Assembly (NCBI GenBank): GCA_973895155.1
Contig: OZ316893.1
Coordinates: forward strand, 1,116,860-1,180,859
Source: Marsupella aquatica
Taxonomy: Eukaryota > Plantae > Marchantiophyta
Length of the DNA: 64,000 bases
Direction: 5' to 3'
This document shows positions 1 to 64,000 of this stretch, piece by piece; the first letter of the stretch is position 1; the number at the start of each line of letters is the position of its first letter. Below the pieces are notes generated by a model. It did no database searches, was not told where the DNA came from, and worked only from the letters and a program-made list of their open reading frames with translations. The translations under genes were made by a program, and so were the position numbers.

Positions 1-829
1 TGGGGTGTGGAGGGTATATGTATATTTGTTTGGGTGGGATGTAATGGTGGGAGTACTGGTGTCTCTCCTTGGCCATTGGCTTACCCCTTTGTGGTCCAAC
101 CTTCTCTCCTTGTGGTGTGGGTCCGTGGGATCCTTGGGGGTAGTCCTCCTTGTGGGCTACTCAGATGCATACTCCAAAGTATAATTTATATCTCCTCTCT
201 TGGATGGTTCCAATTTGGCTTTCAAGGGGAAAAAATGAGTTTTCTAGGAAGCCTCACCCCATGATTTAATCACACCTGGAGCTTTTAAGAGTGGGACCCG
301 AGCTCTCTACAAAATGAGGTTTCCAAAGTCAGCAGAGCATCTGATAGTGTGTGGCAAGGGGTTATACCAAAAGTGTTTTCAACAAAATCTCACCCAATCA
401 TTTTTGTAACATCTACTGTAGAAGTGTGACTCAAGGGTCGTAATAAATGAGTTTAAGACTCACCAAAATAACTCTTGCAAAGTTAAAGGTGGGGCACAGT
501 GTATTGCAAAATCTAAAAGTGGGACCCAAGGGATTGCAATAAATGAGTTTTGGAGAGACAGCCAGAACGGTTTGGGCAGGTCAGAAAATGAGTTTTCTAG
601 GAACAGTCACAAATCATCAATTTGCAGGCTTGACAAAAACCAAGGTTGTGGGCTCCAGGCGCTGGAAAATTGCACCTACTGTGCTTTAGCTAAGTTGCTA
701 GAGTTCCAGAGTAGACTGCTGCCATTCAGGTCCTAGGAAAGTCATTTTGGACTCTCCTTACACACTGCCCACCTGTTGCGCCAAATATAAATATGTAAAT
801 ACCAAAAAATGGCAGAGCACTTTCATCCA

Positions 830-950
830 GCAGGCTATGCTCGAATGGTAGAGAGCCTGAGTGGAGGAAAACGAGGTCCCCAGTTTGAATCCTCGTGGCA
901 TGCAAAACTTCTTTTACACAAACCCCACCCAAAAGTGGGGTTGAGACAAC
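830..950 (+). mobile_element. tRNA-derived SINE-like head (degenerate)
   Basis: A-box-like gctcgaatggtagag and B-box-like agtttgaatcc, followed by accccacccaaaagtggg, which also follows the tRNA-like copy at 11200-11305. Confidence 0.45.
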
Positions 951-1574
951 TCTAGCAACACTCACAAAAATTGGTGATTTTCAGGTTCTATTGGGCAACA
1001 GGTGGACAGGAACGGGCATCACAAGGTCCAGAAGTCATTGATGACTTTCAAGTGAATAGTCTCCCTCCTGCCCAAGGAGACACTTCTCTGCCCTTAGGGC
1101 CAACTCGCATGTGAGTGGCCTTGTGTTTTGCGGCCCTTTACCCTCGCGACACTTTAGGACAATTGAATCTGTCCTCACTACGTGTCGTGTGCACTACGGC
1201 AAAACTTGCAATGACAGACTGTCGCGATATGACTGTGTTACTTTAGGGCATTTGGTTTATGTGGAAGCTGAGCTCGGGACCTACAAGGGACTGAAAATTT
1301 CCCGCCCTTGCCTTTCAGATTGCTAAGTTTATGTGTCAGGACTGGCGGGGGAAGAGGTGACGGCATTTTTCTCTCATGCACTAATACACTGCCGCGTGTC
1401 ATTTTTCGGGCAGCAAAGGGTAGGGTGCTTACATGCAAGTTGGCCCTTCATTAGCATCATGTGTGCCCCGAGCCTGATCGACTACTCAGCTAACACTGAC
1501 ATAGCCAAGTTGCTAGAGTTCAGGAGTAGCCCGCTGCGGTGCTGACCAAGTGGATTTACTCTTGTAATCTGTTG

Positions 1575-1915
1575 CCTCCAAAAGGGGTCATTTGTCGCAT
1601 ATTCGCAGATATTCCCAGGCCGGCCCTGAACTTTCCCGACCCTCTCCCGGCCCGGTCCCAAACTTTCCCGACCCCCTCCCGAAATCTCCTGAACGCTCCC
1701 GGCCCGGTCCCAGACTCCCCCGGTTTAGCAAGCTGGCCCCGTGGTTTGGGGTCGGGGAGGGGCCCAGGACAGGTTGGGGCGAGGGTCGGGGCTGGTCACA
1801 GTTGGGGCGGGGTGTGGGAGAGTCGGGCCGGGGCCGGGACTACCAGGTGTAACAATTGTCATTTGTCGGGGTCTAGACCCCTTATTTGTCAGACAAGTCC
1901 AAACCGGGGCCCAAT
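1575..1915 (-). repeat. Dispersed G/C-tract repeat, copy 1
   Basis: Ends match the copies at 46318-46640 and 52715-52955 in reverse complement (ggtttggacttg..gacaaat and gaata...gcaaatatg..acattt...ttggag). Confidence 0.75.
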
Positions 1916-2325
1916 GCATGGGTCTAGGGGTCACCTGATCACTCCTTCGCCGGATATATAATTATTATAAGGGCATGAATTCGGCAGCCGCTGGGAGTCA
2001 CAAGGTTTCTTTCGAGTAAGCCGGAGGAGACGACAGGAAGTAATAATTTATAGTCAATCCGGTCCGACAACTGTGGACGAACCGGGAGACATTGTCGTCG
2101 TCTCCGTGTCGGCTGTATGGGCGATCAGGAGTAACGGAGCAGGTACGCAGGTCGAGTCACCGAGCTCATCCTTCGAGGAGTTCGAGGGAACCACGACAGA
2201 GTCACTTAATTATTAAGTCGACGCCGAGGAATTGCAAAACATTCTTTAGTGTATGACGTTTCTATCGGATCAAACCATCCCCCATAATCCATCCAGATAA
2301 TATAAATAAGATATAATGTATTAGT

Positions 2326-2578
2326 AGGGGGTCTCAAATACATCCAATTTTATTTTTCTTTTGAGTGTGCCTAGATGAGTTGCAGATTTGGATAATAATC
2401 ATGACTGGTCACGCCCGGCACCAATTTTGCAGTAGACACAATAGCATTGTGTGTAGCAACCTCATTCATTTATCCATACCCCAAAAAATAATTGCCTGGT
2501 TGTACCATGTTATGGTGCTCCCAACTGCCTTGTAGACCTCCCATGAGGTGCCAATTTTTTTAATATGTGAGACACCCT
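2326..2578. mobile_element. MITE with termini like the Harbinger-type element at 38836
   Basis: Left end AGGGGGTCTCAAATA; right end reverse complement AGGGTGTCTCACATA; AGT duplicated at 2323-2325 and 2579-2581. Confidence 0.8.
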
Positions 2579-2929
2579 AGTGTGGGGCCTCTCAAAACTC
2601 AACCATAAAGACTTTTTTGGGAGTTACAGGAGTTATATGAGGCGCCTTCATATAATGTCTTTTCTTAACTCCCACAAAAGTTGTGTGAATCAATTTTAGA
2701 TCACCTTAAGTAAGTAAATCAGTTGGCTCAACACTCACTCAATAACTTTCACTGTTTCTTTCTAACTTTTAGTGTAAAGCCATAAGTTTGGTTATTTGAA
2801 ATCCAAAAACCTTCGACTGAAGGCACCTGCATTTTAAGTCTGACATGATAATGACTCCTACATTTGAAGAGGGGGCTGATGAAGAACGAGAAAAATGGAT
2901 ATATGTTATGACACTGAAGTGAGGTTGAA

Positions 2930-3245
2930 ATCCTAGCTGATGGGGTGGGTCAATGAGCCTGCCCACATTTCTTAAATCTTTTATCTGGGTTCTGTAATCA
3001 AAATAAGTACAGTAGGTGGACCATAAATTCATAATTTTAGCTTATGGGATGGGTCAATGCAGCCTCCCCCATTTTTTCAATCTTTTATCTGTGTTCTATA
3101 ATCAAAATAAGTACAGTCAGTGGAATATAAATCCATATCTTCAGTAGCAACGCCTCCACCTGCCTTACTGGATGTGTGAGTGCTATCTTCCCACATTTTA
3201 AAAATCCTTTAGATAAACAAAATTATGAGATGGACCATAGATTTC
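2930..3245. repeat. Degenerate ~100-bp tandem repeat
   Basis: gggtcaatg.agcct...aatcttttatctg.gttct.taatcaaaataagtacagt repeats at ~2947 and ~3051, with a partial third copy. Confidence 0.7.
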
Positions 3246-3878
3246 AGCCACGGCCCACTTTTGAGACTCCTGGGTAGGTACACTAGGGTGTCTCAAAACT
3301 GGATCATTAATGAAAGTTACCAATTTATGATATATTTCATAACTCAAGTTCTAGGACCTAGTTATAGAACTTTAAAAATGGGGGAGGTAACATTGACTCG
3401 CCCCATAAGATTGGAGTTACTGACTCACCCGTTTCATAGAATATATTATTTTTACTCAATTCTTGATTAACCGCCATCTCAAATGCAGCAGCGATCACCA
3501 TGTCAAGAGCAATTTCCAGGTGTCTTCAGTCATGGTTTTCCAGGAGTTCCAGAGTCCTGGATTTCCAAATTTCCACCTAAAGTTATGGGAAAGTTACTAG
3601 TTAACTGTTGAACGGACATACTTTCATTAAGTGTTGAGCCCACATAATTTCATTATAGTAGTCAATTATAGTAGTCAAAGATAGGTTCCTATAATTTTTA
3701 CTAGAATTCACATAATACTTGACTTATAATACTTGAGTCATAAGAGTGCCTTATCTTGTTAAGGCCAACCTGTGACAAGCCCTAGTGTATCAGAGACTCC
3801 ATAGAGTGAAAACAGCTTTTGGTGTACGAGAAAAGCGATTCTTGTGCAGTTCTTTTCAGGTAACCAAATCATCCGTCC

Positions 3879-3886
3879 TATATAAG
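3879..3886 (+). promoter_or_regulatory. Candidate TATA box for ALDH2
   Basis: TATATAAG about 500 bp upstream of the ATG; support is positional only. Confidence 0.4.
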
Positions 3887-3944
3887 GAGGAGCAGATTCA
3901 CCTACTGTAGTGAGCTGCTATACAGTCATTTCATAGTCCTGTAA

Positions 3945-4262
3945 GACAAGCTTGACTTTCTCGTGTGTCTTTCGGTCCTATTTGATCGTCATCCGGACCA
4001 AAAGCAGAAGCTCGGTCCTATTTGATCGTCATCCGGACCAAGAGCAGAACTGCAGAAGCTCCATCGAGAGAGCTGCCAGAGAAATTAGTACGGCGGAAGA
4101 ACCGATTCACCCAGACATCTGCTACAGTCTTTTCATTGCCCTGGAAGACAAGCTCGACTTTCTCGCGGTGTGTCTTTCGGTCCTGTTTGATCGTCATCCG
4201 GACCAAAAGGAGAAGCTCCATCGAGAGAGCTACTAGAGAAATTGGTGCAGCGGAAGAACCGC
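3945..4262 (+). repeat. Imperfect tandem duplication in the ALDH2 5' leader
   Basis: gacaagct.gactttctcg...tctttcggtcct.tttgatcgtcatccggaccaa recurs at ~3946 and ~4147, with an extra partial copy at ~4012. Confidence 0.8.
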
Positions 4263-4385
4263 TTGACGTACTCGGAGACTGCACATTTCAGTGTGACTCC
4301 TGAATTCAGTTCTCCACATATCGCTTCAGCAGCTGAGTGCAATACGGTGGTTGAGAAGAAGAAGGTATTTGGAAGGAGCGTGGAG

Positions 4386-6056
4386 ATGGCGACCAGGAAG
4401 GTGGCGGGATCGTTGATTACTCGATTGGTTGCATCCGGCAAAGGGATAATTTCAGCACCTTCCGTCGGGGCTAGGACGATTACCACGACAACGACTGCAA
4501 GGACGAGCTCTGCATTGTGGAGGACTGTCTACGGAGCCCGTCAGTATGGTGCTGCAGCGGCGGAGGAAGATCTGGAGACGCCCATGAAGGCTCCCTTTCC
4601 TATTCAGTACACGAAGTTACTGATCAATGGTGAGTTCGTCGACGCTGCCTCTGGAAAGACGTTGGCGACTGTAGATCCGCGGACGGAAGAGGTGATTGCT
4701 CATGTGGCTGAGGGGGACAAGGAGGATGTGGATCGCGCAGTGAAGGCGGCCAGGACTGCTTTCGAAGAAGGCCCGTGGCCGCGAATGCCTCCGCACGAGC
4801 GTGCGTCAATCCTCCAGCGGTTCGCCGACCTGATCGAGAAGCACAACGACGAGCTCGCGGCGTTGGACTCGCTGGACAGCGGTAAGCCCTATGAGCAAGC
4901 TCGATTTGCAGAGATACCCGCCGTGGTGAGGGTTTTCCGATACTATGCCGGATGGGCCGATAAGATTCACGGAAGAACAATTCCTACGGAAGGAAACAAT
5001 TTCGCGTACACTCTGCACGAGCCTATCGGTGTTTGCGGGCAGATCATACCCTGGAATTTCCCGATGGTGATGTTCGCATGGAAGGTCGCACCTGCCCTCG
5101 CTGCCGGCAACACCATCGTCCTCAAGACTGCGGAGCAAACCCCTCTCTCGGCCATACTAGCCGGTAAGCTCGCCCTGGAAGCTGGCATCCCCCCCGGTGT
5201 CCTCAACATCATTTCAGGATACGGTCCAACGGCTGGTGCCGCGATCTCTGAACACATGGACATCGACAAGGTTGCGTTCACGGGTTCGACGGAGGTAGGG
5301 AAGAAGGTCTTGGCAGCCGCGGCGGGGAGCAATTTGAAGAAGGTGACTCTGGAGCTCGGTGGCAAGTCTCCGTTCATCGTCTGCTCGGATGCGGATGTGG
5401 ATCACGCGGCCGATTTATCTCACTTCGCTCTCTTCTTCAATCAGGGCCAATGCTGCTGTGCGGGGTCCCGAACTTTTGTCCACGAGAGTGTTTATGACGA
5501 GTTCATCGAGAAGGCAAAGGACCGGGCGGTGAAGAGAGTGGTGGGAGATCCGTTCCGAAGTGGAGTTCAGCAGGGCCCCCAAATTGACAAGGCGCAATTT
5601 GACAAGATTTTGGGATACATTAACAGTGGGGAGAGTCAGGGTGCAAAGCTCATCACGGGTGGGTCCCGCTTAGGAAAGAAAGGGTTCTACATCAAGCCCA
5701 CGGTCTTTGGCGACGTCGGCGATGACATGACAATTTTCAACGAGGAAATCTTCGGTCCCGTCCAGTCGGTCTCCAAGTTCAGCACCTTGGACGAAGCGGT
5801 GAAGCGGGCGAACAAGTCGAGTTATGGGCTGGCTTCAGCTGTTCTCACCAAGAGTTTGGATACTGCGAACACTGTCTCTCGCAATTTGAAAGCAGGAACA
5901 GTGTGGATTAATACGTACAATCTGTTCGATCCGAGCCTTCCTTTCGGAGGCTACAAGCAGAGTGGCATTGGTAGAGAGAAGGGTATCTACGGACTAGACA
6001 ATTATCTCCAAGTGAAGGCAGTTGTGACACCCATCAACAATCCAGCTTGGTTGTGA
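4386..6056 (+). CDS. ALDH2: Aldehyde dehydrogenase family 2 (mitochondrial-type, ALDH2B-like), intronless, 556 aa
   Basis: First in-frame ATG at 4386 (MATRKVAGS...). The N-terminus is Arg/Ser/Thr/Ala-rich like a mitochondrial presequence. Motifs: [25 protein letters not shown] (catalytic Glu), [12 protein letters not shown] (catalytic Cys), [20 protein letters not shown], and the plant C-terminus NPAWL. Confidence 0.95.
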
Positions 6057-7325
6057 GGCCAGCTAGAGGATCATTGGACCCGTCCCCCCTGGCCATTGTC
6101 TGCTGCGATCCAGAACTCATCCAGAGTACCGAAGGCCAACGGCTTTCTGTGTACGAATTTACATCCATCAAACTGGAGTTCCATACGCTCCATATCTCCG
6201 CAAGAACCAAGGAACTGCTCTCATGTGTGCAGGCCTACTTTTGTGTGAATATTTTCTGGAGGTTTTCACAAGGAGCTGCGACGAAAGATACGGTCACGGA
6301 AGAACGGAATTTTGGTTACGGAAGTCAGCTTGCGAAGGTGAGAAAGTTCAGCTGGGCAAGTTGAACCCCGGCAATACCGTAAGCAGTAGATAGGTCGTAA
6401 ACCGTTCTCCCGCGTACTGCTGCATGAACAGAATGCTTTGGAAGGTTGTATCATATGGATGTTACAAGTCGAATAGTGAATCGTAAGAATAAAACTGTAG
6501 CTATCGGAATCACGTGCTTAAATGTTCCAGGCTAATGATTGGCAACTGTGACTAAGAAAGAGAATCTCGAGTCAGTCTTTCGAACGCTTGAAGCGGTTGC
6601 TGTATGTTTTTGAAACTCTTAAAAATTGTACGGCATTCATGTTCTGATTTCTTAACGTGCATTTCTTTGTTTCGTCTCTGTAGACAGAACTTCTAGCGTC
6701 AGTATCAACTCACCACACAGTTGCTTTTTCAACATTGCTAATTGAAGAGTTTGCATTGTTAACTACGTTGCCTGACCCACTCAAAGACGTCTATGAACTT
6801 TTGTGATATTCGTTAGTGAGGCCAGTGTCAATCTGCAGGGATCATTAACATGAGTCTGACCACTATAAGTAGCAATTTGAGATGAATATCATGGGATTTT
6901 ACATCTTGCCCCTAGGATATGGAACAGGCGAAGAATTAGGGATAATTTCAGTGGTTGATTTTAGCAAGACAGGAGGAGAGCACAGAAATTCTCACCGCGC
7001 GGTGACTCGAGGATGGAAGAAGAAGTTAAGAAAAGTTCTTATGGTGTTGCAGCAGGCCTGTAAGGCTTCCAAATGTAGTTGTCTGATTCACTGCACGGCT
7101 GCATTGAATCTGTTATACCTAGAATCACACTAGTTGAAATTTATATCGGTGCCCGCAGCGGGTGTACAAGTGAGCCAAGTACGGATGAAGGATCCCCTGT
7201 TCCAGGATTGGGTTTCAAGTCTTTGATACTTGCTAACTTGCCTGATATTGTTACTGTCTGCATTTTCCAAGCCGAATGACATTCAAAATCCTAAGTTGGG
7301 TCTAGGATAGAAGTTAATGCATCAG

Positions 7326-9647
7326 CAGTGAGAGGAAAGACTGTCGCCTCAATTCATGGAAACTAGTCCCTGTTTTGTCATTAAATGCACCTCGGTTCTC
7401 CCCCACACTCCACCGGAAGACCCTCCTCATTTTTGTGTCACAATTCAGTTTCAGGCCAGCCTTTTTGGGTTCCCTCGTTGCCCCTGCCCATCCTATGCCT
7501 GGGCAGCCTTTAAAATCACACCCTTCCTTCCCAACACCCCACCTGAAGACTCTCCTCATTTTTGTGTCACAAGTCGGTTTCAGGCCAACCTTTTTGGGTT
7601 CCCTTGCTGCCCCTGCCCATCCCATGCCTGGGCAGCCCCTAAAACCTCACCCTTCCAGCTGCTGACTGTTTGTTGAGTAGGGGTGGTGAACAAAGTTGCC
7701 ATGACATGAAGGAGTGTTTACAGCAAGCATCTACTCTTTGCCTTATCCCCTTTCTATGTATTTCCCCAATTTCTCCAAAGAATAGTCTTCCGTGAACTTT
7801 AGTAAGGTGAACCAATGGTTTGGGTGAAATCCGGGTGCCTCACCGATACTATTTGGGTGCTATTTTTTTAATTTGTTTTTTGCAGTTAAATCAAGTGGCC
7901 CTTAAACCATTCTTTGATGTTATTTTGCCAAAAACCTTTGTGGAAATATTCATGTTAGACTTGAGCTTTTTGTTGGTGTTATTTCTGTGAAAGTTTTTTT
8001 CAGATGTGAGCATCTAGCTAGAGCATTTCAGGCAATTTATGTCACTTAAATGGTAATTTTTATTGTTTAGCTTAGTACACAATGCACTAATTGAATTCAC
8101 AAGGCATCAATTGATTCATAAAAATGAGCACTAGGATGCATATAGTAACAAATGTAAAAGCAGTTATATGACCTTAAAATTTGAGCTCAATGTTGGTGAA
8201 ACAACCACAAAATTAGCTATCAAAATCATATCACAATTCACATCTCTATGTTTACTCAAAGTGACACAAAAGAAACTTTCACAAAAAGAACTTGGTGTGT
8301 TTAGGAAATACTCACGTTGGACTCCTTTTTTGTGCAAAATAGCATCAAAGAATTGTTTAAATCACACTTGATTTATTTGCAGAAAACAAATTTAAAAAAA
8401 TAGTACCCAAAACCATTGACTTGCCTTACTAAAGTTCAGGTAAGACTATGCTTTGGAGAAATACTTTCAGGTGTGAGTACTGCCAAAAAATTTGAGATGG
8501 AATAACTAAAGAGAGTAAGTAGTAGGTACCTTAAAGTAGTACTTACCTTGCACAAGTATTTCAACACATGAAAAAAAATGAATATGGGAGTGACAAGGGC
8601 TAAATACTTTGTACATATGTTATCTATTTATTTTAAGCAAGTGACTGTACACTTAAAATTGCTTCTAGAGAGTACATTTGGTGGACTCATGTAGATAATT
8701 GTAGGATTATGTTACAATTAAAAAATGCAGAAAAGAATCACTGACACAGGTCATGAGAAAGGGTTGCAGTGACAAGGGGCCCCATTAAGTATATTTGAAA
8801 AGTGAGAGTCACAAATATCTTTACCTAGAGGGGACCCATCTGAAGTATTTTGCTGGCGCTTTTTGTGATCGTTTAGTTTCTGCCTTGAAATTCCTTTCTT
8901 TGTCTTTTCTCAACTCCATTTCTCAACCAAACTAGACTTTTTGACATCCTTTGATTCATGCCAGAAATTTTTGTCTGTAGGGTTGTAGTTATTTCAGTCA
9001 TTTTTGCAGTTGTTTGGACTCAGGCTTATTTTGGCTCTTTAATCTTTCATAGGTTAGGCTAATGTTTTCACCCCTTTATTGAGTCACTTGCCTTTGGTAT
9101 CCTGTTTCCTGGTTTGACATTTTTTGTTCTTTGGAAATGTCACATATACATTCTCCTTCAACCAGATAGTTCTTTTCTGAAATTTGAGATAATTTTGTTC
9201 CTACAAAAGAGACCTCAATGCAACCACACTCAATGCTGAGAGGAATTCCTGCCTGAAAAAAATATATTTGTAGGGAGGGTTTAGTTCTTCTTACAATTGG
9301 TGACTGCGCTCGCCTTATTTGGCTCTTTGGTCTTATTTCCATGTTTCAAACTTTCAAAATACAGTTAGAAAAATCTGACTAATGACCAGAGAGCGGGCCA
9401 GAGAACCCATTATTTAAAATAAAAATATAGAAATAAAAATATAGAAATAAAGGGGTTACCAAAAAGGGCTAGGTTTTAAGGGCTGCCCAAGCATGGGATG
9501 AGCAGGGGCAGCCAGGGGACCCAAAAAGGCTGGCCTGGAAAAAGTGGGACAGAAAAACGAGGAGAGTCTTCCGGTGAGGTGTGGGGGAAAACCAAGATGC
9601 ATTTAATGACAAAACAGGGACTCGTCTCCCTGAATGTCGCCTCACTG
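7326..9647. mobile_element. Non-autonomous long-TIR DNA transposon remnant
   Basis: 7326-7515 is the imperfect reverse complement of 9470-9647; termini read CAGTGAG...CTCACTG. The left arm has an internal ~120-bp tandem duplication (7390-7640). No clean TSD and no transposase. Confidence 0.7.
7770..8461. mobile_element. Foldback element nested in the 7326-9647 element
   Basis: tttctccaaag.atagtctt...tgaactttagtaagg (7770+) pairs with ccttactaaagttca...aagactat.ctttggagaaa (to 8461); imperfect pairing continues inward for about 300 bp. Confidence 0.75.
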
Positions 9648-11199
9648 GTGCCCAGCGTATGAAACTATTTCATTAGTAGCTGTGCCTGGACGTTTCTATG
9701 GTATCTTCCATTTAATGCAATTGGGTAACTACTGTACCTAGAATACATAGTATGGATGAGGAAATCGAGGCAAAAGAGTTTGTCGTACTCATTGCGAAGT
9801 AGATCTATGATTCGGGTAAATACCGTCTGCCGTAATTCAGTTGCGTCGAGTACCTCGTGATCAGTGATTTGACATGTAAGAGTTGAGGACCTCGTGATGC
9901 ATTCCTGGGCATTTATTAGCTCAAATGCACTGTTGAAGGGATGCTCACAAATTGATGGGATTTCAGATTTTAACTTTTGTCTTCTGTTGGTTATCCAAGT
10001 CTTAAAATGCAAAGTACTGTAACGACAGCTCGTTAATGTATCCTACTCCTTACGGAAGGTGCCGTGTAGACCTCCTTTGCACTATCCTCCGTTGCCGACC
10101 AGTGAGTTGATGATGGTGGACACAACCGCAGTGTCTAAAAGGATCGAATGATTTGATCAAATTCAAATTTAGGTCCGAGATGCTATGACTCAGACCTCTT
10201 GAGGGTCGTGGAGCGATCGAAAGAGTCTTAAAGTGGCGTCTGTTTCGATCACTTCCTTCATATCGTCCCGTTTGAAGCCCACATCGTGTTTCCCAGCTAA
10301 CTCCGTCTCCGAGATCTTGGGTCCTTCGTGTCGGCTGACCGTTTGAGGATTATAGATATGGCGTGTCGACATTAGCCTAGGACTATACCGTTGACGTCGG
10401 AGGCAGCTGTCAAAGCCATTTCAAATGTGATAAAAGACCTAGATCCTTCATGATAATTCCCAGGAATTTCATGATAAAATGTGGTTTACTACAAGAAAGT
10501 TAGGAACAATTGGGAAGGATAGTCCCACATGAAGGACCCAGAGGAAGTCACCTCCGAGACCAACGATGTAGCCACAGGCTGATTACAGTGTTTTTTTGTC
10601 TTCAACGAGTCATTTCCTGACACGAGAATTACAACAGAGGCTGATCACACTCTTGCAAGCTTGCGATCCCAACCTGAAATCCAAGTTCTTCACAAGGACC
10701 CGGTCAACAACGGTAGTCAAGAAAAGTCCTCCGTCCCATAGACGAGGACATTACTACTGTAATTTAGTGCGGAGAGGTTGGAAAAACCTCTAAACAACTG
10801 GGGAAGTCTGGATCTTTTTTTGAGTCTCCGGGAAAAACTAGGCCGTTTCAGCAATTTTTTCGGCGTCGAAACCACCCCAACGTACTCAAAGCCAAATCCG
10901 TAATCCGCCCATCTTCTTGGACATTACAGTCTCTCTGACATCCCTCCTGAACCCATTGATGACTGATTTCTTGGTGAAGCTCCCAAGAGTGATGAATGAG
11001 GCTCAGCCCTGCCCGCACCGGAATCACACATCAAAATGTGGTTGCATTCATTGATTGAAAAGAAAAAACTAGGATTATCACATTGATATTCGCGACAAAA
11101 GGCAAACTCGAGGCTCATTAAGAGCCTCGGGTACACACCTGCCCGCGCCTACTGCCCGCCTTCAACATATTTTTTCGAATGTGAATAGCATGAATGATC

Positions 11200-11305
11200 C
11201 CCACTTTTTGGGTGGGGTGAATGTTAAAATGCATTCTTTGACCCAACTGGTTTCGAAACCGGGACCTCCTGATCCCTAACTGAGCTATGCTACCATTGAG
11301 TCTCT
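11200..11305 (-). mobile_element. tRNA-derived SINE-like head (degenerate)
   Basis: Minus strand reads gactcaatggtagc...ggaggtcccggtttcgaaacc (A/B-box-like), then caccccacccaaaaagtggg as in the copy at 830-950. Confidence 0.5.
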
Positions 11306-13879
11306 CCACAATTCGTGACAACATTCTTTCGCTCTAGGTACTTATCCTAAAATCAGACACAATACATACGGGCAGCGGGCAGCACTAACAAGGTAATCAA
11401 TGCGGATTAACATTAATTATCCTCGAGATTGAGTTTCGTCCTTAATATGATTATCACGGTATGCAGGGGTGTCCATGGAAGTCCTGCGCACGTAGTCTTG
11501 CGAGACCAACCAAAGACTTCATGGGCCCAGTCGAAGTCCTCTGCACACTCAGTGTTGCGAGGCCAACCAAAGACTTGATGGCCCCCTCAGGGAACAAACC
11601 CCTGACGAGGCACAGGGCCAGGTTCCATGGGCCAGGGGCAGGGAGTACAATCACTCCCTCTGACACCCCCTCGGGCCCAAATACACCCTATACCAAGGTG
11701 TACACATTATTTTAAATGTAAGAGTTTTGACCTAAACTGCCACTAACCATATAAAATATATATCACACTGCACAAAGGCAGAAACTGCCTAACCAGGAGA
11801 CAAGCTCCCAAAGGCAAAACAACCAAATGAAGGGGAGCAAAAGAGGGGAAATGGCCCCATATAAAAGGGAAAAAAGGGGGAAGTATCCAAGATTCACTTT
11901 ACTATCATTTTTCTCCTCTCCCATTCCATATTGCCCCACAAATTGAGGAAATGATACTATTTATGGTGAACCAGGTTTTTGTCATGGCTAGTGGTGGTTT
12001 AGGAGCCAATGAGAATGTCATGTATTACTCCTATAAGGGGCAAGGTGTACCCCTGAAAGGGAGTATGAGGAAAAATGATACTCCTTACTTCAGTATTAGT
12101 ACACCCCTCGGTCTCTGGAAAAGTTGCAATCTTATTGGCTTAAACATTCTGACACAGATCCATACTTCTCTCTCCCAGCCCCATGGAACCCAGCCCTCAG
12201 GAGGGCCCTTCTTTTAAAAATGGACTTGTTAGTCCCAGCCCTGGCACATTCCGGTCTCAGTAGTTGGATGGTTCCTAAAACTTTTGGTAGTTGACTCCCT
12301 GAGTCCTTTGGGTGGAGGGCATGAGCCTAGCCAGAAATGTTTGAATTTGCACTAGAGTGTCTCAACAGAGCCCTTCCCCGGTGGTTTTAAGCCCTATGAG
12401 TTGGGTAGTGGGACAGATTTCTGCAATCCCCCCATGGCAACTGCCATTAAGTGGAACAGTTAGGACACCCTTGTACACACACCGCCTCGGTGCCCTACTG
12501 ATGCTAAGTTAATGGTGTCGCGAGCTTACAATTGTTGGGGTCAGCCTAAGGGTGATTCTAAGTCTGAACACCCAATGCAACTAAAATACATTTTCAAACA
12601 ATTATATCTTGATGGCTGGGATATGTTTGATGTGCACAATAGAGTAAGAAGTTGTCTTTTATGATGTCAAGTTCTGCTGCACACTAGATTACGAGGTCAT
12701 ATTCTCTAAGAATCTGGACACGTGTTTTAAGTTTAAGAAAGCACTTTCAGGAGTGTCTAGAGGAGTTCTTAACTAACACTTTCATTCCTTCAATATTATT
12801 CTTTTTGTAGTTTTCTATTGTTTGCCTAGTACAGCCTTTGGGGGCCTGGTTGGTCTCCGTGGGGTCTCTCCCTCTTCTTCTTTGACATTTAAACTGAAAT
12901 GTATCAAAAGCTGAATTTTGAAATATGATGAAACTATTGACAGTTTGAAGTTGAATGTTGAGATGTGTCTAAGTATCGTCTGTTTCATATTATGTTATAC
13001 ATTCTCTAATTTTTCAATAAAGGTAATTTATGCCCAGTTTACAGGGCTCATTGTTTCTTAATTTTTCCCCCAATTATGCTCTAATGGTTTTCTTTTTTCT
13101 TTCTCATGGAGCCCACCACCCAGTCCTTGGAAATATGCCTGTCACACAAGTCATGGAAGACATTTGAACTCATGATCCACTGATTACACTCAAATGTCTT
13201 GATCACTATACTATTGGAAACCACTTACTAATAAATCTTGCTTGGAACTTACTAATAAATCTTGATATTGACATCTACTGTAATTAGTTCGTGGACCCCA
13301 GTCATTGCAATAAATTTCTCCAGAAATGTGTTGTTTGGACTGCTTGTAAATGTATGATAGCCAATGTTCCTCTTACATTGTAATCCCTAAAGCTAAATGC
13401 ACAGAATCTCCAATGGTCCTTTACTGGAACTCAATCTTAAACAGGGGGCTGTACATCACCAATGGAGTCCGGAACATGGCAGGTGACCCATTCTCTGTGC
13501 GACCTTGGCTCACAATGCACACCTCGAAGTCCGAAGCATAACTGGTTTCCTTCGTGATCAAATCAACGCACAGTTTTATTGAGTTCCAATCTTCTGTCTT
13601 TGCTTCATTAGATTTTGTTACAATTGACACTGTCTTAAGCTTCAGATTCCACAATGAGTTTGTACTCCTACGTCTCGACAATCTTCACGATGTTGAATGT
13701 CCCCTTTGGTAGAACTCGTTGTGTTTAGGGTGACTTCCTAAGCAATGAGATTTCAGAATACTTCTCTTGCTTAGTACTAAATGCAGAGTTGGTTAGGGTT
13801 GCCATAATTTTGGCAACCATCGTAATTGTTGTGAATATTCAACTATTTATTATTTATTTCATGTTTTTACTTAATAAGG

Positions 13880-14095
13880 AGAAAAGGTAACTAAAACTGT
13901 TATGTCAAATAAAAGTACATTATGTTTTACGTCATGGCGCCCTAAATGTTACCCAGAACTTGCCACAAACATAAAAGGAGGAGTTATTTTAATTTGGAAA
14001 CATATATGTTCTTGTTTGCAGCACGCCATGATGACACGCGCGCTGTGTAGTCTCAAATTTTGAAAAGGACCTCTAATGGGGTCCGTAAATAGATC
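13880..14095 (+). repeat. Dispersed repeat shared with 22200-22445
   Basis: Both copies share gtaactaaaac.gtt ... cgctgtg ... attttg.aa..gacctcta.tggggtcc.taa. Confidence 0.55.
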
Positions 14096-15412
14096 TCTAT
14101 ATTCTATGTGATATCATGTCATCCTAAATACTAAGTTGGATAATGATAGTACTAAAGTTACTTAAAGTCAAGTGTGGTGAGTGTGTTTACCTTACTCCAC
14201 TCACGCTAGTAACTGCTTTTTTTTCTTTTCTTTTTCAGGTCACACTAACCATTTCATTTTGCTAACAATCTCTTGTATAACAGTGTACAAAAAATGGATC
14301 ACAACAATACAAAATTAAGGTGAGTGAAAAACCTTTGGCAATTTACCCAAGAAGGGGTTGAATTTTAGTTTGCGCTCTTGTAATCTGGATTTCTGTGCAC
14401 CCCTAGACCATATCTCAAATTCTAGACTACCTTGGTGTGCTCTAGGTGTCAGCTAGGATCTACCTACTACACCAGGGCCCCACCTCCTTGCTTCAGGGCG
14501 CCCATAAGAGAAGAAATAAAACGGCAAAAACCAAAAAGGAAAGAAAAAGAAATTAAAAGGCAAAACAAAAATAGAAAGCAAAAGAAAAAGGCAAAAGAGA
14601 AATACAAAGCAAAAGAAATTGGAAAAGAGAAACAAAACGCAGAAGAACACGGCAGAGCATAAAGGCATACCAAGACAAAAAAAATAAAAATGTAAAGCCT
14701 TCCTGTATCACAGACCAAGAGAATTTAAGTTTAATTCTTATAGCTTGATATAAACAAACTTAACTATTTTATAGTTTTGGGGATATGTTAGAAGAGTAGG
14801 TAAGCTACACTTCCTGTAAAGTGACATTTAACTTTAGCCGTTTAGGTTGAGTTTCTCATCTAGGATTGCCCATGGGTAACTTTGATTATATTAATTCTCT
14901 TTGTGTTATATGACTACTTGGGTTTGTGGGTTTTTATGTGTCCTCCTTCTCTAGTTGCCTTGTAATTGCAAAAATATTTTCATGATTCATAATCATCTAG
15001 TGATGGACCCCAAACTCCCACTGACAGCCAAAATGTGGTCCATAGGAGCAATGTGTCCAACATGGTGTTCCATCCTGGTTTCAGTTTTCAAACCCAAAAA
15101 AAGGGGAAAAAAACTAAAAAACTAGAAAAACAGTCATTCAAGTGCATCTTCGTCCAGGTTGAGTCAGCCGGACGTAAACTGGAATTTGCGTCAGGAAAAA
15201 TTTCGGGATATGTCCGGTGTGTTCCCGGATGTAATCGTGGTTTGCGTCCGGGAATACACCGGACGTATTCGAAACCCTTCTGCTTCGTTTATGAGTTCTG
15301 AATCTCTCTCATTTCGCGTTTATAAGTTCTCATTCGCAACGATAGATTTCTCATTTCCGCAGGAAAGTGAAGTTTTGTGGAATCGTTCTGAAAGGATTGT
15401 CGATCTCTGGCG

Positions 15413-15844
15413 ATGTCGTATAACAATGTAATTGGGGGGAAGCTGAATCTGAAGGGGAAGGCTCTGGACGTGAAGGGCGGAGGGGCAAAGAAGAAGAAAG
15501 CGAAGAATAAAGTGTCGCTGGAGCAAAAGTTGCTCCTGCTTCACAGCAATCACGACGAGGCCGAAGGGTTGGGGTCGGAATCGACGAAAGAAGGAAGTAG
15601 ATCGCTTCACGGGAGCGATGGGGAAGAAGAACAGGGCGAAGGCGGACACGACGGGCGGATTGCAACTTACGAAGATCACCGAACGCCTGCCGAAAAGGTC
15701 TACGACGAGCAGAGAACCAGGTTGGAGATGAAACGTCTTGCGAAAGTGGCCAGTAAATCGCATAGACAGAAGATTGAAGAGTTTAATCAGTATCTAGCCA
15801 ATCTCAGTGAGCATTATGACATTCCGAAGGTTGGACCGGGTTAA
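15413..15844 (+). CDS. FAM32A: FAM32A/DUF1754-family small nuclear protein, 143 aa
   Basis: N-terminal GGKLNLKG followed by a Lys run; C-terminal RTPAEK...KSHRQKIEEFNQYLANLSEHYDIPKVGPG is the conserved family tail. Confidence 0.9.
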   Translation: MSYNNVIGGKLNLKGKALDVKGGGAKKKKAKNKVSLEQKLLLLHSNHDEAEGLGSESTKEGSRSLHGSDGEEEQGEGGHDGRIATYEDHRTPAEKVYDEQRTRLEMKRLAKVASKSHRQKIEEFNQYLANLSEHYDIPKVGPG

Positions 15845-15919
15845 TTGTCGCGCCGAAGCACTTCTTTTAGGTTTTCTATTCGGAAATCAGATGACATATT
15901 TCTTTTTCTGCTGTCCATG

Positions 15920-16038
15920 GACAAAAGATTGAAGGGTTTAATCAGTATAGAACCAATCTCAGTGAGCATTATGACATTCCGAAGGTTGGACGGAGTTAAT
16001 TGTCGCGCCGAAGCACCTCTTTAGAAATCAGATGACAT
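15920..16038 (+). pseudogene. Tandem duplicate of the FAM32A 3' coding end and stop region
   Basis: Near-identical to 15764-15898 (aagattgaag.gtttaatcagtat...gacattccgaaggttggac...ttaattgtcgcgccgaagcac). Confidence 0.85.
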
Positions 16039-16704
16039 TTCTGTGGTCCTTGTACATTTTTTTTACACTTCATCAGTGAAACGAGTGTGTGATACGATTT
16101 ATTGCTTTGTTGTGCATTTTGTGTATTTGGTCATTTTCAGCCTTCGAGCTCCGACTTTACCTCATGTGAATTGTTGAGTTGAATCTTCCCGCTTGGCTTA
16201 AAAGGGCTTTGAGTGTTCTGATTCGCGCCAGCCCCTTGGATGCGCGTGATGCATAGCATTGGATATTTTAGGTCATGTCGAACCTTTCAGTGTGTAGCAA
16301 GTGAAGCGTCAGCAGTCTTTAGGGCGGTGTTGCCAAAATCAAATAAGACTGTTTGTCAGGTGGTTTAATTTGAGAGTTCCCTTGATTGAGCAACTGAGGT
16401 TTATGAACTGACTTGGAAGCCACTGTCTCACAAGTAGTTACCACAATTCTTGGAAACCTGTCTACGAGGAATTCTCCAGAGTTGACAGCAGCACCTCCCA
16501 GAGAGCATTTCTCTAGGGACATTAAGTCAATTGACGAGCGCAACTGCTCTATTGTAGCGAGACAGACGATGAGGTTGGGTCGAGGGCAACAGACTATATT
16601 TCAGTGGCTTTTTTGAAAAGGTACGTCATGATGCAAATTTAGCCCACCCATGGTAATTACCTCGTCGTGTTGGAAAGGATTTTGTGATGTGAACTCTGCA
16701 ATTG

Positions 16705-17210
16705 AGTCCAGTTTACTGTTAAGAGTGCTTCTCGGTGGAAGTGGTTGTTAAGAACCTTGAGGCAAATAACTAGAGAAAAATCACAGAAGTGGTGATGCCT
16801 GTTCCGGAAATATTTGGGAGAGTTGTTCTCAGCTGCACAAATAACACTGGACGCCTGCGAGCTCTGGCTGCATTCCATTTTACTGTTAACAGTGCTTCTC
16901 GGTGGAGGTGTTTGGGCTGTTGGGAACCTTAGAGGCAAATAACTAGAGAATATGCACAGTGATGCCTGCACGGAAATATTTCGGAGAGTTGTTCTCAGCC
17001 GCACAGATAACTCTGGACGCCTGCGAGCTCTGGCTGGATTCCAGTTTACTGTTAAGAGTGCTTCTCAGTGGAAGATTTTGGGTTGTTGGTAACCTTGAGG
17101 TAAATAACTAGACAATAATGACAGAAGTAGTGATGCCTGCCCGGAATTTTTTCGGAGAGTTGTTCTCAGCTGCACAAATAACTCTGGACGCCTGCCAGCT
17201 TTGGCTGCTT
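16705..17210. repeat. Tandem repeat, 3 x ~167 bp
   Basis: Unit cca.tttactgttaa.agtgcttctc...ggagagttgttctcagc.gcaca.ataac.ctggacgcctgc starts at ~16708, ~16876 and ~17041. Confidence 0.9.
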
Positions 17211-18099
17211 TGCGTAAGCGATCTGAATGTCTCTAATTAGAGGTCGTTGTCAGGGAAATTATATATTGATTACTGTCCCCTTAGGTGCGACTGTAAACTC
17301 ATTCGCTGCTCATGGTAGGATGTAAACGAATTCAATACGAACGGTTGGGTAGACTGGTATGCTGAACAATCGAAGGAATTGACAGGGCTGGTGGTGACGG
17401 GGGCGTAAGTGCCAGTAATGCACCTGGTAGGATGCCCACGTTCAGTAGGAAGTGCAGGAGAAAGCTGTTGAGCTGGACAATTGATTTCATTGACAGGGCT
17501 GGTCGGGAAGGGGAATGATTTGCCTTCATTGGTGCCGATGTATATTTACTACGCGTTATACCATGCACAATTCCACTGCAAATCTGGGCAGCAAAACAAA
17601 GTCTTGGGCTTACTCAACAGTCTACCAAGTCAGGATCTGGAAGCGCTGTGGTGTTGATGTTGCTTCAGTTCAAGATTTGAGGGCAGATTAAGAAGGATCA
17701 AGAAAAACAGTCTTGATGAGAAAGCTGAAGCGATATATTAAACTTCTGAAACAGCACGAGGAGTTTCAAATAATGGAAAGCTTCCAGGTAACATTTCCTC
17801 ATGCAAACAAGGAGCGCCAGGGCACTTTAGTACAAAACTACTTCACACAGTCAAAACGCAAGAAACAGAGGCTGTCTCTGGACCTTTCAGAGATGATCCT
17901 GAAAATGCAATATGACCAGAGGTTGTGCTGTATCAAACATTAATTGCTCTAGGGTACAAATCTTATCACCAGCTTCCTGAGTCATAGAACTCGGTGGGCA
18001 AATGTAGCTCTATCCGTTCAAAGAATGAGATGGTGTCATAGATGTATACGTAACGTTCGTTGCAGTTATTTCAGTGGGTGGTAATCAGTAAAATTTATG

Positions 18100-20060
18100 T
18101 TATTACCATCCCCGTTTACCTACCGAGATAAGATAGTCATGGTATCGACACCACCGAACACCACCACGTGGTCTCTGCCACATCAGAGTGTGAAAGGGGC
18201 TAGACCCCTCACAAATGTAGCACAAGTATATTCCTCGGATTTCAAATGTTAACTCAGAAGCTCCAAGTAGAAATAGTAGAAATGGGATATTCGCCACCAG
18301 TGATCCTCTACATCTCAACATGTTTTCTCGCTGACAACTACTGGTTTGCAAATTTCACAAGATATCGAAATAATAACTTCACGGAGCTGGATTTTGGACA
18401 GAAAAAAACGAGTACTGTGCAAGACCAGCAATTGCCATTGTACCCGTCTTTCCAACTAATGTTATCAGTAAAACTACTGTTGGCCCGTAAGAATGATATG
18501 GAGTGAACACTAGGCCGAGACAAGAAGCCATACAATTTAATTTGTAAACCTACAGTAGATTTGGAAGCTAAATCCAGAATGTGGAGGGGGTCAAAGTGTT
18601 TGCAAATTGCCTTCAAAGGATGAACGTTTTGACTCCTATCGCTTGCAGGTTTGTAATGAGTGCAAATTGAGAAATGGACACTTTTGTGTAATAACTTCAC
18701 GCCGCACCGTGGTGGCAATGGGCATTGATACCAAATCATCCCGAGCACATATACGCCGTAATGAGTTCTCCAAAGAGTCTAATTTTGACTCGGAACCTTT
18801 AGAAATATTTTGTAGAACCAGAGCTTAGGCTCGCTGGCTTTAAGAAAGTGGTTCTACAAGGTGGTGTAACCTTCATGTCGATAGCAGTAACTCTAGTCTG
18901 TTTGCTCAGCCTCTGCAGAGGCGTAACGATTCCAAAGGTCGTCCAATCCTATAGTGAAAGCACTCAACCTGTCACCTTAAAACTTAATGTCTGGGGTCCA
19001 AGTGCCTTGTACGCTAGGCCTAAATGTCACATGCCTGGTACTCAGCTTCACCACCTTACGGCCTGTAGAATTTCGAAGGCGCATGGCCTGCTGAAGTATC
19101 TCATCAACGTTTTTATTCTTGATGTCCACCACTCTTTCATTCTTATTTGCTGCACAGAAAGTATCATTGTCACAATTCCTCACATCCACCACCACCCCTT
19201 CAGCCTCACAGAACCCTCAAAAGACACTAGTGTCTACCCTACTAAACTAAGAGAACTCTCCAAGGCAGATGTAGGACTGACCTATCTAGACAAGATTGAA
19301 ATCCAGAAGCCAAAAACACTGCATACCACAAAATATCTCATCTGCTAAATCAATGCCTTACCAAAATATCCTTTGAAATGCGGATGATGGCCTCGGAGGA
19401 GCTCCGTTACAACTTCCAATTGAGGGTTGTCGCTCTTGAACTTCGGCAGCGAAATGTCCACAAACTCTCTGCGGACACGAACACGCGACCCAGATTTAGG
19501 GTTCATATTCCAACTTACAGACGAGAGAGATTGCCAAACGACTCCTCGATCGTATACCTTCACGAGAGAGTGATGCACATCTCCACATTTGCCGAATGAA
19601 CTCACACCGAAATCCGGACACCAAACATCACTAAGAGAATTTATGTGCAGGCCACCCATGAGACGAAAATACGAGTTGCTCACGCTCAAAGGCGAAAGAA
19701 ACGCTGGATAAGCGAAGGATCAATAATGGGTCAGATCAATAATAAACTTGGGAAAAAGAGGGGGCATTGGCATAGAGATCCGATCGAACCTGGCACCGCG
19801 GCTGCTCCCAGAGTAATCGCACAAGTAGAGCACGAGTTTTTTCAATTGCCAGACTCCCCTGATCGCCATCTCCACGCCTCCCCAAGGTTCTCTATTTCTA
19901 CCAGCATTTGATTGACAGATCAACTTCTCAACAGGCTCAAGATCACCCCAACCCAACAATCCTGGTCCCAATTCACCATATCAGACAATCCAATCACGCG
20001 AGCTGAACCTTGAAATCTAACATGACAGGGAAACCCTAAACTCCCACGCTTTGATAACAG
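18100..20060 (-). mobile_element. Highly decayed LTR retrotransposon internal region (tentative)
   Basis: PBS-like tgttatcaaagc on the minus strand at ~20048-20059, followed by broken ORFs; no intact domain was readable. Confidence 0.3.
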
Positions 20061-20097
20061 AGCAATTTGCCATTAGTTAGAAACCAGGGTACAGGTA

Positions 20098-21700
20098 TCA
20101 GTGTCTAAGTGCACGTGTCTAAGTGCAGGCTCCTGGGAAGCCACCCCAAACCTGCCCTTATCCAGTTATGCTAGGGTATCATTTATGTCATCAGTGCAAG
20201 GGGATCATTTATGCATTTCTTCATATGTGCATTTTCCCCATATGTGCATGTTGTTAGGGTTATGCTAGGGTATCATTTATGTCATCAGTGCAAGGGAATC
20301 ATTTATGCATTTCTTCATATGTGCATTTTCCCTATATGCGCATGTTGTTAGGGTTAACTCTAGTTTGGGTTCACTCCTAGTTAGTGAGGCTAAACTGTCA
20401 TTAGGGTGTTAATGGTGATTAGTTGCGATTCTTGCATCTAGCATATAAAGGGGCTAGGGATAGCTCTCTTCTTGGATACTCATGTTCATTGCTGAGAGAA
20501 CTAGTAAGATGCGTTGGGAGGAGAGCTTGTATAAGAAATATTTGTGTGGCCATGGTGACCAAAGTTTAGTAAAGGGTTTGTTGTTCTCGTGTATGTAGCC
20601 TTTAGTGGAGGTCAACCACATATCTAGTGATGTTGCTTTGTGCATGCTTGCTAGTTGTGCTCATGGTTTTGTTATGCAGGCTCCTTGGAAGCCACCCCAA
20701 ACCTGGACTTCTCCAGGTTATGCAAGGGTATCATTTATGTCATCAGGGCACGGGTATCATTTATGCATTTATCCATATGTGCAGGTTGCACTTTCCAATA
20801 AGTGGCATGTGAAATTGCTTATGCACTTTCTGCAAGTGTTGTCAGGTCATATGCATCGGACTCCTCATACCGATAATCCTGTAGTGCATAATTCAATTGG
20901 ATAAGTGCATGAAACTAGCATGTGTAGTTGCCCCCTGCACTTATCAATAAATGCTTCTAACATGTGTTGGCCTAATTGATAATGCATGTGCACTCTTATA
21001 GGCAGAAATGCATTTATGTATTGTAGTTTAGTGATGTCAACCTGCACTTACAGATGGTGCATTTTTGTTGCATTTACAAAGAAAAAACACTGTAATGTTA
21101 GGGGACTACACAACCAACCTGCAGTTACCCACGGAATGCACTTATACATGGTGCACTTATGCACTGTAGACTGTACAATTAACTCTCTCAAAGGGCACAC
21201 TCTCAGGGAAGATGGATGCCTCATGCACTAAACCAGGTGTTCCATTCTTTGATAGCACACACGCCCTAATAAGTGCACTTATTGATAAGTGCACTTGATT
21301 AACATTGTTTTGTTAAAGGTGTAATGGGGTCCGTCAATGCGCAGCCTTTTAACTGTATCCCTGCCCTATTTCTGTGCCCAAACTCACTTAGTGCATTTTT
21401 AACTCTACTAAGAATGGGCATGCACTTACTGATAAATGCAAACTTATGAGATTGTGCATTTACCAGTAAGTGCATATAGACACTTATTGAGGGTAAGTGC
21501 TTGTCAAGTTGTCATTTAGCAAAATGATTCAAGACTTGTGTGGCCTCAGAAAAGATGCATGAAAAGTGCTTATTTTGAGTGAAATAAAAGGGACGGACAG
21601 GATTCCTTGCACTTAACCAGGTAATGCACTTATGAAGTGTGCACTTATACAGAGCGGACTGTAAACTCTGGAGCGGCAGCAAGTTTATCCTTTCTTGCAG
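20098..21700. repeat. Region dense in TGCACTT/AAGTGCA motifs, probably a non-autonomous DNA transposon with subterminal repeats
   Basis: Many copies of the heptamer in both orientations plus local duplications (20125-20345 vs 20676-20790). Similar clusters lie at 22610-22750 and 51550-51960. Confidence 0.5.
20346..20670 (+). mobile_element. Truncated solo LTR related to 46718-47061
   Basis: Starts TGTTAG, has a TATA-like tataaa, and shares ctcgtgtatgtagcc...gtggaggtcaaccac with the reverse complement of the 46.7-kb LTR. Confidence 0.55.
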
Positions 21701-22773
21701 TGGCAAATGTACAGTGTGTGAAGGGGAAATCCAAGAACACTCCTTATTTAATTTTACTAGATTAATTTTCAATAGTCATATGACCCTAGATCTAAGGATA
21801 ACAGTCAGATTCTGTTTTCCTAGCCGTCGATTGTGTTGATTTTACGATCTTTGCAGTCCATTTTGTAATGCCTCTAGAAATCTTATCCATCCATGTTAGA
21901 AGGCAATCTAGGGTGCAAAAGAAAGATTTCAATGAGATCTACGACTGTGTATTTTTATTTTGAGAATAAGTAAATAGTTTTGAGTATAAAATTCAATGAA
22001 CTTTCAAGATTCCAGCCATTCCTCCTCCCTGATCCTGGGTTTCTATGTGCTCTTCCCAACATTAATGGCCGTACAATACGAGAGGTCCTTACATACCGGG
22101 AGTTGCGGTTTAACAAGGAAGTTATCAAGTTAGTTATTAGTCATTATTTATTATATGAGAAATACTTTTTAGAAATCTTTGTTCTTAATTTTTAAAATTG
22201 GAAATGTAACTAAAACGGTTACATAGTGACAATTTTAGCCGTCTTGCTCTTTGCATTTCCAATGTTTTTACTTTTCTTTTTACGGCACGGCATCCCAAAA
22301 TTTACACCCAAATTGACACAAACACAAATGAAAACTATAAGTTTGATTCACAAAACCGACGAGTCTTGTTTGTTGCGGTTATTGTTGACGTGGCACGCTG
22401 TGGTGCCAGGAATTTTGGAAGTGACCTCTAGTGGGGTCCATAACAATACATTCATGAAATTTTGCACTGGGAAGAAATTAAACTCATTGGTTCATCTTAT
22501 TAAAAAATATTGTTATTTATGAAAGATGATTGCACTAATCAATGCAGGGATTACAATTTAAATCATGTCATGTTTTTGTGAGACTCTTATTGTGAGAATT
22601 TCACTTAGGAAGGTTGCACTTATAAAGGTTCTATGTATTAATGTTTTTGCCAGACAAATATTCTTGCACTTATGACTGTTGCACTTGTTGAGGTCTCCAG
22701 TGTATTGGATGGAAAGGTGGGTTAGAGTTTACTTGGGATGGTTGCACTTGTCAAAGTCACTATACTGAACATT

Positions 22774-22940
22774 AGGGTGTCTCAAACCTGTAGAGCAGTC
22801 AAAAACCTCTAGCCCGAAAGTACCAGTTTAAGTATTCAATCATGAGTGTGCAGACAAGCTTTTTTGTGTCCGCCACTTTTGCTTTGGGAAAACTACCTTG
22901 AACATGGCTGGAGGCAAAACTCACAAGTTTGAGACACCCT
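22774..22940. mobile_element. 167-bp MITE with Harbinger-type termini
   Basis: Perfect 14-bp TIR AGGGTGTCTCAAAC / GTTTGAGACACCCT. Left flank is ATT and right flank is AAA, so the TSD is imperfect. Confidence 0.75.
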
Positions 22941-25900
22941 AAATGGAAAGGTTGGTTCACAATCAATATCCATTTGCAAGCAAAAGTGACTCTTCATGAC
23001 TCTACGCCAGTAGAGACAGCATACTTAGGCCATAATAACATCCCCGACTACCCATTCCTTGAACATGAATAGTGGAGCGGACAATAAAAGTGTCAACAAA
23101 GTATATTTCCTATTCACATTCTTTGAAGGTTAATAAAATGATAAGAAAATCCATCATGCATGTCATCATTTCATTGATCATATAGAACATACCATCTTCC
23201 TTTCTATGCACATATATTATGGTGAGACCCTAGAGCCCATTTTTAAATATAAATAGAAATCATGACAAAAAGCATGATTATCATTGGATATAAAACATAA
23301 CCATGAGTTTTTCATTCACATGGTGTACCATCCCGTTAGTGTCTAGAGTCTTCACTCTAGAAACCTAGGCCCCAACTCTTGCTTGTGGCCCCAACTCTTG
23401 CTTGTGATTTGGGCTTTATAAATAAGATTTCATAACATAAAATTTTAGTTAAGGTCGTCAGGATGGTATCTTGCTTTTTGGGGCTGCCACGTTAGCACAA
23501 AAGACTTTGATTATATCTCATTAAAAATAACCTTATATTTATCGATCTGTGATCTGACTGCTTTTTGTCCTGAGGTAGATGCGTATGCGGAATGTTTGGG
23601 ACAGCAATTGCAAATCAAAATCCAAGTAAACTGAGTCTTGTAATAAAAAATGAAAATATTCAAAAAACTTTGATATGTCAGTGTTTCTTACTTTAACGAA
23701 CAGATAAAAACTTGGGCTAATAATCCCTTGATGAGATAAACAGTCTCCCATATATACACAGCCCATATATACACAGCCTCCCTGGCCTCCCCGCATAGGG
23801 GGTCGATCATATATATATGGTGGCCTTTATATCCAAAGGATAGCCCTGGTCCTTAACCGTATACATTTAGACTATGCCCGAGAATAGTGACAAACAACGA
23901 ACCCCGGAACATGAGCCCTTGTTGTGCTCCGTCGCCGTCGGTATCGTTAGCAGTAATGATAGAGATTACCGGTAAAAAATAATGCGCTTTTTGTGTCGGT
24001 CGTCGACACGTCCTCCTGGCGCGCACCATGGTGACTGATTACTACTGCACAGTACTGTAGTGGTGCGGTTTACTGTGGTTGGCACTTGGCAAGCGCTGTG
24101 GGCGCAGAATCCCAGACCGATTCGAATAACGAGCGTTTGATGCCAATCTGGCTGAGTGGCTGCGCTGTGAGCTATGTCGTCGGGTGATGAGTCCTCTCGT
24201 TGCTTCCGAGAAATGGCGCTTCAACATTGAGGCCGCTTTTCAGCGGGATGATTGTTATTATTGCCACGAGCCAACATCTGGTGCCGGAGGCGCTGTTTCG
24301 TCAGGGTTTTTTTTTTCTTCCCCTCCCCTCTCCATTCTCCCTCTCCCCTCGAAAGCAAATTCGCATGCTCAATGGGCTTCCGTCAGCTTTTCTGCGTCGA
24401 ACGAATCCCTTACATGTTCGTCGCCTTTGGTAGTTGGACGACTTCGGAAAGAAATGGATCTCGAAAAGGAAGAGTGATTGATGTGGTGGTTGGCAAGCCA
24501 AAAGGGATCGGTCGATTTTGTCGTCCTGTGTGAGCTGCCCTCTCTCTCTCTCTCTCGCTTAATTTAATCGAGGGAAATTTTTCTATGCAAAAGAAATCGG
24601 TCATCGAGCTACCTGCAAAATGTGTGCCGCTTCTCTTAAAAGTAATTAATTCAAATCTTGCATGACTAAACAAGAGAGATCCGTCGGAGGCAACAGATCG
24701 ATTCGAAAGCTGCGATTGACGCTTCTGGCGGGTCTTTCGTTGGGACCAAAGAGCGGCACGTCCACGGCGAGTTTTCCCCTCGGATGTTACCTCGAACGAA
24801 TCCTTTGTTCGTCGTGATTGTGGTTCAGTTCGATGGACGACTACTTTGTTAGCGAAAAGTCTCTCCAGAAGAAAGGGGAAAAGCGCTCTACGAGTCTACG
24901 TCTATTGCATTGCACAAGGGCTACTCCCTTCAAGGCAGGGGTAGGGCGGGGGGCCCACGCGCAGAGAGAGGACTTTTGCTCCACCGTGCGAGCACCCTGC
25001 TAACTGTTGCCATCGGCTGGGACGGAGTGAAGGCGGGGAATTGAACGACAGGGCGCCGGGGGCGGACCGACGGAGGCTCGCTCTAATTAATTAAGTCTCC
25101 ACTTTTAGTACACTGTACTCAGCGAATGGTGGCGATCTGTCAACTGCGTGACTACCAGCTGAGGAGCAGAACTTCACGGGCAATGAAAAGAGCTCTGGGC
25201 GTTTCTTGAAACCATACGGGGTGGACCGGTGGAGGGCCCGATTCCACATCTCTTTCCGAATTTCGGTCTGCCTCCGGTGCTCGGACAGCGCACCAGACTG
25301 ACGACGGCTTGCCCCAGGCCTGCCTTGTAGAGAGTATTGAAAGAGAGAGGCTCTTCACCTCCCTGTGATATAATTATTATGGTGTGGCGTAGGAGCCACA
25401 ACGCCTGGATCTCTCTCGTTGCGATCTGTTTAGGACTGTAGCGCGCTTACCAGGAATTGTCGTCTTGCTGGTGAAAGTGTTCGCGTTGGGGAGGGATTCG
25501 TTGGTTCGTCTCGTCAGCTCGTCTCGTCAGCCTGGTCTCGTCTTCAGTTAGGCCACCGCCAATCCAAGTAGCCCAGGGCCGCATTTGGAAGTGGTGTCTG
25601 CTGGTCCTGTTCGTTTGTCCGCGACTGCCGAGGAGGAGAGTTACAGTAGCAGGAGGCACAAACTGGAAGCAGGAAAGGCAGGGGAGAAAGGGAAGAAAGG
25701 CGTTTGGAGTGTGGATTGTGGTTACCGTGTGCTTGCAAGGTTGGCAGGTGGAAGGTAGCTGAGGCCTAGCTATGAGTACAGAGTATTGAGTAACAAGACG
25801 GACGTCAATTTGGTGATTTCGCTCTGGATGCTTGGGACGACGAAGAGGTCGAGGCTTCCGTGGTGATGGCGGCTTAGGTGCTCAAACTCCAAAGCTATAG

Positions 25901-26499
25901 CGATGTTGCTGCGCCGTTTCGACTTCGTCAATCAATCGGGAGGGAAAAGCATACGAAGTGAAGAATTGACCAATTCTCACATGGAATTGATCTTACTTGA
26001 TGGCCCGAATTCTGGAGCTGCTAGGCTATGCTCCCTAGATTAGGATTTCTCACTAGATGAGGATTTTGTAAAGGAGCGAGTAGCAGTCAGTCTGCGTGTA
26101 AATAACATGGTCTTCGGGAGGCTACTAGAGCTGCCGAAGTCGAACTGGATCGATGTTCTCGCAAATCGCCGAGCCACTGCACTGTTGCGGCGTCGTTGCC
26201 GCTCGAAAGTCTCTTGCAAATTGGGTGCGACTGCGTCGTCTCCTTCCGTGCGGAGCACTGACTAAATCTAGTGACTGAATCTGGACACGCTCCAGCAGTT
26301 CACGCTCTTCGATCTGTCTCTAGAGCAATACCCGGGCGGCCATCTCTCGATCTCAGCAGCATTTTGTCTGGGTCACTGTTCACCAAGGGACGCTCCCTCA
26401 TCGATTGATTGTGCTTCGGGAATCTCGTGAACCTTACTTCTCTCAATTAGATTTCTAATATTGCAACTTTCCCATAACAACAGCGGTCACCGATAAGAG

Positions 26500-29400
26500 A
26501 TGCCAGGGAATGGGCAGCACCGGCGGCGACAACAAAGGCGTCTGGAAGGTGTGCAGGGGGGGAATCGGCGCATTTATGATCCTCGTCGCTGGCATAAGAA
26601 ATCGCATACCCATGGCAACAAGAATCCTGGCAATTGGGGACAGCCACCAGCAGGATGGATGTTGGTGTGGGCAGGACGGTTCAAGCGCTGGCGGCGTCGG
26701 TGGTTTGTGGCGCATCCACCTGGTCTCCTTCTGCACTACAAGAACGGGGATCAAATTGGTCGACCCGGTTGCATCAGCTTGCTTGTAACGATCTCACCAT
26801 TTAGCATTTTTTACCCTCATTTGACTAGGCGAAGGTTCAGTACACGTTTTGGCGGGGGAAACCATGTTGCAGATTGTTCTGAATTGTCGCATTGGCGTAT
26901 GTCGATCATCGCATCTATCTGGAATATGTTATCAATGGATCGCTGACATGATTGACTGCAGGGAGCGACTGCGTCTCCCACTCCTGGCAAGGAAAGGCAA
27001 ATGAAGATTATACGAGGCTCTATGGTGTACTATCTGCGTACAATCAATAAGGATTATCGGCAGGTGTTTCCTACTGCTCATTCTCGATAAAATCATGATT
27101 TGTGTGCTAATAGATTTAAAAAATAGTAAGGGAAACTGGAAAATATCTGTACCTTTTTAGTAGCGGCCATGGCATCGTAATCCTCCGTCCCGGTTTAAGG
27201 AATTTAGTAGTATAACCTCCCAGGTCCACTTCCTCAGAGGGCAACTTAGATTAGCCAGACGATATCTGCTATCTGGTTCATCTCGGTACATTTTAGTTTT
27301 TCCCTTGATAGCTGTCTGGTTTCCTGGGATAAGAACTTAAATCATATAAGTTATGTATACGCTATTTGTACTAAACCCGATTGGATCTTGCTGGATGACT
27401 GGTGCAGCCATGGCTAGATGCCATCCAAGAGTCTATGCGGATCTACAACAAGTCGGTTCAGAAGGCAGCTGTTGGAGCAATGCCTGGACGATCTTTGTTG
27501 CCTCAGCAGTCTGTACCACAGGTATCGATATGGGAGCAGTGGGGAATCGAATGGTCAACTAGGCGAAAGCATTCAGTAAATTTGAATGTCGTCTCAGGGT
27601 TTTCGTTACAGTGTCGCAAGAGCAGTTCTGCCTTGGATCTCTGATTTATTGTAGCTTCGACTAAGGCAATCAATTCGTGTGCAAAGTAGAGGGTCTTTGT
27701 AGCTTATGGATATATATTTGAGCTGCGACTTCTTTCTACACACGTGCAGAATGTCAAAGAAGAATGGGAAGCTCAGGAGAGGGAACTCAATAGAAGGCTA
27801 GCAGAGCGGATGCAAGATCTGGAGCCTTCCAGTCAGGGTAAGATTGCTTGTCCTGATGTTGCTGTATATGGAGGTTGTGCCAAATGATGCTGAACATAAT
27901 CTGGGATCTCTGTACTTGACATACTGGCAAGTTTACAGACAAATTGTTGGACGGAATGAATCCTCAAAGGTTATACGTATGATATTGTTGAGGGACATAT
28001 TTGTAAGTGCGAGTGCAAGATTTTATTCAAGTTCAAGGATTAGGGACAATGTTTGGAAATGATTGCTGGGTTCTAGAAGGGAAGCTTACAATTTTTTTCA
28101 ACTGAAGTTTAAATCTGAAAGATTGTTGATTTGCGGCGACTCAGATATGCATTTGCTGGTCCTTCACCTATGGCCTGTCTGTGAATGTTTTTTGCAGCTT
28201 TTCTGCAACAATTACAGGAGCTGCAGCAATCACTTTCAGTGATCTCCGGAGCATTGGGCTTCACTGAAAAAGCCGAACCGAGATTTCCATCCACCAGTGC
28301 CGGGGAAGCCGATAGGCAGGACGTAAAGGATAATACATTGACTAGCGCCGAAAAAGTTGATGGAAGTTCGTTTCGCAGGTCACCCGCAGTCTCGGGGGAC
28401 GAGGCACATCAGCAGTTATCTCCATCAGATATAGGTGGGAATGATTTTTCACAGAATGGGAAACACTTTATAACTTCTTCTATTTCATTGCCTGATTTTT
28501 CATTCCATCGCACTCAACGCTCCATATTCAAGTGGAAAAGCGATGGTGAAAGTAAACAGGGTAAAAAAAGGTCTTCAAAATCTGCTCCATCAGCTTCCCT
28601 TTTAGCGGAAAAATCCTTGTCTAGATCAAAGAGGCGAAGCTTTTCTTTTAATTTGGATGACTCGCTTAGGAATTCAGACTACTATTTTCTTCGGGAAGGG
28701 AGCTGTATAGGTGGAGAATGTTTCAAGTGGAAAAGGAAGACTTCATCCACTGGGATTCTAGAAATAGAACAACTGATAAACACTGAAGTTGCGAGTCGGA
28801 CTCACAGCAATGGGGTGAGGAGTCCGCTTGTAGGTGAGAAGGAGAACGTTGAAGAGGTCGAGTCTCACACCGTCCCACCCCAGGAGTTAGGAGAAACTGC
28901 TGATGGGTCAATTGAAGGAGAAATTGCCCCGCAGCACAAGGATGCCAAGAATTGGGAGTCCAGAGCTGCTGTAGAGGGGTCTGAAGTACAATTTGGGACG
29001 GATGAAGTTGGTGAATCAGAGAAGCCGGGTTCAAGCACTACCTCTACCTTGAGTTTATCCACTGAGAAGTCTGGGCCAGTTATAAAGGGACCCCTTCATG
29101 CAGCTTGGCATAGGATGCATGAAGCCTTTGCAGAGGTAATAGTCGGATCTTGCATTATTGTAATTTTTCTTTCATCGAGGTCTTAAGACCAGAGACCCTT
29201 GTTTATCGCAAAATTGGTATATCTGTTTTATGCCATTTTAAAGATTTGTTGTAGGCCTCGTAGATATTCTTCGAGGCTTGCAACACATCAAGTAGCAAAG
29301 TTGGAATCCTCTTAATGGACTGTAATTTATAGTCCATTAAGAGGACTAGAACTTTGCTAGTTGCCAATCTGGCGATTATGCTGACTTGGTTTCCATTTAG

Positions 29401-32400
29401 GGTTAAGGTGTGTGATGAATCTTATGATCTGGTGTGGTTGTAGGCACTGAAAGTAGAGATTCATAGAGGCCTCGAGCTGGAGGCGGAGAATGGAGTATTG
29501 CAGGAGTCCCTAGCTTCGCTGCCTCAACTAAAGAAAGATCATAAAGATTTATTGAGTTTGAGGGAGAGTCTTCAGGTGAGATTATTAAGTCAGTTGTCTG
29601 TCATCTTTCCTAATTCTTTGAGTGTTTATTTCAATGTAGATAGGCTGTTTCATGTGCATAGTCCCCTGACACAGATTGGACAGTAGGGGTCTTGAAATCG
29701 AAGCGTCTAATGGTCCATTCCCAGCTCAGTTGCATTATGAGCGTGGATGTTTTTTTCTATAAGTCCTGTTTTGAAGTTATCAAAGTAGTTCCGCTTTTTC
29801 TTTCAGATTTATTTTCTTGGAGGGCCTTTGGGCCCCTCTGTGACTGGCGTTTGTCCTCAGGTGATTTGGTTCAATCTTTCCGTGTGAGAAACGTTCGAGT
29901 TTATTGAGAAACCTGGATGGGCCTAAGTATCATGAGCCCATTGGAATCCAATTATGATCGTGCTGTAATAATCTTGCGGAATTTCTGGTGTTCGAGTACA
30001 GAGTAGCGGAGCCTTTGAAAATGGGAAGAGCGAGAGTTCCGCGAACAGAGATGCAGAAGATGAAGAGTGTCGTGACAGTGACGATGAGATTGCGATTGTG
30101 CATTCAGAGTTGGGAGATGAGGTAAGTCATCGATGGAATCTCGTGGCTAACTCCTTCAAGTTTTCGCTAGTATTCACTTGATCCCGTTGAATATAGTTTA
30201 CTGTTAGACCATGGGGAGTCATCTAATATGAGGACGTATCAGGCAAGGGTCGGTTCATTACTCACGTCATATAGAGAAATGCAGCTAAGAACTCGGTTAT
30301 CTTTTAGAGGTTTCTGTTGAAAAATGTTGGAGTATTTCGTGCAAGCATTTGGTTGTCGACTTGAGATTATTTTTATGAAATATGCTGCATGTAAGGGAGA
30401 TGCTTGGCTCACAAGACTGAAGATTGGTTTTTCTGCATTTGTGCAGGAATATTTTGAAGCTCTAGAAGTTCTCAACCAGCACGATTTCATATCAAAGTCA
30501 ACACCTGCAGAGGATTCAGATGGTTATTCTGACAGAGATGATGCTGCACATGAGCCACCAGAGGAAGGAGACGTCCCTGTGGATGGAGAGCTTTTGTCTG
30601 AAGCAGAAGGAGACGATCTTGAGCAGCCAAGGAACAGGTCCTGGGACTTGATTTTCAAGCTGTGTGTTTGTGCTACTTGATCTGGTGTCCAACTCGTTGG
30701 AAATCAACAATAGAATGTCGATGCATTTCAGATGTTGTAGGTCTCAGCTACCGCATATTTTTAGATCGTGTCACGAAGACAGAATTTGTACTGTGATCCG
30801 AATCAGAACTCTTTGCAACTGCAGATAGTGGGAGTAGTTTTGCCAGACTAACTCTCCTCATCGTCCTGTCTAGCTCAAGTTATTGAGCTTCCCCTGCTCA
30901 TCACATCGTTACACTTTGTGCTATTCTGATGGAATGTGGTGGTGAGTTCAGGTTACCTGCACCAAGACCTTTGTCACGTGGATTCAGTCTTTGGACAGTT
31001 CTGAAGAATGCTATCGGAAAGGATCTCAATCATATCACAATGCCTGCTACTATCAATGAACCTCTCTCGGTGCTCCAGAAATGTGCGGAAGAGATGCAGT
31101 ACCGGTATACTTCTTTGAAAACCTGGATTTGCACATCTTAACATCAAGCGAAGCGATGGTGTAAGTGTGAAGAGAAAGAGGTTGTTGCCCGGGGTTTGAT
31201 GTTTATTCGGTTCATATTTGTGTGTGACTCGATCTCACAGTGTCTTGTGTCTTCCAGGTATTTACTGGAAAGAGCTGCTGATGAGAAAAGCTCCATCAGG
31301 CGTCTACTATATGTGTCTGCTTTTGCTTGTGCATCATATCATGGCAGTATTTACCGTGATGCGAAACCGTTCAATCCATTGTTGGGTGAAACCTATGAGT
31401 GGCTTGCGCCAGACGAAAAGTCTTGGTTTCTCACTGAGCAGGTATTACCTTATGGACAGTGATTAATACTCAATAGTAAGTAGACAACGGGAGTTCTCTG
31501 TTCTTGAAGGAGGTAGTTGCCTTTAAGAATTAAAGTGATACATTGTGAATTCTTTTAGTGAATCTGACAACTTAGAATGTATATCCTTGTCGATCAGATG
31601 CTGTAAGATTGGTGATGCCCGACAAGGTTGCGGGTAAAAGTTTTTGTCTTGTGTAACACTGAATGACCGTATGTTAGCTCTGAATGCGCGCTACATCATG
31701 GTCCTGGTTGTGTGTATGGTGGAGGTTGTTAGTTGTCCACTGCGAAACTTGCCTTTTGGTACGACATTTGCAAAGCCAATTTAGTATTCAGTTGGTGCAG
31801 TAATGTTAAATCGTATCTTTGCCTAATGCTGCGCAGCCATATTGTTGACGAGTAAATCTGAGTTGTCTGGTCTTCCAAATGTGGCAGGTGAGCCACCACC
31901 CACCAATTATGGCATTTCACTCGGAAAGTATCGTTGGTGATTACAAGATCTACGGTGAGATTGAGGTCAAGAACAAGTTTTGGGGGAAAAGCGTGGAGGT
32001 GGGTGCTATTTTCGGTTACTCTTGAAGACACATTTGTCTCCTTTGTGCTTCTGTTTAGCGATTAATAGCATTCACTTGATCCGGTTGAATATAGTTTACT
32101 GTTAGACCATGGGAGTTATTTAATATGAGGACGTATCAGACAAGGGTCGGGTCATTACTCACGTCCCATAGAGAATTGCAGCTAAGAACTCGGTTATCTT
32201 TTACAGGTTTCTGTTTAGAAAGGTTGAAAAATGTTGGAGTATTTAGTGCAAGCATTTGGTTGTCGACTTGAGATTATTTTTATGAAATATGCTGCATGTA
32301 TTGAATATCCATTCAACATCTTTGGAGGTTTTGGCGGCCTTGCAGGTACAGCCATTTAGATAAGACAATTGAATGTAGAGTTTCTCTAACTCCACTTACA

Positions 32401-34244
32401 AACTGCTTGGGTCTTTGCTGGTGTAACGGATAGGGTGGTAGCCATTCAGCATTCAGCAGGAATAATTTTCTGATGTGTTCGGTATATGTATTCCTCGTCA
32501 GGTTCTTCCCACAGGAGTGTGCCATTTGCGCTATGCGAAATATGGAGATCACATCACGTGGAGCAAGGTGACCACTTGCGCTCACAATGTTGTCGTAGGG
32601 AAGCTGTGGATTGATAATTACGGTGAACTGGTGATTAAGAATCACACTACAGGAGATGTAAGTCGGATTCGTTTCCACAAAGCTGGGAGCAAAGACCGGT
32701 GTCGAATCACCGGAAAGGTGAGCTGGATAGCTCGCTTTTTAATTCAGCGCGCAAAGACTAGATGCAATCCCTCGATTGAAGCTTTTAAATAGGTTATTTG
32801 TTTTCTGTAGGTAGTTCCATATTGTTCTTGTGATGACGCTTCTCGTGTCCGGAGCCTTGGCGCTTCGACAGTGGAGAGTTTATGGGGTTTACCTAGTGTT
32901 TACTGTTGGCACGTCCGCGTAGAACGAAGGCAGATGGTTGTGTTGAATTAATTTCTTTTTGGCCCTTCCAGATATATAATGGGAAGGGTGTTCCACAGTA
33001 CTCTATCTATGGTAATTACCAGGAGAAGATTTTTGCTACACGAGAACACGCAGATCACGAAGGATCTGATGGAGGTGAGGAAGAGCTTCTGTGGAAAAGG
33101 CCTGCGGAAATTGAAGACTTTCATCAACAATATTGCTTCTCCAAATTTTCGATTGGGCTCAATGGTATGTTAATACTTGTGATGCCCTGTGATTGTCGAG
33201 AATAGTGCAGAGAAATTGAAGAATCAAGGTTGTAGGACAGCGTTATTCCTCGACTTGCTCGATCTGATAGGATTTTTAAGGCTGGAAGGCAGCAGTGTTG
33301 ACGGGAGTGTTGAAGCTGTTTGTGGACATGATATGATGTTTTTAAGGCTGAAAAGCAGCAGTGTTAAAGCTGTATGTGGACACGAACCTGCGTGTCTGAG
33401 ATATGAGGATATGTCGCACACAAAAGATCTCAGGTCGGAGCTGTGATGATGTTCATTATTGCAATTTCCTGATTTCAATTTGTGCAACAGAGCTGACGAC
33501 GAAACTAGCAGAAGTACTTCCCCCTACCGATTCTCGGTTTCGACCCGACCAGCGTGCTCTGGTGAGTTCAATAGTTTTTGTTGCCGTAGACCCACCGTAG
33601 TGATAAGGTTAGAGAGTAGATTATGTGTGATAATCTTCAGTAGTGATTGATAGTGCGCTCTACGGTTCACATTTTCATCATTGTGGACGTAGTACAGTAA
33701 GCATGTCCGTTCCTTATGGTACTTCGTTCTCTGGATGTTTGGCGGCCTAAATCAGATCTCGTCTTTGATATATCATTTTTAAGACAGAATTATAGAATTT
33801 AGTCCTTCGAAGATAAAACTCATATCTTTGCTGCATTATAAATCACCCCAGGAGGACGGGGACCTGGAGAAAGCTACACCCGAGAAGCTTAGGCTGGAAG
33901 AGAAACAAAGATATGCACGCAAGCTACGGAAAGATAGGGGGGAAGACTGGAAGTGCTTGTGGTTTGACCAGGTATAATTTCTTCTCTTAAAATCCATCTG
34001 ACCTCCTCGTTGCGTCTTATGTTTGGCTCCGTGTCAAGAGAAAGCTGGCTGACTGTTTAGTATGCGATTTCGCTTAGCCATAGCCACAACTGATTGGACT
34101 ATATGTTGTGAATTTCAGAGGGTACCTGGCGTAGGGCAGGTGAAAGCAGGTGATGATGCTGAGGAACCTTCTTGGGTTTACCAGGGAAAGTATTGGGAAA
34201 TGCGCGAGAAACAAAATTTGCAACAGTGTCCAGACATCATGTGA
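26500..34244 (+). CDS. Oxysterol-binding protein-related protein (PH + FFAT-like + ORD), 16 coding exons, ~1047 aa
   Basis: GT-AG exons that join in frame (3144 nt): 26500-26784, 26962-27063, 27408-27521, 27750-27837, 28198-29135, 29444-29575, 30002-30121, 30447-30637, 30952-31104, 31258-31441, 31888-31998, 32502-32717, 32972-33164, 33491-33561, 33852-33971, 34119-34244. PH domain (WRRRWFV...WLDAI), FFAT-like EEYFEALE, ORD motifs LWTVLKNAIGKDL, KPFNPLLGETYE, EQVSHHPP, LPPTDSRFRPDQRAL. Confidence 0.92.
30173..30392 (+). repeat. Intronic segment duplicated at 32070-32299
   Basis: attcacttgatcc.gttgaatatagtttactgttagaccatggg...ttttatgaaatatgctgcatgta occurs in two different introns of the ORP gene. 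Confidence 0.9.
32070..32299 (+). repeat. Second copy of the intronic duplication
   Basis: High identity to 30173-30392. Confidence 0.9.
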
Positions 34245-35499
34245 TTGACATGCCTTATGTTTGATACGCGACTGTTCTTTTATTCCCTTCCTTCTGAATC
34301 GTACTCCTTCGACATCCGACTACCTCACATGAGGGCAACCATTGAGCTCTTGCCAACAGAGTGATGGATCCATCGTCCAGATCCAAGTTGCGGAGTAGGG
34401 AGGTTTCCTGTATATGAAAGGATTTTTTTCTGTAGAAAATTTCACGATTTTGTTTCTCTGATGCCGACAAGAGGCATTCCGAGTGTAAACAATTAGCACA
34501 CATAGCACAGGTCATTCTTGAAGCTCGACCTTTCTCAGAGTTGGAGCAGCAGCCTACAGGGGTATCTGGCCAAGATTCTGGGGTAGTATGGGCACTTTTC
34601 TCGTGGCGGAGACCAACATTTGTCTACATAATTTTATCATTCAACAAGTATAAGAGTGGCTCAACTCAAAGGACAGCCGCTACCGCATATTGGCTACCCT
34701 ACTGCGTAAAGTTTCCTTTGTCGTGTGTAGACTTGGAGAATGTCTGTGGTGAACTTATGTCTCGAATAGCTTTATTTATAGCGGGAAACGATGACTCGTC
34801 AGTTAAACCAGTGAACTCATCTCTTAGTCACACCTGTCTTTATCTGTCTTTGTCGGTCTTTCTCTCCCTGTGGAATCTTGAAAAGTCTAGCGTATTTGTT
34901 TTGGATTTGATAGAGAAAGGCAGCATAGGAGCTGGCAAACTTCTGGTGTCCATCCGAAGCGCTGACAATTGCAATCCTGGACAGAGTTTCCTCCACTTGC
35001 TTTATGATTTTGCATTGAATTGTAAGGGACCGAGTCGCAAATTCAGAGACTAGCATTCATATAATACATGCGCAGCACCAAAACCTGGAACATTTCCGCC
35101 TGACATGCGATATAACAGTTGTGAAGTAGATATCGGACGGAGCATGTCAAGAGAATCGAGCTGTGGAACCGATTGCAATCAGTCGCAGTGTTACACATCG
35201 ATTTGTCTTTTGTCAGCTGATTACTTTCTACTCTCTTGCAATACATCACCACGTGACTTTCTGTCGATGTACTAGGTTACTTTAATTAACGGTATGGTGA
35301 AGGAGTGCAGCTTCGAGAGTTGTACGATGAAGCTGTGGTAGCTGTTGGTTTAAAGGGCTGAGTGCAGATGGAATTCTGAAGACGGTGTAGACTCGATGCG
35401 GGTTTTGTACTAGTAGCCTAATTATGCGAGTAGAAAAAGAACCCTTGCACAAGAAAGAATTCAATGCTATTTCCTGATCATCTTTGTCCCAATCTTTAT

Positions 35500-35860
35500 T
35501 TTGTCTGCACCCTCGCTTGCTGTGTGTCTGTTAGTCACTGTCTAGAGTTTCGTTCAAGAAATAGGCCAATTTTTGTGTTAGTTAGTCTGCACCCTCGCTT
35601 GCTGTGTGTGTTAGTCACTGTTTAGAGTTTCGTTCAAGAAATAGGCCAATTTTTGTGTGTGTTAGTCTGCATCCTCGCTTTCTGTGTGTGTTAGTCACTG
35701 TCTAGAGTTTCATTCTAGACAGCCAATTTTTGTGTTAGTCAGTCTAGAGGTTTCATTCTAGACGTAGGCCATGTGTTATTCTCGACTAAGGCGAAGGGAA
35801 TAGCTTTAGATTGTGCTTTAGAGGTTTCATTCTAGATATAGGCCAAGGGAATAGCTTTTG
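35500..35860. repeat. Tandem repeat of ~80 bp, decaying rightwards
   Basis: gtctgca.cctcgctt.ctgtgtgt..gttagtcactgt.tagagtttc occurs three times, followed by shorter derivatives. Confidence 0.85.
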
Positions 35861-35909
35861 ATTGTGCTTTACTAGGTAGATTGATAGGTGACGTTCAAGG
35901 TGAATTAAG

Positions 35910-36190
35910 TTTATAAAATAGAAGGGCGTGCATGGACCTCTCTCTGACTCAGCAATTTTTTTAAATGTGAATGGGAGCAAACATATGTCCCAATGTTGAA
36001 ATACGTTTATAAAACAGAAGGCGTGCATGGACCTCTCGCTCACTCAGCAATGTTTTTAAATGTGAATGGGAGCAAACACATATCCCAATGTTGAAAGAAG
36101 ATTATAAAACAGAAGCGCGTGCATGGACCTCTCGCTGACTTAGCAATGTTTTTAAATGTGAATGGGAGCAAACATATCCCCCAATGTTTT
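35910..36190. repeat. Tandem repeat, 3 x ~95 bp
   Basis: gcgtgcatggacctctc.ct.act.agcaat.tttttaaatgtgaatgggagcaaaca recurs three times. Confidence 0.85.
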
Positions 36191-39189
36191 TCCTTTTCAG
36201 ACACACCTACCGATGATAGGCACAAGTCATCTCAATTTCAAAGGACCTAGAGGTTGAAGTTGTTTTATGGATATCAGTCCTTGAGTCTAGGTTGTGAGTG
36301 CAAGTATCCCTCAAGCTAGTATTTTCCCTTCATTCTTCCTTTAGCCAAATCCCATGTCTAATAAAATTGATTATTTAAATCCAAAAGTCATGAGTGCCCT
36401 TCAAAAATGCATGTTGAAAACAGACAATGAGAAAGGAAAAGAAGGATTTGATTTGATAGAGTTTAGACAAAAGAGAATGAAACATACTCCAATAACAAGA
36501 GTGTGCAGTGACGTCAACAGACTGCACTAGCAACGCTGGTAGCACGGGTGACAGCAAACCACAAGCATGCCTCTTGCTTCGAGATAGTGCAGAATGTCGT
36601 CAAGGAGATACTCAAAGCTCCGGGGAACATTCTTCCCGACTGCACTAGGGTAGGGATGGCAGCAAAGCACAAAGCTTTGCCTCCTAAATATTCTTTTGCC
36701 TCGAACGAGCTCGCCTTTCCTTTCGAGTCAGTGCAGAATGTCGTCAACGATACATACAAAAGATGAGTGTAACATGTCGGGTATCAATCTAAAGAATTCG
36801 AAACTATCGAAGATCTCCAATCCGTCCGGCCTGTATCCACTGCGTTTCTGGGACACTCATATTCCTAGTTTTGGGCCGCATCAAGCAGAGAACGTGACGC
36901 CTGTGGTGATCCAGAACAATAAGATCGCGAGCTATCAAAGCCAAACAGGAGCGATCCCAAGCGCTTCGGTCTCTGGACAAATTCGTACCTTCGTGAAGTA
37001 TGGTCGTGTTAGTATCAGCCTGAGTCGAAGCTCATCAAGAATTGTATTTAGAACCGTGTCCTGATGAACTGAGAGCAAAATGAAGCGAAGAGAGAAGAAG
37101 CGTTTCGGGTTTCCTCATCGAGGGGTTCGTTTCTACCTTGGAGAGCTTCTCACCGAAGAGTTCTACAGTAGAAGGAGAGTTTCGAAGCGCAGGTTGAGCG
37201 AAGGGGGAGCCACCAACAATTATCGAACTCACTGAAAAAACTTGAGGCGAAAATAAAGGAGCGTCGAAGAGCAGGTTGCTTTGCGCATGTCTTCCACGGT
37301 CGATCTCCCTGATGTCATATTGCCGACCCCACCATCTTTGGGGTTCTACTATCCCACTCCTACAGTAGAACTTCCGCCGCCAGTCATACGTCGGTGATTC
37401 GTCTGGGAGTCTAGATTGTCTTGTAAGACTCGGGTTGAGGCATGTCAACGGTGTGGCCTAGGAGCAAACGCAATTCAGGAAGAGCGGAGATTGTCTGCTG
37501 TTTATATTTTACTGTATGGAAGGTCTCGAGATGAGCTGGCTGGATTTGGGGTTTGGGATCGTACTTTCGTCTGTGAGCTTCTCTGTCGAGAGGGTTTGGT
37601 CGTGGGCTGCACGCCGCAGCAGGCCACAGCTGGGATCACTCTAAAGGCTTCAGATCCAGACTATCTCCCACAGCCTCTAATGTGTGACACAAGCCCAGAA
37701 AAAAGCAATGGGTGAAGCACGCTTGCAAACCAAGCGACCCTCAGTGACCCTCAGTGACCTCAGTCTTGCAACCAAGTGACTCCCAGCGACCATCAGTGAC
37801 CTCTCCCTACATGACCTCACATAGTCCTATCAAGCAAGTTTTCGGTCCACCCTGGTCCCTGGTCTCTCCTTTTGAGACGCCCCGTTGCATGCTGGTACAG
37901 TGAATTGCAAGAAATATGTCGAGCAAACAAATAGTCTTATCACGCAAGTTTTCATTTATAGCAAGTGGCATACCAGTCATGATTTGATATCATCAGTATC
38001 TTCTGGATCCTTATTCATCACGGGAATTCATCTGTTCTATGTCAATGCTCACTGTGCCTTATATTTCTTCCTTTTTTATTGTCCGGTTGAGACATTAGTC
38101 AACAAGCCTCATCTGGTGTACAAGTATGATTCATCGTTTTACAGAGGGCAGAGGGGTCCCAAATCAGTCGACTTCAACGCTGGTTGGAGCGTTTACAAGG
38201 ATGTGTTCATTTGATTCTCTGGACAAGGAGGAACGGAGTTGTCTTCGTCCCTGATCACGCGTGAAGTTCATCACGAAACAACTCTCGAGGCAAAGACTGG
38301 TTACAGTCCCATCACTGGAAGATGGCAGTCAATTTGGTACGTTCATGCTGCTGACGAGAGTAAGAGAGATCGATTCGTGAGGACCACCGCTCGGACGGGT
38401 TACGTCAAAGCGAGAATGGTCACCATAAAGGTGCTCGCGCAATGACCGTCCAAGGCAGTCCTTCAAGCGAATGCTCCCTCGTCTACTGACGCATTGATGA
38501 TACTGGTCATTATCGAACAATCATTCGAGCCACAGAGGGGCCGATTCCTGTCCCACGAGGAGCCGACAATCTTCAAGACTCAGTTTGTAGTTCGATCGGA
38601 GAGCTTCCAGAACCACCGTCCGCTCCTCGGGAACCCTGTAAGTTTGTACCCATCGGAGTCTTGTTTCAAAGCAATCCAAATAACCAATGTCACTCTCACG
38701 TGCAAGGAACAGAATAGCTTTGGGAGTGGGCATTATCTGCCACACGGCGTCCTGTGTAAAGTGCAACCATTCGTGGATTCCTTGGCGAGTAAGCCTCCCT
38801 GCACTTCAACGACCAGATAGACTTGCGGGGACATTAGGGGGTCTCAAATATACGCCCGTTTCGCTGTCCCGCGGGATAGGCCAAGGTCCCGTTAAGTGGC
38901 CCGCGGGAGTGTTATACGGACATGGCACTGTTTGTATATCCCATGTTTTTCCCGTCCCGTAACAGCTGGGCTGCGGGTGGGTGAAGTGGCGGGTCAGCCG
39001 AAGTGTGCAATTCTGAAACGGCCCGCCCGTGTTGCCATTCACACAGTGAGCTCCTAAGTTTGAATCTCAAAATCAAACATCGCGCCAAGAGTGTAGGAGG
39101 GCAAGTGTGCGAAGAGTGTAGAGGGCAAGTTACTCTCTTAAGAACAAAGATTTGAATTGGACATCGTGTGGCGAGCGGGACGCAAAAAC

Positions 39190-40806
39190 ATGGAGATAGA
39201 TCGGAGTCTGCCAGATGATTCGATTCATGTTCAAGATCTGTCATCTGCAATGCGTTCCAGGTTTGCTCCAGGAGGACAGGCTTTTGTCCCTCCGCGCGTG
39301 CTGACTGCATCTTCGCCCCAACAAGACTCAACCGCACAAGCGCATCATGCAAGTTCTGCAGCAGCACCTGCACTTCTAGGAATGGCAGGGCAAGGCAGTC
39401 GTCGAGGAGTGGGTGGTAATCAGGTAGTAGGGACAAAACTGACAAGGAGAGATTATGCTTTGATCGTTGACTATTTAGAGGTTCAAGATAACTACAATGC
39501 CATTTTTGGAGCTGGTCGAAAAACGAGGCCAGGTAACCGCTATCAATCCAAGAAGTCTGTATTCACTTCCATGGCTGCAGTGCTAGCAGATTATGGGTTT
39601 CCAAAGATGGATGGGGCTAATTTGGCCAAGAGATTTGGCCGGTATCAGGACATGTACAAAAAAGCATTGATGTTTAAGACTTCTTCGGGTGGAGGTCTCA
39701 CTGAGGAGGAGGTACAATGTGGGGTCACTATGGATCAGAAGCTCGACAAGATGTGCCCTTTGTTTGATAGGATGCATGCAATTTGTGGGGAACGTGCCAA
39801 CATCCAACCTCCAGGATTGGTGAGCCATGGTTTCGCTGGTTCTGGAATTACTCAGGCCCCTGACGAGGCTGAGGAAGCAGCTGATGAGAGCGAAAACGAA
39901 GTTCCTGATCCTGAAGAGGAGCCAACTTCGCCAACCTGGCTTATGGCAGGTAAGCTTGCTCTGAATATATCTCTTTGTAGTCGGTGCACTCGGTAGTATT
40001 TCTCAATGAAGTCTACTCCATATCCCTTTGTAGCCAACTCTCAATAAAGTTCATTCCACTGTCTGGCTTATTTTGTGATTGCAGATTCTCCACCCGGTGT
40101 TGAGGATGAGTCTGTAAACCCTGGTGGTGAATCACAACCCCCTACGCCAAATGCAACGGAAGCGGAAGCTGCACCAAGTGGGACAGAAGAGGTTCGACCA
40201 ACAAATATGGGCGGCATGCCCCAACAGGTGAATGATGGCCCCAGTCGGACCCAACCCACTGTTTTTTCTGGCTCTAGGCCCGCCCACACTGGAATACCGA
40301 GTAGTCCAAATGTTCAGACTACTCAGGCTCCAACGAGAAGTCAGTCCACATCGAGGGCGAATGAGAAATCAGCGCCACCTAAAAAGAAGCCTGGCTTTGA
40401 AGGATCTGCAACTTCTAAAGGGAGCTTAGCGGCCATGTATGCAGAGCAGAAAAGAGAGAAGGCAGGCTTTAGAAAGGAGTTGATTGGGACAAAAACTTTG
40501 TGGAAAAAAGATGAATTAGACGACAGACGTAAAGCACGTGTTGATGCTGCAAAAAATGACAAACTGGAAAGGGTGCACAAATTTAGGTTAGAACAATTTA
40601 GTGCCACACAAGCTGAGAAGCGGCTTCGAATGGACCAGACTCATCAAATGCTGATGGCCCAAATGACTATGCGGGGACAGTTGATGTCAGATTTATTCAA
40701 GAGCAACAAATCGGAGGCTGAAATTAGCAGGTTGATGAAAATGGTAGAAACTACCTATAGCATGCCCACAAATTCAGGGCCACCTCTTTCTGACGAAAAT
40801 GAGTGA
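39190..40806 (+). CDS. Harbinger accessory Myb/SANT-like DNA-binding protein, 2 exons, ~493 aa
   Basis: Exons 39190-39949 and 40085-40806 (GTAAG...TTGCAG) join in frame. Helical domain ending GGGLTEEE...KLDKMCPLFDRMHAICGERAN, an acidic/Pro linker and a basic coiled-coil C-terminus. Convergent with the transposase, as is usual for Harbinger second ORFs. Confidence 0.8.
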
Positions 40807-41389
40807 CATTTTTAGGTAGTTGGATATTGATAGTACCAAGTTCATTTCAGTTGTCACTTAAAGTTTGGTCTGTGAGCACAGGTTTTATAGAGTGCGAACA
40901 TTGCCCTTCACTACTCTCAGATTCTTGAGATAATGGCCCTACTTTGGCCCGATTGAATACAAATGGAGATTTTGTAAATTTTGACTCTTGTATTAATTCG
41001 TATCTTTTGAACTTGAATGTGCATATGTGTAATTTGAGACAAAAATGAGTGACAATTCAAATAGTTTTCATTGGGCATTCACACAACTATTACAAGTCTA
41101 GGCTTGGGGGCGAATTCACAATCCTGTGTGTGTTCTCGTACCTTATCAAATTCGGACAATGTTAGGCCTGGAATTTCAGTAAGTCCAGAAACATGGTTCT
41201 TGTTAACAATTGAAGTTCAATAATAGACATTTATTCATAAAATTGTGACATGCACAATTACCAAGCGCCAAATTTCACATTTGAGTGTTCGAATGTATAT
41301 ACTACATAACCCTAAACTGCTCCTACAGTTTGTGGATATGGTTCCTCCAAATGTGCTAAATGAAAGCTAATACTGGCAATGCCAGTATA

Positions 41390-42896
41390 TCATGATCCAA
41401 ACTCCCATAGCAATCCTCCTGGCTGTCGGTTGAAAGCTAGAGCACGGGCCATAACTCCCGTTTGAAGTGTTCGCCCAGCAGCCCGAGCTTGCCTATTCCG
41501 TGCCATGTCTCCGCCCCTCATTTCTGCTGCTCTGTCTTCCTCCTCAGGGGGGCCTGGAGGCCAGTCCGTCATCTCTTCCTCTGTCCACTCGTCATTTCGT
41601 GCCAACACATAGTTATGCAACAAAGCACAAGCACGAATCCATCGACATATCCACACATTGTCCTTTTTTTCATTAAGTTGGGTTCTGATTTCTTTCAATG
41701 AGAACCAGCGTGACTTTAGCACTCCTATACAATGCTCATTCACATATCTTGTCTTGGCAATGCAAGTATTAAAATCCTCTTTATCCTTGTGCCCATATGT
41801 GTTCTTGTAGGCAGCGACCATGTGGGGTGCATTCACATACCCCGAATCTCCAAGAAGATACTGCCCTGCATCAAAGGCTGAGACTCCATGTATTTTGTCC
41901 CAAAGTATGCACCTCTTCAGGCACGTGAGGTCAGAACACGATCCAGGATTTCCTGGGGCATATACACATAATATCATCAGCCAAGGGAACATACAATACA
42001 AAGTGGCAAAAACGTCAATTGAACATAGGCAGGAACATAATTGGTTGAGTAGATGCCTCACCAGCTTGAAGGAATGTGATCTTCCTCCTATGATCGCACA
42101 CAACCTGTGCATTGATGGAGTATCGGGATTTTCTATCAAAGTAGCACTCGCCATGGTTCTTGGGTCTTTGTGTCAATGGAAGTATGGTTCCATCAATCAA
42201 TCCCACGCAGCCATGGAAGCCACGTTGAGAAAATTCATTAGAAATGAGTAGACGCTCTGTCCTATCTGGCCATTTCAAATATTCACCAAGAGCTGACTCC
42301 AGGGCTGTCACACATCTAGTACTGTAATTGACACAGGATCCCACACTTACACCCCACAGTAGCAAGGTTCGTTTCAGCCACACACCATTCCCTGTATGCC
42401 CTAACCTGTCCAAGCAAGTGGCTAGTTGGAGTGAAACAGGGGCCTGTTCATGGTGAGAATTGTTGTGAAACACTGGATGCATTTCAATTAAGTCTAGAAG
42501 AGCAAAAAAAGCTTCTTTATCCATCCTACAAATCTGTCTGAAGTCGCTCATAGGCAGGATGGTTCTGAAAAAAGTAGTTGCAAATTCTTTTGCCCGAGCA
42601 ATTTTAGAGCGTTTCTGATAGTACCTCTCACTAGATAACAGAGTGTACATGTCAAACCACTCACTTGGTCGACAATTGACATTGCATGGGTCTCTATCAA
42701 TTCCAGCCTCTGAATCAGAGGAAGAGTCCATGTCACAGTCAGTATCTATGGACATGAACCCACTGCTGTCTGAGGAAGAGCAATTAGAAGACCCACTCAT
42801 GCCATCATCATCACTAGAGCTTTCCAGCATAATACTCAAATAAAGATGCTCACGAACCCATTTAAGGCATTGCTGGCGATTTGAGACCTTTGGCAT
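41390..42896 (-). CDS. Harbinger-type DDE transposase (HARBI1/DDE_Tnp_4-like), 2 exons, ~465 aa
   Basis: Exons 42896-42062 and 41952-41390 (intron GTGAG...CCCAG) join as QAG|NPGSCSD. Motifs FRQICRMDKEAF, QLATCLDRLG, GLIDGT, YSINAQVVCD, PGSCSD, LLGDSGY, NEHCIGVLKSRW, CALLHNY; no stops. Confidence 0.93.
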
Positions 42897-43100
42897 ATTT
42901 CTCAAGGAGGCTATCACCCTGGCACTGCAAAGGAAACCACACACATTCAATTCACTCAAAATAAATAAAAGTGCCCGAGGGAATCCATATTAACATTTGC
43001 ATGACAAATCCTGTGATTGTCCAATCAACTTTGCAGCTCTGTGATAGCCCATTGACATACTACTACAGCTGTAAAATGTGGGGTTTTCCACTAAGACCCT

Positions 43101-43108
43101 AAACCCTA
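43101..43108. promoter_or_regulatory. Telo-box (AAACCCTA) upstream of the transposase ORF
   Basis: accctaaaccctac overlaps the stop codon of the OB-fold ORF, just upstream of a putative transposase 5'-UTR intron (43060-42925). Confidence 0.4.
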
Positions 43109-43765
43109 CTCCTCGTCACTTAATGCTGCTGTTCGTATAGCCTGACAAAGTTCTTCAAGCAATTTTTTGGCACTGCTTGATTTGGTAGGGGTTTTTAAAA
43201 TAGATTTTGCTGGTGTGTGGTAAGAAGAACTACTACTACTTCCACATTCAGGAGTGTTGAAGGATCGTATTGATATTGGTACTTGGACTGCAGGGGCATC
43301 CAACAATGTCAACTGCTGGACTGAAATCCCCTTCTTTCCAGTTCTGAGGAAAACCTTCGCTCTTGGGGTGCTCTCCATCAAGGCAGTCAAGAACTGAACC
43401 TGCTGCCCCTCATTGCAATTACTGAAATCTTCCGCATTGCAACCAAGGAGAGCATCAGCAACATCCCACAAATTGACATGGAGAGGGGCTGTGCCTCCAT
43501 GAATGGCATCACAAATTATGACCTTAAACCGAAATCTCAGTAAAGGAGCATCTACATGTGTGTTGTAACATGGACCGAATTCAAGGGACTTCGAACAGAT
43601 GCGACCACTCGGCAGTATGTGAGAGCATGCCTGGTACACAAACTTCCGGGGGTAAGGATTGGGAGCAACGTAGTTACATATCCACACTAGTGCTGGAGCA
43701 AACGACATGGTGTCGCCTCTGCGATAACTATCCTCGACGTCAGATAGGCAGGTCCACTCTCCCAT
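43106..43765 (-). CDS. RPA1 C-terminal-like zinc-binding OB-fold protein encoded inside the transposon, 219 aa
   Basis: YQAC...CSKSL...CYNTH...RFRFKVIICD...VNLWDVADALLGCNAEDF follows the RPA70 DBD-C pattern (YQAC..C.KKV..C..C..YR..l.v.i.D...v..F..AE.iLG.nA). Open ORF with an ATG; a probable 5'-UTR intron lies at 43772-43847. Confidence 0.75.
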   Translation of the reverse strand: MGEWTCLSDVEDSYRRGDTMSFAPALVWICNYVAPNPYPRKFVYQACSHILPSGRICSKSLEFGPCYNTHVDAPLLRFRFKVIICDAIHGGTAPLHVNLWDVADALLGCNAEDFSNCNEGQQVQFLTALMESTPRAKVFLRTGKKGISVQQLTLLDAPAVQVPISIRSFNTPECGSSSSSSYHTPAKSILKTPTKSSSAKKLLEELCQAIRTAALSDEE

Positions 43766-44974
43766 CCTCCCCTGTGAGAACGAACAACAAGATAAGCTAA
43801 GATTGTGGGGACAAACAAAAATTGCTAGAGTGAGAAGCGTAGCTCACCAAACCTCACCACACGATAAGCTTCTACCGTCGAGCTCCAAGTTCCAGGGGCA
43901 CGCGATGGCTCCAGCCTCAAATGATGGCTCTTCTCAGGCTTGGCGATCGCTAGCGCTTCAAAGTCTTCAGACCCGAATCGATCCCTCAATGCGCAAAAGC
44001 TCCAAAATGGCAGCTATGGCGTTCGTTCGATAGCAAGCAAGTGGTCGAGCTTACAGGCATTTGCGAGCAAGTGTCGAGAAAATGCTGCTTGCGAGCGAAA
44101 ATGGTATTAAAAAATTTGGGTTGCGGATGGCCTGTATGGATGTTAACGGCCATCGGGAAACGGTAAAGTCCCGCGGCACGAGTGTGCGGGCTAGCCTGGG
44201 GGAGTGCCGCACATTTTTAAGTCGCGTCCCTCCGAACCTAACGCGGACGGCCGTCACTGTGGCCGCGGCCTATATTTGAGACCCCCTATTAGACTTAGTA
44301 CAGAATGTTTCTTCAAGGCAAACGTTCCCCATAGCTTTTGAGACCTGAAAAACTATTGGGCAATAATAGGCTCAGTGACAATAAGATTTGTTCGAGGCAA
44401 CATCTCCATGGCTTGAAGACCAGACAGACTTGACAAACAACAGCCTCGTGACCAAAAATTGCAAAAGGCAACATTCTCCATGGCGGCAACTCAGAATCCG
44501 CGGGAGGTAGCACTGCTGCTCCTACTTGACACGATCTCCAGCGACTTTGATGTCGAACGCAAGAAAACTGTGAATGTGAGGTTTCGTTCGTCTACTTGCT
44601 CCGCAAGTGTGTTTTTGGTACAATAATAGGACAATCTAACACAGAATGGTAGACCTCCTTCACATCCTGTGTCTGATTGGATCCAGCATGAACCAGATTT
44701 CGTGGGCAGTCTGTCATCCTACGACGGGAGGATGACTCACTCACCGCGACACACGAAGACATTTCTTAAGCAGCATCGCACTGATTACTTGGCGTCGTAC
44801 GATATATGCTTCGGCCAAGTTACATTCCCCTCCGGCTTCTGTACTCTTCCTTGATACTGCCAAGCGGACGTCTTCTACACAGTCCAATATGTTTCCAATT
44901 TCCAACATGATTTTGACATTCCGGCCGAAATCTGTCACACCAATGATGGGCTACAACGTGTTACCTGTGTAGAG

Positions 44975-46085
44975 GCTGCACGATATCCATTGCACTGCAC
45001 TCTAAACTTCAATGCTCCGTAACGTAAGGCTCCACGATAGCTGATTTTTTGAAACCGATTCTCCGTAAGGCTCTGCAATGTCGGCGTCACTTTCAACCAG
45101 AATGATTTGACAGGAAGTCTACCACTCTAAACGTCAATGCTCCGTAAATCTCCACGATAGCCATTTCATTCAACTCTTGAAATGGATTCTCCGTAGGCTT
45201 GGCATATCTGCCATCGCTTTCAACATAATGACTAACAAGAATTTTCACCACTGACTGAGCGTCATTGCTTCGTAAGGCTCCACGATAGCCATTCCTTGTC
45301 CTCTACAAATGTACTCTCCGTGCTTGACAAGAACTTCAATTACTATCATCGGGCATTTTGAGAATAGTCGTGGTGTGCGAAGCCAACGGGCAACGCCGCC
45401 CATTTCCGAGATTAGTGGCCATCTGCAATGTCATTTTCAACATAATGACTGACAAGAGTTTTCACCATTCAACGTCAATGCTTCATAAGGCTCCACGACA
45501 GCCATTCCTTGCACTCGAGAAAAGGACTCTCCGTGACTTGACAGTAAGTTCAATTTCTATCATCTGGAAATCTGGAATGTCTAGAATTGTGGCTCTAGAG
45601 CACAGTATAGCTGTACAGTCGTGGTGAGCGAAGCCAATGCCGCCCATTTCCAAGATTAGTGGCGATCTGCAATGTCATTTGCAACATAATGACTGAAAAC
45701 AGTTTTCACCACTGAACGTCAAGGCTCCACGATAGCCATTCCTTGCACTCTCCGTCATTTGACAATAAGCTCAATTTCTATCATCTGCAATTGTGGCTCT
45801 AGAGCACAGAATGTTCGTGGTGTGCGAAACCCAATGCCGCCCATTTCCGAGATTAGTGGAGATTTGCAATGTCATTTTCAACATAATGACTGACAAGAGT
45901 TTTCACCACTGAACGTCAATGCTTCAAAAGGCTCCACGATAGCCATCGAGAAAAGGACTCTTAGCAATTGACAATAATGTCAGTTTCTATCATCTAGCGA
46001 TTCTGGAATTGTGGCCCTCGAGCACAGCGTATAGTCGTGGATGCGAAGCCAACGCCCATTTCCGAGATAGTGCAGATCTGCAATG
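44975..46085. repeat. Degenerate tandem array, ~130-220-bp units, about 7 copies
   Basis: Recurrent ggctccacgatagccatt, tttcaacataatgactgacaagagttttcacca and cgcccatttccgagattagtgg. Confidence 0.85.
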
Positions 46086-46317
46086 GGTATCGTGGAGTGC
46101 TTGCCCCTCTGGCCTCTGCTGTGCCGCGAACGAGATGCGTCGAACTTTGTCATCGTAAATCGCCCCAAAAAGAAACGCAAGCATTTATTGATGAGTGTCA
46201 GACTGTCAGTAGATGAGACTGCAGATCCAGATTCGGATCCTCTCATTATGAAACGTTTACAACCTGCTAAAAATAAAAATATCTTTAGGCCTAAGGACTT
46301 TACTATATACAACATAA

Positions 46318-46640
46318 CTTGGTTTGGACTTGCCAGGCAAATGAGTGGTCCTGACCCCGTCATCCGTCACACCCAGTCTGCCCGCCCGACCGCCCGGTTA
46401 CCCGAGGTTGGGGCCGTTGGAGTGTGGCGGGGTGATGGGGCTGGTTGGGGGGGTGGTCGGGCCAGGCGGTGGGAAGGGTTCAATTGGGAGTCTGGGGGAT
46501 CCAGGACCGGGTTGGGAGGGAAGGGCCAGGAAGGGAAGGGAAGGGAAGGGCCAGGAAGGCGAGTCCGGGGGAGCCTGGGATGAGTTCGGGACCAACCAGC
46601 GAATACAGGCAAATATGTATCATTTGGCCCCTGTTGGAGC
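46318..46640 (+). repeat. Dispersed G/C-tract repeat, copy 2
   Basis: Conserved ends as in copies 1 and 3, with a G-run-rich interior. Confidence 0.75.
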
Positions 46641-46717
46641 CGTATTGTGATGAGTTTACGTGTCGGATAACATGTAAACGTTCCCGTCGCTTCAAACTGG
46701 GCAATATAATTTGGTTT

Positions 46718-47061
46718 TGTTGAGCATAGATGACATTCGGAACGGCAAGCCCATGAACCATCCAACGCACAATAATCGACACACAGAGATACGTGGTTCA
46801 CTTCCACATGAGGCTACGTCCACGGGAACACACAAGAGCTTTACTGCACTCTAGGCCAACCGGCCATACCAAGCATCCACAGCACAAGCTCTTCTTATCT
46901 CTCAACTAGTTCCGTAACAATGAGCCTAAGTTTCACCAGGGTCTGGCATCAGCCCTAGCTATATGCACAACAGCACTACCGCTAACATTAGCTAAGTCCT
47001 AACTCGAGTTAGACTAACTGTGGTTAGCTCATGAATCACAAGACTAGAGCAATATCTAACA
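46718..47061 (-). mobile_element. Solo LTR (Copia-like), 344 bp
   Basis: TGTT...AACA termini; 5-bp flanks GGTTT/GGTTC; minus strand carries cccgtggacgtag...gtgaaccacgta, typical of plant Copia LTRs. Confidence 0.75.
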
Positions 47062-48569
47062 GGTTCATGGTTGGGCGTCTAATAAATAGGATAATGTGCA
47101 ATAATAAAAATGTGATAAACATGTTTTCACTCATTGATTTAAATAAAATAACTAGGTTTATCATGGTATGGAGGTAGTACACAAAATCACACATCAAAAT
47201 GTGGCAAATATGTTTTCACTCATTTATTTCAAGAATATAACAAGTTTTATCATGATATGGAGGGATGTGATACACCATACATGTCATATTATGATGTGCA
47301 GTTACTGGGACCCCTAATGTCCTGGTTTGAGGGCTTTATATCTCCTAATGCACTCTAAGAAGTACATTCTCCTATTCTCAAAGTCCAAGTTGCCTACAGA
47401 GAGCTTGAGTTTTGAGTGTCCCATAATGTGCTAGTAACAACATCTTAATAGACTTGAAGGCTCAATTAGTTGGAGGACCCCTTGGTTCTATAGTAACAAC
47501 ATCTTAATACACTTAAAGGCTCAATTAGTTCAATGACCCCTTGGTTATATAACCTTGATGTTATTCACCTACTTGGAGTAATAAAGAGTTGTAGATTGGA
47601 ATAGGTTTATATGTGGTAATGAGAATACAGAGATGAAATGGAGTATTCTGAATGAAGTGAATTTTCCAGTAGTTAGGACACGTTGAATTTATGGAAGCCA
47701 AAGAGGAGATAATGTATAATAACAATGACACCTCTGGGAGCACAGCTAAGGTTGGGGTTGGAACTTGAAACAAATAGATGGTACTCACCATCTATCTAAA
47801 GGCAAAGGTTGGGAACTCATAGTGATTGTTAAAACTTTGGGTTCAATAAAGAACTCTCTAACAGGGCCCGTTATGTTTTATCCGGCTCTCCCGGCCTGCA
47901 TCTCAAGCACCAGAACTAGCAAGTTCAGGTATGCGCTTGTGCTTGCACCCATGCCTGGCAAGTGCTACAGATGGTAGAGATGCATAAATATTTGTCTGAA
48001 TGGACAATTGTGCCCCATCACAAAGTCAAGGCATTTTCAGCCTGCATTTTGCAAGTTTGAGTGGCAGAACAGGTTGAGGCTTGTGTCGTGTGATTGACAC
48101 CATATGGATAGGGTCAGGCCAGACTAGACACCATCTGCCTGCCGACCCAATTGCGTTTAGGGCGAGTAATGGGAATGCTCTTACTCTGGCTCCCTGCATG
48201 AGACCGGAGAATGATGTTCCACCTGAGCCCAAAGGTCCTCCATGCGTCTGTTTGACAGCCTCGTGTACCTTCTGGAGTATGGACTCACTTGCACTGGGAT
48301 CTAAAGATTAGCCACATTGTGAACTTATTGCACCATGTTATGAAAATTATTTTTGGGAACATCATTGTTGGGAACACCATTTTCAAAAACTACTTTTGAG
48401 ACTTGGAAAGTCCAATTCACCGTTTAAACCCACAAAAATTGGAACTAGGCGAATCAGAGTGGCTTTACAAACATTCTTATCCATAGTAGTGTTATTCTCT
48501 CCTACATTAAATCTAGACCCGATAATGAATGGAAGTAGCTCAAGTTGACTTTTTCAACCATTGCTTTAG

Positions 48570-48965
48570 TTGGGGGCCTACAATCCTACATGATTAGCAG
48601 TGGACCCAAGTAAATCTCCAGAAGTGATCACAGCATTTTTAAACATGGGATCCTAGACTTCCATTTTTTAAACTTTGGCTCCAAAGAAACTCTCTAGGCA
48701 TATTTTTCAAAACTGTGGCAAATTCCATGTTTTTTAAAGAATTTCAGACTGCCAACCATCAAAAGGGCCTTGTCAAATCCTAAATGTATGGTGTCTACCA
48801 TCCTACATGATAAGGAGTGGGCCCAAGTAGATCTTCAGAAGAGACCAAAGCATTTCAAAACTTGTTGTCCTGGATTTCCATTTTTGAAATTTGTTTCGGA
48901 AAAAAGGACTCAACAGGGTGGATTTTTCCAAACTGTGGTGAATTAACTGCTTTTAAGAATTTAAG
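48570..48965. repeat. Degenerate ~215-bp tandem duplication
   Basis: atcctacatgat...agtgg.cccaagta.atct.cagaag...atttttc.aaactgtgg occurs twice. Confidence 0.7.
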
Positions 48966-51900
48966 TGGGAAGAGCCTAGTCAGCCTCAAAATCCATAGTT
49001 TGGTGTGATTCAATTACTAAAGACGCAGGACTGTCCCTTTAAGGCGGGGCTTTACAAGAGGTTGGGAGGCACTTGTGAACAATTTTTTCATTTTTCACCA
49101 ACTTAAATTGGAGGGCCATTTCACACACGAAGAGCATCTCCTATTCTCCTATGGTTATTGGATTGGTCTATTGTAAGGCTATGTTGACCAAACTCAGTAA
49201 AGATAAACAGAAAAGGCAATAATGGGTTACTCTAGGGTTTTTGGTTACTGGATCTGTATAGAAGCAGCTGTATAGCGAGTGACTGAATACATGATTTATT
49301 TTTGGGTTCTCCAAGATCTAATGGTTAGTATCCAACTAGTGCCTATGATAGTAGATATTGTCAAAACTCACTAAACTATTGGACCTGCTTTTTGACACAT
49401 GATCCTTGCTATATTCAGTAAACTAAAAAACAAAAACTCTGTCTGTTATATTTAATGTATACATACACTTGAGCTGTCTTTTGTTGGCTGAACTAAAGTG
49501 GTGGGCGCTGAAACTGACTCCACATCTTTTTTCTAGTGCATACTATTTCTCCGCATATGATTCCGTGCATAAGATTCTGAAAAATACAGCATACAATACT
49601 AAAGAGAACCATTTGCAACAATTCAGCTTTTGTGATTAGAGCTTTTTGGTCACGGGCCTGGTATTTAATGTATACATGCTCTAAAGAGTGTGGCTACCAG
49701 CATTTTGGAGTCCTTCTTTGCTTCCTGCTCTAGTGATATATGGATAAATGGGGCCTACCCAGTGTAATTGTGTAAACCCACCCAGCCACCCTATGGAGGT
49801 GATGATTGACATTCGCATAATTGTGAGCATGAACTCCGAGAGGGACTTTACTCGATGACTCACACCCACACCTCTGTAGGTGGTTTCAAAGATTCCACTG
49901 GATCCCATTCAGATATTCATCGCATTGCTGTACCCTTCATTTCTTTTATTAATTGAATAAATGATGACGACAGTAAAAAGGCCACGGGGGTCCACACTCC
50001 ACAGCCGTCAGTTGGTGGTGGCTCCCGCCATTCTGGCTGGCCATGCAGCTCGGCTCCACTAGATTGCCACGCGCCGCTTCTGCCTCGTCTGCGGACCAGT
50101 CGACGGCTGGGCGTCTTCCCTGGCTCTGGCCTCTGGCCCACCCACTCACCGGCGACTGTACAGAGCAGAGCAGAGCAGAGTCCTCTAGTCCAGCCGTGGC
50201 CCCGGAGGCCAGGACCCTCGTCCGCCCATGTGTGCTTTGCAGCTCATGATACGTTTTTCATGTGCGATCAATGTTTTCTTTTGGTGCAAGGTGTTGAGTG
50301 TCCCAGAGGATATTTTGCCCAGGTTCCTTGAAATACGAGGGGTAGCCAAGGTTACCTTATCTCTCAGTCAAGTTGGACATGCCTACTAATATTCTTCGAA
50401 TTTTTTAACATTTGTTTTTTCGCATTAGAATGATAAAAAAGTACATAAAATTTACGAAAAGGACTAACAAAGTACAATGAAGTACAAATAGAACAAAGCA
50501 TCAAGGCAAAAAGATGTGAGCAAGGGAACCTCTCAAAACCTAAAAAGAGGAGAAGAAAGAACTGGGAAAAAAGGTACTAGTCCCATTGTGAAAATGAGCT
50601 AATGATGGTCTACATCAATTGTTCGTCACTAAATCTGCAAGTGGGACCTGGATGTCTTCCAAGGGGGCAATCAGTTTAGAGACACACTAGAACCCATGGC
50701 TAGGGATCTATATATGATATACTTTCAAGCTTGAGCACATTATAGCATCACAGCAATCCATTGACAAAAGTGCATGGTCAAAATGAGGTGGTTGGATGGA
50801 ACTGACCCGTCTGTGAATTAGCGGGGCTTTATAAGAATTGGGGCATACATAGTGCCTATGACCCATTGTAAAAGTGAGGTCCATTGCATTCAGTAAGCTA
50901 TAAACTCCTAAGAAAAAATGAAGCGGATAGGGAGAAAATAAAGGCAAGATCCTGAATATAGATGGACCAAGGACCCCCTCAAGGTCTAAGTTTTTGATAG
51001 ATAAACATGGACACATCACAAGAAAAGGGACACTGGCAGGTGACTGGGATCAGTAATGGTTTAATTAACCACATTAAGCCTCCAAGTCCATGTAAAGTGA
51101 AGTCAGGCTTGTTCTCACATTTGAGTGGCTAGAATTACATCTAGAATACACAAAATAGACAAGTCCCCCTCCCTCCTCCCCTATATCTTATTCTCTATGC
51201 TGGTTCCTAATATTTCTCTTCGTATGATTGAGATGGTATCAACAGAATCAATGTTTTTTCTGTTGTATCCAACCAGGTTTTCTGTGTGTGATCCCAAAAC
51301 TGCGACACGTGGATAACTTCCATGAAATGCTAAAAATAAGTTGCCAACTATAAAGGACCTTGAATAAAATCATGTGTGAACTGTGAAGAGAATCTCTGGT
51401 AGCAGAACTGGTAGTCAGGAGCACTTTAAAGTATTACGAAAAAGCAAATGCGCATAAGCCGTTATTCGCTTGACACCTGACAGGCTGGCACCTACCTTTT
51501 GCCTGCTGGCAGAGAACTCATTAAAAACAACTCCTACTACAATCTCTTTAAGTGCACACTCCATAACTGCAAAACCTAGCTAGCAGCAAGGTGTCTATTT
51601 CTTTCCTTTTTCACAGGGTTTGCACCTTTAGTAAGTGAAAAAAATGGCTTGTATAATGACAAGCTATAATTGCAAACCCTCGTTATTTAAGTGTGCATGA
51701 ACATTTATCTGTAAGCTGATAATCCTATCAATTTCACGTACTGATGTAATTGCCATGGTTTTGGACTCACCATGTGGTGAAAAGAGTATTTGTGAGAGAC
51801 AGTGAACTCTCTCTAAGTGCACGTTCCGAGGAAGAAGCCACTTGTGTGCCCTAAATGAGGGTTTGCACTATGTCATAAGTGCAAAAATTTGGAATTTGCA

Positions 51901-52259
51901 TTTATTAGTTGCAATGAGCCGTCTGTCAATAGACACTCTTGTGATGTCCTTCATAAATTGTGCATCCTTATCCTAAACCATGATCACCTTCCTCCTAAGC
52001 GCCTCTTTTACAAGCACTTTAAATCACTGTTCTTGTCTTAGAGTCTCTTAAGCTCTTTCGTCAAAAGTGATTGAGATGAGAACTTTTGTTCAAAAAGTAA
52101 ATAGAGGTGAAAACATTCAAACCAGCCGCACCATTTTAATAGTTTCACCCTGTCCTTAATCCTTAGTTCCACTTGCATCCTCAATTTCAATTATGGCCCC
52201 AAAGAAACACTTTAGTATAGAAGCTTCACTCAAGTCCATCAAGAGTAGCTTAACAAACC

Positions 52260-52470
52260 AACTGGCTTAGGTCAGTTGGCTAGGGGATGAGCCTGGAATT
52301 GAGAGGTCCCAGATTCAATCACACCCTCTCCACACATAGGGGTGTGGAGGGTATACGTGTGTGGGGGGCTGGGAATTCTGATTATCCCTGGTTGCCCACT
52401 TTGTGACCCTAATTTAATCCTCTCTCCCTTGTGGTAGGGGTCATTGTTTGAACCATGAGGGCTCACCCTA
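52260..52470 (+). mobile_element. tRNA-headed SINE-like element; body shared with the window start (1-150)
   Basis: A-box-like taggtcagttgg and B-box-like agattcaatc, then ggggtgtggagggtata, which matches positions 2-18. Confidence 0.45.
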
Positions 52471-52714
52471 AAATGTGTTCCATACAATGAATGACTGCCA
52501 CTATTGGGGGTAGGGAGAGTCTTGTAAGCGTTCTTCCTCTTTTACTTCCACGCAACAACTAATAGCTTTACATGACTATTATGTAGTCAGATTAGATACC
52601 ATGGGATGAAGAGGATGCACAATGTGGGCCTAGCTTCTGCTGTTCTGTTGTACCCTCTAAATACACCTTTTATTAAAACTGAGTGAAAGGACAAAAGGAA
52701 GGCTCCTCACACAT

Positions 52715-52955
52715 GCCAGGTTTGGACTTGTCCGACAAATGAGGGGTCTGAACCTTGACATCTGACATGTGTCACACCTGGTCATCCCGGCCCCAGCCCC
52801 CAGCCTGCCCACAACCCCAGCCCCAGCCCTGGCCTGGCCTGGCCCGACCCGCCCACACCCTGCCCCGACCCCAACCCCGACCCCGACCTGTCTCGGCCTC
52901 TCCCGACTGGCCGGAGAATATAGGCAAATATGCAACATTTGATCGCTTTTGGAGC
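52715..52955 (+). repeat. Dispersed G/C-tract repeat, copy 3
   Basis: Conserved ends with a C-run interior (ccccag/ccccga units); about 650 bp upstream of PPO. Confidence 0.75.
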
Positions 52956-53606
52956 AGACAAAATAACTTGTGTGTCAGTTCAAACCGGGCACACATGAAT
53001 CATGTGAGATTTAATTGAACTCTGTAGTGAGCACCAGGGTGTCCTTCAGGCTGTGAAGCGAGGAGATCCACCTATGTGACACCACTGTTGTGTCTTTGTC
53101 GGTTCTTTTCGTGAGGGTTGTGATGTGTACCCCATGATTGAAAATACGACCTCTCTTCATGATTTTGTTTTCTCTCGTTTGCAACTCTCTCTTTCATGTC
53201 CCGACATCTGCCTTCAAATTGCAGGCGAGGTACTGGCACAGCAGGTACAGTACGATTTTGGAAAAGGCAAGTGCTGATTTAATAAAAAGTAGATCGAAAG
53301 CAGATCGGCATCATTCATACGCGAAGTGCATTGACGCGAAAAAGTTTGTTGAGACGACTACCGTAGCTCTCTAGTAGACGACTGTGGACTGTGACAAGTT
53401 CTGCTCGTGTCCTCACGATTCGAACGATTTCTCAGGGGGTGGGTTTAGTGAGCAGCAGCAGCTCCTCGCTACAAGTAGATTAGAAGCTTCGTGCCCCATT
53501 GCGCAGCATCAGACTTGATCGGGTAAGAGTCTTGAGGGATCGATTAGTTGGAAGCAGCTCCCCTCACTGCATATGGTGTCGTAGAGCTTCAGCATCGACT
53601 GGCACA

Positions 53607-55343
53607 ATGCAGCAGCGAGCAGCTACTCCAGTGACAGGAAGAGGAATGATGGTTAATCGGATCTGCAATGTCGTCTGCTGTGCTGTGGTTTTTATCTCGA
53701 TAACGTCGGTTGTCGTCGAAGCACTACCCATTCTGGGCCCGGACCTGAATCGTTGCCATACCGTGATTCCTCCCAAGAGAACTGCTGCGGAATCAGTCGA
53801 CTGCTGCCTGATTGACAATGGGGCCCCCATCAAGGACTTCAAGTTTAACTTGGATCTGCCTATGCGTGTGCGCAAACCTGCTCATAGGATGGACGATGAA
53901 TCCATCGAGAAGTATGAGCGAGCTGTTGCGCTCATGAAGGCTCTGCCGCCAGAAGATCCTCGCTCCTACGAAGCGCAGTGGAAGCTCCATTGTGCCTACT
54001 GCGCAGAAGCGTACGACCAGTTCAATACCACCGAAATACTTGATGTGCATCACGGCTGGCTCGTGCTGCCATTCCACCGCTACTACGTGTACTTCCACGA
54101 GCGCATTCTTGCAAAACTCATCGGTGATGACACCCTCGCCATCCCTTACTGGGCGTGGGACATGCAGTATGACGACCCACCAGGCAACATCATACCGCCG
54201 CCCTTCAACAACAAGAATTCGAGCCTCTACGATGCAGACCGATCCGCAGTCCACCAGCCGCCTGCTAGGGCCGACTTGGAATTCTTCCACCACCCCACGG
54301 GCAACAAGGAACCTGAAGTGCTGTTGCAGGATAACTTATTCAATTTGTGGAGGACGATGATCAGCGAAGTGAAAACCCCTGATGGATTCTTCGGAGCAAA
54401 ATTTTCTAAGGGTGACTCGGTTCAGTTGAGAGAAGGGCCGTTCGAGGTTGGGCCGCATGCTGCTGTCCATGGGTGGACCGGGTCCGAAGACACTGTGTTC
54501 GGAGAGGATATGTCGCCCGCTTACTCAGCAGCAAGGGATGAAACATTCTTTGCCCACCACTCTCAAATCGACAGACTCTGGCTCATGTGGCTGAAGTGGG
54601 GAGGGAGAGACCATGATCACGAGGACTATCTCAATGCTGAGTTCCTCTTTTATGATGAGAATGGGGACCTAGTGCGTGTTAACGTTCGAGATTCTCTGAA
54701 TTGGGACAACTTCCGGGTCTCATACGAAGAAGTGGCACCTGACTGGCTGTCTTACAAACCAAAATCGATTCGAGATTTATATCCAGAGCATTGCCAAGCT
54801 GGTATTCTGCAACGACTGTGGCGTCAAGTGGTAAGCACAGAGACATACAGGAACATCGCCATGGCGCTCGGGAGCTTCTATCAGCCACAGTGGAACCTGG
54901 CCAAAGCTTCCGTGGGAGGAGACAGGAGATCGGCGACCGCTCTAGTGTCTCGGTCCGAGGTGATCAAGGGCAGCATCGATGGATCGTCAGTTTATGATGA
55001 GGTGTTGATTGTGACCGGAACTGTAGAGAAGCCCTTCGACGTGAGCGTGCTCCTCAACATGTTCTTAGAGCTTCCGGAAGCTGACCAGAACACTCCTCAC
55101 CATGTTGTGGAGTACCTCGGTGGCGTGAGAGTAGAAGCAGAAGGGCTGGCTGATGGAATGGACAGGACTGTTAGTAAGATATTCATCAGGCCTATAGGCA
55201 TCGGAGACAGGATCGGAATTCTGGATATCAAGCATCGAAAGTCTTTGACGGTTACATTTGTTCCCGCTTGGGATTCGGAGCACGACGCTGAAGTTTCGAT
55301 TAAAATCACGGACCTGAAAGTGGAGTTGAAGCTGGTGAGGTGA
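53607..55343 (+). CDS. PPO: Polyphenol oxidase (type-3 copper tyrosinase family), intronless, with N-terminal signal peptide
   Basis: CuA HCAYC...VHHGWLVLPFHRYY; CuB EVGPHAAVH...RDETFFAHHSQIDRLW; DWL motif; C-terminal shielding domain (EYLGG). First ATG at 53607; alternative at 53646. Confidence 0.93.
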   Translation: MQQRAATPVTGRGMMVNRICNVVCCAVVFISITSVVVEALPILGPDLNRCHTVIPPKRTAAESVDCCLIDNGAPIKDFKFNLDLPMRVRKPAHRMDDESIEKYERAVALMKALPPEDPRSYEAQWKLHCAYCAEAYDQFNTTEILDVHHGWLVLPFHRYYVYFHERILAKLIGDDTLAIPYWAWDMQYDDPPGNIIPPPFNNKNSSLYDADRSAVHQPPARADLEFFHHPTGNKEPEVLLQDNLFNLWRTMISEVKTPDGFFGAKFSKGDSVQLREGPFEVGPHAAVHGWTGSEDTVFGEDMSPAYSAARDETFFAHHSQIDRLWLMWLKWGGRDHDHEDYLNAEFLFYDENGDLVRVNVRDSLNWDNFRVSYEEVAPDWLSYKPKSIRDLYPEHCQAGILQRLWRQVVSTETYRNIAMALGSFYQPQWNLAKASVGGDRRSATALVSRSEVIKGSIDGSSVYDEVLIVTGTVEKPFDVSVLLNMFLELPEADQNTPHHVVEYLGGVRVEAEGLADGMDRTVSKIFIRPIGIGDRIGILDIKHRKSLTVTFVPAWDSEHDAEVSIKITDLKVELKLVR

Positions 55344-56669
55344 AGGTGATGGAACTTGGGACATTGCACCTTCTCTGACGCCAGTCTTAAAGATTTCCGT
55401 TAGTTACTGCACAGATCTTTCAGTGCTGTGCAGGATTCATTGACTGGGCTCGTCTCCGGATGTAGTCTGACGGTCTTCCAGCCATCTTAGTGGATTGTTT
55501 GCTGAGCAGGCTTTCAGCAAAATCGCTGGGGTCGTGTCTCTTTTACCCGACTAGAAAATCGGCTTGGATTCAACTTCAGATTGGATTCGTGTACTTTACG
55601 TTATGTGTATATCGTGATGAGTTGTTGGTTTACACAATGCTTGTAATGGGCATATGTACTGTTGTAGTGTCTGTTGGATAATAGATAGAAATGGCGGGGG
55701 CAGTGAGGTTCTGGCCATGCCCTAAAGCAAGGTTTTCAATAAGAGTTGTTTCAAAGAACGAAGTTGGTGAAATTAATCACATTTCTCTCCCTCTTATTTC
55801 TGTTCACAAATTACCGTCTTCAACAACCCACGACATAATTTTAGTATTCAAAAGTGCATGAAATGTGTTCTGTCTTCCAATTTTTTAGTAAGTCTTTGGT
55901 CGACATTTTCTGTACTTTTCTTCAACAACCGATGAATTATATTCAAGTAGAGTGAAGTTGGTCCGTCCTGTCGCTAGCTGCAGTTTTTGACGAGTCGAAC
56001 TCAGTTCTTGCCCGACTACTTGCCTTGTGCCTGCACGTTTGAAATGTACCACGAAGGTACTGACAATTAGAACGATTGGTGCTTGAGTGTTTGAAATGTA
56101 CAAAGAAGGTTCTGTACATTTCTGTTGACGTTAGAAATGATGCTAACGCACTTTGTAAATGATTTAACAGAACAGGACCAATTCATTTTAGGAGAACCGG
56201 ACCAATGACTGAAGTAGACGTTAGTCTTAATCAATCTGATCAAGGGAGGAGAATTGTCTATTTATCCCAATTATGTGAGCAGTTTCGAATGTATGGTGCT
56301 GTCAATACGGGGCATCAACCATTTATAATCCATCCACAAAGCTCCACCTTGTCCTGTCACTCTCGGGAATGCTGGGGAAGTATCTCTTGGTCGAAAGCCT
56401 GACACGAGAAATCTCCCGCTTTCCAATGTCTCGTTCGATTGGGAACTTTCACGATTCCAATCCGACCACCACTACCTACTTTTCATAAAAAATTGGCGAA
56501 ATCTAGGGTCATGAAAGAAGGGGTAAAGTAATGTTCTCTTGATCTTCCAGACAGAATCTGAAATGTAATACTGTTGACCGACAATCTCGTACATATATGC
56601 TGGAAAGTTGCAAGTTGTGATTCAAACAATGTTGTAAATCAATACTGTGAACGTGTATCGTTTTTAAAT

Positions 56670-56940
56670 TAGCAAGCATTTCAATGGCAGATTGACCAAC
56701 AGTTACACCCCAGTTATGCAGTCGATTTGTACAAACAAATTATTGAAGGCTGCACTTGCTATCATTTACCAAATATCGTAAACTTAAACCATGCGTGGAT
56801 TCAAAGTTACCAAGCATTTCAATGGCGGACTGACCATAACTATACCCCAGTTCTGCAGTTGATTTGTCCAAATTATAAAAGTCTGCACCAGCTATTTTCC
56901 AGAGATCAGAAAACTAGTCATGCGTGGATGCAGTACTAAC
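56670..56940. repeat. Degenerate ~140-bp tandem duplication
   Basis: caagcatttcaatggc.ga.tgacca...ccccagtt.tgcagt.gatttgt occurs twice. Confidence 0.65.
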
Positions 56941-57617
56941 GAGACTGACCAATGTTTCTGCCCCAATGCATGCTGTTGGTAAACGAACAATTACCTGGAT
57001 CTTGATTGAGAGAGTCGCAATATCTAAGTCACTAACCTTTTAGGTGAAAGCTTAAAGCGGACCTGAGTGTACTATTACTAGGTAAAATAATGTCGGACTA
57101 ACAATGTTTCTGGCCAAAATTTACTACCACTACCTACTAAAATTTGTGATACATGAGGATTGACGAACTATTATTCCTACCCAATGCAGGTTTTGTACTC
57201 ACATTCCACATATTGTCAGGGCAGATCCCAATTGATCTAATTACCTCACACTACACTTTTGTAAAACATCCCCAAACTATATTTCTAATGTTTTCCACTG
57301 GTCTACGACCGAAACTTAAAACTCGTACGCTAAAGGTGCAACGGTCTAATTTTAATCTCCTCACTTTCTGCAATTTCCAGTGACATGACGGCAAATTCCT
57401 AGGCGTTGAATTGGTATGATATGTTCAGATTATACTGTCCAAAGCTTGAAGAAAGATAGGGACGAAGTTCAAATCAGACGGATGTAACCCTTGGACAAGG
57501 CTAATCGGAGAATGATTTTTAAGCTTCTTGGTGCTTCTCTCCTCCATCCCAATTCGTCTACGATCTGTAATTCAGCTGGTTTGCTTCTCTTGTGGTGTGC
57601 GTCATGGTACGTCATCT

Positions 57618-57800
57618 GAGCATCAATAGTGCAGCCCAAAGTAGAGAAATGTCATTAAGCGTGACGACTTTTGCAGTCCTGCGAACTCTGCAAGTTAGTC
57701 ATCATACGTCGGCAACTTAGCATCAATAGTACAGCCCAAAGTACAGAATGTCAATAAACGTGTCGACTCTCGCAATCCTGTGAACTCTGCAAGTTAATTG
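57618..57800. repeat. ~100-bp tandem duplication
   Basis: agcatcaatagt.cagcccaaagta.ag...gaactctgcaagtta occurs twice. Confidence 0.8.
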
Positions 57801-59099
57801 CCGATTAGAATGACGGTGTGGTGAGCACTTGGAATGTTCCGCACAAGACCTTAATCCAGCTCGAAGAGCTCATGTATACACAGGGAACACCTGCAGTGTC
57901 CTCACCGCGAAGTCGAAGGAATGTTGGGGAAAGCACATGCTTGATTCTAGGACGTGTTCTGCTCCATATGTCCATGGGATGTTTAACACCAGCATGGTAG
58001 GGAATTGAGTTTCTCGGAGCCGGAGGGTTGATTACCTTGAATGTGGGATTACTCTGTTTCGGCCAACACAAAGCACTAAAACGTTGTGAAGGATCAGCAG
58101 CAGGTTTTGGGCGTGGAACCTTAGTATTCGCTGGGAGGGCGGTTTTATTGGAATTATTACAAGGTCTGGCTAGTCGCTCCAAACCGCTACAGAAATCTGT
58201 AAAAATTTCACTCTGCAAACCACTAAATCATCACATGCAGCCCTGTGGTAGGGTATGCCACAGTTGGTACTGGGAATGATGACTGGTGTTTTGTGGTCCA
58301 TCGTGACCCTCCTATGCTGTTTACACCACAGCTTTAGTTTGCCACCTAGTAGGGTTTTAGGTTTCTGTTGTGGAGGGCTCGTGTTTGGGACTAGTGCTTT
58401 TTGGCTCCTTGGGTTTTTCCTTGTTTTCTCCGCTTTATTGGGTCTCCAGGCTTTTAGATCGTGTCTCCCCGGTTTGAAGCCATCTGTGTTTCGCCAGTGT
58501 GAAATATAATGTTCTGAATGTTGAATGTCCGAGGCAGACTTCCTTTTCGCGTCCATGTATATTTTAACAGAGCAAATTCTATACACGTTAGATCTAGGGC
58601 ACACCATGTACACGTAGCATAGATACCAGAGGCTTCTTCGCCTCCACTGTAAGGAATATAGTTCTACCCTCGCACTAGTCGTGTTTGACCATTCCTTCAA
58701 TAAAGCATCAACTGTTTCAAGGTATGCTCTGCATCTTCTGAACATTCCTGATCACTTGCACGATCTCGTGATGACATACTTGTGTACTTCACTCTGCAAG
58801 ATTCCGGTGAGGGCCCGGCAGTTGTCAGTAGCTATGGGGTTTGCCATTTAAGTCATCAGATTCTATCACTCATTCGGATATCACAATCTGCTCTGAGAAT
58901 GAGAAATTGGACGGTTCCAAGATTACATTCGGCGGACGTTTCAAGTTGAACGCTGGTTCAGACAGGGTCGAGTATGGTTGGAGATTGTGAACCCTACTGC
59001 ACGAGGAGGACCGAAGCTGTCGGAGGCAAACTCGGCAACAAGAAGGAAAGTCTGAGCAATTTACATCACTACCGTAACAGTGAAGTAATAAATTCTCCC

Positions 59100-61400
59100 T
59101 ATCGTGACTAAGAAGTTTGTTGACGATCCTCATAAGCCCTGGTTGCATCCGTAAGGCTAGATTTGAGTCATACCACCATGGGATGCAGCTTACTTTGAGG
59201 GACAAGCTCTCACAGATGAAAATGACCGAGGGCACTCCCATAGAGTCCTACATTCAGCAACTGGATAGTCCGGTTTGTCAATTAGCTGATAAAGAGCTCA
59301 TTCGTGCCACTATTAGCTGATTAGCCTAGAGGATTAAGAGCTCGTTCGTGCCACTCTGAAAGGTCTACCAGAGGCTGGAAACCCTGCATATCATCATCGA
59401 CCACCTTGCTCACGAATTTCTCCGAGATGAGTTTCGCAGATCTCATCGGCCTCATGCAAGCAGAGAGCTGCAACGTTCGCTGATGGGAAGCAGCAATGAA
59501 GAAGCGCTTGCAGTGGTTCACATGGCAAGATGGGGCGAATCCCGTCAATCTGCTGGCAGAAAGCGTGGTCAAAGTGGCCGAAAATTGGTGTGATACAAGC
59601 CTAGAGGCTGTCCTTCAAGGAACAACAAGAAACTGTCCAGGGAAGAGCAACATATGTGCCATCCCTGGACATTGCGAGCTCGATGCCTGAAGAAACCTGA
59701 TGAGCAAGTCAGGGACTGCAGCTGAAGTAGACAGAGATGAGAAGATAGAGAGAGAAGCAAACTCCATGCTAACATCGTTGATCAGCAAAACGAAACAGGA
59801 GAGGACGTTAATAATCATTTTCAGGCGAATTACAGAGTACGATAAAAGTGACAAATCGCCTGGGATGCTTGATTCAGGAGCTATCTCTCACGTAACTAGG
59901 AACAGACGAGTACTCACTCAAGTTCCTCCGAATGTAAAGACCGCTTCTGGCTCCATCAACCCATTTGCTGGACGGGTTGTACAAACGTTGGCAAGGAAGG
60001 CATTCGTGATGTTCTGTATGTGCCTGGTATGGGCCAAAATTTACTCTCAGTAGGCAGTTTCACTGACAAAGGCTTCAATGTTTTGTTGATTGCAAAGACG
60101 GCTATGTATTAGGCAAATGTAGTCCTGAAGTGAACTACGGACAGCAAGAATAGCTTGTATCATCTACATCGCTAGTTCTCTCAACCATAATTCTATCCAT
60201 GAACCCACTAGATTGCCAAGTCCCACCAATACTTCACCTGCGTCTAGTCATCTGTCAAAACACCTTGCCTGCCATAGCGGAATGTCATCAAGCAGAAAAT
60301 CCCCCTATGAAAATAGAGAAGTACCTGTGTGATATTTGTGGTTTCTTTCCAGCACCCTCCTTGGAACCACACGAGCTTCAAGAGAAATTCACATTCTTTA
60401 TTCTTTGGCTCTGATAACATATTAAAAATTTTGGCTATGATATGAGATTGAAACTTCTGGCTGTGATACGATATTGAAACTTTCAACAAAGTGGTATACG
60501 ATATTGAAACTTTCAACAAAGTGGACTGGCAAAGAATTGAACCTAGTACCCTGTGTATATCAATTCCCATTCTTTATTCTTTGGCTCTGATACCATATTG
60601 AAACTTTCAACAAAGTGGACTGGCAAAGAATTGAACCTAGGTATTGAAACTTTGTGTATCAATTCCCATTCTTTATTCTTTGGCTCTGATACCATATTGA
60701 AACTTGGCAAAGAATTGAACCTAGGACCCTGTGTATATCATAGTGCTCTACCACTGAGTTAGACTTTATGCTTACATTGTCATCAATTTAAGTGTGGTTC
60801 ATTTCCAACAATCAGACAGGAGTTGCTGAAAGAGAAATTGAATGCTATTGAAAGCTGCACGAAGTAGTAAGATAGAAGGAAGTCTACCTAATTATCTAGG
60901 GAAGGAGGGAGGAGATAATAAAATCGACAAATTATGTCCTGAACAGGTTCCAACCAAATGCTCGTTGAGAAATCAAGTGTCACTACTCCTAGTCGTTTCT
61001 TTGCATGTATGGCCAAATGTATTGATGTTTTTATAGAAGTGCTTTCCAGGTGATTGTCAAGTTGGAAACAAGTCCAATCAAGGAGCAGAGAAGGAGCTGT
61101 CACAGAAATTGGCTCATGGGCATAGGACACCGGATCATAAGCAGTCACAATCCAAGTCATGATTGATTGCGTGTGTTGCTGATTTGCAGGAGGGACAAAT
61201 AATGGAGACTGACATGGTATATGAGAAAAGAAATCATTTGAAAAGTTTTGGTGAGGAGGATCATCTGAAGACGCAGAGCCTTGCATGACATCATCCAAAC
61301 AAAGGAGGCCTTTCATAGGGGCAATAAATAAAAGATTCGCAGTCTGGTACATCCTAGATGGCCTAAGATTGCAGTAGCAGATGTTTTATCTCATTTTTCA
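59100..61400 (+). mobile_element. Decayed Ty1/Copia gag-pol relic
   Basis: Frameshifted fragments: gag KMTEGTPIESYIQQL, protease LDSGAISHVT, YVPGMGQNLLSVG, integrase GVAER...MLLKAARS. Confidence 0.75.
60340..60810 (-). mobile_element. Decayed, tandemly amplified relative of the tRNA-LTR mini-element
   Basis: Three copies of ttctttggctctgata(c/a)ca (PBS reverse complement). LTR remnant gaattgaacctaggacc...atcatagtgctctaccactgag...ggttcatttccaaca matches 63866-64000. Confidence 0.8.
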
Positions 61401-61525
61401 CTCTTTCTAGATTTTGGGGGTTTTTAATTGCTCGTTTTTTGTGCGTTTGGTGTTTCTCCTCTGTGGACGTCTTTTGCTTTTCATACATTGTACTTTGTAA
61501 ACCTGAAAGTGACTCTATGTGGAGG

Positions 61526-61528
<3 letters not shown>

Positions 61529-61563
<35 letters not shown>
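61529..61563. repeat. (AT)n microsatellite
   Basis: About 17 AT units. Confidence 0.95.
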
Positions 61564-61564
<1 letters not shown>

Positions 61565-61680
61565 CATGGGTTTCAGTCAAATCTTGTCACACTGTGTTCA
61601 CGAGTGCTTCAGAGTCAAGCAAGGATAAGATTGCTAATAAAAAAGGAATGTGTCTTTATAATGGCAGTTTCCACCCCCAA

Positions 61681-61782
61681 TGCACAAAGCATACTCGAGC
61701 TTTAAATAAATGTCCTCAAAAGCAGGGGGTTTGCCTACGTGTTTTCACAAGATTGCCGAAAAAACCTAATTCAGCTTTACGC
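61681..61782 (+). pseudogene. rps12: Mitochondrial rps12 fragment (NUMT)
   Basis: Translates as [33 protein letters not shown], the plant mitochondrial S12 signature; no start codon or C-terminal half. Confidence 0.85.
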
Positions 61783-62605
61783 TATATATATGGAGGAACA
61801 TACATCATGTGCAATGGATTGGATTATTTATGATACTCCTTAATCACTTTAAATAAAGTCATATGATACCAAATATATAATGGCACATAACATTTTTCAA
61901 TTAACAAACCATATAATGTCACTAACATTTTAATAAGTATTTCTCAAAATGATTAAAATAACCCTATACTTAGTCACAAGTGATGTGTCCCTGGAGTGAC
62001 TCCTTGTGGAAAGTGGTGCTATATGTAGATGACGTGAGTGGAATTAATCTGTGGACCCCCATGTTCATCCGAGGAATGTGTGTGTGATGAAGTGAAATCA
62101 ATTTTTCAGCAAGGCGGTAACCGATGGTTTTGAGTCTCCCGATGGTCTTGATGTGTGTTTGTACAAACAAGAACGTTCAAAAGATAGAGGAGATTTATCA
62201 AAAGGAAGGTTGAAGGTGGAGGAATTGAGTTTTTTGACGGTTTTTGCTTACACATTGGAGAAATCATGTTTCTATCATTCCTGATTGATCGTTTGTGAGT
62301 TACATTGAGCATTATTGTCACAAGACAGACTGGAGGACAATACTCAACTGTTGGCAAAAGAGTGCTTGTCAATTCGGTGGGAAGAACGCACAAAATGAAC
62401 GAGCCATCACTTCACATGAAGGATTTGTAGTTTTTTTATTTAAGAAAGTTATAGTGTGAGGGAGAGACCAACAATTGTTTCTTTGACATAGAGGCTGCAT
62501 TTGGTGTCAACCTGTTTTCAGAGTGAGCTTCAATTGAAGACTAGAGGGATACAAACAATTCAAGTCGGGAAGCAAACATTGTGGACAAACGATGATGACG
62601 TAATC

Positions 62606-62935
62606 TTGGGGGGGTCACTTCCACGAAAGTGGCACATCACGTGCGACGAAGTATAGACCCATTTAAATAGGTGTGGCGGAAGACTTCCATAGTTTGATGG
62701 AATAACACATAGGGCATGTTTTATTGACTAATCAACTTTAAAGAACACATAGGCCTATTTAATTATAAAAAATATTTTTTTTAAAGTTTTTAGGGGTTTT
62801 TTAGTAAAACATGACAAAATTTAAGAAAGAAAGGGTTTTGCAAAAAAATACTTTTTACTTACAAGTTAGGGGGTCAAACCCTAAAACGTCGCATGCGATG
62901 TATGGCCCTCCATGTAGTGACCCCCCCCCCCCAGA
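62606..62935. mobile_element. MITE with G-run termini and an 8-bp TSD
   Basis: GGGGGGGTCACT...AGTGACCCCCCC with ~40-bp imperfect TIRs; ACGTAATC at 62598-62605 and 62936-62943. Confidence 0.7.
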
Positions 62936-62974
62936 ACGTAATCAAAGAAATCAATTTGCAGTGGCTAAATTTGT

Positions 62975-63490
62975 GACGGTGACAAGATAGTGATATCTCT
63001 TAATCGAGAAAGGGTTTCCAATGAGCCTCAGATTGACAAATTTTGTCAAGTTCCAAATGAGTTTCTGAATTTCTTTACCTTTCCAATGAGTATAAGAAAT
63101 TTTGATTATGAGCTCATGAATTCTTTTAGCTTTCCAACATTGAGTCCGACATTGATAAATTCCATGTCAGATTTGTCACGGTACTAAAGAGATCATGAGG
63201 TTTTCAATCTCTCTAGCTTTCTAATGTGTGACATTGAGATTATTTGTCAAGAATTAGAGAGATCATGAGTATCTGAATTTTTCTAGCTTTCCAATGAACC
63301 TAAACATTGATAGATGTTGTCAAGTACTAAGGAGATGATGAGTTTCTAATTTTACTCTAGCTTTCCAGTCAGTGTGACATTGAGATATTTGATCAAGACA
63401 CTACTAAAGAGGTCACGAGCTTCTAAATCTTGATCTTGAGTTTTCCAATTAATCAAACATTGACATATTCTATCAAGTACTAAGGAGATT
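62975..63490. repeat. Degenerate ~70-bp tandem array
   Basis: Recurrent ctttccaat...acattga...ttgtcaag..ta..gagatcatgag. Confidence 0.7.
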
Positions 63491-63666
63491 GATTATTTAG
63501 TTTTACAATGTGGAGCCATTTAGGGATTCTAACTATGTACATTTCTATCGATTGGTTTTTTCAAAATTGCAAACAATTAAAAAACTACAAACATTTTGAT
63601 ATATTTTTGACAACATCAGAATGGTAATTTTATTTTACTAAATGATATCTCTTCCTTTGTATTTTG

Positions 63667-64000
63667 TGCTGGAATTGTCAACAGCATGGACCAGCTAGGA
63701 ATTGAACCTAGGACCTCCAGTGTACATCATAGTGCTCTACCACTTCTAAGCTAGAGGCCCTTCATGCCTGCATCCCTCATCAGTTTGAGTGAGGTTCGTT
63801 TCCAACACCCTCCCTTGAGCCACACTCACTACAAGGGAAACTCCTGATCTTTGGCTCTGATACCATGCTGGAATTGTCAACAACATGGACCAGCTAGGAA
63901 TTGAACCTAGGACCTCCAGTGTACATCATAGTGCTCTACCACTGAGCTACAGGCCCATCATGCCTGCATCCCTCATCAGTTTGAGTGAGGTTCATTTCCA
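63667..64000 (-). mobile_element. Miniature non-autonomous LTR retrotransposon (TRIM) with tRNA-derived LTRs
   Basis: LTRs at 63667-63807 and 63866->64000 (TG...CA, near-identical). The 58-bp internal region has PBS TGGTATCAGAGC (63865-63854) and PPT AGGGAGGG (63815-63808) on the minus strand. Confidence 0.9.
63886..63956 (-). ncRNA. tRNA-like cassette inside the 5' LTR (not a functional tRNA)
   Basis: GGGCCTG-TA-GCTC-AGTGGTA-GAGC-A-CTATGATGTACACTG-GAGGTC-CTAGG-TTCAATT-CCTAG-CTGGTCC-A: D and T stems perfect, acceptor stem 6/7, A and B boxes intact, anticodon arm short and unpaired. Confidence 0.75.

Follow-up and report, generated by a model that had tools for sequence, protein, structure and literature searches.

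Pangu elements (Harbinger2 in Repbase; Han et al. 2015, PMC4482050; PMC12730594) are characterised by an ANT target-site duplication, terminal inverted repeats (TIRs) of 11-40 bp with an AG or GG start, a DDE_Tnp_4 transposase and a second ORF in which known motifs are mostly lacking, with rust fungi, Phytophthora, algae and animals as described hosts. Third genes in related elements are reported in the available part of PMC12730594, namely a SET methyltransferase in HarbingerS of Phytophthora, which is related to Harbinger2/Pangu, and a TET/JBP dioxygenase in PHISTA of rusts. RPA-like genes have been described in Helitrons: PHRPA of Mothra-type plant Helitrons is reported only from monocots and dicots (PMC4683698), and HLE1/HLE2 Helitrons also encode RPA (PMC11417382).

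In a window of 64,000 nucleotides from the liverwort Marsupella aquatica (contig OZ316893.1), we found an element of 5,452 bp from TIR to TIR (38836..44287 in window positions) which, judged from its sequence, is an intact Pangu-type cut-and-paste transposon with a third, RPA70 DBD-C-like gene (ORF3). Harbinger-type elements with a third gene are already known, as are Helitrons with RPA genes, and the view of an earlier note on this DNA that PIF/Harbinger elements normally encode only a transposase and a Myb-like protein needs qualifying in light of the SET and TET/JBP genes, as given in the available part of PMC12730594. The pairing of a Harbinger-type element with an RPA-like gene was not found in the literature searched. 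The likeness to HarbingerS and PHISTA lies in an additional gene stably carried inside a PHIS element; by contrast, their cargo is, in the text available, a chromatin-modifying enzyme, and the cargo here is a predicted OB fold of the kind used in replication and repair, and not an enzyme. The likeness to Helitrons lies in a transposon-encoded diverged RPA70 homologue; however, Helitrons are rolling-circle elements with an ssDNA intermediate, whereas this TIR/DDE element lacks RepHel and carries a single DBD-C with a CCCH site.

Ends and genes of the element

The features of the element are as follows.

38833..38835, no strand: left target-site duplication ATT (a single ATT at the empty site in runs X3 and X5)
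38836..38852, plus strand: left TIR, 17 bp, perfect, starting with AG (sequence)
38853..39189, plus strand: left subterminal region, CpG-rich (o/e 0.97), likely ORF2 promoter
39190..40806, plus strand: ORF2, 494 aa spliced, exons 39190-39949 and 40085-40806
39950..40084, plus strand: predicted ORF2 intron, 135 nt, GT-AG (from sequence only)
41390..42896, minus strand: DDE transposase (DDE_Tnp_4), 466 aa spliced, exons 42896-42062 and 41952-41390
41953..42061, minus strand: predicted transposase intron, 109 nt, GT-AG (sequence and homologs)
42897..43105, minus strand: spacer, 209 nt, CpG-poor (o/e 0.12), predicted splice acceptor 42926-42925 before the transposase ATG
43106..43765, minus strand: ORF3, stand-alone RPA70 DBD-C-like protein, 219 aa (sequence, family profile, model)
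43298..43765, minus strand: ORF3 residues 1-156, predicted OB fold with predicted zinc site C47/C57/C66/H70 and conserved aromatic W100
43172..43297, minus strand: ORF3 residues 157-198, S/T/P-rich low-confidence linker with the full CDK motifs TPAK and TPTK
43118..43171, minus strand: ORF3 residues 199-216, predicted amphipathic C-terminal helix, common to the family
43772..43857, minus strand: predicted ORF3 5'-UTR intron, donor 43857 or 43847, acceptor 43773-43772
43858..44270, minus strand: right subterminal region, CpG-rich (o/e 1.05 over 43766-44287), likely ORF3 promoter/leader
44271..44287, minus strand: right TIR (sequence)
44288..44290, no strand: right target-site duplication ATT (sequence and empty site)

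The two TIRs are complementary over 17/17 bp, or 20/21 when one mismatch is allowed. The window holds 14 perfect 17-mer inverted pairs at 0.5-15 kb spacing, and the element's pair alone is bordered by the same 3 bp on both sides; across 100 simulated windows, 16 perfect inverted pairs of this kind arose before any duplication was demanded. In both the X3 and X5 runs, a contig fuses the left flank to 44288 with one ATT, representing the empty site. The perfect 17-bp TIRs and the ATT duplication around three genes, as proposed in the earlier note, are borne out by the sequence and this empty site, and the genes are uninterrupted in the sense of having no stops or frameshifts, although the transposase and ORF2 each contain one predicted intron. 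Ends placed so as to give a duplication of TTA or AT instead can be discarded, since their flanks mismatch and the empty site contradicts them. As a separate observation, contig depth was 66-85 for inner exact pieces versus 38-46 for the flanks in X3, and 18.9 versus about 4 in X5; such depths hint at several copies of the element and are not equal to copy numbers.

The catalytic triad of the transposase is predicted to be D235/D314/E351, and annotated homologs read straight into the exon-2 motif at the position of the 109-nt intron. ORF2 is homologous to ORF2 of two-gene relatives. It gave zero matches when searched against Pfam and PDB sequences, and its structure model (helical, pLDDT 74) gave nothing below E 0.001 in Foldseek, the best weak rows being the DNA-binding domain of fission-yeast Sap1 at E 1.7-1.8. 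The previous assignment of ORF2 as Myb/SANT-like is thus not upheld by these searches; its helical N-terminal domain is likely the DNA-binding partner of the transposase. No transposase relatives were found in the prokaryote genomes searched.

Given that it combines an ANT duplication, TIRs starting with AG and a motif-less ORF2, the element fits the Pangu (Harbinger2) branch of PHIS and not canonical PIF/Harbinger, in which sense it had been called Harbinger-type. ATT flanks both sides, with one ATT in the empty site, and the duplications of related loci L009, L010, L015 and L019 are AAT or ATT. The TIRs of 17-21 bp start with AGGGGG, DDE_Tnp_4 is the sole Pfam family above cut-off for the transposase, and ORF2 has none. 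In a transposase tree without a named Pangu reference, its kin are unnamed elements with ANT duplications and a Phytophthora protein, the nearest non-liverwort transposase being that of Phytophthora capsici. Canonical PIF/Harbinger elements share a PHIS-type DDE transposase, a convergent second gene and a 3-bp duplication with the element; however, their duplication is TWA and one of their ORFs is recognisably Myb/SANT, whereas here the duplication is ATT (a one-base shift yields TTA versus TAT) and ORF2 has no Myb match. Pangu as described contains two ORFs in about 3.5 kb from 15 host genomes, land plants being absent, whereas the present liverwort element is 5.45 kb long with a third RPA70C-like gene.

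By a crude score, acceptors 43773-43772 and 42926-42925 rank 1 and 5, respectively, among 194 AG sites, and diverged contigs match the window as far as 43781. The right subterminal region is perhaps also the promoter/leader of the transposase. The gene bodies are CpG-depleted (o/e 0.40-0.52), which may be a sign of past methylation.

ORF3 is predicted to adopt an RPA70 DBD-C-like zinc/OB fold

The position of ORF3, its 219 aa, the zinc-ligand spacing (C47-x9-C57-x8-C66-x3-H70), YQAC, TPAK and TPTK were all as claimed. ORF3 alone reached E 0.082 and 13.1 bits against Pfam Rep_fac-A_C (PF08646), below the gathering score of 28.5, and gave no match in a phmmer search of the PDB. PF08646 matched at E<=0.01 in 3 of 63 family members (best P0039, 30.4 bits, above cut-off), and the single PDB match of the family profile was yeast Rfa1 DBD-C (E 0.003). 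With the ORF3 model (pLDDT 88.9), 10 of 10 Foldseek matches at E<=0.001 were RPA70 DBD-C or Teb1 OB-C, and VIA superposition gave Z scores of 13.6, 13.4 and 12.9 with an rmsd of 2.5-3.1 over 135-140 residues. The profile, Foldseek and superposition agree with each other, supporting the predicted RPA70 DBD-C-like fold that had been proposed; this fold assignment draws on the model and the family profile, and ORF3 alone stays below the Pfam cut-off for the expected Rep_fac-A_C match.

Across RPA70 DBD-C and Tetrahymena Teb1 OB-C (PDB 1l1o, 4gop, 6i52, 3u50), likeness to ORF3 ranges over Z 10.7-13.6 and comprises an N-terminal helix, an OB barrel, a zinc ribbon insertion and an F/W before the ...LLG helix. 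By contrast, ORF3 is stand-alone, has 14-21% identity to RPA70C in the superpositions, and carries a CDK-motif linker before its end helix. The RPA70 DBD-C zinc site consists of four Cys, in place of which ORF3 has Cys3His. In RPA70, domains A and B, which bind ssDNA strongly, lie upstream of DBD-C, and DBD-C with the C-terminal helix forms the trimerisation core with RPA32 and RPA14 (cf. the title of PDB 1l1o). From model and sequence, ORF3 is predicted to correspond exactly to DBD-C plus an end helix without A, B and the N-terminal recruiting domain; it differs from a true RPA1, in which four OB domains (N, A, B, C) follow one another, in having a single OB domain in 219 aa. Because the end helix of the model sits about 40 residues beyond the OB domain, unlike in RPA70, and the Foldseek alignment that covers it has an rmsd of 12.7, equating it with the RPA70 trimerisation helix is a guess. 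Given that Teb1 OB-C ties with RPA70C in comparison with the ORF3 model and POT1/CTC1 domains come next (Z 9-10), a telomere complex is a possible partner of ORF3.

A family search gave 100 matches, none a full-length RPA70, from which P0037 and P0083 were dropped as spurious repeat proteins and 98 clusters of stand-alone CCCH-zinc OB proteins were kept. All 8 named members are from liverworts. The median size is 209 aa (1 of 98 exceeds 400 aa), and 85 of the 88 members starting with the domain have at most 40 additional N-terminal residues. The zinc-ligand columns are conserved (C 61/62, C 57/63, C 58/63, H 56/60), as is F/W at position 100 (60/62). In 58 family tails, S/T-P motifs numbered 151 against 71+-7 in shuffles and full CDK motifs 35 against 8.6+-2.8, although just 26 of the 58 carry at least one such full motif, and kinship among the sequences means that they do not count independently. 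The S/T-P-rich tail noted previously is thus enriched in CDK motifs family-wide, from which regulation may be suspected. An amphipathic end helix occurs in 41 of 52 members (shuffled mean 14, maximum 24). Word-based protein searches with ORF3 recovered 1 and 3 relatives, a metagenome scan with two ORF3 sequences gave 106 pattern matches and zero relatives, and none were found in the phages searched.

ORF3 is retained in related elements and absent from distant ones

ORF3 pieces in related elements have about 95% (X5) and 90-95% (X6) DNA identity; an X6 piece within ORF3 has 4 gap letters, which may represent a frameshift in that copy. In X5, a 1,355-bp contig of about 80% DNA identity holds ORF3 joined to the start of the transposase, and comparable joints occur in X2, X3 and X4. 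At greater distance, contigs of 2,983 and 5,965 bp are recorded for a transposase cluster (P0107/P0122) and likewise for an OB cluster (P0101/P0002), whose identities to the proteins of the window are 50-51% and 42-44%, and these equal contig sizes, rather than DNA, make linkage at about 50% protein identity likely. Silent changes in ORF3 amounted to 11 of 18 sites (10/14 in the OB domain; expected 22-29%; p 1e-4 to 1e-3), counted informally from the 18 ORF3 rows among the 40 of 250 matches listed, with lineages pooled, and not equivalent to a formal dN/dS. Both the retention of ORF3 beside the transposase, in relatives whose DNA identity is about 95, 90 or 80%, and an excess of silent changes are thus supported; retention with dN/dS<1 was a check named in the earlier note. 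Neither absence of an OB match, nor a lost or broken ORF, nor a near-identical neutral fragment, the outcomes it had set against its own proposal, was found outright.

By contrast, the OB gene was found in none of 80 distant transposase loci, 28 of which have at least 1.5 kb of upstream sequence, which argues that it is dispensable for transposons of the Pangu kind. Four of the 80, counted without the L006 inverted repeat and a 1.8-kb pair in L055, are complete two-gene elements of 2.8-3.4 kb without the gene; it would therefore be an accessory rather than a necessary third component of the whole group. Since ORF3 is kept in relatives, shows a silent excess and is absent from distant loci, it appears to be lineage-specific and not a fresh capture, and is probably a selected accessory gene.

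Discussion

The transposase performs cut and paste, aided by ORF2. We suggest that ORF3 and the transposase would be expressed from one right-end promoter via alternative splice acceptors, that the ORF3 helix would dock on the host's RPA32/RPA14, or else on some related OB protein, and that CDK phosphorylation of the linker could time this docking to S/G2. The altered RPA complex might then bias repair of the donor break such that the element is copied back from the sister chromatid, and engagement of host RPA at the excision break would in this way favour copy gain. This whole explanation, ORF3 as a cell-cycle-regulated RPA70 mimic, is the most likely of those considered and is credible at slightly under an even chance. 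That ORF3 acts via host RPA or a related OB complex is evenly balanced, whereas action specifically via donor-site repair is doubtful. The fuller version, a three-protein system in which a CDK-switched, splice-co-expressed RPA70C mimic replaces RPA70 in the host trimer and steers repair or silencing, is unlikely.

A fragment of host RPA70 or of a Helitron RPA, captured recently and evolving neutrally, could account for the resemblance of the fold to RPA70C, but the low identity, the different zinc site, the lack of full-length RPA70 among the family matches, the silent-change excess, and an own start, linker and end helix common to the family largely refute it and leave it very improbable. ORF3 could instead be part of the transpososome, a monomeric ssDNA/end-binding domain with its helix tied to the transposase or ORF2 that protects 3-nt overhangs or resected ends without host RPA. 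The conserved aromatic residue and zinc site would fit, as would the location of ORF3 between the right TIR and the transposase in several families, where a shared transcript is possible; however, complete two-gene relatives have the same ends without the OB gene, and DBD-C by itself binds ssDNA weakly, making this role improbable. A decoy that sequesters RPA32/RPA14 or disturbs the replisome, loosening replication-coupled silencing of the element, shares the binding step with the RPA-mimic explanation and differs in pay-off. Mutations in Arabidopsis RPA2A destabilise silencing, according to the available part of PMC7687843, the other third genes are chromatin enzymes (SET and TET/JBP, in the available part of PMC12730594), and the gene-body CpG depletion would agree. 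Yet a general RPA poison would hurt the host and de-repress every element, and rpa2a also increases CHG methylation in the same portion of PMC7687843; we consider the decoy quite unlikely.

The OB gene might also be a general accessory or hitch-hiker that moves among various types of transposon in liverworts (Helitron, CACTA, others), or host genes may be among its members, with Pangu as one carrier among several and selection reflecting a benefit unrelated to Pangu chemistry. The family is deep (a 66-row tree), and genomic context is known for the subclade of the window's element only. By accession numbers among the matches listed, none of 7 OB proteins in Calypogeia adjoins a transposase (7 accessions, the closest being 145 numbers away), and none of 3 in Riccia adjoins 2 transposase tags, so most family members have no shown Pangu link. 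RPA-like genes are common in Helitrons, and TET/JBP genes pass passively between transposon lineages, as stated in the available part of PMC12730594. Against this, Pangu relatives keep the arrangement over a range that runs from 95% identity in DNA to, probably, 50% in protein. Such hitch-hiking is somewhat unlikely, and compatible with the RPA-mimic explanation.

Cut-and-paste elements gain copies only via host replication and break repair, and little is known of how they bias these steps. An accessory gene that is selected, stands alone and resembles RPA70C, with a product of 219 aa, provides a small concrete handle on copy gain, donor repair and silencing. The finding also brings in roughly a hundred OB-fold proteins that form a family without a name and have so far been annotated as hypothetical proteins of liverworts. 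Compared with what was described in 2015, it widens the host range of Pangu-type elements to land plants. If the three-protein RPA70C-mimic reading is true, this would be a transposon that rewires host RPA.

Boundaries and movement of the element

The perfect 17-bp TIRs and the ATT duplication claimed in the earlier note were borne out by the window sequence and by an empty site carrying a single ATT.

Features of the element (38836..44287, window coordinates)
38836-38852 and 44271-44287: TIRs, 17 bp, perfect, each flanked by ATT
39190..40806 (+): ORF2, convergent second gene
42896..41390 (-): transposase, DDE_Tnp_4
43765-43106 (-): ORF3, 219 aa, RPA70 DBD-C-like

The window contains 14 inverted pairs of perfect 17-mers, of which the TIR pair alone has identical 3-bp flanks, and 100 simulated windows yielded 16 perfect 17-mer inverted pairs in total. 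On contigs of sequencing runs X3 and X5 the left flank is fused to 44288 with a single ATT. As 47 of 511 letters on the X3 contig mismatch the window's right flank, it represents the homologous site, empty, in a diverged genome or a paralogue. Three contigs of run X6 exit the right TIR into other flanking sequences. Combined, the TIR and flank statistics, the single-ATT empty site and the alternative X6 flanks indicate that the boundaries are genuine, as is the 3-bp duplication, and that the family has mobilised.

Across 37800-45300, the exact element and a ~95%-alike version occur together in runs X3 and X4, X3 adding the empty site, and this coexistence reveals two genomes within one run (hybrid, polyploid or mixture); X5 has the empty site and, of the element, only the diverged version. 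Contigs of X2, X3 and X5 with both TIRs (38851 to 44272) enclosing an unlike interior are likely non-autonomous or diverged family members. A diverged tandem repeat (unit ~200-245 bp, 44998-46085) lies immediately right of the element. Plant genes are present in the window, and we also noted intron-free aldehyde dehydrogenase and polyphenol oxidase genes (4191-6056 and 53484-55343), FAM32A (15392-15844) and exons of an oxysterol-binding protein gene around 31-33 kb.

Transposon class, transposase and ORF2

PIF/Harbinger is defined by a TWA duplication and Pangu by an ANT duplication, with Pangu TIRs starting AG or GG; the same paper gives Pangu two ORFs, the second of which mostly lacks a known motif, a mean length of ~3.5 kb and 15 hosts, no land plant being named among them (Han et al. 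2015, PMC4482050). Pangu corresponds to Repbase Harbinger2 (Kojima 2025, PMC12730594). The window element appears to match Pangu in the features examinable from its sequence, and its ATT duplication departs from the TWA of canonical PIF/Harbinger. Scanning metagenome contigs returned 183 transposase relatives, of which the best 80 (30-41% identity) were retained; these best 80 include four complete elements of 2.8-3.4 kb, whose ends are AGGGG and whose duplications read AAT or ATT. A 45-row tree places the window's transposase in a clade of eight rows (100/98) together with proteins of Calypogeia and Riccia and unnamed ones; a protein of Phytophthora capsici adjoins this clade (89/85). Calypogeia fissa and Riccia sorocarpa supply every named close homolog of ORF3 and most of the transposase's, which, with the plant genes in the window, makes a liverwort the likely host.

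Two of the three genes previously read as uninterrupted carry a predicted intron. Excising a 109-nt GT-AG intron gives a predicted transposase of 466 aa with D235, D314 and E351; each half matches DDE_Tnp_4, and annotated homologs continue into the exon-2 motif at the predicted intron position. With a 135-nt intron spliced out, the predicted ORF2 product has 494 aa and is homologous to a convergent ORF2 in 8 of the 80 distant loci (phmmer E<=0.05). Pfam and PDB sequence searches returned no match for ORF2, and its predicted model is helical with no significant fold match in a structure search, leaving the Myb/SANT-like identity suggested earlier unproven. In two-gene Pangu-type relatives among the distant loci (L015, 2597-3682; L045, L009 and L073), the N-terminus of ORF2 is a finger rich in Cys and His that weakly resembles PHD (PHD_NSD E 0.0075, under the cut-off); window ORF2 lacks this finger.

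By crude scores, the best of 194 minus-strand AG sites lies 6 nt upstream of the ORF3 start and the fifth-best 28 nt upstream of the transposase start, three of the top five being intra-exonic, and donors 43857 and 43847 score similarly to the donor of the transposase intron. Diverged contigs match the window as far as 43781, just beyond the first acceptor, and both element ends are CpG-rich while the 209-nt spacer is not. These features are consistent with a single right-end promoter that could feed both ORF3 and the transposase via alternative acceptors.

The ORF3 protein family

ORF3 alone matched Pfam Rep_fac-A_C at E 0.082, and an atlas listing gave OB-fold clusters at 0.85-0.92, which, as the recognition value was low, serve as a lead only. 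The two best atlas clusters are unnamed fungal proteins (135-166 aa; 241 and 100 members), and stand-alone RPA70C-like proteins may exist in fungi too. Searching 1.84 billion representatives with a profile of two sequences yielded 100 matches, two of which were removed as repeat proteins. In the resulting OB family of 98 members the median is 209 aa and one member is longer than 400 aa; no full RPA70 was found among members scanned (16 long or RPA-like; 63 in another scan). Organism names were attached to 8 of 24 looked-up representatives, all eight liverworts. A few longer members (clusters P0075, P0050, P0056, P0069, P0076 and P0047; 357-675 aa) have C-terminal extensions, one of these members being labelled C2H2-type by UniRef.

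The sole PDB match of a 63-member family profile was yeast Rfa1 DBD-C (E 0.003). The predicted ORF3 model (pLDDT 88.9) gave ten Foldseek rows at E<=0.001, all RPA70C (human, Ustilago, yeast) or Teb1 OB-C, and superposed with Z up to 13.6 and rmsd 2.5-3.1 across 135-140 residues. Profile, model and Foldseek thus agree with the RPA70 DBD-C-like OB fold first predicted. Putative zinc ligands are conserved (Cys 61/62, Cys 57/63, Cys 58/63, His 56/60), the third Cys of window ORF3 standing one column away from the family column, as are F80, D86 and F/W100. In 58 tails, the linker beyond the OB domain holds 151 S/T-P motifs versus 71+-7 in shuffles, and full CDK motifs, suspected earlier from ORF3, prove enriched family-wide (35 versus 8.6+-2.8; in 26 of 58 tails). 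An amphipathic end helix is predicted after the linker in 41 of 52 members versus 14 in shuffles.

Retention of ORF3

Versions spanning ORF3 were found ~95% alike in X3-X5 and 90-95% alike in X6. A 1,355-bp X5 contig (~80% alike) joins the transposase start to ORF3 codons 34-101 in the window's order, and X2, X3 and X4 contain comparable joints. A transposase cluster 50-51% identical to the window's and an OB cluster at 42-44% both have members on 2,983- and 5,965-bp contigs; from these matching sizes, we infer that they share contigs. Of the distant loci (best 80 of 183), 0 of 80 carried an ORF3-type gene. OB and transposase accessions were not adjacent in Calypogeia (7 and 7) or Riccia (3 and 2), which, with the distant loci, counts against a wider OB-transposase link. 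In the OB tree, a group of 18 rows (93/95, not starred) unites window ORF3 with transposase-linked cluster P0002; 48 rows lie outside it, and genomic context is known only within the window's group.

Among 40 listed of 250 rows, 11 of 18 ORF3 variant sites were silent versus 22-29% expected (OB domain 10/14, tail 1/4); rough omega from listed sites was 0.11-0.16 in the OB domain. Over nine codons, a 30-letter loose end of the ~80% family, read by hand, carries one replacement against four silent changes. Among 12 of 46 indels listed, the sole one within ORF3 is 3 nt, and the seven at the right non-coding end measure 1, 1, 6, 1, 1, 2 and 4 nt. Within ORF3, a piece from X6 has 4 gap letters. Recent neutral capture of ORF3 is unlikely.

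Possible roles of ORF3

RPA-like genes are known from Helitrons (PMC11417382, PMC4683698), and Kojima 2025 (PMC12730594) describes additional SET or TET/JBP genes in Harbinger-type elements. The window element differs from the former in being TIR-type with a DDE transposase, and from the latter in carrying an RPA70 DBD-C-like gene. Full-text literature searches turned up no PHIS or other TIR element with an RPA-like gene; such families may exist in Repbase, in subscription journals or in bioRxiv supplements, which lay outside this scope.

The C-terminal part of RPA70 builds the trimer core, and the strong ssDNA-binding domains are separate from it. Judged by its model, ORF3 corresponds to the trimer-core part minus those domains, which favours mimicry of RPA70C. 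In one rival reading the protein would bind ssDNA directly within the transpososome. ORF3 might instead be a general accessory common to several carriers. Anti-silencing through the same RPA32/RPA14 contact competes as well, and RPA2A has been linked to silencing (PMC7687843). We tentatively propose, at somewhat less than even chances for the direction of the whole statement, that the ORF3 protein would mimic RPA70C, dock on host RPA32/RPA14 under CDK control, and thereby tilt donor-break repair towards copy gain, this last step being the more doubtful part.
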